This document shows, one piece after another, positions 1 to 64,000 of a stretch of 64,000 nt of DNA. The notes beneath the pieces were generated by a model. It did not search any database, was not told the origin of the DNA, and saw nothing but the letters and a program-made list of their open reading frames with translations. Origin of the DNA: Bacilli bacterium (GTDB taxonomy: Bacteria > Bacillota_I > Bacilli_A > RFN20 > CAG-449); contig CAAEFC010000030.1 in assembly GCA_900755065.1 (NCBI GenBank), forward strand, positions 5,359 to 69,358, read 5' to 3'. A program made the position numbers and the translations under genes. Position 1 is the first letter of the stretch; every line of letters starts with the position of its first letter.

Positions 1-24
1 GATAAAATCGAAAGGACGAAAGCG

Positions 25-1341
25 ATGGCTGAGCAGACGAAAAAAAAGAAACTGACGAAGCAGGGACGGAAATATGCGATCAACATCACGGTCATGGTCG
101 TCGTGACGGCCGTTGCTTTTTACTTTATTCTGAAAGACAATCCGGGACAGGTGATCCGAAACCTGTCGAACTGCGATTTAAAATACATCTTCATCGCTTT
201 GGGGATCATGCTGGGGTTTTATCTGGTGGAATCGCTGATTCTGACGGTTCTGGCCAAAATGTACAAGCGGAATTACCGCTTTCACAAGGGTTTTCTCAAC
301 TGCATGATCGGCGCGTTTTTTTCGGGAATTACGCCGAGCAATTCGGGCGGACAGTTCGTCCAGGCGTATACGTTTTCCAAGCAGGGGATCAAAGTAACCA
401 ACGCGGCTTCGATTTTGCTGATGCACTTCATCGTCTATCAGATGGTCAGCGTGCTGTTTTCTGCGGGTATTCTGATTTTCAAGTTCAATGAGTTGAGGGC
501 GTACACGCAGCCGATCAGCATCTTCGGCTTCGACTTTGAAATTCTTTCGCTGTCGATTCTGGGTTTTGCGATCAATGCAGCGGTCATTCTCGTTCTTTTC
601 TTCGCCGCGTTTTCCAAAAAATTGCATCATTTGATCACGACGACCGGCGTGAACATCATGTATAAACTTCACATCGTCAAAAACAAGGAACAGAAAGCGC
701 TGGAACTGAGTACGAAATTCGAGACGTTCCGCATTGAACTCCGAAGACTGTTGCAGAACGGCTGGGTGCTGATCGTTACCGTCTTGCTTTTCCTGATCAA
801 GATGATCCTTTACAACCTCATTCCGTATTTCGTGGCGTTGGCGTTGGGGGTCGGATTCCGAAGCGACAATGTTTTCATGAACGTGGTCGATTCGACCTGT
901 ATGTCGCTGTTCTCGACGACCATTACCTCGATGGTGCCGATTCCGGGCGCTTCCGGCGGCGCGGAACTCGTCTTCCGGATGCTCTTCGATAACTTCTTTA
1001 TTGCGGACGGCGCGCAGTTGTCGGCCATCATTCTTCTCTGGCGGGCGATTACGTATTATCTGGGACTGATTCTCGGCTTTTTGGTCTTTATCTTCTATCA
1101 TGAATCGCCGAAGCAGGAATCGCTTCACGGCAATGCCAAAACGCTGTTGCAGTTAAGAATCGTGACGCTCGACGAAGAGAACAAGACGTTGACCATGGCG
1201 GACGACGACGAAGACGAACCGACCGACGAAGTCGAACTCTCTCCGGAAGAGGTCGAAGAGCGGTTCAAGAAACTGAAAGAGGAATTGGCGCATCAACTGA
1301 AAAAGAACGAGGATTCCCTCGATAAGGAGGAAAAGAAATGA
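25..1341 (+). CDS. Flippase-like / LPG-synthase-TM (UPF0104) family integral membrane protein with acidic C-terminal tail
   Basis: 438-aa ORF with many hydrophobic spans. Motif FFSGITPSNSGGQFVQAY is typical of this family. Its stop overlaps the start of the downstream glycosyltransferase (ATGA at 1338-1341). Confidence 0.6.
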   Translation: MAEQTKKKKLTKQGRKYAINITVMVVVTAVAFYFILKDNPGQVIRNLSNCDLKYIFIALGIMLGFYLVESLILTVLAKMYKRNYRFHKGFLNCMIGAFFSGITPSNSGGQFVQAYTFSKQGIKVTNAASILLMHFIVYQMVSVLFSAGILIFKFNELRAYTQPISIFGFDFEILSLSILGFAINAAVILVLFFAAFSKKLHHLITTTGVNIMYKLHIVKNKEQKALELSTKFETFRIELRRLLQNGWVLIVTVLLFLIKMILYNLIPYFVALALGVGFRSDNVFMNVVDSTCMSLFSTTITSMVPIPGASGGAELVFRMLFDNFFIADGAQLSAIILLWRAITYYLGLILGFLVFIFYHESPKQESLHGNAKTLLQLRIVTLDEENKTLTMADDDEDEPTDEVELSPEEVEERFKKLKEELAHQLKKNEDSLDKEEKK

Positions 1342-2510
1342 GAATCGGACTTTTTTCGGAGACTTATCCGCCGGAAATCAACGGCGTGGCGACGGCGACA
1401 AAATCGCTTTACGACGCTTTTAAGCGAAACGGGCATGAAGTCTATGTCATTACGACGAATCCTTTTGGGAAAAAAATCGAATTCCGCGACGACATTCTTC
1501 GCATTCCCGGGATCACCTTGAAGTTTCTGTATTCCTATAAAATGGCGGGTTTCATCAATCCGAAGGCGACCAAGATCATCAAGAAATTACGTCTCGACAT
1601 CATTCACGTGCAGACGGAAGCGGGAATCGGCATCTACGGGCGCCTCCTGGCGAATAAACTGAATATCCCGCTGGTATACACCTATCACACCATGTATGTC
1701 GATTATACGTACTATGTAACTAAGGGTGTTATGGATCCGGCGGCGAAAGGAATCGTCAAAAAGTGGACGAAGGCCGTTTCGACGAACGTGACCGAAATGA
1801 CGACCCCGTCGTTGAAGACGAAAACCGCCCTGCGCGAATACGGCGTCGACCGTTACATCAGCGTGATCCCCAACGGCATCGATCTGGAAATGTTTGAAGA
1901 AAAGAATATCGATCAGGCGTTTATCCGGGAATTCAAGAGGAAATACCGTCTGGAAGGAAAGTATCTGTTGCTGAGTTTAGGGAGAATCGCCAAGGAAAAG
2001 GCCATCGACGCCTTGCTTTACGGATATGCGGAATACCTGAAAAATCCTTCTTTGAAAAATTCGGTGCTTTTGATTGTCGGGGACGGTCCGGATAAAAGCA
2101 ATCTGGAAAAATTGGCGCTGGAACTCAAAATCACAGATCATGTGATTTTCGTCGGCAAAGTCCCTCACGAACAGGTTCCGTATTTCTACGCGATGAGCAA
2201 TCTGTATCTTTCTGCTTCGACTTCGGAAACGCAGGGGCTGACCTTTATCGAGGCGATCGCCGCGAAAACGCTGGTCTTCTGCAAGTACGACGAAAATCTC
2301 GAAGAAGTGATCAAGGAAGGAAAAACCGGTTATTTCTTCTACGATCTCCGTTCGTTCGACCAGAAACTTCGCCTGATTCTGTCGATGAACGAAGAAGAAC
2401 GTAAGCAGATCATCGAGAATGCCTATGCGGAGAATCAACGCTATTCGATCGACGCGTTTTACGAAAATATGTTGGAGGTCTATCATCGTGCCATCCGAAA
2501 AATGTGGTAA
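1338..2510 (+). CDS. GT4-family glycosyltransferase (glycolipid / diacylglycerol glycosyltransferase-like)
   Basis: 390-aa ORF. N-terminus MRIGLFSETYPPEINGVATA and C-terminal E-x7-E-like region (SETQGLTFIEAIAAKT) are typical of GT-B GT4 enzymes. Translationally coupled to the upstream membrane protein. Confidence 0.75.
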   Translation: MRIGLFSETYPPEINGVATATKSLYDAFKRNGHEVYVITTNPFGKKIEFRDDILRIPGITLKFLYSYKMAGFINPKATKIIKKLRLDIIHVQTEAGIGIYGRLLANKLNIPLVYTYHTMYVDYTYYVTKGVMDPAAKGIVKKWTKAVSTNVTEMTTPSLKTKTALREYGVDRYISVIPNGIDLEMFEEKNIDQAFIREFKRKYRLEGKYLLLSLGRIAKEKAIDALLYGYAEYLKNPSLKNSVLLIVGDGPDKSNLEKLALELKITDHVIFVGKVPHEQVPYFYAMSNLYLSASTSETQGLTFIEAIAAKTLVFCKYDENLEEVIKEGKTGYFFYDLRSFDQKLRLILSMNEEERKQIIENAYAENQRYSIDAFYENMLEVYHRAIRKMW

Positions 2511-3294
2511 AACCGTCGCGGAAGTCGTATTTGGAAAACAGGAAAAGGTTACGATCGTGTTTCAGGATCAGACGGAATTGAGCGTCCACGCGCGCACGTT
2601 CGGCGATTTCTACCTGTATGCCGGAAAAACGCTGACCGGGTCCGAATGGACGACTTTGAAGAATGCGGCGGAAGCAGAAAATTACAAGGATTACCTTCTT
2701 CGTCTCCTGAATCGGAATCTGTACAGCGAGAAAGAGATTGCCGATCGGCTGAAAGCGAAGAAATGCCCGGAAGAGATCGCGCGGAGACTGATCGGGGAAC
2801 TGAAAGAAAAAAAGTGGATCGACGATGACCGCTACGGGACTCTTCTCAGAGAAGAATACGAAAGCAAGAACTGGGGAAAGTATAAGATCCTTCGGGGAAT
2901 GAAGGAAAAAGGATTGTCCGAATCGATCGCGGAAAATTGGGAATTTCCGGAAGAAATCGAGGCGGAAAAAGCGGAAAGAATCACGGAAAAGTATTGTCGC
3001 GGCAATCAAAAATCTCTCCGGCAACTGAAAGCGTCCCTGTACGCGCATTTAATCGCCTGGGGATTCGATCAGGCTATCGCGGAACGCATGGCGGAGAAAG
3101 CGGAAGATTACGTTTGTCCCGACGGCGATCTCGGACTTCTTCGGAATCAGATGGAAAAGATGAGCATCGCGCATTCCGTCGATCTCTCGGATCGGAAAGA
3201 AAGAGAAAAGTGGATCCGGAAGTGGATTCAGCGGGGATTTGCTTACCGGGATATCGAAAAATGCATGGAGGAAATTTATGGAAAAATGGATTAA
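2488..3294 (+). CDS. recX: RecX family regulatory protein
   Basis: Helical-repeat sequence (YLLRLLNRNLYSEKEIADRLKAKKCPEEIARRLIGELKEKKWIDDDRY) typical of RecX. Start moved to in-frame GTG 2488, which sits behind GGAGG at 2474-2478. The longer ORF from 2419 would overlap the GT gene by about 90 nt. Confidence 0.65.
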   Translation: MPSEKCGKTVAEVVFGKQEKVTIVFQDQTELSVHARTFGDFYLYAGKTLTGSEWTTLKNAAEAENYKDYLLRLLNRNLYSEKEIADRLKAKKCPEEIARRLIGELKEKKWIDDDRYGTLLREEYESKNWGKYKILRGMKEKGLSESIAENWEFPEEIEAEKAERITEKYCRGNQKSLRQLKASLYAHLIAWGFDQAIAERMAEKAEDYVCPDGDLGLLRNQMEKMSIAHSVDLSDRKEREKWIRKWIQRGFAYRDIEKCMEEIYGKMD

Positions 3295-4216
3295 GGAATT
3301 TTGCGAAGGAGACCGGCTGGAAACCTGTCTTCTGGTTACCAACGTGAACAAGGGCGTCAGCAACGCGGGATCGCCGTATCTTTCCATCACTTTTCAGGAC
3401 AATACCGGAGTGATCGAAGGAAAAAAATGGGATGCCGGAGAAAACGACGCGCTGACATGCGAAGTCGGGAAAGTCGTGAAGGTCAATGCGGACGTCATCG
3501 ATTATCGGAACGCGTTGCAATTGAAAATTCTCTCGGTTGCTTCCGTGGATCAGACGACGCTGGATATTCAGAAATTCGCGCTTCCGTGTCCGGCGGACGT
3601 TTCGGATCTTACCCGGAGACTGACGCACTATATCAATGAGATCGGCGATCCGGATTGCAAGAAGATCGTCAGCCATATCATCGATAAGTACTATTCCCGA
3701 TTCATCACTTATCCGGCCGCGACGAAGAATCACCACGAGTTCGCTTCCGGATTGCTCTACCACACCGTTTCGATGGCGGATATCGCTTCGCTGATCGCCT
3801 CCTATTACGAGGGGGTCGACAAAGATCTTTTGATCGCGGGGTGTTTGCTTCACGACGTGGGAAAAGTCATCGAGTTAAGCGGACCGATTGCCACGAAATA
3901 TACGTTGGAAGGAAAGATGCTGGGGCATATTTCGATCATGGTCAGCGAAATCCGGAAGACGTGCGAAGAATTGTCGATTCAGAGCGAAGTCGGCCTTCTT
4001 CTCGAACACATGGTGCTGTCGCATCACGGAGAGAAAGAGTACGGGTCTCCGGTTCCGCCCCTGACGAAAGAGGCGGTGATTCTCCACATCGTCGACGATC
4101 TCGATTCCAAAATGAACATTCTCAGCAAGGCGCTGGAAGTCACGCAGGAAGGCGAGTTCACGCAAAGATTGCTCGCGATGGACGGACGTTCGTTTTATAA
4201 ACCGAAGAAGAGATGA
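3278..4216 (+). CDS. yhaM: 3'-5' exoribonuclease YhaM-like (OB-fold + HD domain)
   Basis: N-terminal OB-fold segment followed by HD-domain motifs (LLHDVGK, HHGEKEYGSPVPP). ATG 3278 is preceded by GGAGGA. recX-yhaM adjacency is common in Firmicutes. Confidence 0.75.
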   Translation: MEKWIKEFCEGDRLETCLLVTNVNKGVSNAGSPYLSITFQDNTGVIEGKKWDAGENDALTCEVGKVVKVNADVIDYRNALQLKILSVASVDQTTLDIQKFALPCPADVSDLTRRLTHYINEIGDPDCKKIVSHIIDKYYSRFITYPAATKNHHEFASGLLYHTVSMADIASLIASYYEGVDKDLLIAGCLLHDVGKVIELSGPIATKYTLEGKMLGHISIMVSEIRKTCEELSIQSEVGLLLEHMVLSHHGEKEYGSPVPPLTKEAVILHIVDDLDSKMNILSKALEVTQEGEFTQRLLAMDGRSFYKPKKR

Positions 4217-4243
4217 AAAAAAGAGGAGAAATCCTCTTTTTTT
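4216..4243. terminator. Bidirectional Rho-independent terminator between convergent yhaM and HIT genes
   Basis: AAAAAA-AGAGGA-GAAA-TCCTCT-TTTTTT: a perfect 6-bp stem flanked by an A-run and a T-run. Confidence 0.6.
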
Positions 4244-4245
4244 GT

Positions 4246-4659
4246 TCAGATTTTTTTCGATATTTCTTCGGCGATCGCCGGGAGAGAAACGTGTTCCAGT
4301 TTGTTGGAACGGAATTCGAGTTTCAAACAGTCCTCGTTTGAATAACGCGGAATGACGTGAACGTGAAAGTGCATCACGGTCTGTCCGGCCACCGGATTGG
4401 TGTTGTTGATCAGATTGACTCCCTTCGCGTTCAGAGAACCTACTTGCGCCTGAGCGATTCGCTGAGCGCTGCCCATGACTTTGCTCAGAATGTCTTTCGG
4501 AACATAGAGCAGATTGGCGAAATGCTTCTTGCTGATCACCAAGGTATGCCCTAACGTCGTCTGAGAAATGTCGAGAAAGGCGAGAACGTCGTCGTCTTCG
4601 TAAACTTTATAGCAGGGGATTTCGCCGCGCACGATTTTGCAGAAAATGCAGTCATCCAT
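4246..4659 (-). CDS. HIT-family (histidine triad) nucleotide hydrolase
   Basis: 137 aa. Has the canonical histidine triad HFHVHVIPR and the N-terminal CIFCKI motif. Confidence 0.85.
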   Translation of the reverse strand: MDDCIFCKIVRGEIPCYKVYEDDDVLAFLDISQTTLGHTLVISKKHFANLLYVPKDILSKVMGSAQRIAQAQVGSLNAKGVNLINNTNPVAGQTVMHFHVHVIPRYSNEDCLKLEFRSNKLEHVSLPAIAEEISKKI

Positions 4660-4698
4660 ATCCTATCCTTCTTTCTGCTTTCTATTTTAGCACGGAAA

Positions 4699-4730
4699 GA
4701 AAAAAAAGAAAGGGAGTTTCGACTCCCTTT
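4699..4730 (-). terminator. Rho-independent terminator downstream of the lipoprotein gene
   Basis: On the minus strand: AGGGAGT-CGAA-ACTCCCT followed by TTTCTTTTTTTT. Confidence 0.55.
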
Positions 4731-4734
4731 TCAT

Positions 4735-6222
4735 TTATTTGATGATTTCGGAATAATTGCTGACGATGTAATCGTAGAAATCCTGATCGTGAATGTTCGA
4801 TCCGACATCATACTGTTGCAGATAGTAGACCAAAGCGTTGCGCTGGTTGGTCGAAGAATCGGCGAGACCGTAAGCGATATCGATGATATCGTCGGTGTAC
4901 GTCACTTTTCCGTCGACGGTGTTGTTTTCGATCAGTCCGCTGATGACGGAAGAAGTATAGTACTTATTGACGACGACGATGTAGTACGCGTCGCTGGTCG
5001 AATCGTAGGTGTAATACTTGCCGAGAGAACTTCCGTTCAGCACGTCTTTCGGCGTCAGGAAGGCGACGCCTCCGTTGTCTCCGGTCGAAATGTAGGAAGC
5101 GATGCTGGCGGAGAACAGCCGGTCGGTGACTCCGCTAGGCAGATCGCTGATACCTGCCGAACGGGTATAAATGTCGTCGCCGGTGAAATCCTTCTGGTAC
5201 AGTTCACGCAATTTCAGTTCTTCGCCCCATTCGACGGTGTACGCACCCGAGCCGGTGTAGGTATCTTCGATATCCTGATCGGTGTCATCGCGATTCAGAA
5301 GAACGTAATTTCCGGTTTCGTCCTTTTTCAGGTTCCCGTTTTCGTCTTTTTCGACGATCTTGGACAGGTCTTCGTCGATTTCATTGGCCAGCGTATAGTA
5401 GCGCGAAATGTAATCGTTGATCCGTTCGGCGCGGGTCAGTTCGTCTCCCGTCAGCCCTTCGGTATCCTGCTCGACGCCCTTGTAGATGGCCTGCAATTCG
5501 TCGAGGTCGATTTCGCCCGTCGGCTGGGCAATGTAATTTCCCAACCATTCGAGAATCAGTTTGTTGACTTCGCCGGCCTTGTTCTTGAAGTTTTCCAGTT
5601 TGATGTACTGAACGTCTCTCGCGCTGGCGCGGCTGAGGGAAGAAATCGAGTTTTCGCAAAGGTATTTCGCGGTCAGCAATTTTTTCAGAACTTCCGGTTT
5701 GAGTTGTTTTTCGATGTATTCGGTGTAATCCGCTTTGAAGACATCTTCAAACGTGTCTTCCGGCCCGATCAGATAGAGTTTGTTGTAATTGGTTTTGCCT
5801 GTGCTGTCGGCGAAACTGATCGTCGGATACGAGGAACGAAGGGAATTGACGTATTTCTCTTCGTCGAACAGGCGGTTGGTGGAATAACTTCCTCCTTTGA
5901 CGGTGTCCAGAATCATATCCTGACAGATTTCGGTGATCTTCGCTTCGTCGGTAAACGAACCGATGACTTCGGTCTCCGCGATGCGGGTGACCAGTTCGTC
6001 GAAAATGGTCGTGTTGGTCGTCCCTCCGTCGACGAGATCGTTATAGATGGTTTCGATGGTATTGCGGAAGTAGTCCGTATCCTTATCGACGAAATCGACG
6101 ATCGGAGAGTCGATGTTTTTCGGCTGCGCTTCGACATCGCTGCTGCAACCGGTAAGAACCAATCCCATCGAAAGACAGGACAGAACGAGTAATGTTTTTC
6201 TCCATTGAATTTTCATTTTCAT
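4735..6222 (-). CDS. Lipoprotein of unknown function (D/T/Y-rich, secreted)
   Basis: 495 aa with signal peptide and lipobox LVLTGC|SS. GGAG RBS upstream. No catalytic motif recognised. Confidence 0.6.
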   Translation of the reverse strand: MKMKIQWRKTLLVLSCLSMGLVLTGCSSDVEAQPKNIDSPIVDFVDKDTDYFRNTIETIYNDLVDGGTTNTTIFDELVTRIAETEVIGSFTDEAKITEICQDMILDTVKGGSYSTNRLFDEEKYVNSLRSSYPTISFADSTGKTNYNKLYLIGPEDTFEDVFKADYTEYIEKQLKPEVLKKLLTAKYLCENSISSLSRASARDVQYIKLENFKNKAGEVNKLILEWLGNYIAQPTGEIDLDELQAIYKGVEQDTEGLTGDELTRAERINDYISRYYTLANEIDEDLSKIVEKDENGNLKKDETGNYVLLNRDDTDQDIEDTYTGSGAYTVEWGEELKLRELYQKDFTGDDIYTRSAGISDLPSGVTDRLFSASIASYISTGDNGGVAFLTPKDVLNGSSLGKYYTYDSTSDAYYIVVVNKYYTSSVISGLIENNTVDGKVTYTDDIIDIAYGLADSSTNQRNALVYYLQQYDVGSNIHDQDFYDYIVSNYSEIIK

Positions 6223-6234
6223 CTCACTCCTTTC

Positions 6235-7995
6235 TTACAGGTCTTTCGTATCGGTGAAATACTGCTTGGTTTCGTTGAAGTCCAACTGCTTGGCTTTCTT
6301 CTGGACCTTCTGGAAGTTCAACAGTTGAAGGTAGGAAGTCCAGGAAGTGAGGTTGCTTTCTTCAAAATCGTAAGCCGTATTGTTTCGTTTGGTTTCAATA
6401 TAGTCGAGAATGTTGTTCAGAATGGTTTCGTCGATCTGAATGTCGCTTCGGACGGTTTTGTCGTCGCTTCCGGCGTAGAGCAGTTGTTCGAACATCTGGT
6501 ACTGCATATTGCTGTCGTACCCGTTGATCAGGTCTTTCAGTTCGTCGGCGCGGTCGCCGTAGGTGGTACGGTTGGTTTTGATATAAGTGACGAAGCGGTT
6601 GTCGTTGGTCACGTTGGCGCTTCCCGACGGAACGTCGAGGGAATAGTAGTGCATCAGTTCTTCTTCCAGATTGTTGAGTTTGACTTCGGTTCCGGAAGCG
6701 CTGTCGGTATAGTCGGTGAAGTTGTCGAAACGCTGATTGATCGGGGATTTCTCGATGATCATGAAGTGAAGACCGGTCGACGGATTATAGGTTACCAGAA
6801 TCGGATTGCCGTTGTCCGTCAGGATTTTTCCGGAGAAATCGGTTCCCAGAACCGCCTTCAATTCCGCGCTCGGCGCGGTCCAGTTCGGATTGTTTTCGGT
6901 GCTTTCCGGATAGCCTTCATCGGTAATGAAAGAAAGTCCGTGGCTGTTGAAATACGTGTTGAACAGGACGTTACGCGGGTAGTAGGAAGAAGTGATTTCG
7001 TGTCTTTCCGCGCCCGGGACGATGTCGTTGGTGAAATTCAGATTGTTGATCGTTTTGGTGGAATCGGCGTAGTCGTCCAGCATTTTGACCGCGGAATACG
7101 GAATGGTCTGCACGGAACTGTCCAGAATCGCTTTCGTGTCGAGGGTCTGTTCGCTTCCTAAGGAAACGGAAGTCGGAACGTTCAGCATAGCGAGGACTTC
7201 GTCCGAAGATTTTCCCGTATCGTTCTTCCCGGAGAGCATGGCGTCGTAATAGTAGACGCTGAACTTGAATTCGCTGACGAAAGAAGCGTCTTTTTCCATC
7301 AGGCCGACCGAACCGTACAGCGTATTGGAAGTGTCGTCGCTGGCGTCGTAGGCGATGTCGCCGAAGGATTCGGAGGAAGAGGCCAGACGGCTGACCACCG
7401 AGTAAATCTTCTTGGATTCGTCTTTGGAAATCTCTTTGTTGTACACGCTGCTGCCGTCCACGTCGTCGGTTTTCACGAGAATGTGACGGATGTGATATGG
7501 TACTTTTTCTTCGATGTAACTCTTGGTTCTCGATTCGATGTTGTCGTCGTAGAAATTGCTTTCGTATTTTTCTTTTTTGACTTCGAGTTCTTTGAGTTCG
7601 CGATATTCGCCGATCGAATCGACGCCCGCCGCTTCGAGACTGTCGGACAACTCGCTTTTATAAGTCGTTCCGTTATTGGAAGCGTTGGTTTTGCATGTAT
7701 TGATGAATTCGTCGACTTTTTCTTCGACGTCGGTTTCCATTTCGCTCGTCATTTCCTGATCGTTGCGGATCAGAATATCGTAAATGGCGTTATAATAGGC
7801 CTGAATTCCGGTTTCGGTAGAGGCGTAATGGCTCAGCAGGTCATCAGCGGTATAGTAGACTTCGGCACCGTCTTTTTTGATCGTGACGATGACCTGTTCC
7901 CCGTCGGCCGTCTTTTTGCTGGTAACGACAGAACACGAAGTCAAACCGATTGTCAGTAAACTAACCATGGATAACGTAAGCAACCGTTTTTTCAT
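6235..7995 (-). CDS. Lipoprotein, PrsA/PpiC-like foldase candidate
   Basis: Lipobox GLTSC|S. The internal segment VPYHIRHILVKTDD resembles the start of a parvulin (PpiC) domain. Start set to the MKKRLLTL ATG at 7995, behind AAGGAGG. The longer ORF to 8061 lacks an RBS. Confidence 0.5.
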   Translation of the reverse strand: MKKRLLTLSMVSLLTIGLTSCSVVTSKKTADGEQVIVTIKKDGAEVYYTADDLLSHYASTETGIQAYYNAIYDILIRNDQEMTSEMETDVEEKVDEFINTCKTNASNNGTTYKSELSDSLEAAGVDSIGEYRELKELEVKKEKYESNFYDDNIESRTKSYIEEKVPYHIRHILVKTDDVDGSSVYNKEISKDESKKIYSVVSRLASSSESFGDIAYDASDDTSNTLYGSVGLMEKDASFVSEFKFSVYYYDAMLSGKNDTGKSSDEVLAMLNVPTSVSLGSEQTLDTKAILDSSVQTIPYSAVKMLDDYADSTKTINNLNFTNDIVPGAERHEITSSYYPRNVLFNTYFNSHGLSFITDEGYPESTENNPNWTAPSAELKAVLGTDFSGKILTDNGNPILVTYNPSTGLHFMIIEKSPINQRFDNFTDYTDSASGTEVKLNNLEEELMHYYSLDVPSGSANVTNDNRFVTYIKTNRTTYGDRADELKDLINGYDSNMQYQMFEQLLYAGSDDKTVRSDIQIDETILNNILDYIETKRNNTAYDFEESNLTSWTSYLQLLNFQKVQKKAKQLDFNETKQYFTDTKDL

Positions 7996-8207
7996 TTCGT
8001 TTTCCTCCTTGTTTTTAAAACATAGCGGTATTATTCTACCCAAAATGGTTTTTACTTTCAAGCATAAAGGAGAAAAATGTATAATATTTAATATTATAAA
8101 TCAGCGGTTTTTTCAGGAATCTGGGCGCGGAAGCGATTTTTGGAACTTCCAAAGGACATTCGCTTTTTTGACGCATAAGATAAATTGAAAACAAAGGAGG
8201 TAAATCT

Positions 8208-8312
8208 ATGAATTCTTGTACGGGACAGTGCCAGAGTAGAGGCGGAGTGTTTTTCTCGTTTATACTTGTTTTGTTTATCTTACTAGCGTTGTTCGGCTGT
8301 TTCTGCCGATAA
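8208..8312 (+). CDS. Tiny transmembrane peptide, YjcZ / tiny_TM_bacill-like (34 aa)
   Basis: Not in the ORF track because it is under 60 aa. AAAGGAGG lies 7 nt upstream of the ATG. Sequence MNSCTGQCQSRGGVFFSFILVLFILLALFGCFCR has a hydrophobic core VLFILL, as in YjcZ-family sporulation peptides, with Cys-rich flanks. Confidence 0.55.
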   Translation: MNSCTGQCQSRGGVFFSFILVLFILLALFGCFCR

Positions 8313-8328
8313 GAAGGAGGTTCATCTT

Positions 8329-8433
8329 ATGACTGGTAATAGTACGTTTGCAATCATTTTGGTCTTGTTCATTCTCTTGGTGATCATCGGATGCGGAACG
8401 ACCTGCGGTTCAACTTGTTCATCGAATTGGTAG
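8329..8433 (+). CDS. Tiny transmembrane peptide, YjcZ / tiny_TM_bacill-like (34 aa), tandem paralog
   Basis: GAAGGAGG lies 8 nt upstream of the ATG. Sequence MTGNSTFAIILVLFILLVIIGCGTTCGSTCSSNW has the same length and the same VLFILL core as the upstream peptide. A terminator follows directly. Confidence 0.55.
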   Translation: MTGNSTFAIILVLFILLVIIGCGTTCGSTCSSNW

Positions 8434-8444
8434 TAAGTCCTAGG

Positions 8445-8471
8445 GGTAAAGTGAAAACTTTACCTTTTTTT
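8445..8471 (+). terminator. Rho-independent terminator after the tiny-peptide pair
   Basis: GGTAAAG-TGAAAA-CTTTACC followed by TTTTTTT. Confidence 0.6.
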
Positions 8472-8653
8472 ATTTTCCGGGCCTTTTTTGACGCCGGAAA
8501 GCGGAAAAGGAAGTCGATCGTTTTCCTCTTTTTTTCTTTGAAAAAGCGCGATTTCCGATGCAGGAGAAACCGCTTTATTTTTGTAAAAAATAATGGCTTT
8601 GTCTTTTTTTACCAAGAATAATGGTGTAGAATAGATACGCTCGAGGTAAAAGT

Positions 8654-9478
8654 ATGAGAGAATTAACCATCACCGATCTTCACGTCAGCGTCGAAGATAA
8701 AGAAATTTTAAAAGGAATCAATCTGAAAATCCTGCCGCATGAGACGATGGCGCTTTTAGGACCGAACGGTCACGGAAAATCGACTCTTCTGGCGACGATC
8801 ATGGGAAATCCGCGATATACGGTCACTTCGGGGAGCATTCTTCTCGACGGAGAAGACGTTCTTTCCATGAGCGTCGATGAGCGGTCGCGCAAGGGAATTT
8901 TTCTGGGAATGCAGTATCCGAGCGAAGTTCCCGGCGTCGTCAACGCCGACTTTCTGAAAGCGGCCATCAACGCGCGGCGAGACAGCCCGGTCCGGCTTTA
9001 CGAGTTCTATCGCAATCTCGAATCGGCTTCCAAAAAGATGAACATTCCGATGGACATGGCGCAGCGTTTTCTCAACGAAGGTTTTTCGGGCGGAGAGAAG
9101 AAGAGAAACGAAATTTTGCAAATGCTGTTGCTGAAACCGGATCTGGCCATGCTCGACGAGATCGATTCCGGTCTCGACGTCGACGCGTTGGTGTCGGTCA
9201 GCAATGCGATCAAGGAGATGCAGGAAACGACGGCCATGTCGTTTTTGGTCATCTCTCATTATGCCAGACTGTATTCGATGATCCGTCCGTCCCGCGTCGC
9301 GGTCATGATCAACGGTCGCATCGCTCTGGAAGGAGACGAAACGATCATTTCCCGGATCGACAAAGAGGGATACGAATGGATCCGGTACGAACTGGGCATC
9401 GACGTCGCCAAAGAAGACCGGACGATGAATCAGGTTTCGATCGGAAGTTGTCCGACCAAAGATCGGTTTGCGAAATAA
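8654..9478 (+). CDS. sufC: Fe-S cluster assembly ATPase SufC
   Basis: Walker A GPNGHGKST, ABC signature FSGGEKKR and Walker B LAMLDEIDSGLD. First gene of a sufCDSUB array. Confidence 0.9.
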   Translation: MRELTITDLHVSVEDKEILKGINLKILPHETMALLGPNGHGKSTLLATIMGNPRYTVTSGSILLDGEDVLSMSVDERSRKGIFLGMQYPSEVPGVVNADFLKAAINARRDSPVRLYEFYRNLESASKKMNIPMDMAQRFLNEGFSGGEKKRNEILQMLLLKPDLAMLDEIDSGLDVDALVSVSNAIKEMQETTAMSFLVISHYARLYSMIRPSRVAVMINGRIALEGDETIISRIDKEGYEWIRYELGIDVAKEDRTMNQVSIGSCPTKDRFAK

Positions 9479-9491
9479 GCGGGTGATTGAA

Positions 9492-10304
9492 ATGGACAAT
9501 TTACGGAAAGAAATCCGGGAGAACCGCCTCGTGCTGAACCGATCGTTCCCGGAAACGGTTCAACTCGATTTCGCGGAACTGGATACGGACAAACTGGAAA
9601 TCGACGTCGGTGAGAACGAAGCGGTCTCTCTGCTTCTTCTCGTCGATTCGACGGAGAAAAAACTGCTGTTTCGGGTGCATAAAAACGCGCGTTTATCGCT
9701 GAATCTGGCTTCTTTCGATACGGCAGACGGAAATCGGATCATCGTCGAACTGGAAGAGGGAAGTTCTTTTGAAGGCGCGTACGCCGACTTTTCGCGGGGG
9801 CAGAACCGTTTTGCCCTGACTTGCGATCTGAACGGGCGGAACTCGTCGGCTTCGTGGCATCTTTCCAGCGCGGCCCGGAACGAAGACAGCAAGGTGTTCA
9901 CGATCGATTTTTATCACAAAAACCCCGATACTTTTGCTCGAATGGACAATTACGGCGTTTGCGAAGATCAGGCCTCTCTGGATTTTCTGGGAACGAGCAA
10001 AATCGAAGAGGGCGCGAGAGGAAGCGCGACGCATCAGAAAGCGAAAATCATGGTTTTCGATCCGAAGTGCCGCGCGAAAGCTAGCCCTTGCCTTTGCATC
10101 GACGAAAACGACGTTCAGGCTTCGCACGCCGCTGTCGTTGGCCAAATCAACGAAGACCATATTTTTTACCTGACCAGCCGGGGAATCCCGGAAAAGGAAG
10201 CCAAAAAATTGATCACCTTGGGCTATCTTCTGCCGATCCTCGATCATTTCGGGGACGAAACGATCAAAGCGCAGATCCGCGAGCGGATCGAAGGCGGTAT
10301 CTGA
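9492..10304 (+). CDS. sufD: Fe-S cluster assembly protein SufD (short form)
   Basis: Position between sufC and sufS. C-terminal SufBD-family motifs (ASHAAVVGQINEDHIFYLTSRGIPEKEAKKLI). The start is ambiguous between 9468 and 9492. Confidence 0.7.
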   Translation: MDNLRKEIRENRLVLNRSFPETVQLDFAELDTDKLEIDVGENEAVSLLLLVDSTEKKLLFRVHKNARLSLNLASFDTADGNRIIVELEEGSSFEGAYADFSRGQNRFALTCDLNGRNSSASWHLSSAARNEDSKVFTIDFYHKNPDTFARMDNYGVCEDQASLDFLGTSKIEEGARGSATHQKAKIMVFDPKCRAKASPCLCIDENDVQASHAAVVGQINEDHIFYLTSRGIPEKEAKKLITLGYLLPILDHFGDETIKAQIRERIEGGI

Positions 10305-10305
10305 A

Positions 10306-11520
10306 ATGGATGTCCGGAAAATCAGAGCCGATTTCCCGATGCTGAACCGCCCGGAGAAACGGATTTACTTCGACAATGCGGCGACGACGTTCAAGCCGCA
10401 GTGCGTGATCGACGCGGAAATGGAATACTACCGTTCTTATTGCGCGAATACGCACAGGGGCGATTACGATATCGCCTATGAAGCCGACGTCCACTACGAG
10501 GAAGCGAGAAAAAAAGTCGCCGCGTTCATCGGCGCGGATAAAAACGAAGTGGTGTTTACTTCCGGCGATTCGATGGGACTCAACACGGTTGCTTACGGAT
10601 TGTTGAAAACGTTGAAAAAGGAAGACGAAATTCTGATCAGCGTCGTCGAACACGCGTCGAACGTTCTGCCTTGGTATCGCGTCGCGGAGATCGTCGGTTG
10701 CCGCGTCGGTTTCATTCCTGTCGACGAAAACGGCGGGATTTCTCCGGAAAACCTGCTGAAAGTCATCTCGGATAAAACCAAAGTCGTCGCGCTGGCGCAC
10801 ATCTCCAACGTGATCGGCTCGGTCAACGACGTCAAGGCGCTGGCGGAGATTGCCCATCGTTTCGGCGCCCTCTTCGTTCTGGACGGCGCGCAGAGCGTTC
10901 CGCATCTGAAAGTCGACGTCAAGGATCTCGACGTGGATTTCCTGACTTTTTCCGGGCATAAGTGCTACGGACCGACGGGAATCGGCGTTCTCTACGGGAA
11001 ATACGATCTGCTGGAAAAGATAGAGCCGTATTTTCTCGGCGGAGGAATGAACGCGTCGTTCGATCTGTGCGGCCATGTCCGTTATCTGTATCCGCCGACC
11101 AAGTTTGAAGCGGGAACGCAAAACATCGCCGGCGCGATCGGCCTGGCCAGAGCCGTCGAATATCTCGAAAGCATCGGCATGGACGAGATTTACCGTTACG
11201 AAACCGACTTGAAACGCTATCTGGTCGGACGCATGAAGGAACTCGACAACGTGACGGTTTACAATGAAAATACCCCCAGCGGGATCGTCGCCTTCAATCT
11301 CGACGGCGTTTTCGCTCAGGACGGAGCCTCTTTGTTCAACCGTTACGGGATCTGTCTTCGGAGCGGGGAACACTGCGCGAAACTGCTTCACCATTATCTG
11401 AACGTCGATCAGACGCTCAGGGCGAGCGTTTGCTTTTACAACACGAAAGAAGAAGTCGATGAATTCATCGAAGTCTGCAAGAAAGGTGGCGATTTTTTAG
11501 ATGCATTTTTCGCTGACTAA
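10306..11520 (+). CDS. sufS: Cysteine desulfurase SufS (class V aminotransferase, group II)
   Basis: PLP-lysine context FSGHKCYGPTG and active-site loop RSGEHCA. N-terminus FDNAATTFKP. Confidence 0.9.
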   Translation: MDVRKIRADFPMLNRPEKRIYFDNAATTFKPQCVIDAEMEYYRSYCANTHRGDYDIAYEADVHYEEARKKVAAFIGADKNEVVFTSGDSMGLNTVAYGLLKTLKKEDEILISVVEHASNVLPWYRVAEIVGCRVGFIPVDENGGISPENLLKVISDKTKVVALAHISNVIGSVNDVKALAEIAHRFGALFVLDGAQSVPHLKVDVKDLDVDFLTFSGHKCYGPTGIGVLYGKYDLLEKIEPYFLGGGMNASFDLCGHVRYLYPPTKFEAGTQNIAGAIGLARAVEYLESIGMDEIYRYETDLKRYLVGRMKELDNVTVYNENTPSGIVAFNLDGVFAQDGASLFNRYGICLRSGEHCAKLLHHYLNVDQTLRASVCFYNTKEEVDEFIEVCKKGGDFLDAFFAD

Positions 11521-11944
11521 CGAAATGATGCGGGAGATCATTATGGATCATTACCAGAACCCGAGAAATCGTCGGGAAACCGACGACCCTTCCTATGAAA
11601 CGGTGTACATGGATTCCGTTTCCTGCATCGATAAAATCTATATTCAGGTCAAAATCAAAGACGGCATCTTTCAGGATGTCTGCTGGCACGGAAAGGGGTG
11701 CGCGATTTCGACGGCTTCCACGTCGATCATGAGCGAACTTCTGAAAGGAAAGACGGTCGAAGAGGGAAACCGGATCATCGATAACTACTATGCGATGATT
11801 CACGGAAAGGAATACGATCCGGATTTGCTCGACGAAGCGGTGGTTTTCATGAATACGGGGCGTCAGCCTTCCCGGATCAAATGCGCGACGATTTCTTTCC
11901 GCGGAGTGAGGAAAATACTGGGAGGTAGCGACGATGAGCAATAA
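11501..11944 (+). CDS. sufU: SufU / IscU-like sulfur-transfer scaffold
   Basis: [11 protein letters not shown]-terminal motif, then [10 protein letters not shown] and a conserved Cys near the C-terminus (IKCATISF). The start may instead be ATG 11525. Confidence 0.85.
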
Positions 11945-13319
11945 CGAAGAATACAAATACGGATTCCGGAACGAGGACGTTTCGACGTTCAAGACGGGAA
12001 AGGGACTGAACGAAGCGATCGTCCGGGAGATTTCCGCGGCCAAACACGAACCGGAATGGATGACGCAATTCCGGCTGAACGCTTACCGCGCGTTCAGGGA
12101 AATGCCTTTGCCGGATTTCGGTCCCGATCTTTCCGGACTGGATTTCGGCTCTTACACGTATTTTACCCGGCCCAGCGACGCGGAAACCGATTCGTGGGAT
12201 AAAGTTCCTCAGACGATCAAGGAAACCTTTCAGAAACTGGGCATTCCCGAAGCGGAACAGAAGTTCCTCGCCGGCGTTTCCACGCAATACGAAAGCGAGG
12301 TCGTTTATCACAATATGCTTCAAGAGGTCGAAGACAAGGGCGTGATCTTTTTATCGACCGATATGGCGTTGCAGACCTGTCCGGAATTGTTCCGGAAGTA
12401 TTTCAATAAAGTCGTCCCTTACCGGGACAATAAGTTTTCGGCGCTGAACGGCGCAGTCTGGTCGGGCGGTTCTTTCATCTATGTGCCGAAAGGGGTAAAA
12501 CTGGAAAAACCGTTGCAATCGTATTTCCGCATCAACAACGAAAAGAGCGGACAGTTCGAGCGGACGCTGATTATCGTCGACGAAGGCGCGGACGTCCATT
12601 ACGTGGAAGGTTGTACCGCGCCGATCTATTCCAAAGAATCGTTACACGCCGCCGTCGTGGAGATTTATGTGGAAAAAGGCGGCCATTGCCGTTATTCGAC
12701 GATTCAGAACTGGTCGAACAATATCGTCAATCTGGTCACCAAGAGAGCGTTGGTCGAAGCGGACGGCCTGATGGAATGGATCGACGGGAACATCGGCAGT
12801 CAACTCAACATGAAATATCCGTGTTGCGTTTTAAACGGTCCGGGAGCGAAGGGAAACTGCATTTCGATCGCCGTTGCCGACCGGATTCAGTATCAGGACG
12901 CCGGGGCGAAAATGATTCATCTGGCGAGCAACACGACTTCGACGATCGTCTCCAAATCGATCGTGAAAAACGGCGGAGTCGCCAATTATCGGGGAAAGGT
13001 GCTGATTGCAAGTTCCGCGTCGAACAGCAAATCGCACATCGAATGCGATACGCTGATTCTCGACGATCAATCGAAATCCGATACGATTCCGACGAATATC
13101 TGCAACAACAATACGTCTTTTCTCGAACACGAGGCGACGGTCAGCAAGATCAACGAAGATCAGTTGTTTTATCTGATGTCGCGGGGATTGAGCAAAAAGG
13201 AAGCGACGCAGATGATCATCATGGGATTCATCGAACCGTTCTCCAAAGAATTGCCGATGGAATATGCGGTTGAACTGAATCAACTGATCCGTATGGATAT
13301 GGAGGGGAGCATCGGTTGA
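11934..13319 (+). CDS. sufB: Fe-S cluster assembly protein SufB
   Basis: 461 aa. YKYGF N-terminal motif and SufB-typical C-terminus ([26 protein letters not shown]). Confidence 0.9.
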
Positions 13320-15178
13320 TGGAGTATGAAGTGATCGTCGTCGGCGGCGGACACGCCGGGGTAGAAGCCTCTTTCGCCGCGGCGCATCTGGGTTTGAATA
13401 CCCTGTTAATCACGTTAAATAAAAAGATGATCGCCAATATGCCTTGCAATCCTTCGATCGGAGGAAGCGCGAAGGGCATCGTCGTGCGGGAAATCGACGC
13501 GTTGGGCGGAATGATGGGCATCGCCGCGGATTTCGGTTGCCTGCAAATGAAAATGCTGAATACCGGAAAAGGTCCTGGCGTGCAGTGTCTCCGCGCGCAG
13601 GAAGACAAACTCGATTATCCGAAGATCATGCAGGATTTTCTCGACCGCTGTCCGCATCTGAGCGTGGCGGAAGGAATGGTCGACGATCTGATCGTCGAAG
13701 AAAACCGCGTGGCGGGCGTCCGGGTTCAGGGACGGGAAATCCGTTCCCGTGCAGTGATCCTGACGACGGGAACGTACATGGAAAGTCAGATTCTGCGCGG
13801 ACATACCGTTTATAGCGGTGGCCCTGACGGAGAAAAAGCCTCTTCGGGATTGTCGCCCAATCTGAGAAAAATGGGAATCAAAACGATCCGCCTGAAAACC
13901 GGAACGCCGCAGAGAATCCGAAGGGACAGCATCGATTTTTCGCAACTGGAAGTGCAATACGGCAGCGAAAAACCGCTTCGTTTTTCGTTTACCGAAAGCA
14001 AAGTCGTCCCGTTCGACGAGCAGATTCTCTGCTACCTCACCTATACCAACGAGAAGACCCACCGCATTATTCGCGAACATCTGAAAGAGTCTTCGATGTA
14101 CGGCGGCGTGGTAACCGGAGTCGGACCCCGTTACTGTCCGTCCATCGAAGATAAAATCGTCCGTTTCAGCGATAAGCCCCGTCATCAGTTGTTTCTGGAA
14201 CCGGAGTCGCGGCATACCGATTCGATTTACCTGCAAGGATTTTCGACTTCGATGCCGGAAGACGTGCAGGAAGAGATGGTTCACTCGCTGAAAGGTCTGG
14301 AACACGCGGAAATTCTCAAATACGCCTATGCGATCGAGTACGACGCCGTAGACGCTTCGGAATACGATTACACGCTGGAAGTCAGAAAGTGGCCGGGGCT
14401 GTACGTCGCCGGTCAGATCTGCGGCACTTCCGGTTACGAAGAGGCCGCCGGACTGGGACTCATCGCCGGCATCAACGCCGCGTTGAAAATTTTGGGAAAA
14501 GAGCCGTTGATTCTCAGGAGAGATCAGGCCTATATCGGCGTGATGATCGACGATCTGGTCGGAAAGGGAACGAAAGAGCCGTACCGTTTGCTTTCTTCGC
14601 GCGCGGAATACCGCCTCTTGCTAAGGCACGACAACGCCGATCTTCGTCTGACGCCGATCGGATACCGGATCGGTTTAATCGACGATCAGCGCTATCAGAA
14701 ATTCATCAACAAGACTTCGCGTCTGCATCAGGGAAAAGAGATTCTCGACTATCTGCGTATGGGGACGAAACCGGACTTTCTCGCCTACATGAAATCGCTC
14801 GGATACGCGGATTATCCGGGCGGATTAACGGCAAGCGAAATCCTGCGCCGTCCCGAAGTGAAGTTAAAGGATCTCTCCGCCTTCGTGAATCTTCCGCCCC
14901 TGAACGAAGAGGAGACGGAACAGTTGGAAATCGCGATCAAATACGAGGGATACATCAAGAAAGCGATGAATGAGGCTCAGCGGTTGATCAAACTCGAAGA
15001 AGTCGTCATTCCGGAAGGACTCGACTATCTGAATATGGACGGTCTTCGTCTGGAAGCGAGACAGAAATTCGATGAAATCCGCCCGCGGACGATCGCGCAG
15101 GCGAGCCGGATTTCCGGCGTCAATCCGACGGATATATCGATGTTGCTTCTGCATATCCGGAAAGGAGTCCGCGAATGA
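13319..15178 (+). CDS. mnmG: tRNA uridine 5-carboxymethylaminomethyl modification enzyme MnmG (GidA)
   Basis: FAD-binding VIVVGGGHAGVEA and GPRYCPSIEDK motif. The ATG overlaps the sufB stop (TGATG). Confidence 0.95.
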   Translation: MEYEVIVVGGGHAGVEASFAAAHLGLNTLLITLNKKMIANMPCNPSIGGSAKGIVVREIDALGGMMGIAADFGCLQMKMLNTGKGPGVQCLRAQEDKLDYPKIMQDFLDRCPHLSVAEGMVDDLIVEENRVAGVRVQGREIRSRAVILTTGTYMESQILRGHTVYSGGPDGEKASSGLSPNLRKMGIKTIRLKTGTPQRIRRDSIDFSQLEVQYGSEKPLRFSFTESKVVPFDEQILCYLTYTNEKTHRIIREHLKESSMYGGVVTGVGPRYCPSIEDKIVRFSDKPRHQLFLEPESRHTDSIYLQGFSTSMPEDVQEEMVHSLKGLEHAEILKYAYAIEYDAVDASEYDYTLEVRKWPGLYVAGQICGTSGYEEAAGLGLIAGINAALKILGKEPLILRRDQAYIGVMIDDLVGKGTKEPYRLLSSRAEYRLLLRHDNADLRLTPIGYRIGLIDDQRYQKFINKTSRLHQGKEILDYLRMGTKPDFLAYMKSLGYADYPGGLTASEILRRPEVKLKDLSAFVNLPPLNEEETEQLEIAIKYEGYIKKAMNEAQRLIKLEEVVIPEGLDYLNMDGLRLEARQKFDEIRPRTIAQASRISGVNPTDISMLLLHIRKGVRE

Positions 15179-15879
15179 AAGAAAGGGAATTTATCGGTTT
15201 TCTCGCGGAAAACGGCCTCCTTCTTTCGGAACGTCAGATTTTCCGCCTGGAAAGATACCAGCAATTGCTGGAAGAAAAAAACCGGGAGATCAATCTGACG
15301 GCGATTACCGAAAAGGAAGAGGTTTTCGAGAAGCATTTCCTTGATTCACTGCTTTTTTCTTTCGGAGAAAACATGGAAAACAAGCGGTGCATCGACATCG
15401 GTTCGGGAGCCGGATTTCCCGGCCTCGTCGTTGCGATCTGCTATCCGGAGGTCGAGATGACGCTGTTGGAACCGATCGGAAAACGCTGTCTGTTTCTGAA
15501 CGAGGTTATCCGGAATCTGGAACTCGATAACGTCCGGGTGGTTCACGCCCGGAGCGAGGAATATTGCCGGGAACACCCGGAAGAATTCGATCTGGCTCTG
15601 GCGCGGGGCGTCAGCAAACTGAACGTTCTTCTGGAAATCATTTTGCCTTTGCTGAAAGTCGACGGCCTCTTCATCGCTTTGAAGGGAAAGATTTTTCAGG
15701 AAGAAATCGATGCGTCTTCGCGCGCTTTGAAAACGCTGAACGCCGAAATCGTCCGCGTCAGGGAGGAAACCTTACCCACGAATCGGGAAGTCCGGGCGAA
15801 TCTTTTTATCCGAAAGAAATCGCCTACGCCGAAACTTTACCCGAGACCTTACGCGAAGATCAAAAAAAAGCCGTTGTAG
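15175..15879 (+). CDS. rsmG: 16S rRNA (guanine527-N7)-methyltransferase RsmG (GidB)
   Basis: SAM-binding DIGSGAGFPGL. ATGA overlap with mnmG. Canonical mnmG-rsmG pairing. Confidence 0.9.
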   Translation: MKEREFIGFLAENGLLLSERQIFRLERYQQLLEEKNREINLTAITEKEEVFEKHFLDSLLFSFGENMENKRCIDIGSGAGFPGLVVAICYPEVEMTLLEPIGKRCLFLNEVIRNLELDNVRVVHARSEEYCREHPEEFDLALARGVSKLNVLLEIILPLLKVDGLFIALKGKIFQEEIDASSRALKTLNAEIVRVREETLPTNREVRANLFIRKKSPTPKLYPRPYAKIKKKPL

Positions 15880-15891
15880 GGAGGAAATCGC

Positions 15892-16653
15892 ATGAATAAA
15901 ATTATCGCCATCAGCAATCAGAAAGGCGGAGTCGGCAAGACGACGACCGCGATCTCGCTTTCCGGCTGTTTCAGCAAACTGAATTATTCGGTTCTTCTGG
16001 TAGACATGGATCCGCAGGGAAACGCGTCGAGAGGAATGGGACTGGATCCGACATCGATCCGGAAAAACATCTTCGACGTCCTGATTCAGGCTTCGGACAT
16101 CAACAAGACGATCCGGAAGACGCAGACCAAAGGCGTGGACGTACTGCCCAGCAATCTGAAATTAGCCACCCTCGAATCTTCGATCGACGGGGTGGAAAAA
16201 CCGTTCAATCTCCTGAAAGCGTCTTTGTCTCAGATCAACAGGCATTACGATTTCATCATCATCGATTGTCCCCCTTCGCTGGGCCTTCTGAATCTCAATG
16301 CTCTTTGCGCCGCCGACAGCGTGATCATTCCCGTGCAGTGCGAATATTACGCGATGGAAGCCGTCGCGCAGATTCTTTCTTCCATTTCGCGGATTCAGAA
16401 AGACTATAATCCGGATCTGGAAATTCTCGGCTTTCTGTTAACGATGTACGACTCGCGCATCAAACTGGCCACCGAAGTGACGACGGAAATCCGCGGGCTT
16501 TTCCGTGAAAAGACTTTCGTCACGCAGATTCCGCGCAACATATCGCTGGCCGAAGCGGCTTTTTACGGAAAACCGATCAACCTCTTCCGCCCGAAAGCAA
16601 CCGGAAGTCTGGCCTATCTTTCCTTGGCAAGGGAGATCGTCGGCAATGGCTAA
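15892..16653 (+). CDS. soj: Chromosome partitioning ATPase ParA/Soj
   Basis: Deviant Walker A NQKGGVGKTTT and DCPPSLG motif. Confidence 0.9.
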   Translation: MNKIIAISNQKGGVGKTTTAISLSGCFSKLNYSVLLVDMDPQGNASRGMGLDPTSIRKNIFDVLIQASDINKTIRKTQTKGVDVLPSNLKLATLESSIDGVEKPFNLLKASLSQINRHYDFIIIDCPPSLGLLNLNALCAADSVIIPVQCEYYAMEAVAQILSSISRIQKDYNPDLEILGFLLTMYDSRIKLATEVTTEIRGLFREKTFVTQIPRNISLAEAAFYGKPINLFRPKATGSLAYLSLAREIVGNG

Positions 16654-17467
16654 GGCGAGAAATCTGGATTCGCTGATCCGGGAATATCAGGACGCCGATC
16701 TGATCGGGACGATCGAAAAAGGTTATCAGAACGAAAGCGGCATTCTGCTCGAATTGGATCAGATCCGTTTCAATCCGATCGTGCGGAATCAGTTTTTTCT
16801 GAACCGGAACCTGAAAGAACTGACGGAATCGATCCGGGAAAGCGGCGTACTGAGCCCTCTTCTCGTCCGACGGAGAAATTACCGTTACGAAGTGGTTTCC
16901 GGCTATCGTCGCTTTTACGTCGCGCGGAATCTTCATCTGGAACGCGTCCCCGTCGTGGTGAGGGAAATCAGCGACGACGTTCTGATTTATTTGGTTTTGT
17001 CGCGCGCGGCGCAGAAAACCAACGACAACATTCTGAACAGGACCTACGTTTTCGATATTCTGGTCAACGAATACAACGTTTCCCGAAAGGACATCGCCAA
17101 GATCAGCAAGATCTCTCTGTCGCAGGTGAATAACATTCTGCGCCTCCGGAATCTTTCCGAAGACGTCGTCGCGGCGTTGAAAAAAGAAAAGATTTCTTAC
17201 GGGCAAGCGCGGGTTCTCGTCAATCTAGGCGAAGAAAAGCAGAAGGAATACCTCCGGCGAATCATCGAAGAAAACCTTTCGGTTCACGACATCGAAAACA
17301 TCGCCAAAAGGGAAAAACGTTCGCCTGCGTCTTTGAAAGAGATCGAAGCCTTCGAGAGCAAAAACAAGGCGGGCGTTCACATCGGAAAGAAAACGTTGCA
17401 TCTGAAATTCAAAAAGAACAGCGATCTGAAACGTTTTATCAAGACGTACTTCAACGATTTCAAATAA
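16646..17467 (+). CDS. spo0J: Chromosome partitioning protein ParB/Spo0J-like
   Basis: ParB N-terminal box (SGYRRFYVARNL in place of the usual GERRWRA) and a central HTH (ISKISLSQVNNILRL). Start set at MAKARN, overlapping the parA stop. Confidence 0.8.
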   Translation: MAKARNLDSLIREYQDADLIGTIEKGYQNESGILLELDQIRFNPIVRNQFFLNRNLKELTESIRESGVLSPLLVRRRNYRYEVVSGYRRFYVARNLHLERVPVVVREISDDVLIYLVLSRAAQKTNDNILNRTYVFDILVNEYNVSRKDIAKISKISLSQVNNILRLRNLSEDVVAALKKEKISYGQARVLVNLGEEKQKEYLRRIIEENLSVHDIENIAKREKRSPASLKEIEAFESKNKAGVHIGKKTLHLKFKKNSDLKRFIKTYFNDFK

Positions 17468-17701
17468 AGGAAGACGAAAGGCGTCGCTCTATTAGGTTTT
17501 TATGAAAAACTAAAACTTACTGACAATTCTACTTTCGAGCGATCAGCAAACAAGGATTTGGATTTGTTTTCGAGTCCTTTTTATATAGATGTTACGAATG
17601 ACAGTACCTTTGTTTTAGCAATTCAATCGCTTAAACATCTTGATAAATCAAATCAAATCGTTTATGATCTAATCATAAATACCTTTGATTAGATTAGAAT
17701 C

Positions 17702-17908
17702 TTGGAGGTTATGATGAAAGAAACCCAAACAATTGAATTCAAAAGACAATTTGTAAGCGACCTGAATAAGGAAATTATAGCATTTGCGAATACAAACGGC
17801 GGTGAAATATTGATCGGAATAGATAATAATGGCCTAGTTGCGGGGCTTTCCGATATCGAAGCAGTTGAACTTCAATGCGTCAATCATATTTCAAATACAA
17901 TTCTATAA
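17702..17908 (+). pseudogene. N-terminal fragment of an AlbA_2 (Schlafen-like) DNA-binding/ATPase protein
   Basis: ETQTIEFKRQF...IIAFANTNGGEILIGIDNNGLVAGL matches the AlbA_2 domain N-terminus. The ORF stops after 68 aa, whereas full-length proteins are 400+ aa. Confidence 0.5.
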
Positions 17909-18023
17909 AATAAACAAAATTTTTTAGAAATATAACGAAGCATACCCTCTTTACATTGACAAAATATAAACAAATGAACTTTGGAACTCTGAGATTTAAT
18001 CCTGATATTGAGCAGAGAAGAGA

Positions 18024-18551
18024 ATGTATGTGTCCCTGTTCCATAGTGGCAGTTATATCCCGAAACAGCAAGACCAACAGTATGTCCACAACATTGTAGT
18101 TAGATACAACGATATAGCCGATTGTTGGAATGATAAGATTACCAAGGATAATGTAGTTCACTTCGTTTATCGGATAAAAGAAAAAGTCGCGCTTTCCAAA
18201 GTTTGGACCAATAGCGATGAGTTTGCCTATGTGATATTGGAAACAATGAACGACCGCGGTCTTTCCTTAACGCAAGTTGAGATGCTCCGTTCTTATTTGC
18301 GTGCCCATATATACGCTCCGAAAAGAGCGAGAGCAAGGAGAACTACTTTCGAAAATGTAGTGAAACATCTTATGAATAATAAATTGAACTCTAAATCAAA
18401 AGCAAAGTTTGAGTTTTTCAAGATGTATTTCAAGGGTCATTATGCCGAAGACTTTCCCAAGCAAAGAACTCCGTGTCTGACTTTTTCAATTCTGCAAGAT
18501 TTTAAAATATGGGCAATAATGACGGATATTTCAAGCATGCAATGGAAATAA
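18024..18551 (+). pseudogene. Internal fragment resembling a DUF262 / GmrSD-type protein
   Basis: ILETMNDRGLSLTQVEMLRSYL resembles the conserved xFExxNxRGxxLxxxDLxKN block of DUF262 proteins. It lacks the N-terminal DGQQR part, has no RBS, and is AT-rich. Confidence 0.35.
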
Positions 18552-18804
18552 AACTTTATTAGAACCGTTAAAACCCCGGATTTCGACGAAACAGGCAAGG
18601 GGAAAGGCGTGGCATAGTGCCGCGCCTGATTCTCAAGTCAGGGCCTTTACCGAACATTTCCTAATGGAAATGCGATAAGGCTCTTTTTTTTGTATAGGCA
18701 AAACACATTCGGCATATCAAAAACTCAGAACGATTTGTTCTTAAAGCATCTAGCACAGATTGTTCTACTTTATAGTATGGGATATGAAAGCGAGACAATT
18801 TTGA

Positions 18805-19014
18805 TTGATGCAGTATAAGAATTTGAAACGTCTTAGAGAAGAAAACGAAATATCTCAGGCACATCTTGCCAGAATTCTGCACTGCACGCAGAGAGCGTAT
18901 TCCTATTACGAAAACGGCGAAAGAGATATTCCTACATCGATTCTGATTGCACTGGCGAAATATTACCACGTTTCCGTCGATTTTATCTTGGGAATCAGCG
19001 AAGAAAGAAATTAA
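18805..19014 (+). CDS. XRE (Cro/CI-type) helix-turn-helix transcriptional regulator
   Basis: 69 aa. LKRLREENEISQAHLARILHCTQRAYSYYENGERDIP is a textbook HTH_3 domain. Confidence 0.8.
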   Translation: MMQYKNLKRLREENEISQAHLARILHCTQRAYSYYENGERDIPTSILIALAKYYHVSVDFILGISEERN

Positions 19015-19088
19015 GCGACGGGTCGGTTTTAAAGGGGCGCTTCTTATTCCGTATCGAAAAATGTTGACGATAAATCACATTTTTTAAA

Positions 19089-19802
19089 ATGCAAAGATCG
19101 ATCGTTTGGCTCGACCGTCTGAGTATGTATGAGTTAATTCAAGCGATACGGGAATTTCAGGAAGCACCTACCGACGAGAATTTTGTCCGTATCATCGGTG
19201 AACTGGAAGGGAGGAAAATCCGGGAAACGATGCGGGTTCCCGCTTCTTTTCGGGAAGATTACGCGCAGGAATGGCTGATCCGTCTCTTTCTTCTGATCCG
19301 AAAGTTCCGTTATCTTCCCTGTCCTGTGAAAGTCGGGGATTCAGACGACGATGCCCGCTGTGCCTTTTCTTCGATCGCTTCGGATCCTTTGTTTGAAAAG
19401 TGGATTCGGGAAGAAGGTTCGCAAATGCGGGAAAAGGCCGGTTCGGAAGAGAGGAATCCGTCTGTTCTGATCGAGCGGTTCACGCTGTACGCCAATCAGG
19501 TTCGGTTTTTGCACTTGTTGAAAAGGACTTCCGATTTTCTTTACGCCGACTTTTGGAGAAAGGCGAAAAAACAAAGAGAAACGCCTTCGATCGTCGATCG
19601 GTTCTGGAAAGAGGAGCCGAAACCCGTTTGCGATTTTTCCTTTCTAGAAGAAAAGGATAGGGAATTTCTGTTGCTGTTCATCGGCGAAAGCGATCTTCTG
19701 AGCGAAAGGGAAGTGGCGAAGAAACTGGGCGTTTCGCAACAGGCGGTTCATCGACGCAAGGCGAGAATCGTCCGAAAAATGCGATCAAGCAAGGAAGCAT
19801 GA
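19089..19802 (+). CDS. Hypothetical protein with C-terminal sigma-70 region-4-like HTH
   Basis: 237 aa. The C-terminus LSEREVAKKLGVSQQAVHRRKARIVRKM resembles sigma region 4.2. No clear region 2 was recognised. Confidence 0.4.
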   Translation: MQRSIVWLDRLSMYELIQAIREFQEAPTDENFVRIIGELEGRKIRETMRVPASFREDYAQEWLIRLFLLIRKFRYLPCPVKVGDSDDDARCAFSSIASDPLFEKWIREEGSQMREKAGSEERNPSVLIERFTLYANQVRFLHLLKRTSDFLYADFWRKAKKQRETPSIVDRFWKEEPKPVCDFSFLEEKDREFLLLFIGESDLLSEREVAKKLGVSQQAVHRRKARIVRKMRSSKEA

Positions 19803-19831
19803 ATCCGATCGTCGCGGCATAGGATAGGATT

Positions 19832-20881
19832 ATGAAATGGTTTATCGCTTGGTTCTTACCTTTCTGCATGCTGTTTTCTTCCGCCGAAGCGCCAGTTTCA
19901 ACGCCCTCTTCGGCGCGGAATTATATCGTTTACGATCCCAATTCTTCCGAAATTCTGGAAGGAAAGGACTATGAAGACGTCTATTCGGTCGCGTCGATCT
20001 CAAAGATCATGACGGCCGTACTGGCTCTGGAAAGTACATCGCTCTTTGAAATCGTCACCGTCGGCGACATCATCTATTCGATCGAAGGATCGTCGCTGTA
20101 TCTGGAAGTCGGCGATCGGATCACGCTCATCGATCTGGTTTACGGACTGCTTCTCAGAAGCGGCAACGATGCGGCGGTGCTGATCGCGGAAACCGTTTCG
20201 GGAAGCGTCGAAAAGTTCGTCGAATCGATGAACGCGAAAGCCGCGGAAATCGGAATGGAAGACACGGTTTTCCACAATCCCAGCGGTCTGGACATCTTCG
20301 ACGAGGGAAACCTTTCCACCTGTCTCGACATGGCGCGTTTAATGGCGTACTGTCTCGGCAACGAATTGTTCCGGGAAATCGTCGCGACGAAAAACTATCG
20401 TTCGCCTCTGAAAGGCAACTGGGCCAATAAGAACAAACTGCTTCAAACCTACGAATACTGCATCGGAGGAAAAACCGGGTATACCCGAAAAGCCCGAAGA
20501 ACCTTGGTCACCGCGGGGGAGAAGGACGGTCAGGAACTGATCGTGGTGACGTTTTCCTGCGGAAACGATTTTGAAGTGCATCGGAACCTGTACGAGCATT
20601 ACTTCAACGATTTTACCTATCTGGTCTTTCTGGAAAAAGGGGAGAACCGCATCGACGACTATTGCATTTATTCCGAAAAAGTCGTCGGAATGCGGTTGGA
20701 CAAGGCGGTGAAGAAAGGCGTCAAGATCTATTATCTCAACCCGATTCTGAACCGGCTTACGATCCGTTTCGTCGATGAAAAGGGCGAGGAATATACGCTG
20801 AACGCCGAATTTGAAATCTTTTATACCGGGTCGCGAGAAAGAATTTCCGTTTCCGTGCATAGAATTTACCGAACGATATGA
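19832..20881 (+). CDS. dacB: D-alanyl-D-alanine carboxypeptidase (S11 serine peptidase, DacB-like)
   Basis: Signal peptide plus SxxK (SISK), SxN (SGND) and KTG (KTGYT) motifs. Lies directly upstream of spmA, as in Bacillus dacB-spmA-spmB. Confidence 0.8.
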   Translation: MKWFIAWFLPFCMLFSSAEAPVSTPSSARNYIVYDPNSSEILEGKDYEDVYSVASISKIMTAVLALESTSLFEIVTVGDIIYSIEGSSLYLEVGDRITLIDLVYGLLLRSGNDAAVLIAETVSGSVEKFVESMNAKAAEIGMEDTVFHNPSGLDIFDEGNLSTCLDMARLMAYCLGNELFREIVATKNYRSPLKGNWANKNKLLQTYEYCIGGKTGYTRKARRTLVTAGEKDGQELIVVTFSCGNDFEVHRNLYEHYFNDFTYLVFLEKGENRIDDYCIYSEKVVGMRLDKAVKKGVKIYYLNPILNRLTIRFVDEKGEEYTLNAEFEIFYTGSRERISVSVHRIYRTI

Positions 20882-21468
20882 ATAAAATTTTTGTAGGAAT
20901 TATCAGCCTTTCCATTCTTTACGGGATTTTGACGGGAAGGTATCAGGAAATGGCTACCGCCGTGCTGGCGCTACCGCAGGACTGTCTTTCTTTGGTCTGT
21001 ACCTTGGTTTTTTCGGCGACGTTTTGGTCGGGCATCATGATGATCATGTACGATTCGGGACTCATCGAACAGATCGCATTGGCCCTGAATCCTCTTCTGA
21101 AACGGATCATGCCGAATCTGAACGATCAGGAAGCGAAGAACTACATCGCGATGAACATTTCGGCAAATATCTTTGAACTGGGATTCGCCGCGACGCCGGC
21201 CGGCTTGAAGGCGATGAAACGGCTCAAAGAGATTTCCACCGAGGAAGATCCGTCCGTAGCCAGCGACGAAATGGTCACCTTTCTGGTTCTGAATACCGCA
21301 GGCGTGACGATTCTTCCGACCACCGTGATGGCGATCCGGCAGAAATACGGCGCGGTCAACCCGGCGGATTTCCTGATTCTGGCTTTCGTGGGAACCTTGC
21401 TTTCCTGCGTCGGAGGGCTTTTTCTCGATTATCTGTTCCGTAAGGCGAGAAAGCGGAAAAAGCGATGA
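20878..21468 (+). CDS. spmA: Spore maturation protein A
   Basis: 196 aa, the same length as B. subtilis SpmA. Shared blocks: GFAATPAGLKAM versus GNAATPLGIKAM, TFLVLNTAGVTILPTTVMAIR, and a basic C-terminus. Confidence 0.85.
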   Translation: MNKIFVGIISLSILYGILTGRYQEMATAVLALPQDCLSLVCTLVFSATFWSGIMMIMYDSGLIEQIALALNPLLKRIMPNLNDQEAKNYIAMNISANIFELGFAATPAGLKAMKRLKEISTEEDPSVASDEMVTFLVLNTAGVTILPTTVMAIRQKYGAVNPADFLILAFVGTLLSCVGGLFLDYLFRKARKRKKR

Positions 21469-22109
21469 TTCTCATCGGCGTTGCCGTCCGGGAAGACGGA
21501 AACGATGCCCTTTTCGTGCGGAAAGGCTATCTCGATCTCCTGAAACGATACGGATTCGTTCCCGTGATCGTGCCTTATTCTGAACGGTTTCTTCTTGAAA
21601 AGTGCGACGGCTTTCTTCTTCCGGGCGGCAACGATGTGGACGCCGGCTATTACGGGGAGAAAAACGACGCACATCATCTTCCGGTCGATCCGGAAATCGA
21701 CCGGCTGGACTTCTGTCTTCTCCGCGAAGCGGTCGAAAACGGAAAGCCGATTATCGGAATCTGCCGCGGTTTGCAGGTCATCAATGTCTTTTTCGGAGGA
21801 ACGTTGATTCAGCACGCCGATCCGTCTTTTCACCCTTCCGGCGAGAACCGGGTTCTGCGCTTTGATCCGTCTTCGCCTTTTTTCAGGCAAATGGGAAAAG
21901 AAATCGAAATCAATTCCTATCATCATCAGATCATCGGCCGTCTGGGAGAAAACCTGATCGCGCACGGCGTGTCGGACGGCGCGGTCGAATTCATCACGCA
22001 TCGGCTTTATCCCGTGATCGGAGTTCAATATCATCCCGAGAAGCGCCCGGACGATCCGAACACTGAAATTCTGATGAGGGCGTATCGCGAACTTTTCGGG
22101 AAGAGATAA
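21465..22109 (+). CDS. Class-I glutamine amidotransferase-like gamma-glutamyl hydrolase (peptidase C26 family)
   Basis: Nucleophile elbow GICRGLQVINV and C-terminal QYHPE. ATGA overlap with spmA. Confidence 0.8.
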   Translation: MILIGVAVREDGNDALFVRKGYLDLLKRYGFVPVIVPYSERFLLEKCDGFLLPGGNDVDAGYYGEKNDAHHLPVDPEIDRLDFCLLREAVENGKPIIGICRGLQVINVFFGGTLIQHADPSFHPSGENRVLRFDPSSPFFRQMGKEIEINSYHHQIIGRLGENLIAHGVSDGAVEFITHRLYPVIGVQYHPEKRPDDPNTEILMRAYRELFGKR

Positions 22110-22174
22110 ACTTTCTTTCGCTTCGATTCACAAAGCCGATTTTTTCTGCTATACTGATCCGGTAGGGATCGGAT

Positions 22175-22666
22175 ATGAAAGTCGTCAGAAAGCAAAGAAA
22201 CAGTCGGATGTGCATCATCTGCGGATTGGATAATGAATACGGGGTTCAAGCATCGTTTTACGTAATGGAAGACGGAAGCGTGATGACGCGCTTTGCTTTC
22301 CGGGAACGGCATCAGTCTTATCCGGGCCGGGTACACGGGGGAATGATCACAGCGATGCTCGACGAGTTGGGGCTTCGTTCGCTGTGGATCGAAACGGACG
22401 ATATTTTCGGCGTTACGACCGGAATGACCACCAGATTCAAACGACCGGTTCCGTATGGCGTATCGTTGAAAGGAAAAGGGCAAATCATAAAGAACAGCCC
22501 GCTTTTCGTGGAAAGCAGGGCGGAAATCTACGACGAAGAAAACCGTCTTCTCGCTTCGGCGGAAATCCGTTACCTGAAAATGCCGGTCGAACGGATTCAG
22601 GAAGGCATTTCCTATCACGAAGAGATGTGTTACCTTGTCGAAGACGGCGTGAAGGAGATCGATTGA
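22175..22666 (+). CDS. PaaI/hotdog-fold thioesterase
   Basis: 163 aa. N-terminal CIICG motif followed by GRVHGGMITAMLDE, typical of PaaI-type thioesterases. Confidence 0.65.
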   Translation: MKVVRKQRNSRMCIICGLDNEYGVQASFYVMEDGSVMTRFAFRERHQSYPGRVHGGMITAMLDELGLRSLWIETDDIFGVTTGMTTRFKRPVPYGVSLKGKGQIIKNSPLFVESRAEIYDEENRLLASAEIRYLKMPVERIQEGISYHEEMCYLVEDGVKEID

Positions 22667-22667
22667 A

Positions 22668-23678
22668 GTGAATATGGCAAAGAAAACAGGGAAAGTCGTC
22701 GCCGCGGTTTTGATTTCCCTCGTCTGGCTGATTTTGATGGTGCTGACCGGGTTAAACTGCGCGAAGCGATTCATCTATGCGGAGTATTATTCTAATCGGA
22801 AAATCGTTGCGAAGATTCCCGATCTGAACAGGGGATTCGTGCCGCAGGGACTCGGATACAGCGAAGAAGAGAAACTGATTCTGCAATCGGGATATCTCGC
22901 GGGAAGCAATTGTTGCGTCATCTATCTGACCGATGAAGACGGAAAATCGACGAGAATCCGCGTCCTCGATCCGGACGGTGCGAATTACGTCGGTCATTTC
23001 GGCGGAATCGCCTGCTCCGGAGATTTCGTTTACGTCAGCGAAGACTATTGCACGGACGAAGTCGATCTCAGCAATCGGCTCTACGTTTTTTCTTTGCAGA
23101 AACTAATCGCCGCGTCCGAAGAGGGTACGATTACCATCGGGGATTATCTTTCGGTCGATGCGGAAGGGGCTTGCGTGAGTTGCAACGACGGTTACCTTTA
23201 CGTCGGAGAGTTTTACGATCCGGGAACGTATGAAACCGATCCGTCGCACGAAGTAACGACGCCGGGAGGAAAGACGCAGAACGCATTGATCTCAGCGTAT
23301 CCGTTAGATGAAACGAAACCGTTCGGTCTGGGCGAACTGGAATATCAGATATCCGTTCCGGGAAGAGTGCAGGGGTTCGCCAAAATCGGCGACGTCGCGG
23401 TCATCTCGACCTCCTGGGGACCTCTTTCGTCGCATATGGGGTATTACCGTGTCGGGGATACCGGAACGACTTCCGTTTCGTCGGGAAAAGAACTGCCGCT
23501 GTACTATATCGACGAAACGACCCGATTTAAAAATCTCTCCATGCCGGCGATGAGCGAAGGAATTTTCATTTCCGACGGACGGGTGAACGTCTATTTTGAA
23601 TCGGCCGGGAACAAATACGTCTTCGGCAAATTCTTCAATGCCTGTTACATCGTGAATCTTCCGTTTTTTCAATCCTGA
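22668..23678 (+). CDS. Membrane-anchored hypothetical protein (beta-rich ectodomain)
   Basis: 336 aa with one N-terminal TM (VVAAVLISLVWLILMVLTGL). No recognised motif. The start is GTG 22668 or ATG 22674. Confidence 0.45.
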   Translation: MNMAKKTGKVVAAVLISLVWLILMVLTGLNCAKRFIYAEYYSNRKIVAKIPDLNRGFVPQGLGYSEEEKLILQSGYLAGSNCCVIYLTDEDGKSTRIRVLDPDGANYVGHFGGIACSGDFVYVSEDYCTDEVDLSNRLYVFSLQKLIAASEEGTITIGDYLSVDAEGACVSCNDGYLYVGEFYDPGTYETDPSHEVTTPGGKTQNALISAYPLDETKPFGLGELEYQISVPGRVQGFAKIGDVAVISTSWGPLSSHMGYYRVGDTGTTSVSSGKELPLYYIDETTRFKNLSMPAMSEGIFISDGRVNVYFESAGNKYVFGKFFNACYIVNLPFFQS

Positions 23679-23718
23679 GCATTTCATAAAACTGCGCGGG
23701 CGGACATAGAATTCTACT

Positions 23719-24237
23719 ATGAACAACGTCAGCCTGATTTTCATTCCGCTTCTGATCCTCTTCGTTCTGTTTTACTCGCTGAAAAAGAAGAACAATGCGT
23801 ACGATTCTTTCATCAAGGGGACGAAAGAAGGACTAGGACTTTTCGTCGAAGTTTTTCCGTCGGTCTGCGCGATGCTTCTGGCCGTTACGCTTTTAAAAAC
23901 CTGCGGATTCATCGACGATGTCAAAGGAATCATGAGCCGGTATCTTCCTTACAGCAACGTCTTTTCGGATCTGGCTCCGATGATCATTTTCCGCCCGATT
24001 TCCGGAAGCGCGGCGGTCGCTATCCTCGATCAGATCTGTTCCAACGGGGGAGACACGTTTTCCTGCAAAGTGGCTTCCACCTTGCAGGGAAGCACGGATA
24101 CGACGATTTACGTTCTGAGCCTCTATTTCACCAGCGTGGGGATTACCAAGTGGAAACACGCTTTATCGGTCGGCCTTCTCGCCGATGCGATCGGGATTAT
24201 CTCCGGAATCGCGCTGGCATTTCTCTTTTTGAGATAG
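23719..24237 (+). CDS. spmB: Spore maturation protein B
   Basis: 172 aa. Blocks RPISGSAAVAI, LQGSTDTTIYVLSLYF and VGLLADAIG match B. subtilis SpmB. Confidence 0.85.
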   Translation: MNNVSLIFIPLLILFVLFYSLKKKNNAYDSFIKGTKEGLGLFVEVFPSVCAMLLAVTLLKTCGFIDDVKGIMSRYLPYSNVFSDLAPMIIFRPISGSAAVAILDQICSNGGDTFSCKVASTLQGSTDTTIYVLSLYFTSVGITKWKHALSVGLLADAIGIISGIALAFLFLR

Positions 24238-24328
24238 ATTTTTATTTTTATAAATTCCGTGCGAATTCTTTCCTTGAATCTTTTTTTATGGTAGAGTGAA
24301 TGAAAGCAAAAAAAGGAGGGTTAAAAAT

Positions 24329-25723
24329 ATGATTTCAAAAAAACTGGCGATCGAAGTCCTCAATATCGCCGCTTCGACCGGCGCGGATTTCGCCGAGATT
24401 TATCTGGAAGAGAATCGCTCGGCTTCGATTCTCGTCGACAACGGAAGAGTCGAAACCTGTCAGGACGATCTGACTTACGGCGCCGGCATCCGCCTTCTGA
24501 AAGGATTGCAGAGCGTGTATGGTTCGACCAACGACCTTTCGCGAAAAGGTCTCTGCCTTCTGGCGGAAGAACTCGCTTCTTCGTTCTCCGGCGATCGAAT
24601 CGTTTCGGTTGACGCGATCAGCAAAGTCAGGGTGGGCAAAAAGCATCGTCCGAGAATTCCGTATTCGGAATATCCGCGCGAAAAGATCGTGGAATTGCTG
24701 AAAGATGCGAGCAGAATCTGCCTGGATTACGACGCGCATATCGTCCGTAGCACGGCGGGATTCACCTATAACTACAAGGATGTCGAAATCTTCAACACGA
24801 GAGGAAAACAATTCAACGAAGTGCATTGCCGGGGACGGGCTTCGATCTATGCCTATGCGTCCAAAGACGGCGTGATGGAGTCGTTCGGAAGTGCGCCGGG
24901 CGCGCAGAAGGGAATGGAGTACTTCCTGGAAGAAGTCGATCTGAGAAAGGTCGCCTCGGAAGTCGCTCAAACCGTCGTTACGATGCTCGACGCGAAAGAC
25001 TGTCCGTCGGGAAAAATGGACGTCGTGATGGGAAACGGCTTCGGCGGAGTCATCTTCCACGAATCCTGCGGCCACGCTCTGGAAGCCAGCGCGGTTTCCA
25101 TCGGTCTTTCGGTGTTCGCCAACAAGAAAGGACAGCAGATCGCTTCTGAATTGGTATCCGCCGTAGACGACGGAACGATCGAAGGCGGCTGGGGATCCGG
25201 GAACATCGACGACGAAGGCAATCCGACTCAGCGGAATCTCCTGATCAAAAACGGCGTGCTGAATTCCTATCTGGTTGACGACTTCAACGGTCGGAGAATG
25301 AACGAAAAGGGAAACGGCGCCACGCGAAGGGAATCCTATGCGTTTGAACCGACGTCGAGAATGTCCAACACCTTCATTCTGGCCGGGAAATCGACGCCGG
25401 AAGAGATTATTCGGGCGACGAAATTCGGCCTTTACGCCAAATCGATGGGCGGCGGAAGCGTCAATCCGGCAACGGGCGAATTCAATTTCGCCGTCATCGA
25501 AGGATATATGATCGAAGACGGAAAAGTAACGTACCCGGTGAAAGGCGCGACTTTGATCGGATCGGGAAAAGAAGTCCTGATGAATATCGACATGGTCGGC
25601 AACGATCTCCTTCGCGCGCAGGGCATGTGCGGCGCTGCGAGCGGTTCGATTCCCGCGGATGTGGGACAGCCGACGATCCGCGTCAAGGATATCACCGTCG
25701 GCGGAAGTGGAGGTGCGATTTAA
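24329..25723 (+). CDS. tldD: TldD-type metalloprotease
   Basis: HESCGHALE zinc motif and C-terminal GMCGAASGSIP. Start set at ATG 24329, behind AAAGGAGGG. Confidence 0.85.
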   Translation: MISKKLAIEVLNIAASTGADFAEIYLEENRSASILVDNGRVETCQDDLTYGAGIRLLKGLQSVYGSTNDLSRKGLCLLAEELASSFSGDRIVSVDAISKVRVGKKHRPRIPYSEYPREKIVELLKDASRICLDYDAHIVRSTAGFTYNYKDVEIFNTRGKQFNEVHCRGRASIYAYASKDGVMESFGSAPGAQKGMEYFLEEVDLRKVASEVAQTVVTMLDAKDCPSGKMDVVMGNGFGGVIFHESCGHALEASAVSIGLSVFANKKGQQIASELVSAVDDGTIEGGWGSGNIDDEGNPTQRNLLIKNGVLNSYLVDDFNGRRMNEKGNGATRRESYAFEPTSRMSNTFILAGKSTPEEIIRATKFGLYAKSMGGGSVNPATGEFNFAVIEGYMIEDGKVTYPVKGATLIGSGKEVLMNIDMVGNDLLRAQGMCGAASGSIPADVGQPTIRVKDITVGGSGGAI

Positions 25724-27045
25724 TGAACTACAATCTGTTTTTTGAAAAAGCCTCGGAAGAAGGCATCGACGCTCTGGAAATATCCATCGTCAAATCCAAA
25801 AAACTTTCGTTCGGATTTTTCCGAAACGAAATCCAGTCCTATACCGTTTCGGATAGTTTCAAACTTTCCGCGCGGGGGATTTATCAGGGAAAACTCGGTT
25901 CGGCGACCAGCGAAAAAATCGACGCGTCGACCATCGGGTTCCTGATTTCCGCGATCAAAGAAAACGCAACGCTCATCACCAGCGAAGACAAACCGTTTAT
26001 TTTCGCGGGAAGCAAGAAGTACAGCCGGAAGAACGTGTACAGCAAGAAACTCGACGCGATGGCTTCTTCGGATAAGATCGCCCTGATCAAGAAACTCGAC
26101 GCGGCGGTCAAGGCCAAGGACGAACGGGTCGTCGAAGTCGAAACCCAATACCAGGAAGAAAGCGAAGAATACGTTCTGATGAATTCGTTCGGACTTCGTC
26201 TGAAATCGAAGACCAACTACGCGGTGGTGTATTCCAGCGCGGTGGCCAACGACGAAAACGGCGAAACCAAAAACGGCTACGAGTTGAAAATCCTCAGCGA
26301 TCTCGAAGACCTCGACATCGACGAGTTCGCTTCCAAAGCGGTGAAAAAGACGCTGGATCAATTCAATTCGGGACCTTGCTCCTCCGGCGCATATCCGTGC
26401 GTTTTCAATCCGGAAACGACCGCGGATTTGCTGAGTTTCTTTATTCACAGCCTGTCCAGTAAAGAGGTGCAGCGAAATACCTCTCTTCTGAAAGGAAAAC
26501 TTCATCAGCAGGTCTGTTCCAAAAAACTGACGATCAGCGAATTGCCGTTGACGAAAAACGTATTCTGCCGTTATTTCGACGATGAAGGCGTCGCCACTTA
26601 CAACAAGACGTTGATCAAAAAAGGCGTTCTGGAAACATATCTGTACAATCTGTCGACCGCGGATAAAGACGGCGTGGAGACGACGGGAAACGGCTACCGC
26701 AGTCGCGGTTCGATGGGAATCAGAGCCGTCAACGTGGCAATCAAGCCGGGAAACAAGAGCGAGGAAGCCTTGATTTCCAACGTGAAAGAGGGCGTTTACA
26801 TCAATAGTTTAGGCGGACTGCACGCCGGAATGAATGCGAATTCGGGGAATTTCTCCCTGATCGCGCAGGGATTCATGATTCGGAACGGCAAACTCGCGGA
26901 ACCGCTTTCGCTCATCACGGTCGCCGGAAATCTCTTCGATCTCTTCATGAACGTGACCGACGTCGCCGACAACGCGGAATTGCAGACGAATTCCTATTCC
27001 GTTCCTTCGGTTTTAGTCAAGTCGATACAGGTTTCGGGAAAATAA
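25723..27045 (+). CDS. pmbA: PmbA/TldE-type protease partner
   Basis: TldD/PmbA family C-terminus (SGNFSLIAQGFMIRNGKL). Its ATG overlaps the tldD stop (TAATG). Confidence 0.8.
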   Translation: MNYNLFFEKASEEGIDALEISIVKSKKLSFGFFRNEIQSYTVSDSFKLSARGIYQGKLGSATSEKIDASTIGFLISAIKENATLITSEDKPFIFAGSKKYSRKNVYSKKLDAMASSDKIALIKKLDAAVKAKDERVVEVETQYQEESEEYVLMNSFGLRLKSKTNYAVVYSSAVANDENGETKNGYELKILSDLEDLDIDEFASKAVKKTLDQFNSGPCSSGAYPCVFNPETTADLLSFFIHSLSSKEVQRNTSLLKGKLHQQVCSKKLTISELPLTKNVFCRYFDDEGVATYNKTLIKKGVLETYLYNLSTADKDGVETTGNGYRSRGSMGIRAVNVAIKPGNKSEEALISNVKEGVYINSLGGLHAGMNANSGNFSLIAQGFMIRNGKLAEPLSLITVAGNLFDLFMNVTDVADNAELQTNSYSVPSVLVKSIQVSGK

Positions 27046-27062
27046 AAAAAAGTCCGGTTCAG
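27044..27062. repeat. Left half of a split terminator-like inverted repeat (A-run + GTCCGGT + TCAG)
   Basis: AAAAAAAAGTCCGGTTCAG lies immediately after the pmbA stop. Its exact reverse-complement partner is at 27961-27980. Confidence 0.6.
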
Positions 27063-27115
27063 TTACCGTAGTTCCCATAGGGGATTTTCGGTAAGCCGTA
27101 GGAAGTCGAAAATTT

Positions 27116-27146
27116 AAGCGTGGCATGAAGCTGCGCTTTTTGTTTT
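27116..27146 (+). terminator. Hairpin plus T-run inside the cassette, the functional terminator now seen by pmbA
   Basis: AAGCGTGGC-ATGAA-GCTGCGCTT (9 bp including 2 G-U pairs) followed by TTTTGTTTT. Confidence 0.45.
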
Positions 27147-27279
27147 ACCTTCTTCGTGTGGATGAATTAGGTTACTTGTAGCCTAGTGAGAATATGGATA
27201 TCGTATAATTTTTCTTGTTTTTTCGCTTCCAATATGTTCTAATGGTTGTACGATAAATAGTAATTTGTCGGAGAAAAAC

Positions 27280-27828
27280 ATGATTGAGACAAATAAGGAA
27301 AAAAAGAAACTTTGCGATAAAATACTAAATGAGTGCGGTTTATTTGACGAACTTAAAAAGATAGGCGTTCCCCACGTTATCGGCAGTTACCGCATGGATA
27401 TGATGGTGAATAACGACCTTGATATCGATGTGGAAAACGATGAAATGTCGCTGGAAAAATTATATAAATTGACTGCGTTTGTCCTCAAAACTTTTCGTCC
27501 TATTTGGTATGAAGCAAAGCAGGAGGTTAATGCTGAGGGGAATACGGTTTGGTTTCATGGTTTTGAATTTCAAATCGAGGACGAATTGTTTAATGTTGAT
27601 GTTTGGTTCTTTAACCGGGATGCGATTGCGAAAGCTGTGGACTATTGCGATAAGATAGCGGGTCAATCAACTGCGGAACAGAAAGCAGTCGTTATCTCTC
27701 TTAAACGCGAGCTTATCAACCGCGGTTTATATCGGTTTGATAAGTATACAAGTATGCACGTTTACGAGGCTGTACTTGAAAAGCACATTACGGATATAGA
27801 AGCATTACTAAACTTCTATCGGTTATAA
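27280..27828 (+). CDS. Nucleotidyltransferase-fold (MNT-like) hypothetical protein
   Basis: IGSYRMDMMVNNDLDIDV fits the minimal NTase pattern hG[GS]x9-13Dh[DE]h. ATG 27280 is preceded by GGAG. The gene is AT-rich relative to its flanks. Confidence 0.4.
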   Translation: MIETNKEKKKLCDKILNECGLFDELKKIGVPHVIGSYRMDMMVNNDLDIDVENDEMSLEKLYKLTAFVLKTFRPIWYEAKQEVNAEGNTVWFHGFEFQIEDELFNVDVWFFNRDAIAKAVDYCDKIAGQSTAEQKAVVISLKRELINRGLYRFDKYTSMHVYEAVLEKHITDIEALLNFYRL

Positions 27829-27960
27829 GTTAAATTCCAATTTATCTAAATATACTGCTTATGTATAAGTAAAAGCCCTCGGATAATTTGTCCGAGAGCT
27901 TTTGTCGTTGCAGATAATCATGACTCTATAAAATATTAATTCCCTATGGGAAACGCGCTT

Positions 27961-27980
27961 TCAGACCGGACTTTTTCTTT
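27961..27980. repeat. Right half of the split terminator-like inverted repeat (TCAG + ACCGGAC + T-run)
   Basis: TCAGACCGGACTTTTTCTTT. ACCGGAC is the exact reverse complement of GTCCGGT at 27052-27058. It overlaps the last codons and stop of the minus-strand gene. Confidence 0.6.
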
Positions 27981-28659
27981 TGTCTGCGCTTCGGACGGCG
28001 TACAGCGCGATGAGGTACTGACTCGGAAGATAGAAGAGCCACATCAGGTTGCCGGAGATATCCATGAGCGCGTTCTGCACGTTTGCGGGAAGCGAAAAGT
28101 AGTTTCCCAGATTGAACAGACCGACGTTGATATCGCAAGCCAGAAACAACAGCCAGCCGAGCAAAAGAATCCGATTGTTCTGATTTTTCGGACAGAAAAA
28201 AGCGAGAACGACGATGTTCGCCAGAAGGCAAAGCAGATAACTGCCCGAAAGAATGACTTCCCATTCGCCGGTGATTCCGCCTGCAATCGGCACGACGATA
28301 TAGAGAGCAAGACGGAGAAGCGCGTGAATCCGGAAGAAGCGGATTTCTTTTTGCAAACCCAGAAAGTACAGATTCTGCACGAGGTTGAAACTGATCAGCC
28401 CGATCCAATAAAAATCGTCGATCAGAAGAAGAAAAGTGTCGGCGACGAGCGTGAAGAGCAATCCGAGCGCGAAAAAAACGGAAATGCGACGGACGATCAG
28501 GGCGTCGAGAGTCACGTAGATCAGAAGCAGGACGATGCCGGCGTATTTCAGACAGACGGTCGGAGATTCGAAGAAGAAATCCAGAATCAGAAAAGACGCG
28601 TACAGGCAGAATTCCAGTGCCGTCCATGCGGCGAATAAGGCGATCCGGGCTTTTTTCAT
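27961..28659 (-). CDS. YhhN-like (lysoplasmalogenase family) integral membrane protein
   Basis: 232 aa with about 7-8 TM spans. Has two Asp-containing TM motifs (FTLVADTFLL and LFLACDINVGL) similar to the YhhN repeat. Confidence 0.45.
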   Translation of the reverse strand: MKKARIALFAAWTALEFCLYASFLILDFFFESPTVCLKYAGIVLLLIYVTLDALIVRRISVFFALGLLFTLVADTFLLLIDDFYWIGLISFNLVQNLYFLGLQKEIRFFRIHALLRLALYIVVPIAGGITGEWEVILSGSYLLCLLANIVVLAFFCPKNQNNRILLLGWLLFLACDINVGLFNLGNYFSLPANVQNALMDISGNLMWLFYLPSQYLIALYAVRSADKRKSPV

Positions 28660-28754
28660 GCCCTTATTATACGTAAAAAGCGGAAAATTGAAAATAGGAA
28701 TAGATAATTTATCGATTTTCGGTATAATGATAGATGATTTTGAGAGGAAAAAAT

Positions 28755-29690
28755 ATGGAAAATCGTTTTTGCGAATATCAGGGAATCCGTATAGGAAAAG
28801 AACCGGGTCCGGAGGTCTCCGAGCGGGAAATTGACGAGGCAGTGGAACAATTGCTGAACCGGAATTCCGTTTCGGAAAAGGTCGATCGGCCTTCGCGCGT
28901 CGGCGATGTGGTCAACCTCGATTTCGAGGGCTTTTGCGACGGCGTCGCCTTTGAGGGCGGAAAGGGAGAAAACTACGATCTCGAACTGGGGTCGAATACC
29001 TTCATTCCGGGATTTGAAGACCAACTGGTCGGCTGTCTGGAAAATCAGCGCAGGGAAGTCCGGGTGAAATTTCCGGAGAATTATCACGCCGGGAATCTGA
29101 AAGGAAAAGAAGCCGTTTTCAAGTGCCTGATTCACGAGGTGAAAGAAAAGAAACCGGCCGTTCTCGACGACCTTTTCGCCAGAGATCACGGAAGCGAAAA
29201 CGTCGAAGCCCTCAGGCTTTCGATCAAGGAAGAGATCGAAGAGACCAACCGCCAGAAAGCCGTCAATGCGTACTTTGACAAACTCGCGGCTCATCTTCTC
29301 CAACACAGCGCGATCGAAGTTTCCGCCGAAGAAGAAGAGATCAGTTTTCAGAGCGTGAAGGCCTATTACGAGCAGATGGTCGGGCAATACGGCATGAATC
29401 TGGAACAGTACCTGAACGCTGCGGGGAAGTCGATGGAAGAATTCCGGAAGATCATTCGTCCCGAGGTCGTGCGAAACGCGAAACTGACCGCGTTTCTTCT
29501 TCATGTCGCCGATCAGGAGAAACTCGTCTGCACGGACGAGGAAGCCGAAAAAGAACTGAATGGGATCGTCCGGAATTATCATCTCAACGCCGTTCAAAGA
29601 GACGAATTCAAAAAGCGGCACTTCGACGAATTGAAACAGGAGATCACGAAGCGAAAAGCGACGGGATTTTTGGTCAGTCACAATGAATGA
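28755..29690 (+). CDS. Trigger-factor-like protein lacking the N-terminal ribosome-binding domain (FKBP PPIase + C-terminal arm domain)
   Basis: GDVVNLDFEGFCDGVAFEGGKGENYDLELGSNTFIPGFEDQLVG is the trigger-factor PPIase block. Only about 45 aa precede it, so the roughly 110-aa ribosome-docking domain is missing. Start ATG 28755. Confidence 0.6.
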   Translation: MENRFCEYQGIRIGKEPGPEVSEREIDEAVEQLLNRNSVSEKVDRPSRVGDVVNLDFEGFCDGVAFEGGKGENYDLELGSNTFIPGFEDQLVGCLENQRREVRVKFPENYHAGNLKGKEAVFKCLIHEVKEKKPAVLDDLFARDHGSENVEALRLSIKEEIEETNRQKAVNAYFDKLAAHLLQHSAIEVSAEEEEISFQSVKAYYEQMVGQYGMNLEQYLNAAGKSMEEFRKIIRPEVVRNAKLTAFLLHVADQEKLVCTDEEAEKELNGIVRNYHLNAVQRDEFKKRHFDELKQEITKRKATGFLVSHNE

Positions 29691-30456
29691 GCCGAATAAA
29701 AAAATCCGCTTGCAGAAGTATATGGCCGATCTGGGACTCTGTTCCAGAAGAAAGGCCGAAGAATGGATCGCCGAAGGAAAGGTGAAAGTCAACGGCGAAA
29801 CCATCACCGCGATGGGCGTTCTCGTACAAGGAAACGAAACCGTCGAGATCGAAGGATCGGCGAAGAAGGTGAACACCGATCCGGTTACCTTTCTTTTCAA
29901 TAAACCGCTAGGCGTTCTCAGTTCTGCGAAAGACGACCGGGGAAGAAAAACGGTGATCGACTATTTCAATCGGGAAAATTACCGCCTTTATCCGGTCGGA
30001 AGACTGGATTACAACACTTCCGGCGCGCTTTTGGTTTCCAACGACGGCGACCTGACGTATCTGGTTACCCACCCGTCGACGCATTTGAGCAAAACGTATT
30101 GGGTTACGGTGCGGGGACAGGTTTCTTCTTCGGATTTAACTCGCCTGAGGGAAGGAATCCCGTTGGAGGACGGCATGACGGAGAAAGCCGAAGCGGAAAT
30201 CGTTTTTCAAAAGGAGGACGAAACCTCTGTCCGGATGACGATTTACGAGGGAAGAAACCGCCAGATCCGGAGAATGTTTGAATTTCTCGGCTATTCGGTG
30301 AAAAATCTGAACCGAGAATCGGTCGGGTTCCTGACTCTGGACGGCCTTAGACGGGGCGAATACCGGAAACTGAGCGAAAAAGAAATTTCCGAAATTAAAA
30401 GAATCTGCACGGCGAACAAGAAAAACAACCGGATTCCCGACTATAAAAGGAAATAA
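29683..30456 (+). CDS. rluB: Pseudouridine synthase, RsuA/RluB family (S4 domain + catalytic domain)
   Basis: S4 domain (RLQKYMADLGLCSRRKAE) and catalytic motif GRLDYNTSGALL. Confidence 0.85.
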   Translation: MNEPNKKIRLQKYMADLGLCSRRKAEEWIAEGKVKVNGETITAMGVLVQGNETVEIEGSAKKVNTDPVTFLFNKPLGVLSSAKDDRGRKTVIDYFNRENYRLYPVGRLDYNTSGALLVSNDGDLTYLVTHPSTHLSKTYWVTVRGQVSSSDLTRLREGIPLEDGMTEKAEAEIVFQKEDETSVRMTIYEGRNRQIRRMFEFLGYSVKNLNRESVGFLTLDGLRRGEYRKLSEKEISEIKRICTANKKNNRIPDYKRK

Positions 30457-30519
30457 AGAAACCGGGTTCTAATTTTTTACGTGTATTCATACATTCAAAT
30501 GAAGATATCGGGAGGATTT

Positions 30520-31998
30520 ATGGATACATTACAAGTGTTGAGAGATATAGGTCAGAGAAACAACGGTGACGTATACTTAGGTGTCGTGGGACCTGTCAGA
30601 GTAGGAAAATCGAGTTTTATCAAACGGTTCATGGAAGTGGTCGTTCTGGATCAGATTCAGAATGAGGACGATAAAAAGAGGGCGAAAGACGAACTGCCGC
30701 TGTCCGGACAGGGAAAAACGATTACGACGATCGAACCTAAATTCATTCCCGCGAACGCGATCGCCATACCGGTCGACGATGCGCTGAGCGTCAACGTCCG
30801 CATGATCGATTGCGTCGGCTATATCATCGATTCCAGCAACGGCTATCTCGAAGACGGGAAGATGAGAATGGTGAAAACGCCGTGGTTCAGCGACGCGATT
30901 CCTTTCGATGAAGCGGCGAAAATCGGAACGCAGAAAGTCATCAAAGATCATTCGACGCTGGGAATCGTCATCCTTTCGGACGGATCGGTGAACGATTTTA
31001 CACGATTGGATTTCTATTCGGCCGAAAGAAAGGTCCTCGAAGAAGTGCAGAATCAGGGGAAACCTTTCGTCATCGTTTTGAACAGCCGGACGCCTCACAG
31101 CGAACAGACGCTGAAAATCCGCGAAGAACTCGAAGCCACTTATCAGGTTCCGACCGTGACGATGGATGTCGTCAACATGACCAAAGAAGACGCGGCTCAA
31201 CTTCTGAAAGAGGCACTGTATCAATATCCGATTTCCGGCATCGACATTTCTTTGCCGAAATGGGTGGACTCTCTGGACGAAAGCCATTATATCAAAGTTT
31301 CGATCAACGAATCGTTGGAAAAAGCCGTCGACCAGGCGAAGATCGTCAAGGACGTCGACAAGATCAATCAGGTTCTTCTGGAAAACGAGTACCTCAGTGA
31401 GGTCAAGATCACCGGCGTCGATACGGGAACGGGCATCGTTTCGGTTCAACTCAACGTCAAGGAAGACCTTTACGAGGTGGTGCTGGAAGAACTGGTCGGG
31501 TGCAAGATCACCGATAAATCGGAACTGATTCACCTGCTGAGCCAGTATGTCAAAGCCAAAAAAGATTACGACCTGATCGGAAGCGCATTGGAAATGGCCA
31601 ATGCCACCGGATACGGATTCGCTTCCAGCCCGATCGACGAGATCAAAATCGACAAGCCGGAATTAAGCAAGAACGGAAACCGTTACGGGCTGAAAGTCAA
31701 GGCAGCCACTTCCTGTTACCACATCATCAAAGTCGACATCAACACCTGCTTCGAGCCGATTCTGGGCGGGAAAGAGCAGGCAGATTACTTCCTGGATTAT
31801 TTGAACAAGGCTTACGAAAACAGCGAACTGGCGATTCTGGATTGCGAACTGTTCGGAAGAAAATTCAAGGATATTCTTCAAGAATCCATTTCGTCGAAAC
31901 TCAACAATCTGCCGGAACCGATCAAGCAGAAGTTGCAGCAGATCATCAAGATCATTTCCAATAAGGGAAAGGGAAATCTGATCGCGTTCGTCTTTTAA
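30520..31998 (+). CDS. spoIVA: Stage IV sporulation protein A (spore coat morphogenetic ATPase)
   Basis: DVYLGVVGPVRVGKSSFIKRFME...DELPLSGQGKTITTIEPKFIP closely parallels the B. subtilis SpoIVA N-terminus. Length is about 490 aa. GGAGG lies upstream of ATG 30520. Confidence 0.9.
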   Translation: MDTLQVLRDIGQRNNGDVYLGVVGPVRVGKSSFIKRFMEVVVLDQIQNEDDKKRAKDELPLSGQGKTITTIEPKFIPANAIAIPVDDALSVNVRMIDCVGYIIDSSNGYLEDGKMRMVKTPWFSDAIPFDEAAKIGTQKVIKDHSTLGIVILSDGSVNDFTRLDFYSAERKVLEEVQNQGKPFVIVLNSRTPHSEQTLKIREELEATYQVPTVTMDVVNMTKEDAAQLLKEALYQYPISGIDISLPKWVDSLDESHYIKVSINESLEKAVDQAKIVKDVDKINQVLLENEYLSEVKITGVDTGTGIVSVQLNVKEDLYEVVLEELVGCKITDKSELIHLLSQYVKAKKDYDLIGSALEMANATGYGFASSPIDEIKIDKPELSKNGNRYGLKVKAATSCYHIIKVDINTCFEPILGGKEQADYFLDYLNKAYENSELAILDCELFGRKFKDILQESISSKLNNLPEPIKQKLQQIIKIISNKGKGNLIAFVF

Positions 31999-32069
31999 AA
32001 ATCCCGACTCGTTGTTGAAATCGACGCAAGATTGTGTTACTTTATTCCCGTATGGGAGTTTGCGAAACG

Positions 32070-32360
32070 ATGAACAAATCTGAACTGATCGACGAGGTCT
32101 TCAATCAAACGGTCATGCCGAAAAAAGATTGCGTCCGCGCCGTCGACGCGGTGTTCGGGATTATTCTCGCGGAATTGGAAAAGGGAAACAGCGTGAAAAT
32201 CGCGAATTTCGGAACTTTTGAAATCAAACAGGTTCCGGAACGAAAAATCACGGATCTTCGTAGCGGAGAAGTCGTTTCCGTTCCGGCGCAGGAAACGGTT
32301 CGGTTCCGTCCCGCGCGGAAAATCAAAGCGAAAGTCAACGCAAGGTCATCCGGAAGGTGA
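32070..32360 (+). CDS. hup: HU-family DNA-binding protein
   Basis: MNKSELI...FGTFEIKQVPERK...VRFRPARKIK is the canonical HU/IHF fold. spoIVA-hbs adjacency is also seen in Bacillus. Confidence 0.9.
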   Translation: MNKSELIDEVFNQTVMPKKDCVRAVDAVFGIILAELEKGNSVKIANFGTFEIKQVPERKITDLRSGEVVSVPAQETVRFRPARKIKAKVNARSSGR

Positions 32361-32368
32361 CCTTTTTT
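32342..32368 (+). terminator. Rho-independent terminator of hup
   Basis: AAGGTCA-(9-nt loop)-TGACCTT followed by TTTT. The stem overlaps the stop codon. Confidence 0.55.
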
Positions 32369-32426
32369 CTTTGCCCGCCCAAGATTCTTCTTTGACGGGG
32401 AATAGGATATCTTAGGAGGATGTCTT

Positions 32427-32864
32427 ATGGGAAATATAAATCCAGGACCTTTTTACTTCTTTCCGTTTATGCCGATCCACAAGGTCGTGGAAGAGGACAA
32501 GAAAGATGTGGCTTATTACGATGAAATTTATTCACCCGAACTTACCTTATTGCACGGAAACGCGTTCAAAAACGAATACGTAGCCTATAAAAACTACGCG
32601 CCGTCGATTCCTTTCGCCAAGGATCAGCAGGAAAAATTGCTCCGCGATATTCAGATGAACAGCCTTCTGGCGCACGATCTGAAACTTCATCTCGATGTTT
32701 ATCCGAAGGACAGAGCGATTTACGAATTGTTTAAAAAATACGCCGACGAAACGCATCGTCTGGTCAAAGAATATCAGGATAAATTCGATCCGCTTTTCGC
32801 GGGCGGTTCCAAATTCGAGGGAATGTTCACGTGGGTGGGCAATCCGCACGGGGAGAGGTATTGA
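32427..32864 (+). CDS. Spore coat protein, apparent CotJA-CotJB fusion
   Basis: The N-terminal half (FPFMPIHKV...IYSPELTLLHGNAFKNEY) resembles the CotJA motif (YxPxxALxxGTxFPxL). The C-terminal half (LLRDIQMNSLLAHDLKLHLDVYPKDRAIYELFKKYADETHRLVKEYQDKFDPL) resembles CotJB. Lies immediately upstream of cotJC. Confidence 0.55.
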   Translation: MGNINPGPFYFFPFMPIHKVVEEDKKDVAYYDEIYSPELTLLHGNAFKNEYVAYKNYAPSIPFAKDQQEKLLRDIQMNSLLAHDLKLHLDVYPKDRAIYELFKKYADETHRLVKEYQDKFDPLFAGGSKFEGMFTWVGNPHGERY

Positions 32865-32866
32865 TT

Positions 32867-33427
32867 ATGTTTGTTTATGAAAAAAGATATGCTTTTCCGG
32901 TAGAAATCCACCATCGGAATCTGCGCCTCGCCAAGGCTTTGTACGCGCAGTTCGGCGGACCGAACGGAGAACTCGGCGCTTGCCTTCGCTATTTCGCACA
33001 ATCGTTTACCATGCCGGACGAAAGAGGGCGCCGTCTTTTGAAAGATATCGCCACGGAAGAAATGGGACATGTCGAAATGATCTGCGCGATGATCACCAAG
33101 TTGACCGAAGGCGCGAGCGTCAAAGAATTGGAAGACGCCGGTCTTTGCTGCGCCTACGCGATCAACGGAACCGGACTGGGAATCAACGATTGCAACGGCG
33201 TGGCGTTTTCGACCCAGAACATCGGCGTTACGTCGGATTATAAAGCCGACCTCACCGAGGATATGGCGGCGGAAGAGCGGGCGAGAAGCACGTACGAGCA
33301 TCTGATCGACCTGACCGACGATCAGGAGTGCATCGCGATTCTGCTTTTCCTGAGGCAGAGAGAAGTGGTTCACTACAATCGTTTCAAGGAAATGCTCGAA
33401 GTCTACAACAAAGAATTTCAGAAGTAA
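32867..33427 (+). CDS. cotJC: Spore coat protein CotJC (manganese-catalase-like ferritin fold)
   Basis: Di-metal motifs GELGACLRYF and EEMGHVEM. About 186 aa from ATG 32867. Confidence 0.85.
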   Translation: MFVYEKRYAFPVEIHHRNLRLAKALYAQFGGPNGELGACLRYFAQSFTMPDERGRRLLKDIATEEMGHVEMICAMITKLTEGASVKELEDAGLCCAYAINGTGLGINDCNGVAFSTQNIGVTSDYKADLTEDMAAEERARSTYEHLIDLTDDQECIAILLFLRQREVVHYNRFKEMLEVYNKEFQK

Positions 33428-33430
33428 GGG

Positions 33431-35524
33431 TCAGAATTCGTCGAGTTCGCGGATGAATTCTTCGGCGCTCATATCGCTCGGAAGTCTCAGGTCGCTTCTC
33501 GGCGAAAGGCTGACTTCGCTGATTTTCGGTCCGTCCGGCGAACAGGAACGTTTGAATTGATTCGTAAAGAAACGTTTGAGAAAACGGCTCAGCCATTTCT
33601 TGATCGTTTCTTTTGAGTATTGGTCGGAAAAAGCGTTCAAAGCGATGAAGTACACTTTTCTGACGCTCAGCCGGCGATAGACGAAATGGTAAAGAAAGAA
33701 ATCGTTGAGATCGTAAGGCCCGACCGCATCTTCGGTGATCTGCGCGATTCCGCCTTTCTGATCCGGCGGAAGCAGTTCCGGCGAAACCGGCGTTTCGACG
33801 ATGTCGAGCAGATAATCGGCGATATCCGGATATTTTTCCGCTGCTTCCCGTACCATTTGGCGGATCATCGTTTTCGACAGCGAACAATTGACATTGTACA
33901 TCGACATATGATCGCCGTTATACGTCGACCACCCCAAAGCGATTTCGCTTAAATCGCCGGTGCCGACGACGATCCCGCCGATCTGGTTGGCGTAATCCAT
34001 CAGAACCTGCGTGCGCTCGCGAGCCTGTGCGTTTTCATAGGCAACGCCGCGTTCATTCGGATCGATGTTCAGATCGCCGAGATGTTGCATAACGGCCTCG
34101 CGGATATCGATCGAGGTCAGGGAGACTCCCAGTTTTTCGCACATTTTCGTGGCGTTGTCTTTGGTCCTTTTCGTCGTGCCGAAACAAGGCAGGGTCAACG
34201 CATGAATGTGTGTCCGGGGAAGGTTCATTTTATCGAAAGCGCGGACGACGGCGAGCAGGGCGATTGTCGAATCGAGACCTCCGGAAACGCCGATGACCGC
34301 TTCGGTGCAATGAATCCGGGTCAGCCGGTTCATCAGGGCGCAGGCCTGCATCTCGTTGACTTTTTCAAATATCGGTTTCTCCGGAACGGAAAACGGGGCT
34401 TTCGCATATTTCCGCGTTAACGTTGGCGTTTCCAGCGCGCACGCGAAATACAGGATTTTTTTCGAACCGTCGCTTTTCTGGTAGCCGTTGACTCTTCGGG
34501 CGATTAGAATCCGGTCGATATCGATTTCCGACATGGTAATTCCTTCGGAAAACAGGTCGGATTCGTTCAGCATTCCGTCCGGTTCGGAAAGGATGCAGTG
34601 TCCGGAAAAAACCGCATCGGTTCCGGATTCGCTCGGAGAAGAAGAGCAGTACACATAACCGACGAGACTTCGCATCGCGGTTACCCGGACTAAGTCCCGG
34701 CGAATCGACTCCTTGTACAGCGTTTCGTTGCTCGCGGAAAGATTGCAAATGATCGTCGCGCCGAGATCGGAAAGAACGGAGGCGCGTGGACGGTTCACCC
34801 AAAGATCCTCGCAGATTTCCACGCCGATGACTTCGCTCGGGTAGCGCTTGTTCACGAACAGAAGATTGTTCCCGAAAGGATAGATTTTTCCGTTGATCCG
34901 GACGGAGGAAGTTTCTCCCTCGAAACCGTGAAAATACCTTTTTTCGTAAAATTCGTTGTATTCGGGAATATAGGTTTTCGCGACCACGCCGAGGATTTCG
35001 CCTTTGTGCATGCAAATCGCGCAGTTGTAGAGTTTGTTTTCGTAGATCATCGGCGCGCCGAATGCGTAAAAGGCATCGATATTCGCGGTGTTTTTACCGA
35101 TGAAATCGACGGCTTTGTCTATTTTTTGCAAAAGGGCGTCGGATTGAAAGAGATCACCGCAGGTGTACGAAGTCAGACACAGTTCCGGAAAAACGATGAT
35201 CCGGGAACCGTTTGAATAGGCTTCGCGCAATCGGCTCACGATTTCTTCGGCGTTTGCATCTACCTGTCCGATCTGTCCACGCATGGAAACGGCGCTGACC
35301 TTGATAAAGCCCGTCGGATCGTCTTTTTCCCCGAAATCTTCGATCCCGGAGATCTGATCGCCTTGTGCACTCTTTTCGACGGTTCGAGCGTACGTCTCTT
35401 CGGACATGATGACCAGATCGGAATAGCCGTTCTTCGTAATGTGAATCGGCGTTTCGCTTCGGTGGCAGAGGTCCGAAAGTTCGTTCGTCTTTCTCAGATC
35501 GGTGATAGGAATAATTTTTTTCAT
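33431..35524 (-). CDS. nadE: Glutamine-dependent NAD+ synthetase (CN-hydrolase + NAD synthetase domains) with an extra N-terminal Phd/YefM-like domain
   Basis: CN-hydrolase motifs (VFPELCLTSYTCGDLF, CEDLW) and the PP-loop VIGVSGGLDS. The first roughly 55 aa (MKKIIPITDLRKTNELSDLCHRSETPIHITKNGYSDLVIMSEETYARTVE) look like a Phd/YefM antitoxin fold. Confidence 0.85.
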   Translation of the reverse strand: MKKIIPITDLRKTNELSDLCHRSETPIHITKNGYSDLVIMSEETYARTVEKSAQGDQISGIEDFGEKDDPTGFIKVSAVSMRGQIGQVDANAEEIVSRLREAYSNGSRIIVFPELCLTSYTCGDLFQSDALLQKIDKAVDFIGKNTANIDAFYAFGAPMIYENKLYNCAICMHKGEILGVVAKTYIPEYNEFYEKRYFHGFEGETSSVRINGKIYPFGNNLLFVNKRYPSEVIGVEICEDLWVNRPRASVLSDLGATIICNLSASNETLYKESIRRDLVRVTAMRSLVGYVYCSSSPSESGTDAVFSGHCILSEPDGMLNESDLFSEGITMSEIDIDRILIARRVNGYQKSDGSKKILYFACALETPTLTRKYAKAPFSVPEKPIFEKVNEMQACALMNRLTRIHCTEAVIGVSGGLDSTIALLAVVRAFDKMNLPRTHIHALTLPCFGTTKRTKDNATKMCEKLGVSLTSIDIREAVMQHLGDLNIDPNERGVAYENAQARERTQVLMDYANQIGGIVVGTGDLSEIALGWSTYNGDHMSMYNVNCSLSKTMIRQMVREAAEKYPDIADYLLDIVETPVSPELLPPDQKGGIAQITEDAVGPYDLNDFFLYHFVYRRLSVRKVYFIALNAFSDQYSKETIKKWLSRFLKRFFTNQFKRSCSPDGPKISEVSLSPRSDLRLPSDMSAEEFIRELDEF

Positions 35525-35653
35525 ACTGCTTTGTCGCTCCTTGTCATTATTATACCATAATTACGGACGAAGGAAGTGTTTTTCTGAAAATGCGACGACA
35601 TCCTTTTTTCTGCAAAGCGTTTTTTCTATAATGAAGAGGAAAGGAGATCTCTG

Positions 35654-36655
35654 ATGTATCCGGAATGCACGGCGTATGATTTTGAACGGTTTCGCGAGGA
35701 AACGGCGCGGATTTTAAGAAAAAACGAGGCTCGTCTTGTCCTGGATCTTCCGTCGGAAAAGCAAATGCAGGAGGGGATTTTGTATTTTGACCTGAATCGT
35801 TGGAAGGGAAGAGGGAGGTTTTCCGATGAAAACAAGGCGCGGAAGGGCGTGCTGGATTTTCTTTCGGACGTCCGGAATCTTTTCTCCGGGTGCTTTTCTT
35901 TGGCGACGATGGCTTGCAAAGAGGTCGGCGAAAGCGAAAAATACCGACTTTTTTTCCTGAATCCGGAAAGCAAACCGGTGACGGTGCTGAGATCTCATCT
36001 GACGAAAGAAGAAAGCGAGGCGCGGACGGAAATCGAATTGCCCGATGTTTCCGGCTGGATCCGGGAGTATCGGAATCTTCTGAGTACCTCCGCTTGTATT
36101 CCGGCGGATTCGTTTCCCGTTTCGATCGGATTGGTCGTTCTGAACGAAGAAAAAGCGACAGTCGGAAAATATAGCGAGGAGGTCTATGCGCTTCTGAAAG
36201 AAAAATATACCGTCGAAATCCTGCACGCGGCGCGAAACTATCGGGAGGAAGAGAACCGGTGGCTGGAAACCGGTATTCCTTTGATCGTGGAGATCGGGAG
36301 GATCGCTGCGAAAAAGAATCAGGTGATCCTCGTCGGAAGAGAGCAAAGAGAGCCTGTTCCGCTTGAATCTATGATGCATGAGATTGAACGGATTGATCGT
36401 CTGCGCAGGGAAAGTTTTCTCGACGCATCGTTTCGTCGAAACGCCGCTTGGTCGGAAAACAAAACCGAATTTGCGTCGTTACGGCCGGGAAACCGATTTT
36501 GTTGTTGCCTGAACCTAGATTGTCTGAACCGGATCCGAACAGAAAAAGGATTTGAAATTATCGCCCAACCCTTCTCGAATCGTCTGTTTTCGGAAGTGTG
36601 TGTGGTCTGCAAGGGAAAAGCGAAAACCTGTCTTTTCGGCATGGCGAAAAAATGA
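35654..36655 (+). CDS. ProRS-derived protein: class-IIa anticodon-binding + ProRS C-terminal zinc domain, with no recognisable catalytic core
   Basis: ETGIPLIVEIGRIAAKKNQVILVGREQREPVPLESMMHEIERI, then a C-terminus with Cys pairs (CCCLNLDC...VCVVCKGKAKTCLFGMAK), parallels archaeal-type prolyl-tRNA synthetase. The roughly 150-aa N-terminus shows no class-II motifs 1-3. Confidence 0.4.
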   Translation: MYPECTAYDFERFREETARILRKNEARLVLDLPSEKQMQEGILYFDLNRWKGRGRFSDENKARKGVLDFLSDVRNLFSGCFSLATMACKEVGESEKYRLFFLNPESKPVTVLRSHLTKEESEARTEIELPDVSGWIREYRNLLSTSACIPADSFPVSIGLVVLNEEKATVGKYSEEVYALLKEKYTVEILHAARNYREEENRWLETGIPLIVEIGRIAAKKNQVILVGREQREPVPLESMMHEIERIDRLRRESFLDASFRRNAAWSENKTEFASLRPGNRFCCCLNLDCLNRIRTEKGFEIIAQPFSNRLFSEVCVVCKGKAKTCLFGMAKK

Positions 36656-36671
36656 AAAAAGAAAAAAAGAA

Positions 36672-36700
36672 TTGATATCCCCTTTCGGTTATGCTAATAT
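36672..36700 (+). promoter_or_regulatory. SigmaA-type promoter of the tRNA cluster
   Basis: TTGATA, a 17-nt spacer, then TAATAT, ending 13 nt upstream of tRNA-Ser. Confidence 0.55.
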
Positions 36701-36713
36701 GATTGAGCGACAA

Positions 36714-36804
36714 GGAGCAATACCCAAGTTGGTGAAGGGGCGTCCCTGCTAAGGACGTAGATCGGGTAACTGGTGCGAGAGTTCGAGTCTCTCTTGCTCC
36801 GCCA
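36714..36804 (+). tRNA. tRNA-Ser (GCT)
   Basis: Folded by hand: acceptor GGAGCAA/TTGCTCC, anticodon stem CGTCC/GGACG with loop CTGCTAA, long variable arm, T-loop TTCGAGT, encoded CCA. Confidence 0.85.
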
Positions 36805-36807
36805 TCA

Positions 36808-36883
36808 GGACCAGTGGTGTAGTGGCTAACATGTCTCCCTGTCACGGAGAAGATCGCGGGTTCGATCCCCGTCTGGTCCGCCA
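36808..36883 (+). tRNA. tRNA-Asp (GTC)
   Basis: Acceptor GGACCAG/CTGGTCC, anticodon stem TCTCC/GGAGA with loop CTGTCAC, T-loop TTCGATC, encoded CCA. Confidence 0.85.
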
Positions 36884-36887
36884 TTAT

Positions 36888-36961
36888 GCAGGTGTAGTTC
36901 AATGGTAGAACTTTAGCCTTCCAAGCTAACTACGCGGGTTCGATTCCCGTCACCTGCTCCA
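36888..36961 (+). tRNA. tRNA-Gly (TCC)
   Basis: Acceptor GCAGGTG/CACCTGC, anticodon stem TTAGC/GCTAA with loop CTTCCAA, T-loop TTCGATT, encoded CCA. Confidence 0.85.
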
Positions 36962-36974
36962 TTAGAGTTAAGCA

Positions 36975-37004
36975 TAGTCGACACGAAAATATCGGCTATT
37001 TTTT
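36975..37004 (+). terminator. Candidate terminator after the tRNA cluster
   Basis: TAGTCGA-(10-nt loop)-TCGGCTA (7 bp including one G-U pair) followed by TTTTTT. Confidence 0.45.
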
Positions 37005-37477
37005 CTTTATATAGTGGTAAAACGTAAGCGAAAAAGAAGTAAGCGTAAAAGAAAACCAGGCTCGAACTGTAGAACCTCTAGAAATAAAATAATAGCAGGA
37101 GGAAAGAGAAAATGACTCTATCGATACGAACAGCGAATACTGAATATTTGATATTTAATCTTCGTAATAATTCCTTTCTACCTGTGAAGAATGAAGTTAT
37201 TCATCTTGTTCGGTAGATACTCTGGCGTATGCTGCAACTTTCTTTTTAGCGTTTACTAATATTATTTTCAAGTAATTGATCTAGAAGAAGAGAAACAAAC
37301 CTCTATTTGATTTCTCCAACAATTTGATTTTTGATTCATAAATTAAAATCTCATTTAGTCGTGTCTATCTATCACGCTTAAGAGGTTAATTGTCACGGTG
37401 TATAAGAATATTTATCTCTCAATTTCTTTACTATTCTCTCATTTTGATATATAATTTACGAGAAAAAGGTGAAAATT

Positions 37478-38527
37478 ATGAGAAAGTTTGATTATTCTAA
37501 TTTAAAAGATAAAGTGTGGGATTCTTCAATTATAAATAAGATTGCACATATTCATGAAGCAAAAGGCAGGCAGGAACTTTATTTAGCCCAAAAACCAGAA
37601 GAATTAGATAAGTTAGTGGAACTTGCTAAGATTCAAAGTACCGAAGCAAGTAACGCTATTGAAGGCATAAGAACTACTGATGCAAGATTAAAAAAGATTG
37701 TTAAGGAAAAAACAACTCCTAAAAATAGAAGTGAAAAAGAAATAGCTGGATATAGAGATGCATTAAATACTATTCATGAAAGTTTTGAATACATCCCATT
37801 AACTCCAAATTATATATTACAATTACATCAAATATTATGCAGTAAAAATGATGAAGTATCATATGGCGGTAAGTTTAAAAATGTTCAGAACTATATAAGC
37901 GCTACTGATGAAAAAGGGAATTCATTTACTTTATTTACTCCAATATCTCCGCTTGAAACTCCAATGGCTATACAAATGTTATGTGATGAATATAGGAAAG
38001 CAATTGAAAAAAGAGAAGTTGATCCGTTAATTTTAATTCCAATATTTATTCATGATTTTTTATGTATTCATCCATTTAATGATGGAAATGGAAGAATGTC
38101 TCGATTGCTTACAACTCTTTTATTGTACCGTTCAGGATATGATGTTGGTAAATATATATCATTGGAATTAAAGATTTCTAAGCTTAAAGATTTATATTAT
38201 GACGCATTATATGATTCACAAATTGGTTGGCATGAAGAAAATGATGATCCAACACCGTTTGTAAGTTATTTATTAAGCATAATTTCAATGGCTTATGATG
38301 ATTTTGAAAAAAGAGTTGAAAGGATAACTAAAAAACTTAGTGCATATGATACAGTTAAAAAAGCGTTAGATGTGAAATTAGGTAAAGTTACTAAATCAGA
38401 TGTTGCCGAATTATGTCCTCTATTATCCACTAGTTCAATTGAAAAAGTATTAGCAAAAATGGTAGAAGAAGGAAAACTTGAAAAAGGTGGGTTTGGAAAG
38501 AATTCTTTCTACATAATCAAATTATAA
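37478..38527 (+). CDS. Fic-family protein (AMPylase-type), class II with N-terminal inhibitory helix
   Basis: Fic motif HPFNDGNGRMSRLL. The inhibitory motif [ST]xxxE[GN] is present as SNAIEG upstream of the core. AT-rich codon usage. Confidence 0.85.
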   Translation: MRKFDYSNLKDKVWDSSIINKIAHIHEAKGRQELYLAQKPEELDKLVELAKIQSTEASNAIEGIRTTDARLKKIVKEKTTPKNRSEKEIAGYRDALNTIHESFEYIPLTPNYILQLHQILCSKNDEVSYGGKFKNVQNYISATDEKGNSFTLFTPISPLETPMAIQMLCDEYRKAIEKREVDPLILIPIFIHDFLCIHPFNDGNGRMSRLLTTLLLYRSGYDVGKYISLELKISKLKDLYYDALYDSQIGWHEENDDPTPFVSYLLSIISMAYDDFEKRVERITKKLSAYDTVKKALDVKLGKVTKSDVAELCPLLSTSSIEKVLAKMVEEGKLEKGGFGKNSFYIIKL

Positions 38528-39104
38528 CTTGCTCTCATTTTTGCATTAAATTTGAGAGAAAACTTATTTTTATGAGAGAATCAAGATATTCGCATCTTTT
38601 TTCTTGTATGGATTACACATACCTAACCTAAGTTTGTTTCACTTTCACGTTTGTCACGTGTCACATAGGAGTAAGTCCTGAAAACACGCTGACTATAAAA
38701 AAGTCAACATATTTTAGATATTTGCTGCTTTTTATTTAAGTAATTTGTGGTAAATCATTTTAGAAATTTGTCGAATTATAAGACAAGGCGAATAAAAACT
38801 GAAAAAAAGCACAGGATTTAAGAATTGTCTGTACCGAAAGGATATGAATTGGAAGATTTGTATGATACAGACGATTCGGAATTTGCAGGAGCAGAACCAC
38901 GGAGTCTTTTACAGATGAAGCAAGAAAAAAGGCTGCTACTCACCTGACTTCACAAGAACCAAATTAACCGACCAGTTGGAAGAAACGGCAAATCTATTCT
39001 TATCCTCGCAGGCTTTATCCAATGTGTATGTAAAAAAAGTAATTAAATTATCTAAAAATATATTTTAAAAATTCTGGAAAAAGACTACATTTTCTTTTAA
39101 ACGA

Positions 39105-39150
39105 AAAAGTAGAAAATGCTCGATTTATCCGGATCTTTTTCTACTTTTTT
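39105..39150. terminator. Long perfect hairpin (bidirectional terminator-like)
   Basis: AAAAAGTAGAAAA-(19-nt loop)-TTTTCTACTTTTT, directly downstream of the 71-aa minus-strand ORF. Confidence 0.5.
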
Positions 39151-39156
39151 CCTCCC

Positions 39157-39372
39157 TCAACTGTAAAAGTCAGGAGTATAGCATTCGGAATCAGAGCTGT
39201 TAAGAAATACTTGCAAATCTTCTTTGGCTAGCGTAGAGTATCCCCCTCGTTCATCTGCTACATCGAGGCGGTGAACAACGTTTATAATAAGATGAGGCAG
39301 AAAAGGATAATTTATCCTAAGATTCACATCACCCATGGGATATGAAGTCCTGTGGGCTTTTTCTTTTGACAT
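39157..39372 (-). CDS. Hypothetical small protein (71 aa)
   Basis: ORF only, followed by a strong hairpin. No motif recognised. Confidence 0.3.
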   Translation of the reverse strand: MSKEKAHRTSYPMGDVNLRINYPFLPHLIINVVHRLDVADERGGYSTLAKEDLQVFLNSSDSECYTPDFYS

Positions 39373-39597
39373 AGATCTTTCGCCTTTCCTGTGTGACCCG
39401 AAACTGCACCGAATCAGAAAGGCGGATTTCGCGCCTTTTTACCGTTTTTGTGCGTGAAAGTTCGATAGTCGCGGATTTTTGCGAAAAAACGGATTTGCCT
39501 TCATCGTAAGAGGGGGGGGAAAATCCGTATTTTTTTGTTGCGGTCGAAACCGCATTGTGAAATACTGATAGTAGATGTCTGACATAGGAGAGAAACG

Positions 39598-40761
39598 ATG
39601 AAGAAAAAAGTAAATCTGATGATTCTGAGGGCGGCGGAAGTTCTCCTGTCTTTGGTGATTGCCACCGCTTTGTTCTGGGGGACGGCGGACGAAGAAAGCG
39701 GACTGATCCTTTCTTCCGGAATCGCATGGCTCCCGTCTGTACTTGCGTCGGTCGTACTTCTTCTCCTTCTTCTGGAATTTTTCCGGTCGAGACCTTGGGT
39801 GCGCGCGGTCTATTTAGCGATCGTGCTGCTCACGCTCCTTTTTTCGATCAACGAAGGTCTGGCTTTCGTCAACGCGGCTGTCTGGCTTTTTTTCACCGTT
39901 TACGCGGTACTTGCGCTTGTCGCTTTGATTCGGACGAAAAGAGACTCGGAAAAGGAGCCGGAAAACCGCGCGGAAAAGACCTATTCGCTTGGCTTCTTTT
40001 CCAAGAGGCAGTCCGTTCTTTCGATCTCTTCGACCGTTCTTTTTGTTCTTCTGATCGGCGCGCTGACGATTCTGTTTCTCCATTATTCTTATCCCGTTCC
40101 GCTTTTCGCTTTTCTCATCTTTTTGGTTTTGTTCGCCTATCTTTGCTGTATGTTTTTTACGATTTCCAAGGAAACGCCTTCCGCCGTTCTGAAACGATTC
40201 AACCGCGATTGCCGCTATGAAGAATTGAAGCGTTCGTTGGACGAAATGCTGTCCAGACCTTTGCATCCCGACGACAGAAGTTATGTCGAAATCCTCTTGA
40301 CCAGCGCCTGCTCGCTCGTCGATCTCGAAGAGACGAAACAGCGTTTTTCGACCATCGTCAGACCGAGTCAGAAGAACTATCGGATTCTGTACGATATGCT
40401 TCGCATCGATCTGATGCTGACGGACGGAATGACGGAAGAGGCGGAAAACGCGATCCGCCGGTTCCAGGAGACCTATCCGCGGAACAAGAACGGAGAATAT
40501 CTGAATCGGGCGCGGCTCATTCTGACAACGGAAGAGACGATTCCTTCGGTGGAAACCTATTATCCGGTCAATACGAAGAATCCGTATCTCAACATCGTCA
40601 ATGCGAATATGCTGCTCAACTACTATCGGGTGCGAAAGAATTGGGAAAAGGCGAGGATATACGCGCAAAAGATTCTGAACCAGCCGAGCGATTTCACGGA
40701 ATTAAGAGCCTTCGCGAAAAAAATCGTGAACGGAGAGTCCGTTGAGAATCCGGAAACGTAA
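39598..40761 (+). CDS. Membrane protein with cytoplasmic helical-repeat (TPR-like) C-terminal half
   Basis: 387 aa, about 6 TM spans, then an alpha-helical region. GGAGAG RBS. Confidence 0.45.
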   Translation: MKKKVNLMILRAAEVLLSLVIATALFWGTADEESGLILSSGIAWLPSVLASVVLLLLLLEFFRSRPWVRAVYLAIVLLTLLFSINEGLAFVNAAVWLFFTVYAVLALVALIRTKRDSEKEPENRAEKTYSLGFFSKRQSVLSISSTVLFVLLIGALTILFLHYSYPVPLFAFLIFLVLFAYLCCMFFTISKETPSAVLKRFNRDCRYEELKRSLDEMLSRPLHPDDRSYVEILLTSACSLVDLEETKQRFSTIVRPSQKNYRILYDMLRIDLMLTDGMTEEAENAIRRFQETYPRNKNGEYLNRARLILTTEETIPSVETYYPVNTKNPYLNIVNANMLLNYYRVRKNWEKARIYAQKILNQPSDFTELRAFAKKIVNGESVENPET

Positions 40762-40810
40762 GAAAGCGATCCGCTTTGGGTAAGATGAAACGGAAAAGAG
40801 GAAATGAGAA

Positions 40811-41293
40811 ATGAACGATCCGATTTGCGTCGAATTTGAAAGCCGATATGAGGGAAAAATCGCCGATATTTTTTTCGAGAAACTGAGAATGTTTCTCACG
40901 ATGCTAACCGGCGCCTTGCTGATCCTCATTCTGGCCGTTTATCTGGCTTTCATCGATTCTTCTTCTCCGGAATTCGTCGGGTATCTGCTCTACTTCCTGT
41001 CTGTGTTTGTCCTGCTGGCCTCACTGATCGTTCCTCTCTTGATCCGTTATAACAAGGGATTGCGCGGCCGTATCGTCGTGACGATCGTTCCGGCAGAGCG
41101 GGTCTATCAGATTGAAGGCGAAAAGCGAAACGGAACGTTCTACGAAAAAGAGAAAGTGGGTATTCTAGATATCCGAAAGAAAACGGTTCTGGTGGGAAAG
41201 GACGTTTTTCACGCCTATCGGATACCGAAAAAGGCGTTGACGGAATCGCAGATCGAAGGTTTGATGGCTTTGAAACAGGCGATGAAAAAATAG
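40811..41293 (+). CDS. YcxB-like two-TM membrane protein
   Basis: 160 aa. Two adjacent TM helices, then a C-terminus ending AYRIPKKALTESQIEGLMAL, similar to the YcxB family. Confidence 0.4.
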   Translation: MNDPICVEFESRYEGKIADIFFEKLRMFLTMLTGALLILILAVYLAFIDSSSPEFVGYLLYFLSVFVLLASLIVPLLIRYNKGLRGRIVVTIVPAERVYQIEGEKRNGTFYEKEKVGILDIRKKTVLVGKDVFHAYRIPKKALTESQIEGLMALKQAMKK

Positions 41294-41542
41294 ACTTTAT
41301 TTCATTTGTGTAAAACAGAGAAAAAAGGCGAATTTGCTTTCTTGATCGCCTTTTTGAAAGAAAATGACGAATTTTGTCGCTGTTTCATGCGTTTTTTTGC
41401 TGTTTTTTTGGGGGTGTAGCGTATTTTAATCATAGAGTGAAAATTCAGCCGAAAAAGCAAAGTTAGTTTTTTTCGACATTCTTTTGCTTGCAATTTTCCG
41501 AAATGCTAGAATCAGTTTGACAGTTTTGTCATGGAGGATTAT

Positions 41543-42256
41543 ATGGATCGTAAACTCGTCAAATTATTAGCCTTACCTTTGATTTTCGCTTCTTTGTTCG
41601 GATGCAGTTCGAATAAAGACAACGCGAGCAGTGAAACCGGAAAATCGGAAACGGTTTCCGAAACCACTTCTGCGGGAGAAAGTTCTTCCGCCGAAGACAG
41701 CAAAGAACCGGTATCTTCGATCGTCGAAGAATCTTCGGTCTCTTCGGTGACCGATGAAATCTCTTCGAGTTCGTCGGAAGAAGAAACAGGCACGCAATTG
41801 GTTTATAACTTCTCGACTTTAACCGAAACCGGCGTGGAGATGACCGGATCGGTCCTGGAAGTTTTTCAGGGGCTGAACGACAGCGCACTCCTGACGGACG
41901 TAACGGCGACGAAAGTGTATAACGGAAACGGTACGGGCGGCGCATACGAAAAGACGGCAGGCTTGTTGAAATTCGGCACCGGAAGCGCGAACGGCGAGTT
42001 GGCGATGACCTTCGACGTAACGGCCAGCATCGTGAAAGTGGATTTGCTTTGCCACGACTGGTATACGAAATCGGAGCAATATCCGACCAATTCCAATACC
42101 GTTTCGGTCAACGGAAGCGAAGCGGTACTGGCGCCGTACAATGAAAGCGGAACGTTCGAGGTGCTTTCTTTCGATCTCAGCGGAACGAATACGGTGACAA
42201 TCACATCGGTCAAGCGGATTTTCTTAAAAGAAATCGTCGTCTATCTGGCGGACTGA
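41543..42256 (+). CDS. Lipoprotein with Ser/Glu-rich linker, unknown function
   Basis: Lipobox SLFGC|SS. GGAGG lies 5 nt upstream of ATG 41543. Has a low-complexity S/E-rich tether followed by a beta-rich domain. Confidence 0.55.
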   Translation: MDRKLVKLLALPLIFASLFGCSSNKDNASSETGKSETVSETTSAGESSSAEDSKEPVSSIVEESSVSSVTDEISSSSSEEETGTQLVYNFSTLTETGVEMTGSVLEVFQGLNDSALLTDVTATKVYNGNGTGGAYEKTAGLLKFGTGSANGELAMTFDVTASIVKVDLLCHDWYTKSEQYPTNSNTVSVNGSEAVLAPYNESGTFEVLSFDLSGTNTVTITSVKRIFLKEIVVYLAD

Positions 42257-42290
42257 TCGCAAATCGAAGAGGAACTGAAAAGTTCCTTTT

Positions 42291-43889
42291 TTATTGGTCT
42301 TTTGTCCGGTAGTCGAGTTGACCGGCGAACGCGTAGGAGTGGATCGAATAGGCATAGACGCTCGTCGAACTGATGCACAGAACGTAGGAATCGGTCAGGA
42401 CGATCCGGAGAATGTAGTCTTCCGGGAAGGTCAGGGTTTTCAGGTGGGAAATCGGATTCGCGACGGAGAAAATCTGCACGCTTTGCCCTCTTTCGCTGAA
42501 CATCGGAAAATAGATCGTTTCTTCGTCCCGGACGAAGGCCTTCGGATTGTAGCGCACTTCGGTGCTAGCGTATTTTTCGTCAATCCGGAAAACGTTTGTC
42601 AATGACAGATCCGCCTTATCGAACAAAGCGAGGACAAGACCGTCGGATATCCGTTCCTCATCGTAAGAAGTTCCCAGCGCGAAGAGATGATCGGCGGTCG
42701 TTTCCAGATAATCGCAGGAGAATTCCACTTCGGTTTCTTTCGTCTCGACGATTTCAGACGGATCAGAGAAATCGAAGATGAAAAGGGGATCGATGTAGAG
42801 GAAGGTCGAAAGATAGCAACGGTTTCCTTCGAAGCGGATCGCGTAGATGCTTTCTCCGGGCGCGATGCTTCTTTTGGCTTTGATCCGGAAATCGCTCAGC
42901 GCGATATTGTACAGTTCGTTAAAGGAAGTATCGTTCTTGAAAGAACAGGTCGCCGCGCGGAGATAGCCGCCGTAAGACGAAAGCGCGTCGGAATTCGCCA
43001 GATATCCGTCGAGAACGACATAGCCGTCGTAAGTCAGGTTTTCCATCGAAAAGACGTGAATCGCCGTCTGGCTTTCTTCATCGTAAAGCGCGGACGACAT
43101 CAGAATCCGATGATCGGAAAAAAGCAACGTCCCTTCGATGCCGAGAATCCCTTTGAAGTCCATCGGCGCGGTTTCTTTTAAAGACAGTCTGGCGATCAGA
43201 CGGATCGAATAGGCGTTGTTCCCGGCTTCGGACAGATAGAGGTCCTGTTCGCTCAGTTTTTGTTCCTGATACACCGAATCCCGGTAACTCGGAAAGATGA
43301 ACGTTTTGCTTTCCGGGTTGAACACGGTGTAATCCGACAAAGCCAGATACAGATAGTCCTCATCGATCGCGGACGACAGATAGTAACTTTCCTCGAAAAA
43401 GACGCTGCGCGACAAAGAAAAATCCGCTTTCGAGACGATGAAAACGCCGCATTCGCTGATCGAATAAGGAAATTTTCTTCCCGGAAGCACCTCGATTTCG
43501 GTTTCGGTCGACCGAATGCCGAGCAGAATGATCGCGTCCGCGGTCAGAATGACTTCGGAGGGCATAAAATTTTCAAAACGGAGTTGATTGACGCACGTTC
43601 GGGTATCGATGTCGACGATGTTCAGTTGCGCATAGTCGACGATGTAGAGATACCGATCGTCGCGCTGAATGAAATCGCCCTCGTCGACATCGTCGCACGG
43701 ATAGTCAACGTCTTCGATCGGATCGATCACAGGAAGATCGCTATCGTCGCGTTCCTTTTTGAGAAAATCGGCGGCCTGCTGAGCCGTGATCCGTTTCACG
43801 CCGATATCGTCGGTCTCTTTTTTCGGAAGAAAAACGGCGGCGCACAGAATCCCCGCGAGGACTACGCCGAGCCATAGCCTTTTTTTCAT
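42291..43889 (-). CDS. Secreted/anchored beta-propeller domain protein (PF09826-like)
   Basis: N-terminal anchor MKKRLWLGVVLAGILCAAVF. The block AIRFEGNRCYLSTFLYIDPLFIFDFSDPSEI matches the conserved RFxGxxxYxVTFxxxDPLFxxDLSDP signature of that family. Confidence 0.6.
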   Translation of the reverse strand: MKKRLWLGVVLAGILCAAVFLPKKETDDIGVKRITAQQAADFLKKERDDSDLPVIDPIEDVDYPCDDVDEGDFIQRDDRYLYIVDYAQLNIVDIDTRTCVNQLRFENFMPSEVILTADAIILLGIRSTETEIEVLPGRKFPYSISECGVFIVSKADFSLSRSVFFEESYYLSSAIDEDYLYLALSDYTVFNPESKTFIFPSYRDSVYQEQKLSEQDLYLSEAGNNAYSIRLIARLSLKETAPMDFKGILGIEGTLLFSDHRILMSSALYDEESQTAIHVFSMENLTYDGYVVLDGYLANSDALSSYGGYLRAATCSFKNDTSFNELYNIALSDFRIKAKRSIAPGESIYAIRFEGNRCYLSTFLYIDPLFIFDFSDPSEIVETKETEVEFSCDYLETTADHLFALGTSYDEERISDGLVLALFDKADLSLTNVFRIDEKYASTEVRYNPKAFVRDEETIYFPMFSERGQSVQIFSVANPISHLKTLTFPEDYILRIVLTDSYVLCISSTSVYAYSIHSYAFAGQLDYRTKDQ

Positions 43890-44017
43890 AGAATCACCGG
43901 TCTTATTGTGCGGATTTTTTCCGTTTGTATGCACGCATTCGCGAAAATCGTTTTTTTCGGCATCCCTTTTTGCTTCTTCTTTGTCTTATCTGACGATAAT
44001 CGGAAGGAGAAAGTGAA

Positions 44018-45352
44018 ATGAAAAAGAAAAAAGCCGTTGCCGTATGCATAGGCGTCGTCGGAGGTCTTTGCCTTCTTTCGGTTCCTGTCCTCCTTATGCA
44101 AACGGAAAAAGAAGCCAGTTTCAGAAGATATCGGAAAAAGTACAGCCTCGACGAATGGAAGGCGATCGAAACGGCTTCGTTCCGTCCGTTGAATTCGATC
44201 GTCTATCCCGACGAAACCTACAAGAAAGAAGAGGTCGATGAGGCTTATATCACGGCGGTTTCTGACTTTGCTTATCGCATTTACGATCGGATTTCCGCGC
44301 AAAAAGCCAATAGTTTTTTTTCGCCTTTGGGATTATATGCCAATCTGGATTTGATTTCGTCGGTTTCCTCCGATGAAGCGGCGAAAGAAGAATTCGACCT
44401 TCTGCTCGGATTGGATGCGGACAAACGAAAAGCGAATTTTTCCAGAATGCAGCGAACCGATTGCTACGTCGAAGAGAACGGGACGATTCAGATGCATAAC
44501 GGCGTTTTCTTTACCGACGATTATTCGGTCGATCCGACAGTCGTCGGGGAGTTGACTATGCGTCGCGCGGAAGCGTATCAGATCGATTTTCAGAATGAAT
44601 CGGCGCGAGAAAAGATGCTCTCCTGGGTCGACCGTCAAATGGGAGAAAAGGGGTTTATCGACGAAAAAGACCTGGAAATCGACGCGGATACGGCGATGTT
44701 GTTTTTGACGACGGTTTACTTTTCCAACCGCTGGGAGAACATGTTTTCCGCTTCAAACAGCGAGACGGACACTTTTTACGGATCGGAAAGAAACGAGCAG
44801 ATCACCTATATGCGACATACGTACGCGGGCATCGTTTACGATTACGGGGATTACGTTTCCTTTTACGACGCGTATACGAACGGTGCGAAAATTCAGTATC
44901 TGGTTCCTAAATCCGTCGAGGATTCCATCGACGAACTCGTCAAGGGCGTCGATTTTCTGAAAGAAGACGAAGAAGCGCGACTTCCGGGATGCATCATCGA
45001 TCTGAGCGTGCCGAAATTTACGTCGGAAGCGCAGTTTGATTTCACGGAAACGCTGAAAGAAGAAGGATTGAACCTCGTGTTCGACCGGACGCGTCCCAGC
45101 CTGAACGGAGCCTTTACCGATGCCGATCAGGTCGTTTATTTGCAATACGTTCGTCAGAAGAGCCGCCTTTCGTTCGACGAAGACGGAACCGAGATCAAAT
45201 CGCTGACGTTTTCAAAAGGTAGTAGCAGGTCCATCAGCCCGGCGATTGAAGGCGAAACGATGAAGATTCAGTTGAACCAGCCGTTCCTCTACGTCGTTTA
45301 CGATTCCAACGACCTTCCGCTTTACATGGGAAAAGTCGATCAGCCGAATTAA
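44018..45352 (+). CDS. Serpin-family serine protease inhibitor with N-terminal membrane anchor/signal
   Basis: Serpin blocks FFSPLGL, TVYFSNRWENMF, the hinge-like FDEDGTEIKSLTF, and the C-terminal NQPFLYVVYD...LPLYMGKVDQP. Confidence 0.8.
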   Translation: MKKKKAVAVCIGVVGGLCLLSVPVLLMQTEKEASFRRYRKKYSLDEWKAIETASFRPLNSIVYPDETYKKEEVDEAYITAVSDFAYRIYDRISAQKANSFFSPLGLYANLDLISSVSSDEAAKEEFDLLLGLDADKRKANFSRMQRTDCYVEENGTIQMHNGVFFTDDYSVDPTVVGELTMRRAEAYQIDFQNESAREKMLSWVDRQMGEKGFIDEKDLEIDADTAMLFLTTVYFSNRWENMFSASNSETDTFYGSERNEQITYMRHTYAGIVYDYGDYVSFYDAYTNGAKIQYLVPKSVEDSIDELVKGVDFLKEDEEARLPGCIIDLSVPKFTSEAQFDFTETLKEEGLNLVFDRTRPSLNGAFTDADQVVYLQYVRQKSRLSFDEDGTEIKSLTFSKGSSRSISPAIEGETMKIQLNQPFLYVVYDSNDLPLYMGKVDQPN

Positions 45353-45406
45353 GCGTTTCCCTTTCCTTTTCCGGATGATATAATGGAAGACGGAAGAGGA
45401 AGAAGT

Positions 45407-46060
45407 ATGATCACGAGTTATAAAGAATTCATCGAATGCGAATCGCAGAAAGAATATTACCGGAAACTGAAAGAATTCGTCGTGGAGGAATACCGGAACC
45501 ATACTTGTTTTCCGCCGTATTCCAAAATTTTTCATGCGCTTTCGATCACGCCTCTGGAACGGACGAAAGTCGTCATTCTCGGGCAGGACCCTTACCACGA
45601 GGTCAATCAGGCGCACGGCCTGGCTTTCAGCGTGCTGTGCGATCAACTTCCGCCGTCGCTCGTCAACATCTACAAGGAAATGGAAGACGATCTCGGCGTC
45701 AAAGTGCATCAGGACGGCAATCTCGATTATCTGGCCAGACAGGGCGTTCTTCTGCTCAACACTTCGCTGACCGTGCGCGAACATATCGCTAATTCGCACG
45801 CCAATCACGGCTGGGAAATCTTTACCGACAATTGCATCCGTTTGCTCAACGAACAGGACAGACCGATCGTGTTCATTCTGTGGGGGAGAAACGCGATCTC
45901 CAAGACGCGTTTACTCGACAACCCGAAACATCTGGTTCTCACTTCGCCGCATCCGTCTCCTCTGTCGGCTTACGGCGGTTTTTTCGGATCAAAGCCGTTC
46001 TCGAAAACCAATCGTTTTCTGATCGAGCAACAGATTGAACCGATTCGCTGGACAAAATGA
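45407..46060 (+). CDS. ung: Uracil-DNA glycosylase (family 1)
   Basis: Catalytic VVILGQDPYH, plus GVLLLN and HPSPLS motifs. Confidence 0.9.
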   Translation: MITSYKEFIECESQKEYYRKLKEFVVEEYRNHTCFPPYSKIFHALSITPLERTKVVILGQDPYHEVNQAHGLAFSVLCDQLPPSLVNIYKEMEDDLGVKVHQDGNLDYLARQGVLLLNTSLTVREHIANSHANHGWEIFTDNCIRLLNEQDRPIVFILWGRNAISKTRLLDNPKHLVLTSPHPSPLSAYGGFFGSKPFSKTNRFLIEQQIEPIRWTK

Positions 46061-46072
46061 AACTGCACGAAA

Positions 46073-46104
46073 AAACGGATCGCCGTCGCGGTCCGTTTCT
46101 TTTT
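46073..46104. terminator. Bidirectional terminator between ung and the anti-sigma gene
   Basis: AAACGGATCGC-CGTC-GCGGTCCGTTT (11 bp including one G-U pair), flanked by an A-run and TCTTTTTT. Confidence 0.55.
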
Positions 46105-47438
46105 TAATTCAGGGAGTTCTTCAATTCCGCTTTCCGATTTTCCGCTTCGGTTTTGAAACGGAGAAGATCGTCCGCGTATTGCTTTTCAAATTCATCGAAG
46201 AAAGCGTCCTTGGCCGCATTCAGGGTCGATTCGGTTTCTTTGGCTTTCTTTTCGATCATGGAAGAAATCTCTTTCGAACTCGCTTCGAGGGTTTCCAGCG
46301 AATCGACGATGCCGTTCAGGATCGTCTGTGCGGCGTCGATGGAATCGTTCGCGGTCGTTTGAAGCGAGGTCAGCGTCCCGATCGCGGCGTCTAAGGCCTG
46401 CTCTTTCAGTTCCAGTTCTTTTTTCAGAAGGGTCAGAGACGGGCTGTCCGCGTCGATTTCGGACACTTGCTTCCGGAGTTGAATGACTTCGTTCTTACTT
46501 TCGACCATCTGGCTCCGGGTTTTCTGATAATCCGACTCCGGATCGATCAGGGTGTCGTAACGAATCTGATCGAGCGAGGCGCCGGCCTCTTTCAGTTGAT
46601 CGATCATCTTCGCGTAAACTTCGACGAAGGTCTGAGAAATTGCGTCGATTTCTCCGATCGCTTCCCGGAAAGATTCTTTTTCGGTAAAGGCGATCTTGTG
46701 GGCTTTCGCGCTGTTGTAGAGTTCTTCGAGTTGCTCGGAGAAGATCTCCGCCGTTTCCAGATGATAGAGGGAAATCACGTCGAGCAATTGCACGTACGTC
46801 AGGCTCTTCGCTTTCTCGGCGCTGAGCGTCGGATCGCACCCCATCGCCCGTTTTTCCAATTCTTCGCGCGTGTACTTTTCGACTTTTTCGATCGTTTCAT
46901 CGATGTCGTATCTGGCGCAGATATCCTCCAACGACGCGACGATTTTTTCCTCTAAATCCGCGACGTTCTGGTTTTCTGCGGTAACCGAGACGCTGATCTT
47001 GTTGGTGTCGACGCTTGCGCTTCCTTCAATCAGATATCCGGTTTCCGATTCGACTTTCACGATGATTTCGAGGGCTTCGTCCAGCGTCTTTCCGATAAAA
47101 TCTTCGCCCTGGACGATCATCTTTCCTTCGTCGTTTCCGCCGTAGACGGAGATGACTTTATTCTTTTTATCCAAGACCAGTTCGATGCTCGGATTGACGT
47201 CGATGCTGACCATTGCGTGGGCATCGTCGCCGCTCTTGTTTTTCGGCCAGAAGACGAATGTCAGCGCGCAGGCGGCCACGAGCGTTCCGCTTAATAAACA
47301 GATCAGCGTTTTCTTTTTCATAAACTTTTCTTCCTTTCGTTTGCTGAGATTCAGTTTCGCTGCGGTTTCTTCGTAGCAGTCCGGGAATCTCAAATGTTCT
47401 TCCATATACCTTTTGAATTGCTTTTCGGTTCTTTTCAT
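46104..47438 (-). CDS. Putative anti-sigma factor (single-pass membrane protein with long coiled-coil ectodomain)
   Basis: ATGA overlap with the upstream ECF sigma gene. One TM (LICLLSGTLVAACALTFVF). The extracytoplasmic part is rich in heptad-like E/K/L repeats. Confidence 0.5.
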   Translation of the reverse strand: MKRTEKQFKRYMEEHLRFPDCYEETAAKLNLSKRKEEKFMKKKTLICLLSGTLVAACALTFVFWPKNKSGDDAHAMVSIDVNPSIELVLDKKNKVISVYGGNDEGKMIVQGEDFIGKTLDEALEIIVKVESETGYLIEGSASVDTNKISVSVTAENQNVADLEEKIVASLEDICARYDIDETIEKVEKYTREELEKRAMGCDPTLSAEKAKSLTYVQLLDVISLYHLETAEIFSEQLEELYNSAKAHKIAFTEKESFREAIGEIDAISQTFVEVYAKMIDQLKEAGASLDQIRYDTLIDPESDYQKTRSQMVESKNEVIQLRKQVSEIDADSPSLTLLKKELELKEQALDAAIGTLTSLQTTANDSIDAAQTILNGIVDSLETLEASSKEISSMIEKKAKETESTLNAAKDAFFDEFEKQYADDLLRFKTEAENRKAELKNSLN

Positions 47439-47953
47439 AACTGACCTCCGTCGAAATGTTTTTTGAGTTGCCGAATCGCTTTGTAGTAGCGCCCCTGCAC
47501 CGTGTTGAGGCTCAGGTTCATTTCATCGGCGATTTCTTTGAAATTGTAAGAGAACAGGATTTTCAAAGTGACGATTTCCGCGTCTTCCGGGGAAAGGGTC
47601 CGTTCGATCGTCAGAATAGTGTCGACATCGTCGGCGGGACTTCGGCTGACCAATCGGTTTTCGCTTTCCTCATCGAGATAGATTTGCCTCTTGTTTTTTT
47701 GTATGGCGTTGAGCGACTTGTTTTTGGCGATCGAGGTCAGATACGACTTCAAGGTTCCGCTTTCGTTGTATTCTTTGATGTGTTCCATCAAGGAGAGAAA
47801 AGTCTCCTGCATGATGTCTTTGGCTAGTTCTTCGTCCTTGACGATCCGAAAAGAGATGTAATAGATCAGACGGTAGTATTCCTGATAGACGATTTCAAAA
47901 GCATATTCCTGACGGTTTTTCAGATCCGTCAAAACTTTTTGACTGATTTTCAT
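47435..47953 (-). CDS. ECF-type sigma-70 family RNA polymerase sigma factor
   Basis: Region 2 (AFEIVYQEYYRLIYYISFRIVKDEELAKDIMQETF) and region 4 (YNFKEIADEMNLSLNTVQGRYYKAIRQLK). Confidence 0.8.
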   Translation of the reverse strand: MKISQKVLTDLKNRQEYAFEIVYQEYYRLIYYISFRIVKDEELAKDIMQETFLSLMEHIKEYNESGTLKSYLTSIAKNKSLNAIQKNKRQIYLDEESENRLVSRSPADDVDTILTIERTLSPEDAEIVTLKILFSYNFKEIADEMNLSLNTVQGRYYKAIRQLKKHFDGGQL

Positions 47954-48093
47954 GGGTGCACCTCGGGAAGGCCTTGTTTCGACCTCCTCACCCAATATAA
48001 CAGACGAACGGCGAAAATTATTTTAAAAACAATAATTTTTTTGATATTCGATTCAACTTCTAATTTTTTTCGCCGTTTGATACAATAAAGCGT

Positions 48094-49059
48094 ATGAAAA
48101 AGATCAGAAGCCTGTTGAAAATGACCTATGAAGAACGAATGGTGCTGACGACGATCCTCTCGTTGTCCGGCGGCGTGATTCTCGCCGTGGGTAAAATCGT
48201 CGCCGGATTGTTCTCGGATCTCATTCTCTTCGCTCTGGGCGTTTTCAACCTGCTTCTGCTTCTGGCCAAATTGCAATGCCTGATCGGAATCAAAAAAGGA
48301 GAGAACAATTTTTACGCGCGGAATCTTTCGGTTGCCGTCCTGCTTTTCATCGCCGGCGTCGTTTATATCGCTTACGTCGTTTCCGATTTGATTCTCGCGT
48401 ATCCGGACAAGGTGTACACGCGTTTTACCTCCATCGCGATTACGGCGATTGCCTTTTTGGAAATGGGATTGGCGATCCGCGGCCTGGTGAAAACCAAGTA
48501 TCGGGGACATTATTACCGGGATATCAAGATCATCAGCCTGATTTCCGCGATGACGGCGATGATGACCGCGCAGATCGCCTTGCTCTCCTTTTCTTCCGAA
48601 GAGGATATGTCGGTCTACAACAGTTACGTCGGCATCGCCGTCGGGGTAATCACGCTTCTGTTAGCGATTTACGTGTACTTCGCGCCGGAAATATCTCTCT
48701 CCGATCGGAGTCATCAGGTTTTTCGTCCCCGAAACGCGAACGTGCCTTTTCTTCCCGACGGAGAGATCCTCTTGGTTTCGAGTCGGATCTACGGCGATTA
48801 CGTGTTTCGTTTCGAGCGGAAAGACAGCCTACTGGAAGGCGATATCGTCAGGAAACCCGGTCTTCTCAGAAGAATGCCTCTGGGGGCGAAAATCGTCTGC
48901 GCCGTTCTTTCCGAAATTTTGATTTTCGTCTGGCTGATCGGCTATTTCATTACCTTTTTCCGCACGCTCAACCTCCCTCTGAAACTGCAAAAGCGAATGG
49001 AAGAAAGCGGATTTGAAAAAATCGAAGAATCGGAAAAAGAAGCCTTGACAAAGGGCTAA
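48094..49059 (+). CDS. Multi-pass membrane protein of unknown function
   Basis: 321 aa, about 6 TM spans plus a soluble segment. Divergent from the ECF sigma gene, with a 140-nt intergenic region. Confidence 0.45.
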   Translation: MKKIRSLLKMTYEERMVLTTILSLSGGVILAVGKIVAGLFSDLILFALGVFNLLLLLAKLQCLIGIKKGENNFYARNLSVAVLLFIAGVVYIAYVVSDLILAYPDKVYTRFTSIAITAIAFLEMGLAIRGLVKTKYRGHYYRDIKIISLISAMTAMMTAQIALLSFSSEEDMSVYNSYVGIAVGVITLLLAIYVYFAPEISLSDRSHQVFRPRNANVPFLPDGEILLVSSRIYGDYVFRFERKDSLLEGDIVRKPGLLRRMPLGAKIVCAVLSEILIFVWLIGYFITFFRTLNLPLKLQKRMEESGFEKIEESEKEALTKG

Positions 49060-49124
49060 CGGTTCGCTGAACCGTTAACCCGAAAGGGCTTCGGATATGC
49101 TATCGTGATCATGGAGGTGATACG

Positions 49125-49610
49125 ATGGCGGAAGAAAGTTTTGACGGTCTGATCAATGCGATTCAGAACGCGTTTATTCGCGTGAACCAAATGGCGGAAA
49201 GTCAGCATCTCGATCTGATCAGCCAGTATTTCGACGAAAAGAATCAACCGATCTGCGTCGAATTTGTTTATCCTTACGTCGATGCGACGGGAGAGTCCGC
49301 GGAAAAGAAAATCCGGATACCGAAACTGTGCTTAGTGCCGATTTCTTCTTTGAAACTGAGCGAAATCAGCGTGGATTTCAAGGTTCGTCTGGCCGGAAAG
49401 GTGTCTTTGAAAACGGGAGAAAGCGAAATTCCGAAACAGGTCGACCGTCTGCTGAAAAGCGATCGGGAGCGATCGTTTCTGGGCTATATCCCGTCGGGCA
49501 GAAGAAATCACGAGGAAAGTTATGCGAACATCGTCCTGAAATTTCAATCGGAAGATCCGCCGGAAGGATTGATGCGCATTCAGGACGAGTTAATCAGGGT
49601 TACCGCATAA
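49125..49610 (+). CDS. Uncharacterised beta-rich protein, DUF2589-like (paralog A)
   Basis: GGAGGTGA RBS. Shares the blocks IPxLxLVPxxxLxIxxVxxxF and PPEGLxRxxDxL with the next gene. The family assignment is from memory, not from a search. Confidence 0.5.
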   Translation: MAEESFDGLINAIQNAFIRVNQMAESQHLDLISQYFDEKNQPICVEFVYPYVDATGESAEKKIRIPKLCLVPISSLKLSEISVDFKVRLAGKVSLKTGESEIPKQVDRLLKSDRERSFLGYIPSGRRNHEESYANIVLKFQSEDPPEGLMRIQDELIRVTA

Positions 49611-49622
49611 AGGAGGAAGAAT

Positions 49623-50204
49623 ATGGCAACGGAAATACAGAATCAGTTTACCGGTCTGGACATGGCCGCGTTGATCGGAGGACCTTTGAAAGCGGTCTGT
49701 TCCGCGCAGGCGATGCTTGCGGTTTCGACAGCAGATTTCATCACCGATGTGTGCATGGAAAAGGATTCCGAAGGCAAACCGACATCGCTTTCGACGGCGA
49801 ATTTCGCTTTCGACCGCGTCGTTACGAATTCGGAAACAGGGGCGATTTCGACGGAAAAAGTCAATATGAGCATTCCGATTCTTTCCATCGTCAATGTGCC
49901 GAATCTGGAAATCGACGATGTGAAAATCGTTTTCGACATGGAAGTGAAAGAAACCACGTCGCATGAAGAAAAGAAAGATAAAGAGGGAAAACTCGACGCC
50001 GACGCGCATTTGAAAATCGGGCCGTTCAACATGAACGTGAAAGTGTCGGGTTCGGTCTCCTGCCACGAAGCCAACACGCGAAGCACCGACAATTCGGCGA
50101 AGTACCACGTCGAAGTGCACGCGAGCAACGGCCCTTTGCCGGAAGGCCTTTCCCGCGTACTGGACATTCTGGCGGGTTCGATCGCCCCGATCGGCGGCAA
50201 GTAG
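49623..50204 (+). CDS. Uncharacterised beta-rich protein, DUF2589-like (paralog B)
   Basis: AGGAGG RBS, 12 nt after paralog A. N-terminus LIGGPLKAVCSAQAMLA, central IPILSIVNVPNLEIDDVKIVFDMEV, C-terminal LPEGLSRVLDIL. Confidence 0.5.
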   Translation: MATEIQNQFTGLDMAALIGGPLKAVCSAQAMLAVSTADFITDVCMEKDSEGKPTSLSTANFAFDRVVTNSETGAISTEKVNMSIPILSIVNVPNLEIDDVKIVFDMEVKETTSHEEKKDKEGKLDADAHLKIGPFNMNVKVSGSVSCHEANTRSTDNSAKYHVEVHASNGPLPEGLSRVLDILAGSIAPIGGK

Positions 50205-50206
50205 CG

Positions 50207-50473
50207 GTGCGCGAGGAAAAAAACGTCTTTTCCTATCCGGAAATCGTCTACGTCCGAAGAGTCGTCGTCGGAAACAGCCGTCCCGACAAATGGCTGAGCG
50301 AGGCGGAGATCGCAAAGCAACAGGAGGAAGTGAACCGTCTTCTGAATGAATTTCCCCGGGGACGGATCATCGGTCTTGAAAAAAACGTGTATTTGCTGAA
50401 TTGGGGAGAGCATCAGGCGATCGTTCAGTATTTGGTTTACATCGGATTTACCAAAAGAATCGGAAAGGAGTAA
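50207..50473 (+). CDS. Hypothetical 88-aa protein
   Basis: GTG start 2 nt after the preceding stop. No recognisable motif, and the RBS is weak. Confidence 0.4.
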   Translation: MREEKNVFSYPEIVYVRRVVVGNSRPDKWLSEAEIAKQQEEVNRLLNEFPRGRIIGLEKNVYLLNWGEHQAIVQYLVYIGFTKRIGKE

Positions 50474-50476
50474 AAA

Positions 50477-51478
50477 ATGCATTTTGTAACGGTTTATTTC
50501 GACGGCGAAGGTCCGAATCGGGAAGACAGGTATTCGATTCTTCTGCCCTGCGTGTGGAAAGAAAGCGGTCTGTCCGATACGATTTTCCGGAAACTGATGA
50601 ATAATTACGGCGAAAGTTGTTTCGATATCGACGAAGTTTTCGATGAGATCGAAGGCGATCCGTCGGAAAACCTCATCGTTTTGCTGGAAGAAGACGATCT
50701 GGAAAGGGTCAAATCGAAGATTCTCCGCTTTATCCTGAACATGGAGTTTCTTTTGGAATGGCTCTTCTGCTCAGATGAATTGGACGAAATCGTCGCGTTC
50801 GCCACGAACGGCGAATGCACGTCCTATTCGGAATACAAATTGGAGAAGAAGGAAGCCTCGACGGCGGATTTTTACATCGGGAACATCGGAGGGCGGTTTG
50901 TCTATCGGTATCGGAATACACTTCGTTTCGATCTCTGTTATCCGTTCTACGACGGAGGAAAACGGCCGTTGAATCCAACCGCATTCAATCAGGCGTGCCT
51001 GGCGATTCTTCAAGAAGAAGATGTGGCGGACGTCCCGCATTCGGTTTCTGCGTTTCTGAACTGGTTCACCGAAAACTGCATGGAATTTGAAGACTGGTTC
51101 GACGCGATCGGCGAAGACGAATTCGATGGTTACTGGAACAACGCGAAAGACCGACGCGTCATCGAACTTCTGCGCCGTTTTCCGAGAGGAAATCACGAAT
51201 GGCTGATGGTTTCCCGAACCGATCGGTTCAAGAAAATGGGCGTTTCCGCGAAGATGCTCGACGATCTGGTGACGCCGACCAAAGACCTGCTTTTCAAATC
51301 GGGCGGAAGACACGGAGGAAAGCGAAGCGGAACTTTCCACCTCGCCCTGAAAAATCGGATCGATGGCGCCGGAGATTGCGACGGGTTGTTTGCCAGACTG
51401 AAAGCCTTGATCGCGGAATGGGTCGAAAGCAAAGATGAAACGAAAAAACTGACGGACCTGATCGACCATTATCGGTAA
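50477..51478 (+). CDS. Hypothetical acidic 333-aa protein
   Basis: AAGGAG RBS, starting 3 nt after the preceding stop. No TM, signal peptide or catalytic motif recognised. Confidence 0.5.
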   Translation: MHFVTVYFDGEGPNREDRYSILLPCVWKESGLSDTIFRKLMNNYGESCFDIDEVFDEIEGDPSENLIVLLEEDDLERVKSKILRFILNMEFLLEWLFCSDELDEIVAFATNGECTSYSEYKLEKKEASTADFYIGNIGGRFVYRYRNTLRFDLCYPFYDGGKRPLNPTAFNQACLAILQEEDVADVPHSVSAFLNWFTENCMEFEDWFDAIGEDEFDGYWNNAKDRRVIELLRRFPRGNHEWLMVSRTDRFKKMGVSAKMLDDLVTPTKDLLFKSGGRHGGKRSGTFHLALKNRIDGAGDCDGLFARLKALIAEWVESKDETKKLTDLIDHYR

Positions 51479-51565
51479 GCGCGAAAGAAAGCAAGCCCTT
51501 GTATTTTTGGTGGATTGCAGGGAAAAGGCGCGGTATAATGAAAGCGGAAAGTCGAGGAAATCAAA

Positions 51566-52123
51566 ATGAGAAAGAATCTGGGCGCGAAAACTTACCTTTA
51601 TCCTCTTCCGGTTCTGATTATCGGAACGTATGACGAAGAAGGAAATCCCGATGCGATGAATGCCGCGTGGGGCGGAATCAGCGATTACAATCAAATCGTC
51701 CTTTCTCTGGCGTCCGAGCATAAGACGACGAAGAACATCCGGTCGAAAAAGGCCTTCACGGTCAGTTTCGGTACGGAAGAACATCTGATCGGTGAAGATT
51801 ATGTCGGCATCGTCTCCGGGAACGAAGTCAAGGATAAGTTCGTCAAAGCGGGATTTCACGTTCTTGCGAGCGAATTCGTCGACGCGCCTTTGATTGCCGA
51901 ATTGCCGATGGCTTTGGAATGCCGTCTGATAAAAGAGAGCGAAGACGGCCTGTTTTTCGGCGAAATCGTCAACGTCAGCGTCGACGCATCTTTCATCGAC
52001 GAAAACGGAAAAATCGACCCGTCGAAGATGGGATTCGTCTCTTACGATCCGGTCAATCACGACTATCTCCGCGTCGGAGGAGTCGCCGGGAAAGCCTTCT
52101 TTGAAGGAAAAAAGCGAAAGTAA
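51566..52123 (+). CDS. Flavin reductase-like (FMN-binding split-barrel) protein
   Basis: The N-terminus YLYPLPVLIIGTYDEEGNPDAMNAAWGG is typical of the flavin reductase domain family. Confidence 0.75.
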   Translation: MRKNLGAKTYLYPLPVLIIGTYDEEGNPDAMNAAWGGISDYNQIVLSLASEHKTTKNIRSKKAFTVSFGTEEHLIGEDYVGIVSGNEVKDKFVKAGFHVLASEFVDAPLIAELPMALECRLIKESEDGLFFGEIVNVSVDASFIDENGKIDPSKMGFVSYDPVNHDYLRVGGVAGKAFFEGKKRK

Positions 52124-52124
52124 A

Positions 52125-52649
52125 TCAGATCGTCTGCCGGATATAGGAAATGAAGTTGTCGATGATTTCGCATTCGTCCATCGCGCAATCGTCGAGAATC
52201 CACGATTTGAACACGCCGCTGGCGCCGTTGAGAATGAACGAAAAATAATACTTCGTAAACGTCGATTTTTTGGAATCGCCCAGCGAAGCGATCATCAGTT
52301 TGTCGATTTTGTTTTTGAATTTGTTCTCGAAATGATCGTCGGTTTTTAAGAGAAGAAGTTTGAAGACGGCGCAGTTTTTCTTAATAAAGCGGGCGATTTC
52401 CGTGCATTTTTCTTTGATGTTGTCGGCGTGAAAACCCAGACAGATGCGAAAGATCGGTTCGATCTGCTCTTCCTCGATCTGATCGATCAGATCGTTGATG
52501 TCGGCAAAATGAAGATAGAACGTCGAACGGCTGACGTTGGCTTTGTTGCAGATATCGATGACTTTGATCTCGCTGATCTTCTTGGTTCTGATCAGGGAAA
52601 TCAGCGCTTTTTTGATCGAAGAAACGGTTTTGATCGGCCGACGGTCCAT
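52125..52649 (-). CDS. TetR/AcrR-family transcriptional regulator
   Basis: HTH ISEIKVIDICNKANVSRSTFYLHFADINDL. Divergent from the ABC transporter genes. Confidence 0.85.
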   Translation of the reverse strand: MDRRPIKTVSSIKKALISLIRTKKISEIKVIDICNKANVSRSTFYLHFADINDLIDQIEEEQIEPIFRICLGFHADNIKEKCTEIARFIKKNCAVFKLLLLKTDDHFENKFKNKIDKLMIASLGDSKKSTFTKYYFSFILNGASGVFKSWILDDCAMDECEIIDNFISYIRQTI

Positions 52650-52769
52650 AGAAAACACCTCTTGCACATATTATAAACATTTGTCCATTAAAAGACAAGT
52701 GTTGCGTCGATGTGCTTTTTTATTGCAGAGATTTTAAGCATAATGACCTTAATCGAGGAGGACGGCGCG

Positions 52770-53477
52770 ATGAACGAATATGTGATTGAAACGGAAAACG
52801 TGTGCAAAGAGTACGCGGTCGGCGAGCAGAAGATCGTCGCCAATTCAGATATCAGCATCCGGATCCGACACGGTGAATTCTGCGTGATCGTCGGTCCTTC
52901 CGGCTCGGGAAAGACGACGCTTCTGAATCTTCTCGGCGGCATGGACCGGATCTCCGGCGGGAAGATTCTCGTCGACGGAGAAGATATCGGCCGGTACGAT
53001 GACAGGAAACTGACGCTTTTCAGGAGAAACTCGATCGGTTTCGTCTTTCAGTTTTATAACCTGATGAGCAATCTCACGGCGTTAGACAATGTGGAAATCG
53101 CCGCGGAAATCTGCGCGCAGCCTCTGAATTCGGCGGAGGTTCTGAAAAAGGTGGGGCTTGAAGAGCGGGCCGACAACTTTCCTTCCCAACTGTCCGGCGG
53201 CGAGCAACAGCGCGTGGCGATCGCCAGAGCCATCGCGAAAAATCCCAAACTCCTTTTGTGCGACGAACCGACGGGGGCTCTGGACTACCAGACCGGAAAG
53301 AAAATCCTGGCCTTGCTTCACGAGATATCCAGAACGATGGACAAAACGGTGATCGTGATCACCCATAACAGCGCGTTGACGGCGATGGCCGATCACGTCA
53401 TCTGCCTGAAAAACGGCACGGTCATCAAAGACGAGTACAATTCCCATCCGGTTCCGATCGCGGAGATTGAGTGGTGA
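52770..53477 (+). CDS. ABC transporter ATP-binding protein (MacB/LolD-type)
   Basis: Walker [10 protein letters not shown], signature LSGGEQQR, Walker [23 protein letters not shown] before ATG 52770. Confidence 0.9.
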
Positions 53478-53481
53478 GCGT

Positions 53482-55998
53482 ATGAAAAAAGCCTATTTCC
53501 GTTATTTTCTCTCTTCGATCCGAAGAGATTTTTCCAGAATCGCTTCAATCATCGCCATCGTCGCGCTTGGGGTCGGATTCCTGATCGGCTTGATTTCCAG
53601 CGCGCCGGATTTATACGCCGGCGTCAACCGTTATATGAAAAACGTGAATTATCAGGACATCAACATCAAAAGCAGCGTCGGATTCAGCGAGCGGACGGTC
53701 GCCTATCTCCATGAAAATCTGGAAGACATCGCCGTTTTTTCCGCAGTAAAAGAGACGGAAAGCGCAGTCAAAGCCGGCAATCTGTCCTACTATGCCAAAT
53801 TCATCGAACAGCCGACGGAAGTTCATCTGGTGCTGAAAGAAGGGCGTTTTCCCGAAAGCAAAAACGAGTGCGTGGTTCTGAGCGACAATCCCACGCTTAC
53901 CGACGATCTGGACGAAATGACGGTTGAAAGCGGCGGGTTCTCCTATCGGGTCGTCGGCAAAGTCGTCGATCCGACCTATATCATCAAGGAGGACATCACG
54001 TCTTCGCTCAGTTCCAAGAAATTTCAGATCGTCGCCTATCTGGATTCTTCGTTCGACAATGACCGGGTCGAAAACGCCGCGATCACCGATCTCTGGCTGA
54101 AAGTCGGCTCGTTGAACGAACTCAACGTTTTTTCTTCCAAATACGAAAAGAAAGTCGATGAAAAGATTTCGGAAATCGAGGATTTCTGCGAGGCGAACGA
54201 TCTGATCGCGAAGAATTACCGTTATGTGCTGGAAGAACAGATCGTTTCCTCCGCGCTGGAAGCGCTGAAAGATCAGGGATACGACGAAGAAGCCCTTTTT
54301 CAGATTCAGCAGAGCGAAGCCTTTCTGAATCAGATCGCTTCTGCGGTCGAAGAGGAATTCGTCGCGACGTATGACGCCTCGAATCCGTCGTTCTACTATC
54401 TCGATCATCATTCGGTTCCGGCTCTGGAAACCTTTATCGTCAACGCGGAAAAGGTCAATCTTGTCGCGAGAATTTTCCCGGTCTTCTTCTTTGCCATCGC
54501 CGTATTGGTCAGCCTGTCTTCGTTCGGCAGAATCGTCGCGAAAGACCGTATGGAGATCGCCACGCTGAAAGCCAACGGCTATTCAAGCGGAAAGATTTAC
54601 GAGAAATACCTTCTTCTCGGCCTTTTCTCGACGCTGATCGGTTGCGTGTTCGGCGTTTTAGGCGGCGTGTTCTTGCTCCCTTACATCATCTATCAGATGT
54701 ATTACACGCTGTGCGTGATGCCGCCGATCGTCTTTACGTTTCAGTCGCTGTACATTTTCGGCATTTCGATCCTGATGATTGCGGCGATCCTTCTCGTGAT
54801 CTATTTCGTCGTCAGCGGATACAACCGGAAGAGCATCAGCGCCTTAATGCTCGGAAGAGACAACGGTTCGGGGAAAAAGATCGTGCTGGAACGAATTCCT
54901 TTTTTCTGGAAACGCCTCAAATTCAAGTATAAATCGATGTTCCGGAATATCTTCCGTTTCAAGAAAAATCTGTTCATGATGATATTGGGCGTCGGAGGTT
55001 GCAGTGCGATTCTTTTGGCCGGGTTCGGCCTGTCGGATTCGATCAACGTGCTCACGAAAACGCAATACCGCGAAATCTTCAAGTACAACCTGATCGTGGA
55101 GACCGACAGTCCCAAGATCGACAGCATCGACGAACAGATCGAGATTCTCTATTACGGAAGCGGGCATATCGAAGGCGACGAAAAATACGATCTGACGCTG
55201 ATCGCCGGCGGCGATGCTTTGAACGAGTACGTCTGTTTCACTTCTGCGAAAGGGAAATCGCTGACTTTCAACGCGGATTCGTGTTTTCTGACCAAACAGG
55301 TCGCCGAAGCCCTTCACGTCAGCGCCGGAAAGGAATGCACCTTTGTCTTTCAGAATCGGGAATGCACCCTGAAAGTCGATCAGATCGTCGAGAATTACGT
55401 CGGGAATTATCTCTACGTCGGCGAAAACCGCTTTGATTTCGACGGCTGGGAGAACGGGCACGCGATTCTCGGCTATAAGGATTTTTCGGGCATCGACGAA
55501 AACGAATGGCTGGACGAACTTTCCCTGTCCCACGAAATCCGTTCGGTCGTTTTCACCGAGCAATACTTTCAGGTCTACAATTCTCTGGTGGAGAATCTGA
55601 GGGGAATCGTTCTTCTTCTGGTTCTCATATCCGGCATTCTGGCGATCATCGTCATCTATACGCTGGTCGACATCAACCTGAACGAAAGAGTCAAGGAAAT
55701 GGCGACGCTTCGGGTGCTGGGCTACCAGAAAAAAGAAGTGGTGATGTACCTCTTCCGCGAAATTTTCGTGATGAGCGTTCTGGGTTTCGGATTCGGCATC
55801 CTCTTCGGCGTTTATCTTCACCGTTTCGTCATCGAGGCGATCTGTTCGCCTGGACTGATTTTCGGTATCCGGATCAATCCGCTGAGTTACCTGTATTCCG
55901 GATTATTGACCGTGCTGTTTTCGTTAATCGTCGTCGTCGTGTTTTCGCCGAAGATTCTGAAAATCAACATGAGCGAAGCCCTTAAATCCTCCGAATGA
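53482..55998 (+). CDS. ABC transporter permease with duplicated FtsX domains
   Basis: About 838 aa. Two four-TM FtsX-like modules are separated by large extracytoplasmic regions. Confidence 0.8.
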   Translation: MKKAYFRYFLSSIRRDFSRIASIIAIVALGVGFLIGLISSAPDLYAGVNRYMKNVNYQDINIKSSVGFSERTVAYLHENLEDIAVFSAVKETESAVKAGNLSYYAKFIEQPTEVHLVLKEGRFPESKNECVVLSDNPTLTDDLDEMTVESGGFSYRVVGKVVDPTYIIKEDITSSLSSKKFQIVAYLDSSFDNDRVENAAITDLWLKVGSLNELNVFSSKYEKKVDEKISEIEDFCEANDLIAKNYRYVLEEQIVSSALEALKDQGYDEEALFQIQQSEAFLNQIASAVEEEFVATYDASNPSFYYLDHHSVPALETFIVNAEKVNLVARIFPVFFFAIAVLVSLSSFGRIVAKDRMEIATLKANGYSSGKIYEKYLLLGLFSTLIGCVFGVLGGVFLLPYIIYQMYYTLCVMPPIVFTFQSLYIFGISILMIAAILLVIYFVVSGYNRKSISALMLGRDNGSGKKIVLERIPFFWKRLKFKYKSMFRNIFRFKKNLFMMILGVGGCSAILLAGFGLSDSINVLTKTQYREIFKYNLIVETDSPKIDSIDEQIEILYYGSGHIEGDEKYDLTLIAGGDALNEYVCFTSAKGKSLTFNADSCFLTKQVAEALHVSAGKECTFVFQNRECTLKVDQIVENYVGNYLYVGENRFDFDGWENGHAILGYKDFSGIDENEWLDELSLSHEIRSVVFTEQYFQVYNSLVENLRGIVLLLVLISGILAIIVIYTLVDINLNERVKEMATLRVLGYQKKEVVMYLFREIFVMSVLGFGFGILFGVYLHRFVIEAICSPGLIFGIRINPLSYLYSGLLTVLFSLIVVVVFSPKILKINMSEALKSSE

Positions 55999-56889
55999 TC
56001 AGAAGCCCGAAATCAAACAGGTCAGATAGGCAAAAACGAGCGAAGAAACCAGACAGATCGCGACGATTTTCATCGCCTCTTTGCGCCGACCCTTCTGTTT
56101 CAGCAGGTAAATGAGGCCTAAGCCCGAATTCATCAGAAGACCGCCGAGAAGCGCGCCGAAAGAAAGACCGCCCAATAGATAGAGTTCGCTGAGAATAACG
56201 CTGGAAGCGCAATGCGGAATCAATCCGATCAGCACCGACAGAAGCGGCGCCAGATAACGGTTGGCCTGAACGAAACGCATCAGGTTGTCTTCGCCGACGG
56301 CGCCGATGCATAAACCGAAGAGGAGATTGATGATCAACAGGTAGAAGAAGATTTTCAGGCTGTGAATCAGAGGGTGAAGAAAATACTTGCTGAACCGGCT
56401 TTCCTTTTCGTCGTCGATCGCGTGGTGACAGCAACCGACGTGCACTTCTTCCTCGTGCTGACAAGGATGAAGATGCTCTTCGACCTGCGCTTTGTCCTTG
56501 ATCCGGCTATCGACGATCCAGCCGACGAGAAAGCCGATGATCAATTTCAGAAGAATCAGGGGAATGACGGCGAGGCTCCGACGGCTGTGACCGGCCAGAA
56601 GAAGAGGGATCGCCTCGTCGGAACAGGATAGAAACACCGCGACGAGGGTTCCCGTCGTCAGGTGATCCTTGATGTAAAGGTCGCTGGCGATCACGCTGAC
56701 GCCGCATTGCGGAACCAAAGCGAAAAGAGAACCGAAAAGCGGCGAAAGGCGGCTTTTTTTCGTCAGCCTTTTGGAGATACGCACTTCAAACAGAGCGAGA
56801 ATCAGATAGATCGCGAAGATGAAGACGAAAGCGATCGCGCTGTCTTTCAGACTGTCGAGAACGATTTCCTTGCATTCCGTCCAATTCAT
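55999..56889 (-). CDS. Putative metal-ion permease (ArsP_2 / 10-TM putative manganese/heavy-metal transporter family)
   Basis: Multi-TM protein with a central His/Cys-rich loop HLHPCQHEEEVHVGCCHHAIDDE. Start ATG 56889 lies behind GGGAGGAAG and has an ATGA overlap with the Fur-family gene. Confidence 0.55.
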   Translation of the reverse strand: MNWTECKEIVLDSLKDSAIAFVFIFAIYLILALFEVRISKRLTKKSRLSPLFGSLFALVPQCGVSVIASDLYIKDHLTTGTLVAVFLSCSDEAIPLLLAGHSRRSLAVIPLILLKLIIGFLVGWIVDSRIKDKAQVEEHLHPCQHEEEVHVGCCHHAIDDEKESRFSKYFLHPLIHSLKIFFYLLIINLLFGLCIGAVGEDNLMRFVQANRYLAPLLSVLIGLIPHCASSVILSELYLLGGLSFGALLGGLLMNSGLGLIYLLKQKGRRKEAMKIVAICLVSSLVFAYLTCLISGF

Positions 56890-57287
56890 TTTTCTTCCTC
56901 CCTTCCGCATTCCTGACACGTTCCGTAAAAGACGACAGTGCCCCGATGAAGATTGAAACGGTGTTCCGCGTAGATGTGATCGATCAGGTTTTCGGCTTTC
57001 CGGCACGAAAGAACGATCCGTTTGCCGCAACGGGAGCAGACCAGATGAAAGCAGGGTCTCTCCGGTTCAAGGACGTATTGATAGCAAAAACCTCGCTCTG
57101 TCGCGTATTTCCGGACTTTTCCTTCCCGTTCGCACTGTCGGACGAAACGATAAAGCGTCGCCTGCGGAATCGGCGTTTCGTCGTTTTCCAGTTCCTTTTT
57201 CAGTTCTTCGACCGAATAGGACCGCTCGAAATGCTTCTCCATGAAAGCGAGAACCGACTGCTTCTGACGGGTCTGATAGGATTTCAT
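56886..57287 (-). CDS. Fur-family metalloregulator (Zur/PerR/Fur-like)
   Basis: 133 aa. N-terminal wHTH (ATLYRFVRQCEREGKV), two CxxC pairs (CSRCGK and CQECG), and HxH-like metal ligands. Confidence 0.8.
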   Translation of the reverse strand: MKSYQTRQKQSVLAFMEKHFERSYSVEELKKELENDETPIPQATLYRFVRQCEREGKVRKYATERGFCYQYVLEPERPCFHLVCSRCGKRIVLSCRKAENLIDHIYAEHRFNLHRGTVVFYGTCQECGREEEK

Positions 57288-57300
57288 CGTACACCTCAAA

Positions 57301-57317
57301 TTGATAATCGTTATCAA
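57301..57317. promoter_or_regulatory. Fur-box-like perfect palindrome upstream of the Fur-family operon
   Basis: TTGATAA-TCG-TTATCAA (7-3-7) lies 14 nt upstream of the Fur-family start codon and resembles GATAAT-type Fur boxes. Confidence 0.5.
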
Positions 57318-57425
57318 TTTCACAAAGGGTAATTTATCAGCATGAAAAAAAATTTGCAAGATTTTACGCGCAATTCTTTGAATTTGCTTTCGTTTATAGT
57401 ATGCTGTTCGCGGAAATGCTTTTCC

Positions 57426-57466
57426 GGACAGTTCATGAACCATCCTGTCCTTAAACAAAACTAGGA
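57426..57466 (+). promoter_or_regulatory. Candidate preQ1-I riboswitch aptamer upstream of queT
   Basis: GGACAG-UUCAUGAACCAUC-CUGUCC followed by the A-rich tail UUAAACAAAACUAGGA. Compare the known aptamers ...CCCAG-UUAACAAAACAAGG (Thermoanaerobacter) and ...CCCUCU-AUAAAAAACUAAGG (Bacillus). The downstream gene is a QueT transporter. Confidence 0.55.
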
Positions 57467-57522
57467 CATTTTTTCTTTGTCTGAGATGGTCGTTTGGACC
57501 CTTTTTTATTTTTTGGAGGAAA

Positions 57523-58032
57523 ATGATGAGAAACAAGAATGTAATCCGACTGACTTTTTCCGCGATGATCGCGGCCGTCTACTTTATCCTGTGCTTTTTC
57601 GAGCAGAGTTTCGCTTCCGGCGCGGTGCAATGCCGCCTTTCGGAAGGATTCACTTTGCTGCCTTTGTTTTTTCCGGAAGCGATTCTCGGCATCACTGTCG
57701 GCTGTCTGATTTTCAACTGCACGACCGGGATCGTCTGGGATATGGTTTTCGGCACGCTTTGCACGCTTGTCGCGGGAATCTGCACGTATTTCATCGGGCG
57801 GTTCGTCCGGAAAGACGCGCTTCGGATTTTTTTAGGCGGAATCCCGCCGATCCTGATCAACGCGGCGGTGATCCCGCTTGTGTTAATCAACGGCTATCAG
57901 TTGAGCGATGCGTACCTGTATCTGTTCGCGACGGTCGGCGCGGGCGAAGCCATCGCGGTTTATGTTTTCGGCGCAATCGTCTATTTTCCGCTGAAAGCGC
58001 TGTTTGAAAAGTACCGCCTGATCGAAGCGTAA
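57523..58032 (+). CDS. queT: QueT-family queuosine-precursor transporter (ECF S-component-like)
   Basis: 169 aa, about 5 TM spans. N-terminus RLTFSAMIAAVYFILCF...RLSEGFTLLP is typical of QueT (COG4708). Confidence 0.75.
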   Translation: MMRNKNVIRLTFSAMIAAVYFILCFFEQSFASGAVQCRLSEGFTLLPLFFPEAILGITVGCLIFNCTTGIVWDMVFGTLCTLVAGICTYFIGRFVRKDALRIFLGGIPPILINAAVIPLVLINGYQLSDAYLYLFATVGAGEAIAVYVFGAIVYFPLKALFEKYRLIEA

Positions 58033-58036
58033 AGGC

Positions 58037-59200
58037 TTATTTGTTGAAGATGATCTTTTCGTTGTTGAACATTTTCGTGAGCAGATAAAGCGCCAGCCCG
58101 ATATAGGCGATATTGGAGACAACGGTGATCAGAATGAGAAGCGGCTCGTAGTTCATCGAGAACAGACCGGTCAGAGACAGCGAGATGTTGTAAATCGGAA
58201 TGAAGTACAGCGCCGGATTCGACGACGGCGACGAAATCATGAAATTGGACATAGCCAGGAACATGATCAGAATCATCACGACGGACGAGTAAGAGGTCGC
58301 TTCTTTGACGCTTTTCGCCAACGTGGAAACGATCGTCAGAATCGATGTGAACAGAAGCACGGTGACGACGATGAGCACCAAAAGCAGGACGAATGCGGTG
58401 ATATCGTAGGCTTCGAGGCTGAACGAAATGCCCGTCAGCGCCGGAAGCGAAAGCAGAATTCCGATGAAACTGACCGCCGAAGATAAAAGGCCGGTGATGC
58501 CGAGGCTGATGATTTTTCCCAGAACGATATGGCTCCGTTTGGTCGGCGTGATGAGTAAAGTCGCAATGGTTCCCCTTTCCTTTTCGCCGGCGATGGATTC
58601 GGTCGAGATCGACATGCAGCCGGTGTAGAGAAAAATCAGCAGGACGAACGGAAGCATCATCGAGAAAATGTAGACCGTCGTGTCCTGCGCGTCGGCCGTA
58701 TCGAACGCGATTTCCGGATCGCGGTTGATGTCGAATTTGTTGGAAAGCGAATTTTCAAACTGATCGAGACAGGAAACGTAATACTCGTAGAGAAATAAAG
58801 AAGACTCGTTCGTCGAGTTGTAGTAGATGCGGATTTCCGGCGCAGGGGACGTTCCCGGCCGATACGCGTCGATTTTATTCATGAAGTCTTCTTCGTAGAC
58901 GATGTAGAGATCGACCTCTTTGCTTTTGATCTTTTCGATGATCCGGTCTTCGTCCAGCGTTTCTTCGTTCAACGCGACTTCCCATTCCGGAACTTCCAGC
59001 AGAACGCCCAGTTCTTCGGGGACGTTCGCCGCATAGACGGTAAAGGAATCGTAGGTCGGCGTGGTCGCCTTGTTCATGACGTTTCCCATCACGGAATAAA
59101 TGCAGAAGATCAGAATGCCGGGAAGAAACAATCCGGCGAGCATGCGCTTGTCGGTAAAAAAGCGTTTCAGTTCTTTTTTGATGATGATCAGACTTTTCAT
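58037..59200 (-). CDS. ABC-2-type transporter permease (NatB-like)
   Basis: 387 aa. One N-terminal TM, a large extracytoplasmic loop, then 5 C-terminal TM spans. Contiguous with the upstream ATPase gene. Confidence 0.75.
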   Translation of the reverse strand: MKSLIIIKKELKRFFTDKRMLAGLFLPGILIFCIYSVMGNVMNKATTPTYDSFTVYAANVPEELGVLLEVPEWEVALNEETLDEDRIIEKIKSKEVDLYIVYEEDFMNKIDAYRPGTSPAPEIRIYYNSTNESSLFLYEYYVSCLDQFENSLSNKFDINRDPEIAFDTADAQDTTVYIFSMMLPFVLLIFLYTGCMSISTESIAGEKERGTIATLLITPTKRSHIVLGKIISLGITGLLSSAVSFIGILLSLPALTGISFSLEAYDITAFVLLLVLIVVTVLLFTSILTIVSTLAKSVKEATSYSSVVMILIMFLAMSNFMISSPSSNPALYFIPIYNISLSLTGLFSMNYEPLLILITVVSNIAYIGLALYLLTKMFNNEKIIFNK

Positions 59201-59971
59201 TTATCGTTCCTCCCGTTGATTGTACAGGTCGAAGAAAACTTCTTCCAGACTCTTTTCTTCGATCAGGCGGACGAGCAGATCGTCTTTGACCATTTTTCCG
59301 TCGAAGATGATGCCGACGCGGTCGCAGACCCTTTCCACCAGAGAAAAGATGTGCGTCGAAAGGATCACGGTTTTTCCTTCTTTTTTCAGATCGAGAAGAA
59401 AATCGATGACCGTCTTCGCGGTGAGAATGTCCAAACCGTTGGTCGGCTCGTCGAAAATGATGATCTTCGGATCGTGAATAATCGAGATCACGATCGAAAC
59501 TTTTTGCTTCATTCCGGTCGAAAGATCGCCGATCCGGACTTCCTGAAACTGATCGATTCCGAATTTTTCAAAGAGATATTTCTTTCGCTTTTCTCTTTCT
59601 TCGTCGGAAAGATGATGAAGGCCGGCGAAGTAATCGAAGAGATAGTTCGGGGTAAAAAAATCTTCCAGTTTCAGTTCGCTCGTGAGAAATCCGATCTTTT
59701 TCCGGACTTCTTCGGCATCTTTTTTTACGGAAGATCCGTCGACGAAAACGTCGCCCTCGTCCGCCTTGATCAGGGTGGAAATAATCCGGAGCGTCGTGGT
59801 TTTTCCCGCGCCGTTCGGCCCTAAAAGCCCGTATACTTCGCCGCTTCGGACGGTAAACGAGAGATCGTTCACCGCGACTTTCGTCGCCTCGCGGGTCTTC
59901 GCGATCTTCTGTTGCTTTCGCGACAGGCGGAACGTCTTCTTCAAATGACTGACTACCAATAGTTCTTCCAT
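59201..59971 (-). CDS. ABC transporter ATP-binding protein (NatA-like)
   Basis: Walker A GPNGAGKTT, signature LSTGMKQK, Walker B IIIFDEPTNGLD. AGGAG RBS before ATG 59971. Confidence 0.9.
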   Translation of the reverse strand: MEELLVVSHLKKTFRLSRKQQKIAKTREATKVAVNDLSFTVRSGEVYGLLGPNGAGKTTTLRIISTLIKADEGDVFVDGSSVKKDAEEVRKKIGFLTSELKLEDFFTPNYLFDYFAGLHHLSDEEREKRKKYLFEKFGIDQFQEVRIGDLSTGMKQKVSIVISIIHDPKIIIFDEPTNGLDILTAKTVIDFLLDLKKEGKTVILSTHIFSLVERVCDRVGIIFDGKMVKDDLLVRLIEEKSLEEVFFDLYNQREER

Positions 59972-60129
59972 AGTTTCTCCTTCAAACATTCCCATTCTAT
60001 CACAGCGAAGCCGGGAATAAAAGCGATTCGGCAGGAAGAAAAGTCAGACAGAATCGAAAGAAATCCGAATTTATGGTGAACCGGAAAAAAGATTGTGTTA
60101 CTATGGAAAAAACGAAAGGAGGAATCGCG

Positions 60130-61002
60130 ATGAAAGAAATCGAAAATCGCACTTTTTCTGAGGAACGCGCGCTTTACCGCGCAAAAGATCTGCGTTTAAA
60201 AAACTGCCGCTTCGCCGGCGAGGAAGACGGAGAATCGGCGCTGAAAGAAACGGAAAACATCGAACTGATCTCCTGCTTTCTGGATTTACGCTATCCGCTT
60301 TGGCACGGAAAGAATCTGTGGATCGTCGATTCCCAGATGACTTCTTCCTGCCGGGCGGCCTTATGGTATTCTTCTCGGATTTCCATCGAAGACTGTCGGA
60401 TGAACGGCATCAAGGCCCTCCGGGAATGCGAAGAGATCGAAATGAAAGGGACCTCCGTCGTTTCGCCCGAGTTCGGCTGGAAAAGCCGGAACATCGTCGG
60501 GAACGATCTTTCGATCGAGAGCGAGTACCTGTTTTTTGAAGCGCGGAATCTTCGTCTGAACGGCTTGAAATTCAAAGGGAAATATTCCTTTCAGTATGTG
60601 AAAGACGTCGAAATCGCCGACAGCGAACTGGATACGAAAGACGCGTTCTGGCACGCGGAAAACGTCGTGATCCGCAATTCGACGGTCAAAGGCGAATATC
60701 TGGCCTGGTATTCCGAAAACGTGACGTTCATCGATTGCACGATCATCGGAACGCAACCGCTGTGCTATTGCAAAAAACTGACGCTGATCCGTTGCCGTTG
60801 CGTCAGTTGCGATCTCGCGTTCGAGTACTCCGACATAGACGCGGATCTGATCGGCAGCATCGATTCGATCAAGAATCCCCGCTCGGGAACGATCGCCGTC
60901 GACGAAGCGAAAGAATTGATTTATACGTCAGACAGCGTTTATCCTCCTCTCGGAAAGGTGATTCAGCGAAAAGAGACGCTCAGTTCGGAAGAACGGCGTT
61001 GA
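60130..61002 (+). CDS. DUF3737-family protein (predicted right-handed beta-helix)
   Basis: FSEERALYRAKDLRLKNCRFAGEEDGESALKE... with repeated about 22-aa N/C/I-rich turns. AAAGGAGG RBS before ATG 60130. Confidence 0.65.
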   Translation: MKEIENRTFSEERALYRAKDLRLKNCRFAGEEDGESALKETENIELISCFLDLRYPLWHGKNLWIVDSQMTSSCRAALWYSSRISIEDCRMNGIKALRECEEIEMKGTSVVSPEFGWKSRNIVGNDLSIESEYLFFEARNLRLNGLKFKGKYSFQYVKDVEIADSELDTKDAFWHAENVVIRNSTVKGEYLAWYSENVTFIDCTIIGTQPLCYCKKLTLIRCRCVSCDLAFEYSDIDADLIGSIDSIKNPRSGTIAVDEAKELIYTSDSVYPPLGKVIQRKETLSSEERR

Positions 61003-61267
61003 CTAAATCTTCGTGCGCGTCCGTGAAGGCTTGAACCGTCATTCGCTTTCCGTCGTAAATCACGCTGTCGCAGGTGATGAATCCGTTTTTCGCCGCGAGA
61101 ATGAGCCGATGATGAAACACCGACTGAATGCCGCCGTAGGGAAGGTATTGCATCGTGATCGGTCCGTCGTAAAAATAGACGTTTTCGAGGATCAGCGTTT
61201 TTCTTAAATAGGTCGTAACGATATTCATTCCGGGAACGACGGGATTTTGAAAATCAAAGAGAACCAT
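60980..61267 (-). CDS. Hypothetical 95-aa protein
   Basis: AAGGAA RBS inside the end of the upstream gene. Its 3' end overlaps the convergent DUF3737 gene by 23 nt. No motif recognised. Confidence 0.3.
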   Translation of the reverse strand: MVLFDFQNPVVPGMNIVTTYLRKTLILENVYFYDGPITMQYLPYGGIQSVFHHRLILAAKNGFITCDSVIYDGKRMTVQAFTDAHEDLVNAVLPN

Positions 61268-63011
61268 CGGCGTTTTCCTTTCTTTTTTTCGATCGGTCGC
61301 CTTTTTTCAACGATTTCATTGCCGTCATCAGAATGAAAACAGAGGAAAAGGCTATAACCAGAACGGCGGTGATTTCGCTTGTAAACGACAGCATATTGTA
61401 GATCATCAGGATAGCGAACAGGACGAGAAGCACCATTCGGTTACTGACGGAGAAGCGGAATTTCAGACGCTCGACGAGAAGAAGCGCGAAAAGAACGAGG
61501 AAATAAGGAATAAAGAGAATGCAGAGAATCGATACGGAAGAGCGGTAAAAGGAGACGGCGGACAGGATCACGGCGCCGAGCGAAACGAGGCATTCGGAAA
61601 GATGAAGAATTCGTAGCGCCCGATAGGAGTCGTTTCTGTCCGTGCACAGACGCCAAATCAAAAGGATCGTCGGAACGATAGCGAGGATCACACAGGCGAC
61701 GACAAACACGATTAAACCGATCAGAAGGACCCAAAGAATCCAATAGGAAGCGTTTTGGACAATTTTCGGTCGAGAAACTTCGCAAAGGCTGAACCGGAGT
61801 TCCGTTTCCGGAAGCGTATCGCAATGGGCGGAATAGCCCGTTCCGTCTTCATTTTGCTCAAAACGCAGCGTAGAATCGCTGATGTAGAAATCCGTGTAAA
61901 TCGCAATATCGAGGTTTTGGAAATCCGCCCAGGATTTCGCCGGAGAAAGAAGATAGGTGTATTCGTATTTCGCCGGTTCGTACCGGTCGTTAATGGAAGG
62001 GTACAACGGCGCAAAAACCGTATTCGTCGCACTTTCTCCCGGCCTGAGTTTCAACCGGTAATCGTACCAGCGAAGCAACCGATCGTCTTTGGCAAGATCA
62101 AATTCGCTTTCGTCCAGAGAGATGATGCGGCCGTTTCGGTTAGGATCATCGGCGAGCCGATCGTAAAACGCATTGTTCCAATCGAGCCGGCTGATCGGCG
62201 TGTTTTCGTCGTAATATTTGAAAATCAGATCGTCGAAAAGCATTTCCTCTTTGGAAATCAGGGAAAGCCTTCCGTCAAGAGGTAAATGAGAGTCGGAAGA
62301 TTCGTAAAACGATGCCGATTCGATGAAATCCGGATCGTCTTCGCCGACGAAATAAAAGTCATAAATCTTGTTTCTTTCCACCGGAAAGGAGACCGTATTG
62401 CCGTTGATCGAACAACGATCCGGAGCGATCAATCCCTTTGAAGTCAAAAAAGACGCGCGGACGGGAATACCTTCCTTTCCCGGATCGAAAAGCGCTTCGA
62501 CCCGATAGTGGAAAACGTCTGCGTTTTTACGGAAAAACGCGTCTTCGATCATTTCGTCGCGGATCTTGCTCATATCCCGATCGAGATCAAAAACATAGGA
62601 AGAAGAATAGGTGTGCCGGAGTTCTTTTTCGACGACTTCGCCGTTTACGAGGACATCGAAATCGGAAAGGTCGTCAAGACCGTCCGAATACTCGGGCGCC
62701 GCGCCGAAAGGAAAGACCAGTTCGGCATCGATGTCCAGATCAGTCGGATTGTAAAAAGTGTATTCGGCGGAAAGATAGGCGCCTCCTGAGGGCTGATCGG
62801 GAAGAACGGGGAAAGACGAAACGTAAAAATTCAGTTTTTCTCCCTTCACTTCCAGCGGACAGTTTTCGCTTTTTGAAACGACGCCGTTGCTATCGGTTCC
62901 AAGCGTCACTCTTGACGCCGAATTCGCGGAAACGACTTCCGGAGAACGGAAAGAAAACGAAAAGCATAGGGAGAAAAGAAAAGTCAGAATCGCAGCGCTT
63001 TTTTTCTTCAT
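61254..63011 (-). CDS. Signal-peptide protein with DUF4424-like ectodomain and C-terminal multi-TM region
   Basis: The N-terminus after the signal peptide (ANSASRV...LSAEYTFYNPTDLDIDAELVFPFG) resembles the DUF4424 signature (ANDS...YxFxNxxDxDxxxxVAFPLP). There are 5-6 TM spans in the last roughly 190 aa. Start ATG 63011 lies behind GAGGTG. Confidence 0.4.
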   Translation of the reverse strand: MKKKSAAILTFLFSLCFSFSFRSPEVVSANSASRVTLGTDSNGVVSKSENCPLEVKGEKLNFYVSSFPVLPDQPSGGAYLSAEYTFYNPTDLDIDAELVFPFGAAPEYSDGLDDLSDFDVLVNGEVVEKELRHTYSSSYVFDLDRDMSKIRDEMIEDAFFRKNADVFHYRVEALFDPGKEGIPVRASFLTSKGLIAPDRCSINGNTVSFPVERNKIYDFYFVGEDDPDFIESASFYESSDSHLPLDGRLSLISKEEMLFDDLIFKYYDENTPISRLDWNNAFYDRLADDPNRNGRIISLDESEFDLAKDDRLLRWYDYRLKLRPGESATNTVFAPLYPSINDRYEPAKYEYTYLLSPAKSWADFQNLDIAIYTDFYISDSTLRFEQNEDGTGYSAHCDTLPETELRFSLCEVSRPKIVQNASYWILWVLLIGLIVFVVACVILAIVPTILLIWRLCTDRNDSYRALRILHLSECLVSLGAVILSAVSFYRSSVSILCILFIPYFLVLFALLLVERLKFRFSVSNRMVLLVLFAILMIYNMLSFTSEITAVLVIAFSSVFILMTAMKSLKKGDRSKKRKENADGSL

Positions 63012-63167
63012 CGTCTTCACCTCAGAAATCCGCTCTCACGAGATAAGAGTATAGTACCACAGAATAAAAGAAAGGCAAAGCAAAACAGAAGCGAGTAGGG
63101 CGCACCCTTTATCGGAAACCGCGAAAAGAAAATTCTCCGCACGTGGGTTTTCATCGCGAAAAGCCGG

Positions 63168-63902
63168 TCATCTGAGATAAGTCAGGCTTTCTCCGATCTG
63201 AGCGAGCGTTCCGGTGGAATCGTTTTCCCATACGTAAATCCGGGCGTTTCCTTTGGAAACGGATTCGGCGGTTAACGTTGAGGAAGTCACGGAAACTCTT
63301 CTTCCGGAAACGACGTCGACATAGGTACCGTTCGGAATTCCTTTGAATGTAGCGCCTCCGGAAACGCTGACGCAGGCAAGGGAATCGATGTTTCCTTCGG
63401 TGTAACGTCGGATATACGCCATGTTCCCGGATACATTCTCGGTGGTGTACTGTCCTCTTCTTAACGCCGGGACGGCCAGACGGATCCGGTTTAGTTTTTG
63501 CAAATGTCGGGAAAGCGTCGCGTTCAAGGTCTCCCGGATCGTTCCGTTCGCCGTGAACAGTCCGAAATCGGTCGCCGAGACTTCGCCGGCAAGGTGATCC
63601 CCATAGTAGGCTCTCCCTGTTTCGGAAAGCACCGTGTTCGTGCCGTTATCGATGACTTTTCCGGCCTGAAATTCGATTTCGCTTCCGTAATAGAGGCAAG
63701 GTACGCCGCGGAAGGTGAACATCAGCGACAGGTTTTCCGCCCAGGCGTCGGTACCCTGATTGTACCGGACGGTCTGTATTTCGTCCGGCGAATAATCGTG
63801 CGAATCGACGTAGACGACGTTGTAAGTGGCGTCTTCGTAATAACGGTCGTTGTTCTTCGCGACGTTGAAAGCGTTCCGGGCTTCGAGAAAATTCCAGTGC
63901 AT
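63168..63902 (-). CDS. GH13 alpha-amylase-family protein, C-terminal part (incomplete at window edge)
   Basis: GH13 region IV YVDSHD, then RGVPCLYYGSE and a beta-sandwich C-domain. The reading frame stays open upstream to 63992, where an in-frame TAG (63993-63995) occurs 5 nt from the window end. Confidence 0.6.
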   Translation of the reverse strand: MHWNFLEARNAFNVAKNNDRYYEDATYNVVYVDSHDYSPDEIQTVRYNQGTDAWAENLSLMFTFRGVPCLYYGSEIEFQAGKVIDNGTNTVLSETGRAYYGDHLAGEVSATDFGLFTANGTIRETLNATLSRHLQKLNRIRLAVPALRRGQYTTENVSGNMAYIRRYTEGNIDSLACVSVSGGATFKGIPNGTYVDVVSGRRVSVTSSTLTAESVSKGNARIYVWENDSTGTLAQIGESLTYLR

Positions 63903-64000
63903 CGGGAAATCGATGACGCCGGCGCCGCTGGCGAGGCGGTGATCCGGCGCATGATAGGCGACGCCGTCGAGGAAAGAGTTGGTCGAAGTCGGCTACCCGA

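Follow-up and report, generated by a model that had tools for sequence, protein, structure and literature searches.

Four closely packed genes in a Bacilli bacterium of the CAG-449 lineage (assembly GCA_900755065.1, contig CAAEFC010000030.1) raise the question of what two proteins of the DUF2589 family, a small third protein and a fourth protein with no obvious motif might do together. The genes lie within a 64,000-nucleotide stretch of DNA, referred to here as the window, of which a preliminary description was made from the sequence. No functional literature on the DUF2589 family was found.

The locus and its surroundings

The four co-directional reading frames (49125-51478) are separated by 12, 2 and 3 nt, in agreement with the preliminary description (Table 1), and independent gene callers predict the same four genes on more than 20 metagenome contigs. 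As had been described, three of the four have strong Shine-Dalgarno sequences, namely A (GGAGGTG, 49113-49119), B (AAGGAGG) and D (GGAAAGGAG), with that of C being weak. The base composition resembles the backbone, as first reported (GC 0.48-0.51 over the cassette and its flanks). The neighbours in the window are housekeeping-type genes with no compositional anomaly, and the gene 3' of D, 88 nt away, encodes a Flavin_Reduct protein.

Table 1. Features of the DUF2589 locus in the window (positions are those of the window).
Feature	Position	Strand	Description
RNA hairpin in 5' leader of gene A	49099..49129	+	Pairs across the Shine-Dalgarno and AUG of A
Gene A	49125..49610	+	161 aa; short DUF2589 paralog
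Gene B	49623..50204	+	193 aa; long DUF2589 paralog; most conserved cassette component
B hairpin, residues 124-145	49992..50057	+	Amphipathic beta-hairpin; Gly-Pro-Phe/Trp tip; Ser/Thr-rich flanks
Gene C	50207..50473	+	88 aa; GTG start; conserved small protein; third core component
Gene D	50477..51478	+	333 aa; fourth gene, slot +1
D N-terminal region, residues 1-199	50477..51073	+	Lineage-specific
D C-terminal polymorphic-toxin domain, residues ~200-333	51074..51478	+	Effector in variable +1 slot

The upstream gene was confirmed to encode a multi-pass membrane protein, and Pfam identifies the divergent pair as an ECF-type sigma factor (sigma-70 r2/r4) and an RsgI-like anti-sigma factor. Both had been taken as part of the layout, but neither is a regular companion: none of the 9,450 ORFs around other cassettes is related to the membrane protein, and linkage to the ECF/anti-sigma pair was seen in this species only, with other cassettes having different regulators or none. 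A sigma-70 promoter scan of the region found nothing, and a terminator scan was uninformative. The hairpin in the 5' leader of A (MFE -16.1 kcal/mol, z = -4.46; whole leader, 49040-49130, z = -6.55) may act as a translational gate, one confined to this species. It has no Rfam match, and was rejected as a conserved regulatory element since it is absent 5' of A in six other cassettes.

The proteins themselves lack transmembrane (TM) helices, as had been stated, with the highest 19-residue Kyte-Doolittle mean being 1.43 and no segment of A-D exceeding 1.6 (peak means of 1.15 for A, 1.43 for B and 0.65 for C). No N-terminal hydrophobic signal was found in A or B. The earlier statement that no component matches a characterised system also holds for A-D in Pfam (beyond the DUF), NCBIfam, PADLOC, PHROGs, PDB sequences and PDB folds; the PDB sequence searches, run with B and D and with profiles of A, B, C and the toxin domain, gave no meaningful match.

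Two distant paralogs in a conserved trio

Membership of A and B in DUF2589, suggested earlier, is well supported by Pfam PF11655 (154 model positions, gathering threshold 23 bits), which matches A with 80.2 bits (E = 2.8e-22, model positions 2-151) and B with 141.3 bits (E = 4.3e-41, positions 2-152). The two had been called clear paralogs by eye. They are related, but "clear" does not apply at the pairwise level, where BLASTP of A against B gives nothing significant. Comparison of the A-family and B-family profiles (HHalign) aligns 153 columns at 97% probability (E = 9.4e-11, 17% identity), and pairs both of the blocks on which the claim had been based, IRIPKLCLVP...VDFKV with MSIPILSIVN...VFDMEV and PPEGLMRIQDELI with LPEGLSRVLDIL. 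The paralogy is therefore real but distant.

The locus had been regarded as a four-gene unit whose synteny should be checked in related genomes. That check upheld A-B-C, each of which is orthologous between genomes, but not D, the upstream gene or the other flanking genes; the conserved part is three genes, and D sits in a hypervariable effector slot. Among 80 surveyed genomes or loci, 58, belonging to six or more phyla, have the exact A-B-C order, and 69 have all three families; the intervals between the genes have medians of 36 and 17 nt. B, with 672 homologs found, is 46-60% identical across Bacillota, Pseudomonadota, Actinomycetota, Myxococcota, Spirochaetota and Chloroflexota, and the proteins in the positions of A and C are 43-57% and 43-55% identical, respectively. 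The alignment of the C family (41 sequences) averages 52% identity per column, with the motif VVGN...LNRCL...GEHQ...YHxGFxRKPxW. C has no matches in Pfam, PDB or PADLOC, and a word-indexed homolog search with it returned same-species copies only. Within the species, A shows 5 synonymous and 1 non-synonymous changes, B 10 and 0, and D 8 and 13; D evolves fast. We conclude that A-B-C is a horizontally mobile, strongly conserved cassette with a swappable effector gene behind it, and its patchy distribution points to horizontal transfer.

Two simple labels for the cassette were rejected. "Phage lysis gene" does not fit, since only 1 phage record in 50,697 and 44 viral contigs in 2.9 million carry a relative, and these lack C; A/B pairs are found in T4-like phage genomes. 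"Plasmid or E. coli accessory gene" fares no better, with relatives in 7 of 72,556 plasmids and no E. coli DNA match.

The hairpin of B

The AF2 monomer of B has a confident N-terminal helix and beta-sheet core, and its sole low-confidence element is the central hairpin (pLDDT <50). Across 81 B-type sequences the column means of this hairpin alternate strictly between hydrophobic and polar, and the highest beta-hydrophobic moment in B falls here. Its tip is G133-P134-F135, often with Trp at 132, and its Ser/Thr-rich flanks cover residues 110-121 and 144-158. Viral homologs keep the hairpin at 31-40% identity, with aromatic or Gly-rich tips. The A family has a variable polar loop instead, and its alignment contains no alternating segment from the DFKV strand to the C-terminal PPEG motif. 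An amphipathic, alternating insertion hairpin with Ser/Thr-rich flanks is typical of beta-barrel pore-forming toxins, and the B hairpin is a candidate membrane-inserting element. Alternating hairpins are also known in soluble beta-sandwiches and in assembly arms, which tells against a pore.

Foldseek comparison of B with the PDB, using a model whose hairpin has pLDDT <50, gave noise only (best E = 0.22, TM <0.2); LukGH, which appears in the output at E = 0.22, is part of this noise, and neither a beta-pore-forming nor a gasdermin fold was found. A fold search of viral structure models returned one relative.

Gene D ends in a polymorphic-toxin domain

D had been described as having no recognisable motif. 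This was overturned by exhaustive HMMER search, in which alone residues ~200-320 become visible as a polymorphic-toxin C-terminal domain; a word-indexed search with D returned same-species copies only, hence its orphan-like appearance beforehand. The domain has 282 HMMER matches in proteins of 112-3037 aa, in nearly every case right at the C-terminal end, with a median of 11 residues behind it, and its carriers include TPS/DUF637 (CdiA-type), RHS-repeat and PT-HINT proteins. H240, E241, W242, H279 and H288 are invariant and S284 nearly so, and D keeps all six. Despite AF2 pLDDT values of 94-98 over the domain, the fold search of D against the PDB gave noise, and the toxin fold is unclassified.

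Residues 1-199 have low to moderate AF2 confidence and no Pfam or NCBIfam matches, and Pfam finds no known trafficking domain (LXG, PAAR, TPS or RHS) in D. The only protein to share the region is P0124 (31% identity over the full length), whose gene likewise comes straight after an A-B-C cassette, and the region may serve as an adaptor or in targeting. As a conserved part of the system it was rejected, with no relatives among the 9,450 ORFs around other cassettes.

D-type toxins follow three independent cassettes, those of the window and of loci L095 and L016. The genes next in line are HTH-like in L095 and GH25-like in L016, unrelated to each other and to the flavin reductase of the window, which was rejected as an immunity protein because other D-like loci lack it. 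No conserved or recognisable immunity gene was found after the D-type toxins of these three loci, which fits a self-directed or lysis-coupled action; an unrecognised one may lie elsewhere.

A toxin drawn from the pool of secreted interbacterial toxins (CdiA, RHS, PT-HINT) brings to mind delivery to competitors, with A and B as the polymer subunits of a protein shell, tube or fibre in which the adjacent toxin or lysin would be held, carried or displayed, much as Hcp carries effectors or an encapsulin its cargo, for later release. The private N-terminal region of D and P0124 could then serve as a loading or adaptor domain, the very high conservation of B and the pairing of paralogs would suit a self-assembling structure, and phage A/B pairs adjoin giant fibre-like genes. 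Yet fold searches found no similarity to Hcp, tail-tube, encapsulin or other shell proteins, no adaptor common to the different effectors was seen, and immunity genes were not found. Three soluble proteins alone, moreover, cannot cross Gram-negative envelopes, yet the cassette does not differ between Gram-positive and Gram-negative bacteria. We consider this explanation improbable. The conservation of B across phyla suits a structural polymer and a pore equally.

The variable slot and its neighbourhood

The gene behind the trio varies by locus, and encodes EEP/DNase-I-like nucleases, patatin, a 2-TM DUF4231 protein, SH3-like plus Amidase_2, GH24, CHAP or GH19-like proteins, or a D-type toxin. 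Between the near-identical cassettes L148/L149 and L007/L008, only this gene differs. Wall-hydrolase families account for 26 of 454 genes within three genes of a cassette and 2 of 872 farther away (odds ratio 26, p = 9e-11), a comparison made with HMMs built from near-cassette clusters and in genomes that are phylogenetically non-independent, as is that for integrases below. No wall-hydrolase family is listed among those with at least two members in a Pfam scan of 150 distal control genes. The GH108, Amidase_2/lysozyme and CHAP neighbours, 23 in total, all share the orientation of the cassette and have no signal sequence, and 22 of the 80 loci have such a leaderless endolysin adjacent. The operon in the window is without a cell-wall hydrolase, a point against a pore. 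The SLT neighbours in Vibrio lie on the opposite strand and are anchored in the membrane; they were therefore left out of the lysin argument, and probably reflect plain synteny.

A canonical small-TM holin is absent from most of the hydrolase-bearing operons. In some cassettes the 2-TM DUF4231 gene sits between C and CHAP, and two Luteibacter loci have a 109-aa ORF with 2-3 TM helices ~1.2 kb downstream; such membrane-active proteins could supply the lesion in some cassettes in place of B.

Could these neighbours be there by chance or history? A-B-C would then have a cytoplasmic role unrelated to them, with lysins, toxins and integrases merely marking variable islands or prophage remnants, and D being independent of A-C. 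The trio stands without any other operonic gene in 33 of 80 loci, D-type proteins are also found alone amid housekeeping genes, and the Vibrio SLT genes are a case of just such synteny. Against this, D begins 3 nt past C with its own strong Shine-Dalgarno, the toxin domain recurs behind three separate cassettes, and at least three unrelated leaderless hydrolase families are adjacent and co-oriented in different phyla. Nor do prophage remnants explain the lysins, given that the DUF2589 family is almost absent from sequenced phages. We rank mere juxtaposition as the least probable of the readings considered. That ~40% of loci have no adjacent effector also weighs against a pore serving such effectors.

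TIR and SIR2-STALD genes, an AbiE pair, Mrr, integrases or mobilisation genes adjoin some cassettes, and integrases make up 19 of the 454 nearby genes but 2 of the 872 more distant ones, an enrichment with an odds ratio of 19. These settings, together with the patchy distribution, the fast evolution of D and a swappable set of patatin, HNH/GH-E, EEP nuclease, 2-TM DUF4231 and hydrolase genes that recalls CBASS/Lamassu-type systems, would suit abortive infection or anti-phage defence, with A-B-C not as executioner but as the part that senses infection and licenses the adjacent nuclease, phospholipase, lysin, SLATT-like protein or toxin to kill the cell. Several observations make us doubt it. 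Searched against PADLOC-DB v2.0.0 at E <= 1, A, B, C and the membrane protein upstream match nothing, and the one hit of D, to the oligonucleotide-cyclase model PDLC00778, falls below threshold (E = 0.022, 11.6 bits). The effectors are bare single domains that carry no signal-sensing module, the conservation of B goes far beyond what is usual for defence sensors, T4-like phages themselves carry A/B pairs, and the window offers only housekeeping-type neighbours of unremarkable composition. Defence seems to us an unlikely explanation, though one to be taken seriously, and the resemblance to envelope-stress or defence modules proposed at first may still prove meaningful. Frequent regulators near the cassettes (STAS/SpoIIE/anti-sigma kinase, two-component systems, LuxR, Mor and sigma factors) are expected for a dangerous function, and fit the membrane breaching proposed below.

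A proposed membrane-breaching module

From the observed conservation of the trio, the variability and toxin or lysin nature of the adjacent slot, and the hairpin pattern, we infer that a pore may be formed. In this reading, to which we give a probability of roughly 40%, the helix-less cassette would breach the cell membrane much as a holin or gasdermin does, so that leaderless effectors can act and lysins and toxins are helped across. A, B and C, which have no signal peptides or TM helices, would be made in the cytoplasm. On a trigger, B would oligomerise, probably with its hairpin-less paralog A, and the amphipathic, aromatic-tipped hairpins of B would enter the cytoplasmic membrane from inside to form a beta-barrel-type lesion. 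C might assist as a small chaperone, or else hold A/B inactive as an inhibitor. The lesion would kill the cell, and would allow leaderless enzymes encoded nearby (wall hydrolases, nucleases, phospholipases or toxin domains) to reach their substrates or the outside. In the window the partner effector would be D, by way of its toxin domain. The purpose may be abortive infection, competition or programmed release.

More broadly, and more tentatively still, DUF2589 A/B pairs may represent a new class of cytoplasm-made beta-hairpin membrane breachers without TM helices, common to many phyla and T4-like phages, which has been domesticated with C as a portable execution module for leaderless lysins and polymorphic-toxin domains.

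Comparison with known systems

Holin-endolysin cassettes and type 10 secretion (T10SS) share with some of these cassettes a leaderless muralytic enzyme of mixed, unrelated families accompanied by a small set of non-enzymatic genes, as well as tight regulation and a potentially lethal output, and, as with T10SS, some cassettes also sit with toxins. However, a canonical holin is a small protein with at least one TM helix, whereas A, B and C have none and match no holin family in Pfam or PHROGs. Further differences are that sequenced phages almost never carry A, B or C, and that the operon in the window has a toxin, not a lysin.

Beta-barrel pore-forming toxins (aerolysin/ETX-MTX2, alpha-haemolysin and bicomponent leukocidins) resemble B in its single amphipathic hairpin, aromatic tip and Ser/Thr-rich flanks, and the two paralogous components are reminiscent of bicomponent toxins. 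Unlike these toxins, A and B lack a signal peptide, and any action would come from inside the producer cell; B is much smaller, has a long N-terminal helix and gives no significant fold match, and A has no hairpin. Bacterial gasdermins are similar in the proposed mode of action, being cytoplasmic proteins that put beta-hairpins into the membrane of their own cell and cause death, and they too occur in mobile or defence-type islands. Nevertheless, there is no similarity to them in sequence (Pfam) or fold (PDB), no adjacent activating protease was seen near the cassette, with no recurring protease family among 300 neighbouring genes, and a gasdermin is one autoinhibited protein, where the cassette has two paralogs and a small partner.

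The likeness to polymorphic toxins (CdiA/CDI, RHS, PT-HINT) concerns D only, which carries the same C-terminal module that caps TPS/DUF637, RHS and PT-HINT proteins and evolves fast, as they do. D differs in lacking a known trafficking domain and a recognisable immunity gene directly behind it, in an N-terminal region private to cassette-linked relatives, and in its unclassified toxin fold. CBASS, Lamassu and similar systems also combine a conserved core with variable killing modules (patatin, HNH-type nuclease, 2-TM/SLATT-like, hydrolase), and share a patchy distribution pointing to horizontal transfer and proximity to integrases. The core of the cassette, in contrast, has no nucleotide cyclase, ATPase or SMC protein and is unusually conserved, its effectors have no ligand-sensing domains, and A, B and C have no PADLOC match.

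Implications

Even should the pore model fail, a trio that keeps ~50% identity from phylum to phylum, is followed by a swappable toxin or lysin gene and has no characterised relatives offers experiments a concrete target at low cost. Should the model hold, the cassette would provide a third route by which the cytoplasmic membrane is opened from within, besides helical holins and gasdermins, and one that spans gut Clostridia, Xanthomonas, Vibrio and actinomycetes and serves both cells and phages. It would explain how many signal-less wall hydrolases and toxins encoded outside prophages reach their targets, and a DUF found in hundreds of species would gain a function. For the polymorphic-toxin field it would mean a novel delivery context together with a toxin fold of no known class.

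Organisation of the locus

Genes A, B, C and D (Table) are co-directional and separated by spacers of only 12, 2 and 3 nt, with strong Shine-Dalgarno sequences ahead of A, B and D. This is as the preliminary description had it, and gene calls on over 20 metagenome contigs from the species agree on these four genes. The backbone-like composition reported there is borne out by a GC content that is even throughout the region. A and B had also been taken for paralogs: both pass the Pfam threshold for DUF2589 (2.8e-22 and 4.3e-41, respectively) with nearly the whole model covered, and profiles of the two families align at 97% probability (E = 9.4e-11, 17% identity), superimposing the two blocks quoted earlier from each protein; BLASTP of A against B gives no mutual detection. 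No TM helices are predicted in A, B, C or D, in agreement with what had been said of C and D.

Features of the locus, in window positions
Feature	Position	Length	Description
Serpin gene	44018-45352	444 aa	Upstream
Sigma/anti-sigma pair	46104-47953		ECF-type sigma and RsgI-like anti-sigma, divergent from membrane gene
Likely extended -10 promoter	48079-48087		TGATACAAT, just upstream of membrane gene
Membrane gene	48094-49059	321 aa	Multi-pass protein, from first ATG; start by gene callers 48121 (312 aa)
Leader of A	49040-49130		Unusually stable fold, z = -6.55
Hairpin 1	49040-49091		Nested; overlaps last codons and stop codon of membrane gene and ends just beyond; no T-run
Hairpin 2	49099-49129		z = -4.46; pairs across Shine-Dalgarno GGAGGTG and AUG of A
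Gene A	49125-49610	161 aa	DUF2589
Gene B	49623-50204	193 aa	DUF2589
Gene C	50207-50473	88 aa	GTG start
Gene D	50477-51478	333 aa	Toxin-domain protein
C-terminal region of D	51074-51478		Residues 200-333

The multi-pass membrane gene upstream of A and the divergent sigma/anti-sigma pair are laid out as described, and are found with the A-B-C cassette in this species only, so that they are not recurring partners. Hairpin 2 could act as a translational gate for A. None of six other cassettes has it ahead of A, and the leader has no Rfam match. Further upstream, the serpin gene is represented on other contigs of the species (L001-L006, ~4400-5730) by fragments of 252, 294 or 297 aa, which suggests that this bacterial serpin is often disrupted or undergoes phase-like variation.

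A conserved three-gene core

The four genes had been proposed as one operon; the observation is real and its interpretation partly right: the unit conserved at other loci is A-B-C. In four other genomes reached via B homologs, B is flanked by orthologs of A (43-57% identity) and C (43-55%), and neither the gene in the position of D nor the upstream gene shows similarity between loci. With one genome scanned per species, at least 442 genomes encode a relative of B. In the 80 best loci, surveyed with HMMs for A, B and C on crude gene calls (longest ORFs), the order A-B-C is exact in 58 and all three families are present in 69, with median gaps of 36 and 17 nt.

The hosts include Clostridia and Negativicutes, and also Vibrio/Aliivibrio, Xanthomonas, Luteibacter, Roseateles, Massilia, Caulobacterales, Amycolatopsis, Nannocystis, Brachyspira and Ktedonobacterales, and across all of these the B homologs are 46-60% identical to B of the window. 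Within the species, the differences in B are all synonymous (10 S : 0 N), and those in A are 5 S : 1 N. Taken together, the wide host range, the retained identity of B and this pattern of change argue for a core that is both mobile and strongly constrained; the cassette is often carried by small integrative elements with integrase, Mob or HNH genes. Variant arrangements are B-A-B with C not detectable in Amycolatopsis (L058-L061), A-C...B in Massilia/Duganella (L062, L086, L087), an additional 157-aa DUF2589-like gene following C in Xanthomonas (L079-L089), and B-x-B-C in two Ruminococcus / Lachnospiraceae MAGs (L071, L075). In these last two, an Amidase_2+lysozyme fusion lies upstream and a STAS / SpoIIE-phosphatase / anti-sigma-kinase partner-switching set downstream, a layout suggesting that some lineages control the cassette post-translationally in response to stress.

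The family occurs in 1 of 50,697 sequenced phage records and 7 of 72,556 plasmids, and E. coli gave no match at the DNA level. In IMG/VR, 44 contigs (L101-L142 among them) carry A/B pairs, arranged B-A or A-B and always without C, which makes the pair the ancient unit and C the mark of the cellular cassette. The surroundings of the viral pairs are T4-like, with giant fibre-like genes (1,189-2,427 aa) next to them, and in one lineage the pair adjoins a holin-like ORF of 50-75 aa with a single TM. Such neighbours fit an assembly for packaging or delivering effectors, a reading that is in our view improbable.

Sequence and structure of A, B and C

The AF2 model of B, which is of moderate confidence (mean pLDDT 66.6), comprises a confident 30-residue N-terminal helix, a five-stranded sheet and a C-terminal helix bearing a PPEG motif common to A, with a long central hairpin as the sole low-confidence element. 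Across 81 B sequences, the column means of residues 124-145 alternate strictly between hydrophobic and polar; the tip of the hairpin is Gly-Pro-Phe, with Trp frequent, and both flanks are Ser/Thr-rich. The pattern is retained in viral homologs of 31-40% identity, whose tips include NWWSP and GHFWGVGF. A shares the scaffold of B, with a variable polar loop where B has the hairpin. C is a small, well-conserved alpha/beta protein, which had been described as lacking any recognisable motif and indeed has no Pfam or PDB relative. The three core proteins match no solved structure, by sequence or fold, and no phage family.

D carries a polymorphic-toxin domain

The claim that the last protein was likewise without a motif did not survive. 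A word-indexed search suggested that D is an orphan, which an exhaustive HMMER search overturned: residues ~200-320 match 282 proteins of 112 to 3,037 aa, nearly always at their extreme C-terminus, and the long carriers are TPS+DUF637 (CdiA-type), RHS-repeat or PT-HINT proteins. Placement at the C-terminus of such carriers is the defining architecture of a polymorphic-toxin module, and D is accordingly a predicted effector with a toxin domain. The family (motif PGG-HEW ... HGG-GS ... HNE ... LP-GL; >280 members, including relatives P0124-P0272) has the invariant residues H240, E241, W242, H279 and H288 and the nearly invariant S284, all six of which are kept in D. The domain has no Pfam family and no PDB sequence match, its AlphaFold model (pLDDT 94-98) retrieved no related solved fold with Foldseek, and it seems to represent a separate toxin fold, as yet uncatalogued.

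The nearest relative of D is P0124, with 31% full-length identity, and its gene immediately follows a DUF2589-DUF2589-89-aa cassette; a third cassette (L016) has a D-type toxin domain directly after C, at the +1 position; other members of the family are stand-alone genes. Within the species, D also varies more than any other gene of the locus, with 8 S : 13 N changes in one comparison (window vs L004, L006) and 27 variants in its 90%-identity cluster (members P0290-P0303), including truncations of 80, 169 and 264 aa. Unlike typical polymorphic toxins, D is without the usual trafficking domain and has no recognisable immunity partner: no gene downstream of D-like toxins is common to the loci, leaving no immunity candidate.

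A swappable slot after C

Elsewhere, the +1 position is held by DNase-I/CdtB-like EEP nucleases, patatin, 2-TM DUF4231 proteins, an SH3-like protein with Amidase_2, GH24 lysozyme, CHAP, a GH19-like enzyme, Amidase_2 with a GH-E nuclease, or a third DUF2589-like gene. Near-identical cassettes may differ in this gene alone, as with an EEP nuclease (L148/L149) vs an 83-aa ORF (L007/L008). Of the 454 genes no more than three positions from the cassette, 26 match wall-hydrolase HMMs, vs 2 of the 872 more distant genes of these loci (odds ratio 26, p = 9e-11); for integrases the counts are 19 vs 2. These figures are to be read with the caveat that the HMMs derive from near-cassette clusters and that related genomes are not independent. 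Despite this caveat, the pattern is seen in three or more enzyme families that are unrelated to one another and come from different phyla. In Pfam, 300 proximal genes gave 9 GH108, 9 Amidase_2, 4 CHAP, 3 phage-lysozyme and 2 VgrG3-C matches, and among families with at least two members in 150 random distal genes there was no wall hydrolase. Each of the 23 GH108, amidase/lysozyme and CHAP neighbours has the orientation of the cassette and is without an N-terminal hydrophobic signal; most of their operons have no small-TM holin candidate. Vibrio SLT enzymes were considered as lysin partners and left out, as they are membrane-anchored and encoded on the other strand. Functional independence of the neighbours from the cassette is, given this enrichment on the one hand and the 33 of 80 loci with no further operonic gene on the other, the least probable reading that we considered.

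Adjacent regulators include STAS/SpoIIE/anti-sigma kinase sets, two-component systems, LuxR/GerE, Mor, a MazE/AbrB-like protein and sigma factors. On the 46-kb plasmid pVDT1 of Vibrio sp. 16 (L098), the cassette, whose B gene is unannotated in the record, lies near a TcdA/TcdB-type glycosyltransferase toxin, a bacteriocin-type exporter (HlyD + peptidase-ABC), an AbiEi/AbiEii pair and an HNH nuclease.

Possible mechanism and relation to known systems

In Gram-positive and Gram-negative hosts alike, the cassette is repeatedly found in one operon with leaderless wall hydrolases and other degradative enzymes. This pairing, together with the lack of TM helices and signal peptides, the conserved amphipathic and aromatic-tipped hairpin in just one of the two paralogs and the absence of recognisable immunity genes, leads us to infer that A and B would open a lesion in the membrane from the cytoplasm; C would be a chaperone or inhibitor, and the neighbouring effector (D in this locus) would act once the lesion exists or by way of it. 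Conservation of the trio, variability of the slot, the toxin identity of D, the enrichment among neighbours and the hairpin pattern are shown by the data; pore formation, the parts played by A and C and the biological purpose are inference. We give this reading as a whole a probability of roughly 40%. Alternatively, A-B-C might serve an abortive-infection system with modular effectors as its sensor or trigger, which we think rather unlikely. The logic of the cassette is like that of modular defence systems; A, B and C match no defence-system model. These readings and the others weighed above do not fully exclude one another, since a lytic executioner could serve defence or competition.

The cassette's logic is also like that of holin-endolysin cassettes and type 10 secretion, and like that of gasdermins, and the B hairpin is like those of beta-pore-forming toxins, but A, B and C belong with none of the known systems compared in sequence, fold, TM content or catalogued models. 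D alone falls into a known class, that of polymorphic-toxin C-terminal domains. The searchable literature has two passing mentions of DUF2589: four successive short, lactate-induced related genes in Archaeoglobus fulgidus (AF0414-AF0417), and BF9343_2744 among the meropenem-responding genes of Bacteroides fragilis (PMC3949148, PMC11402942). The cassette has no characterised relative in the sequence, structure and literature resources searched. We regard it as new as a system, with a mechanism that is moderately supported, and a more fitting description of the locus is a DUF2589 cassette of three genes, uncharacterised and widely distributed, followed by a swappable toxin/lysin slot.
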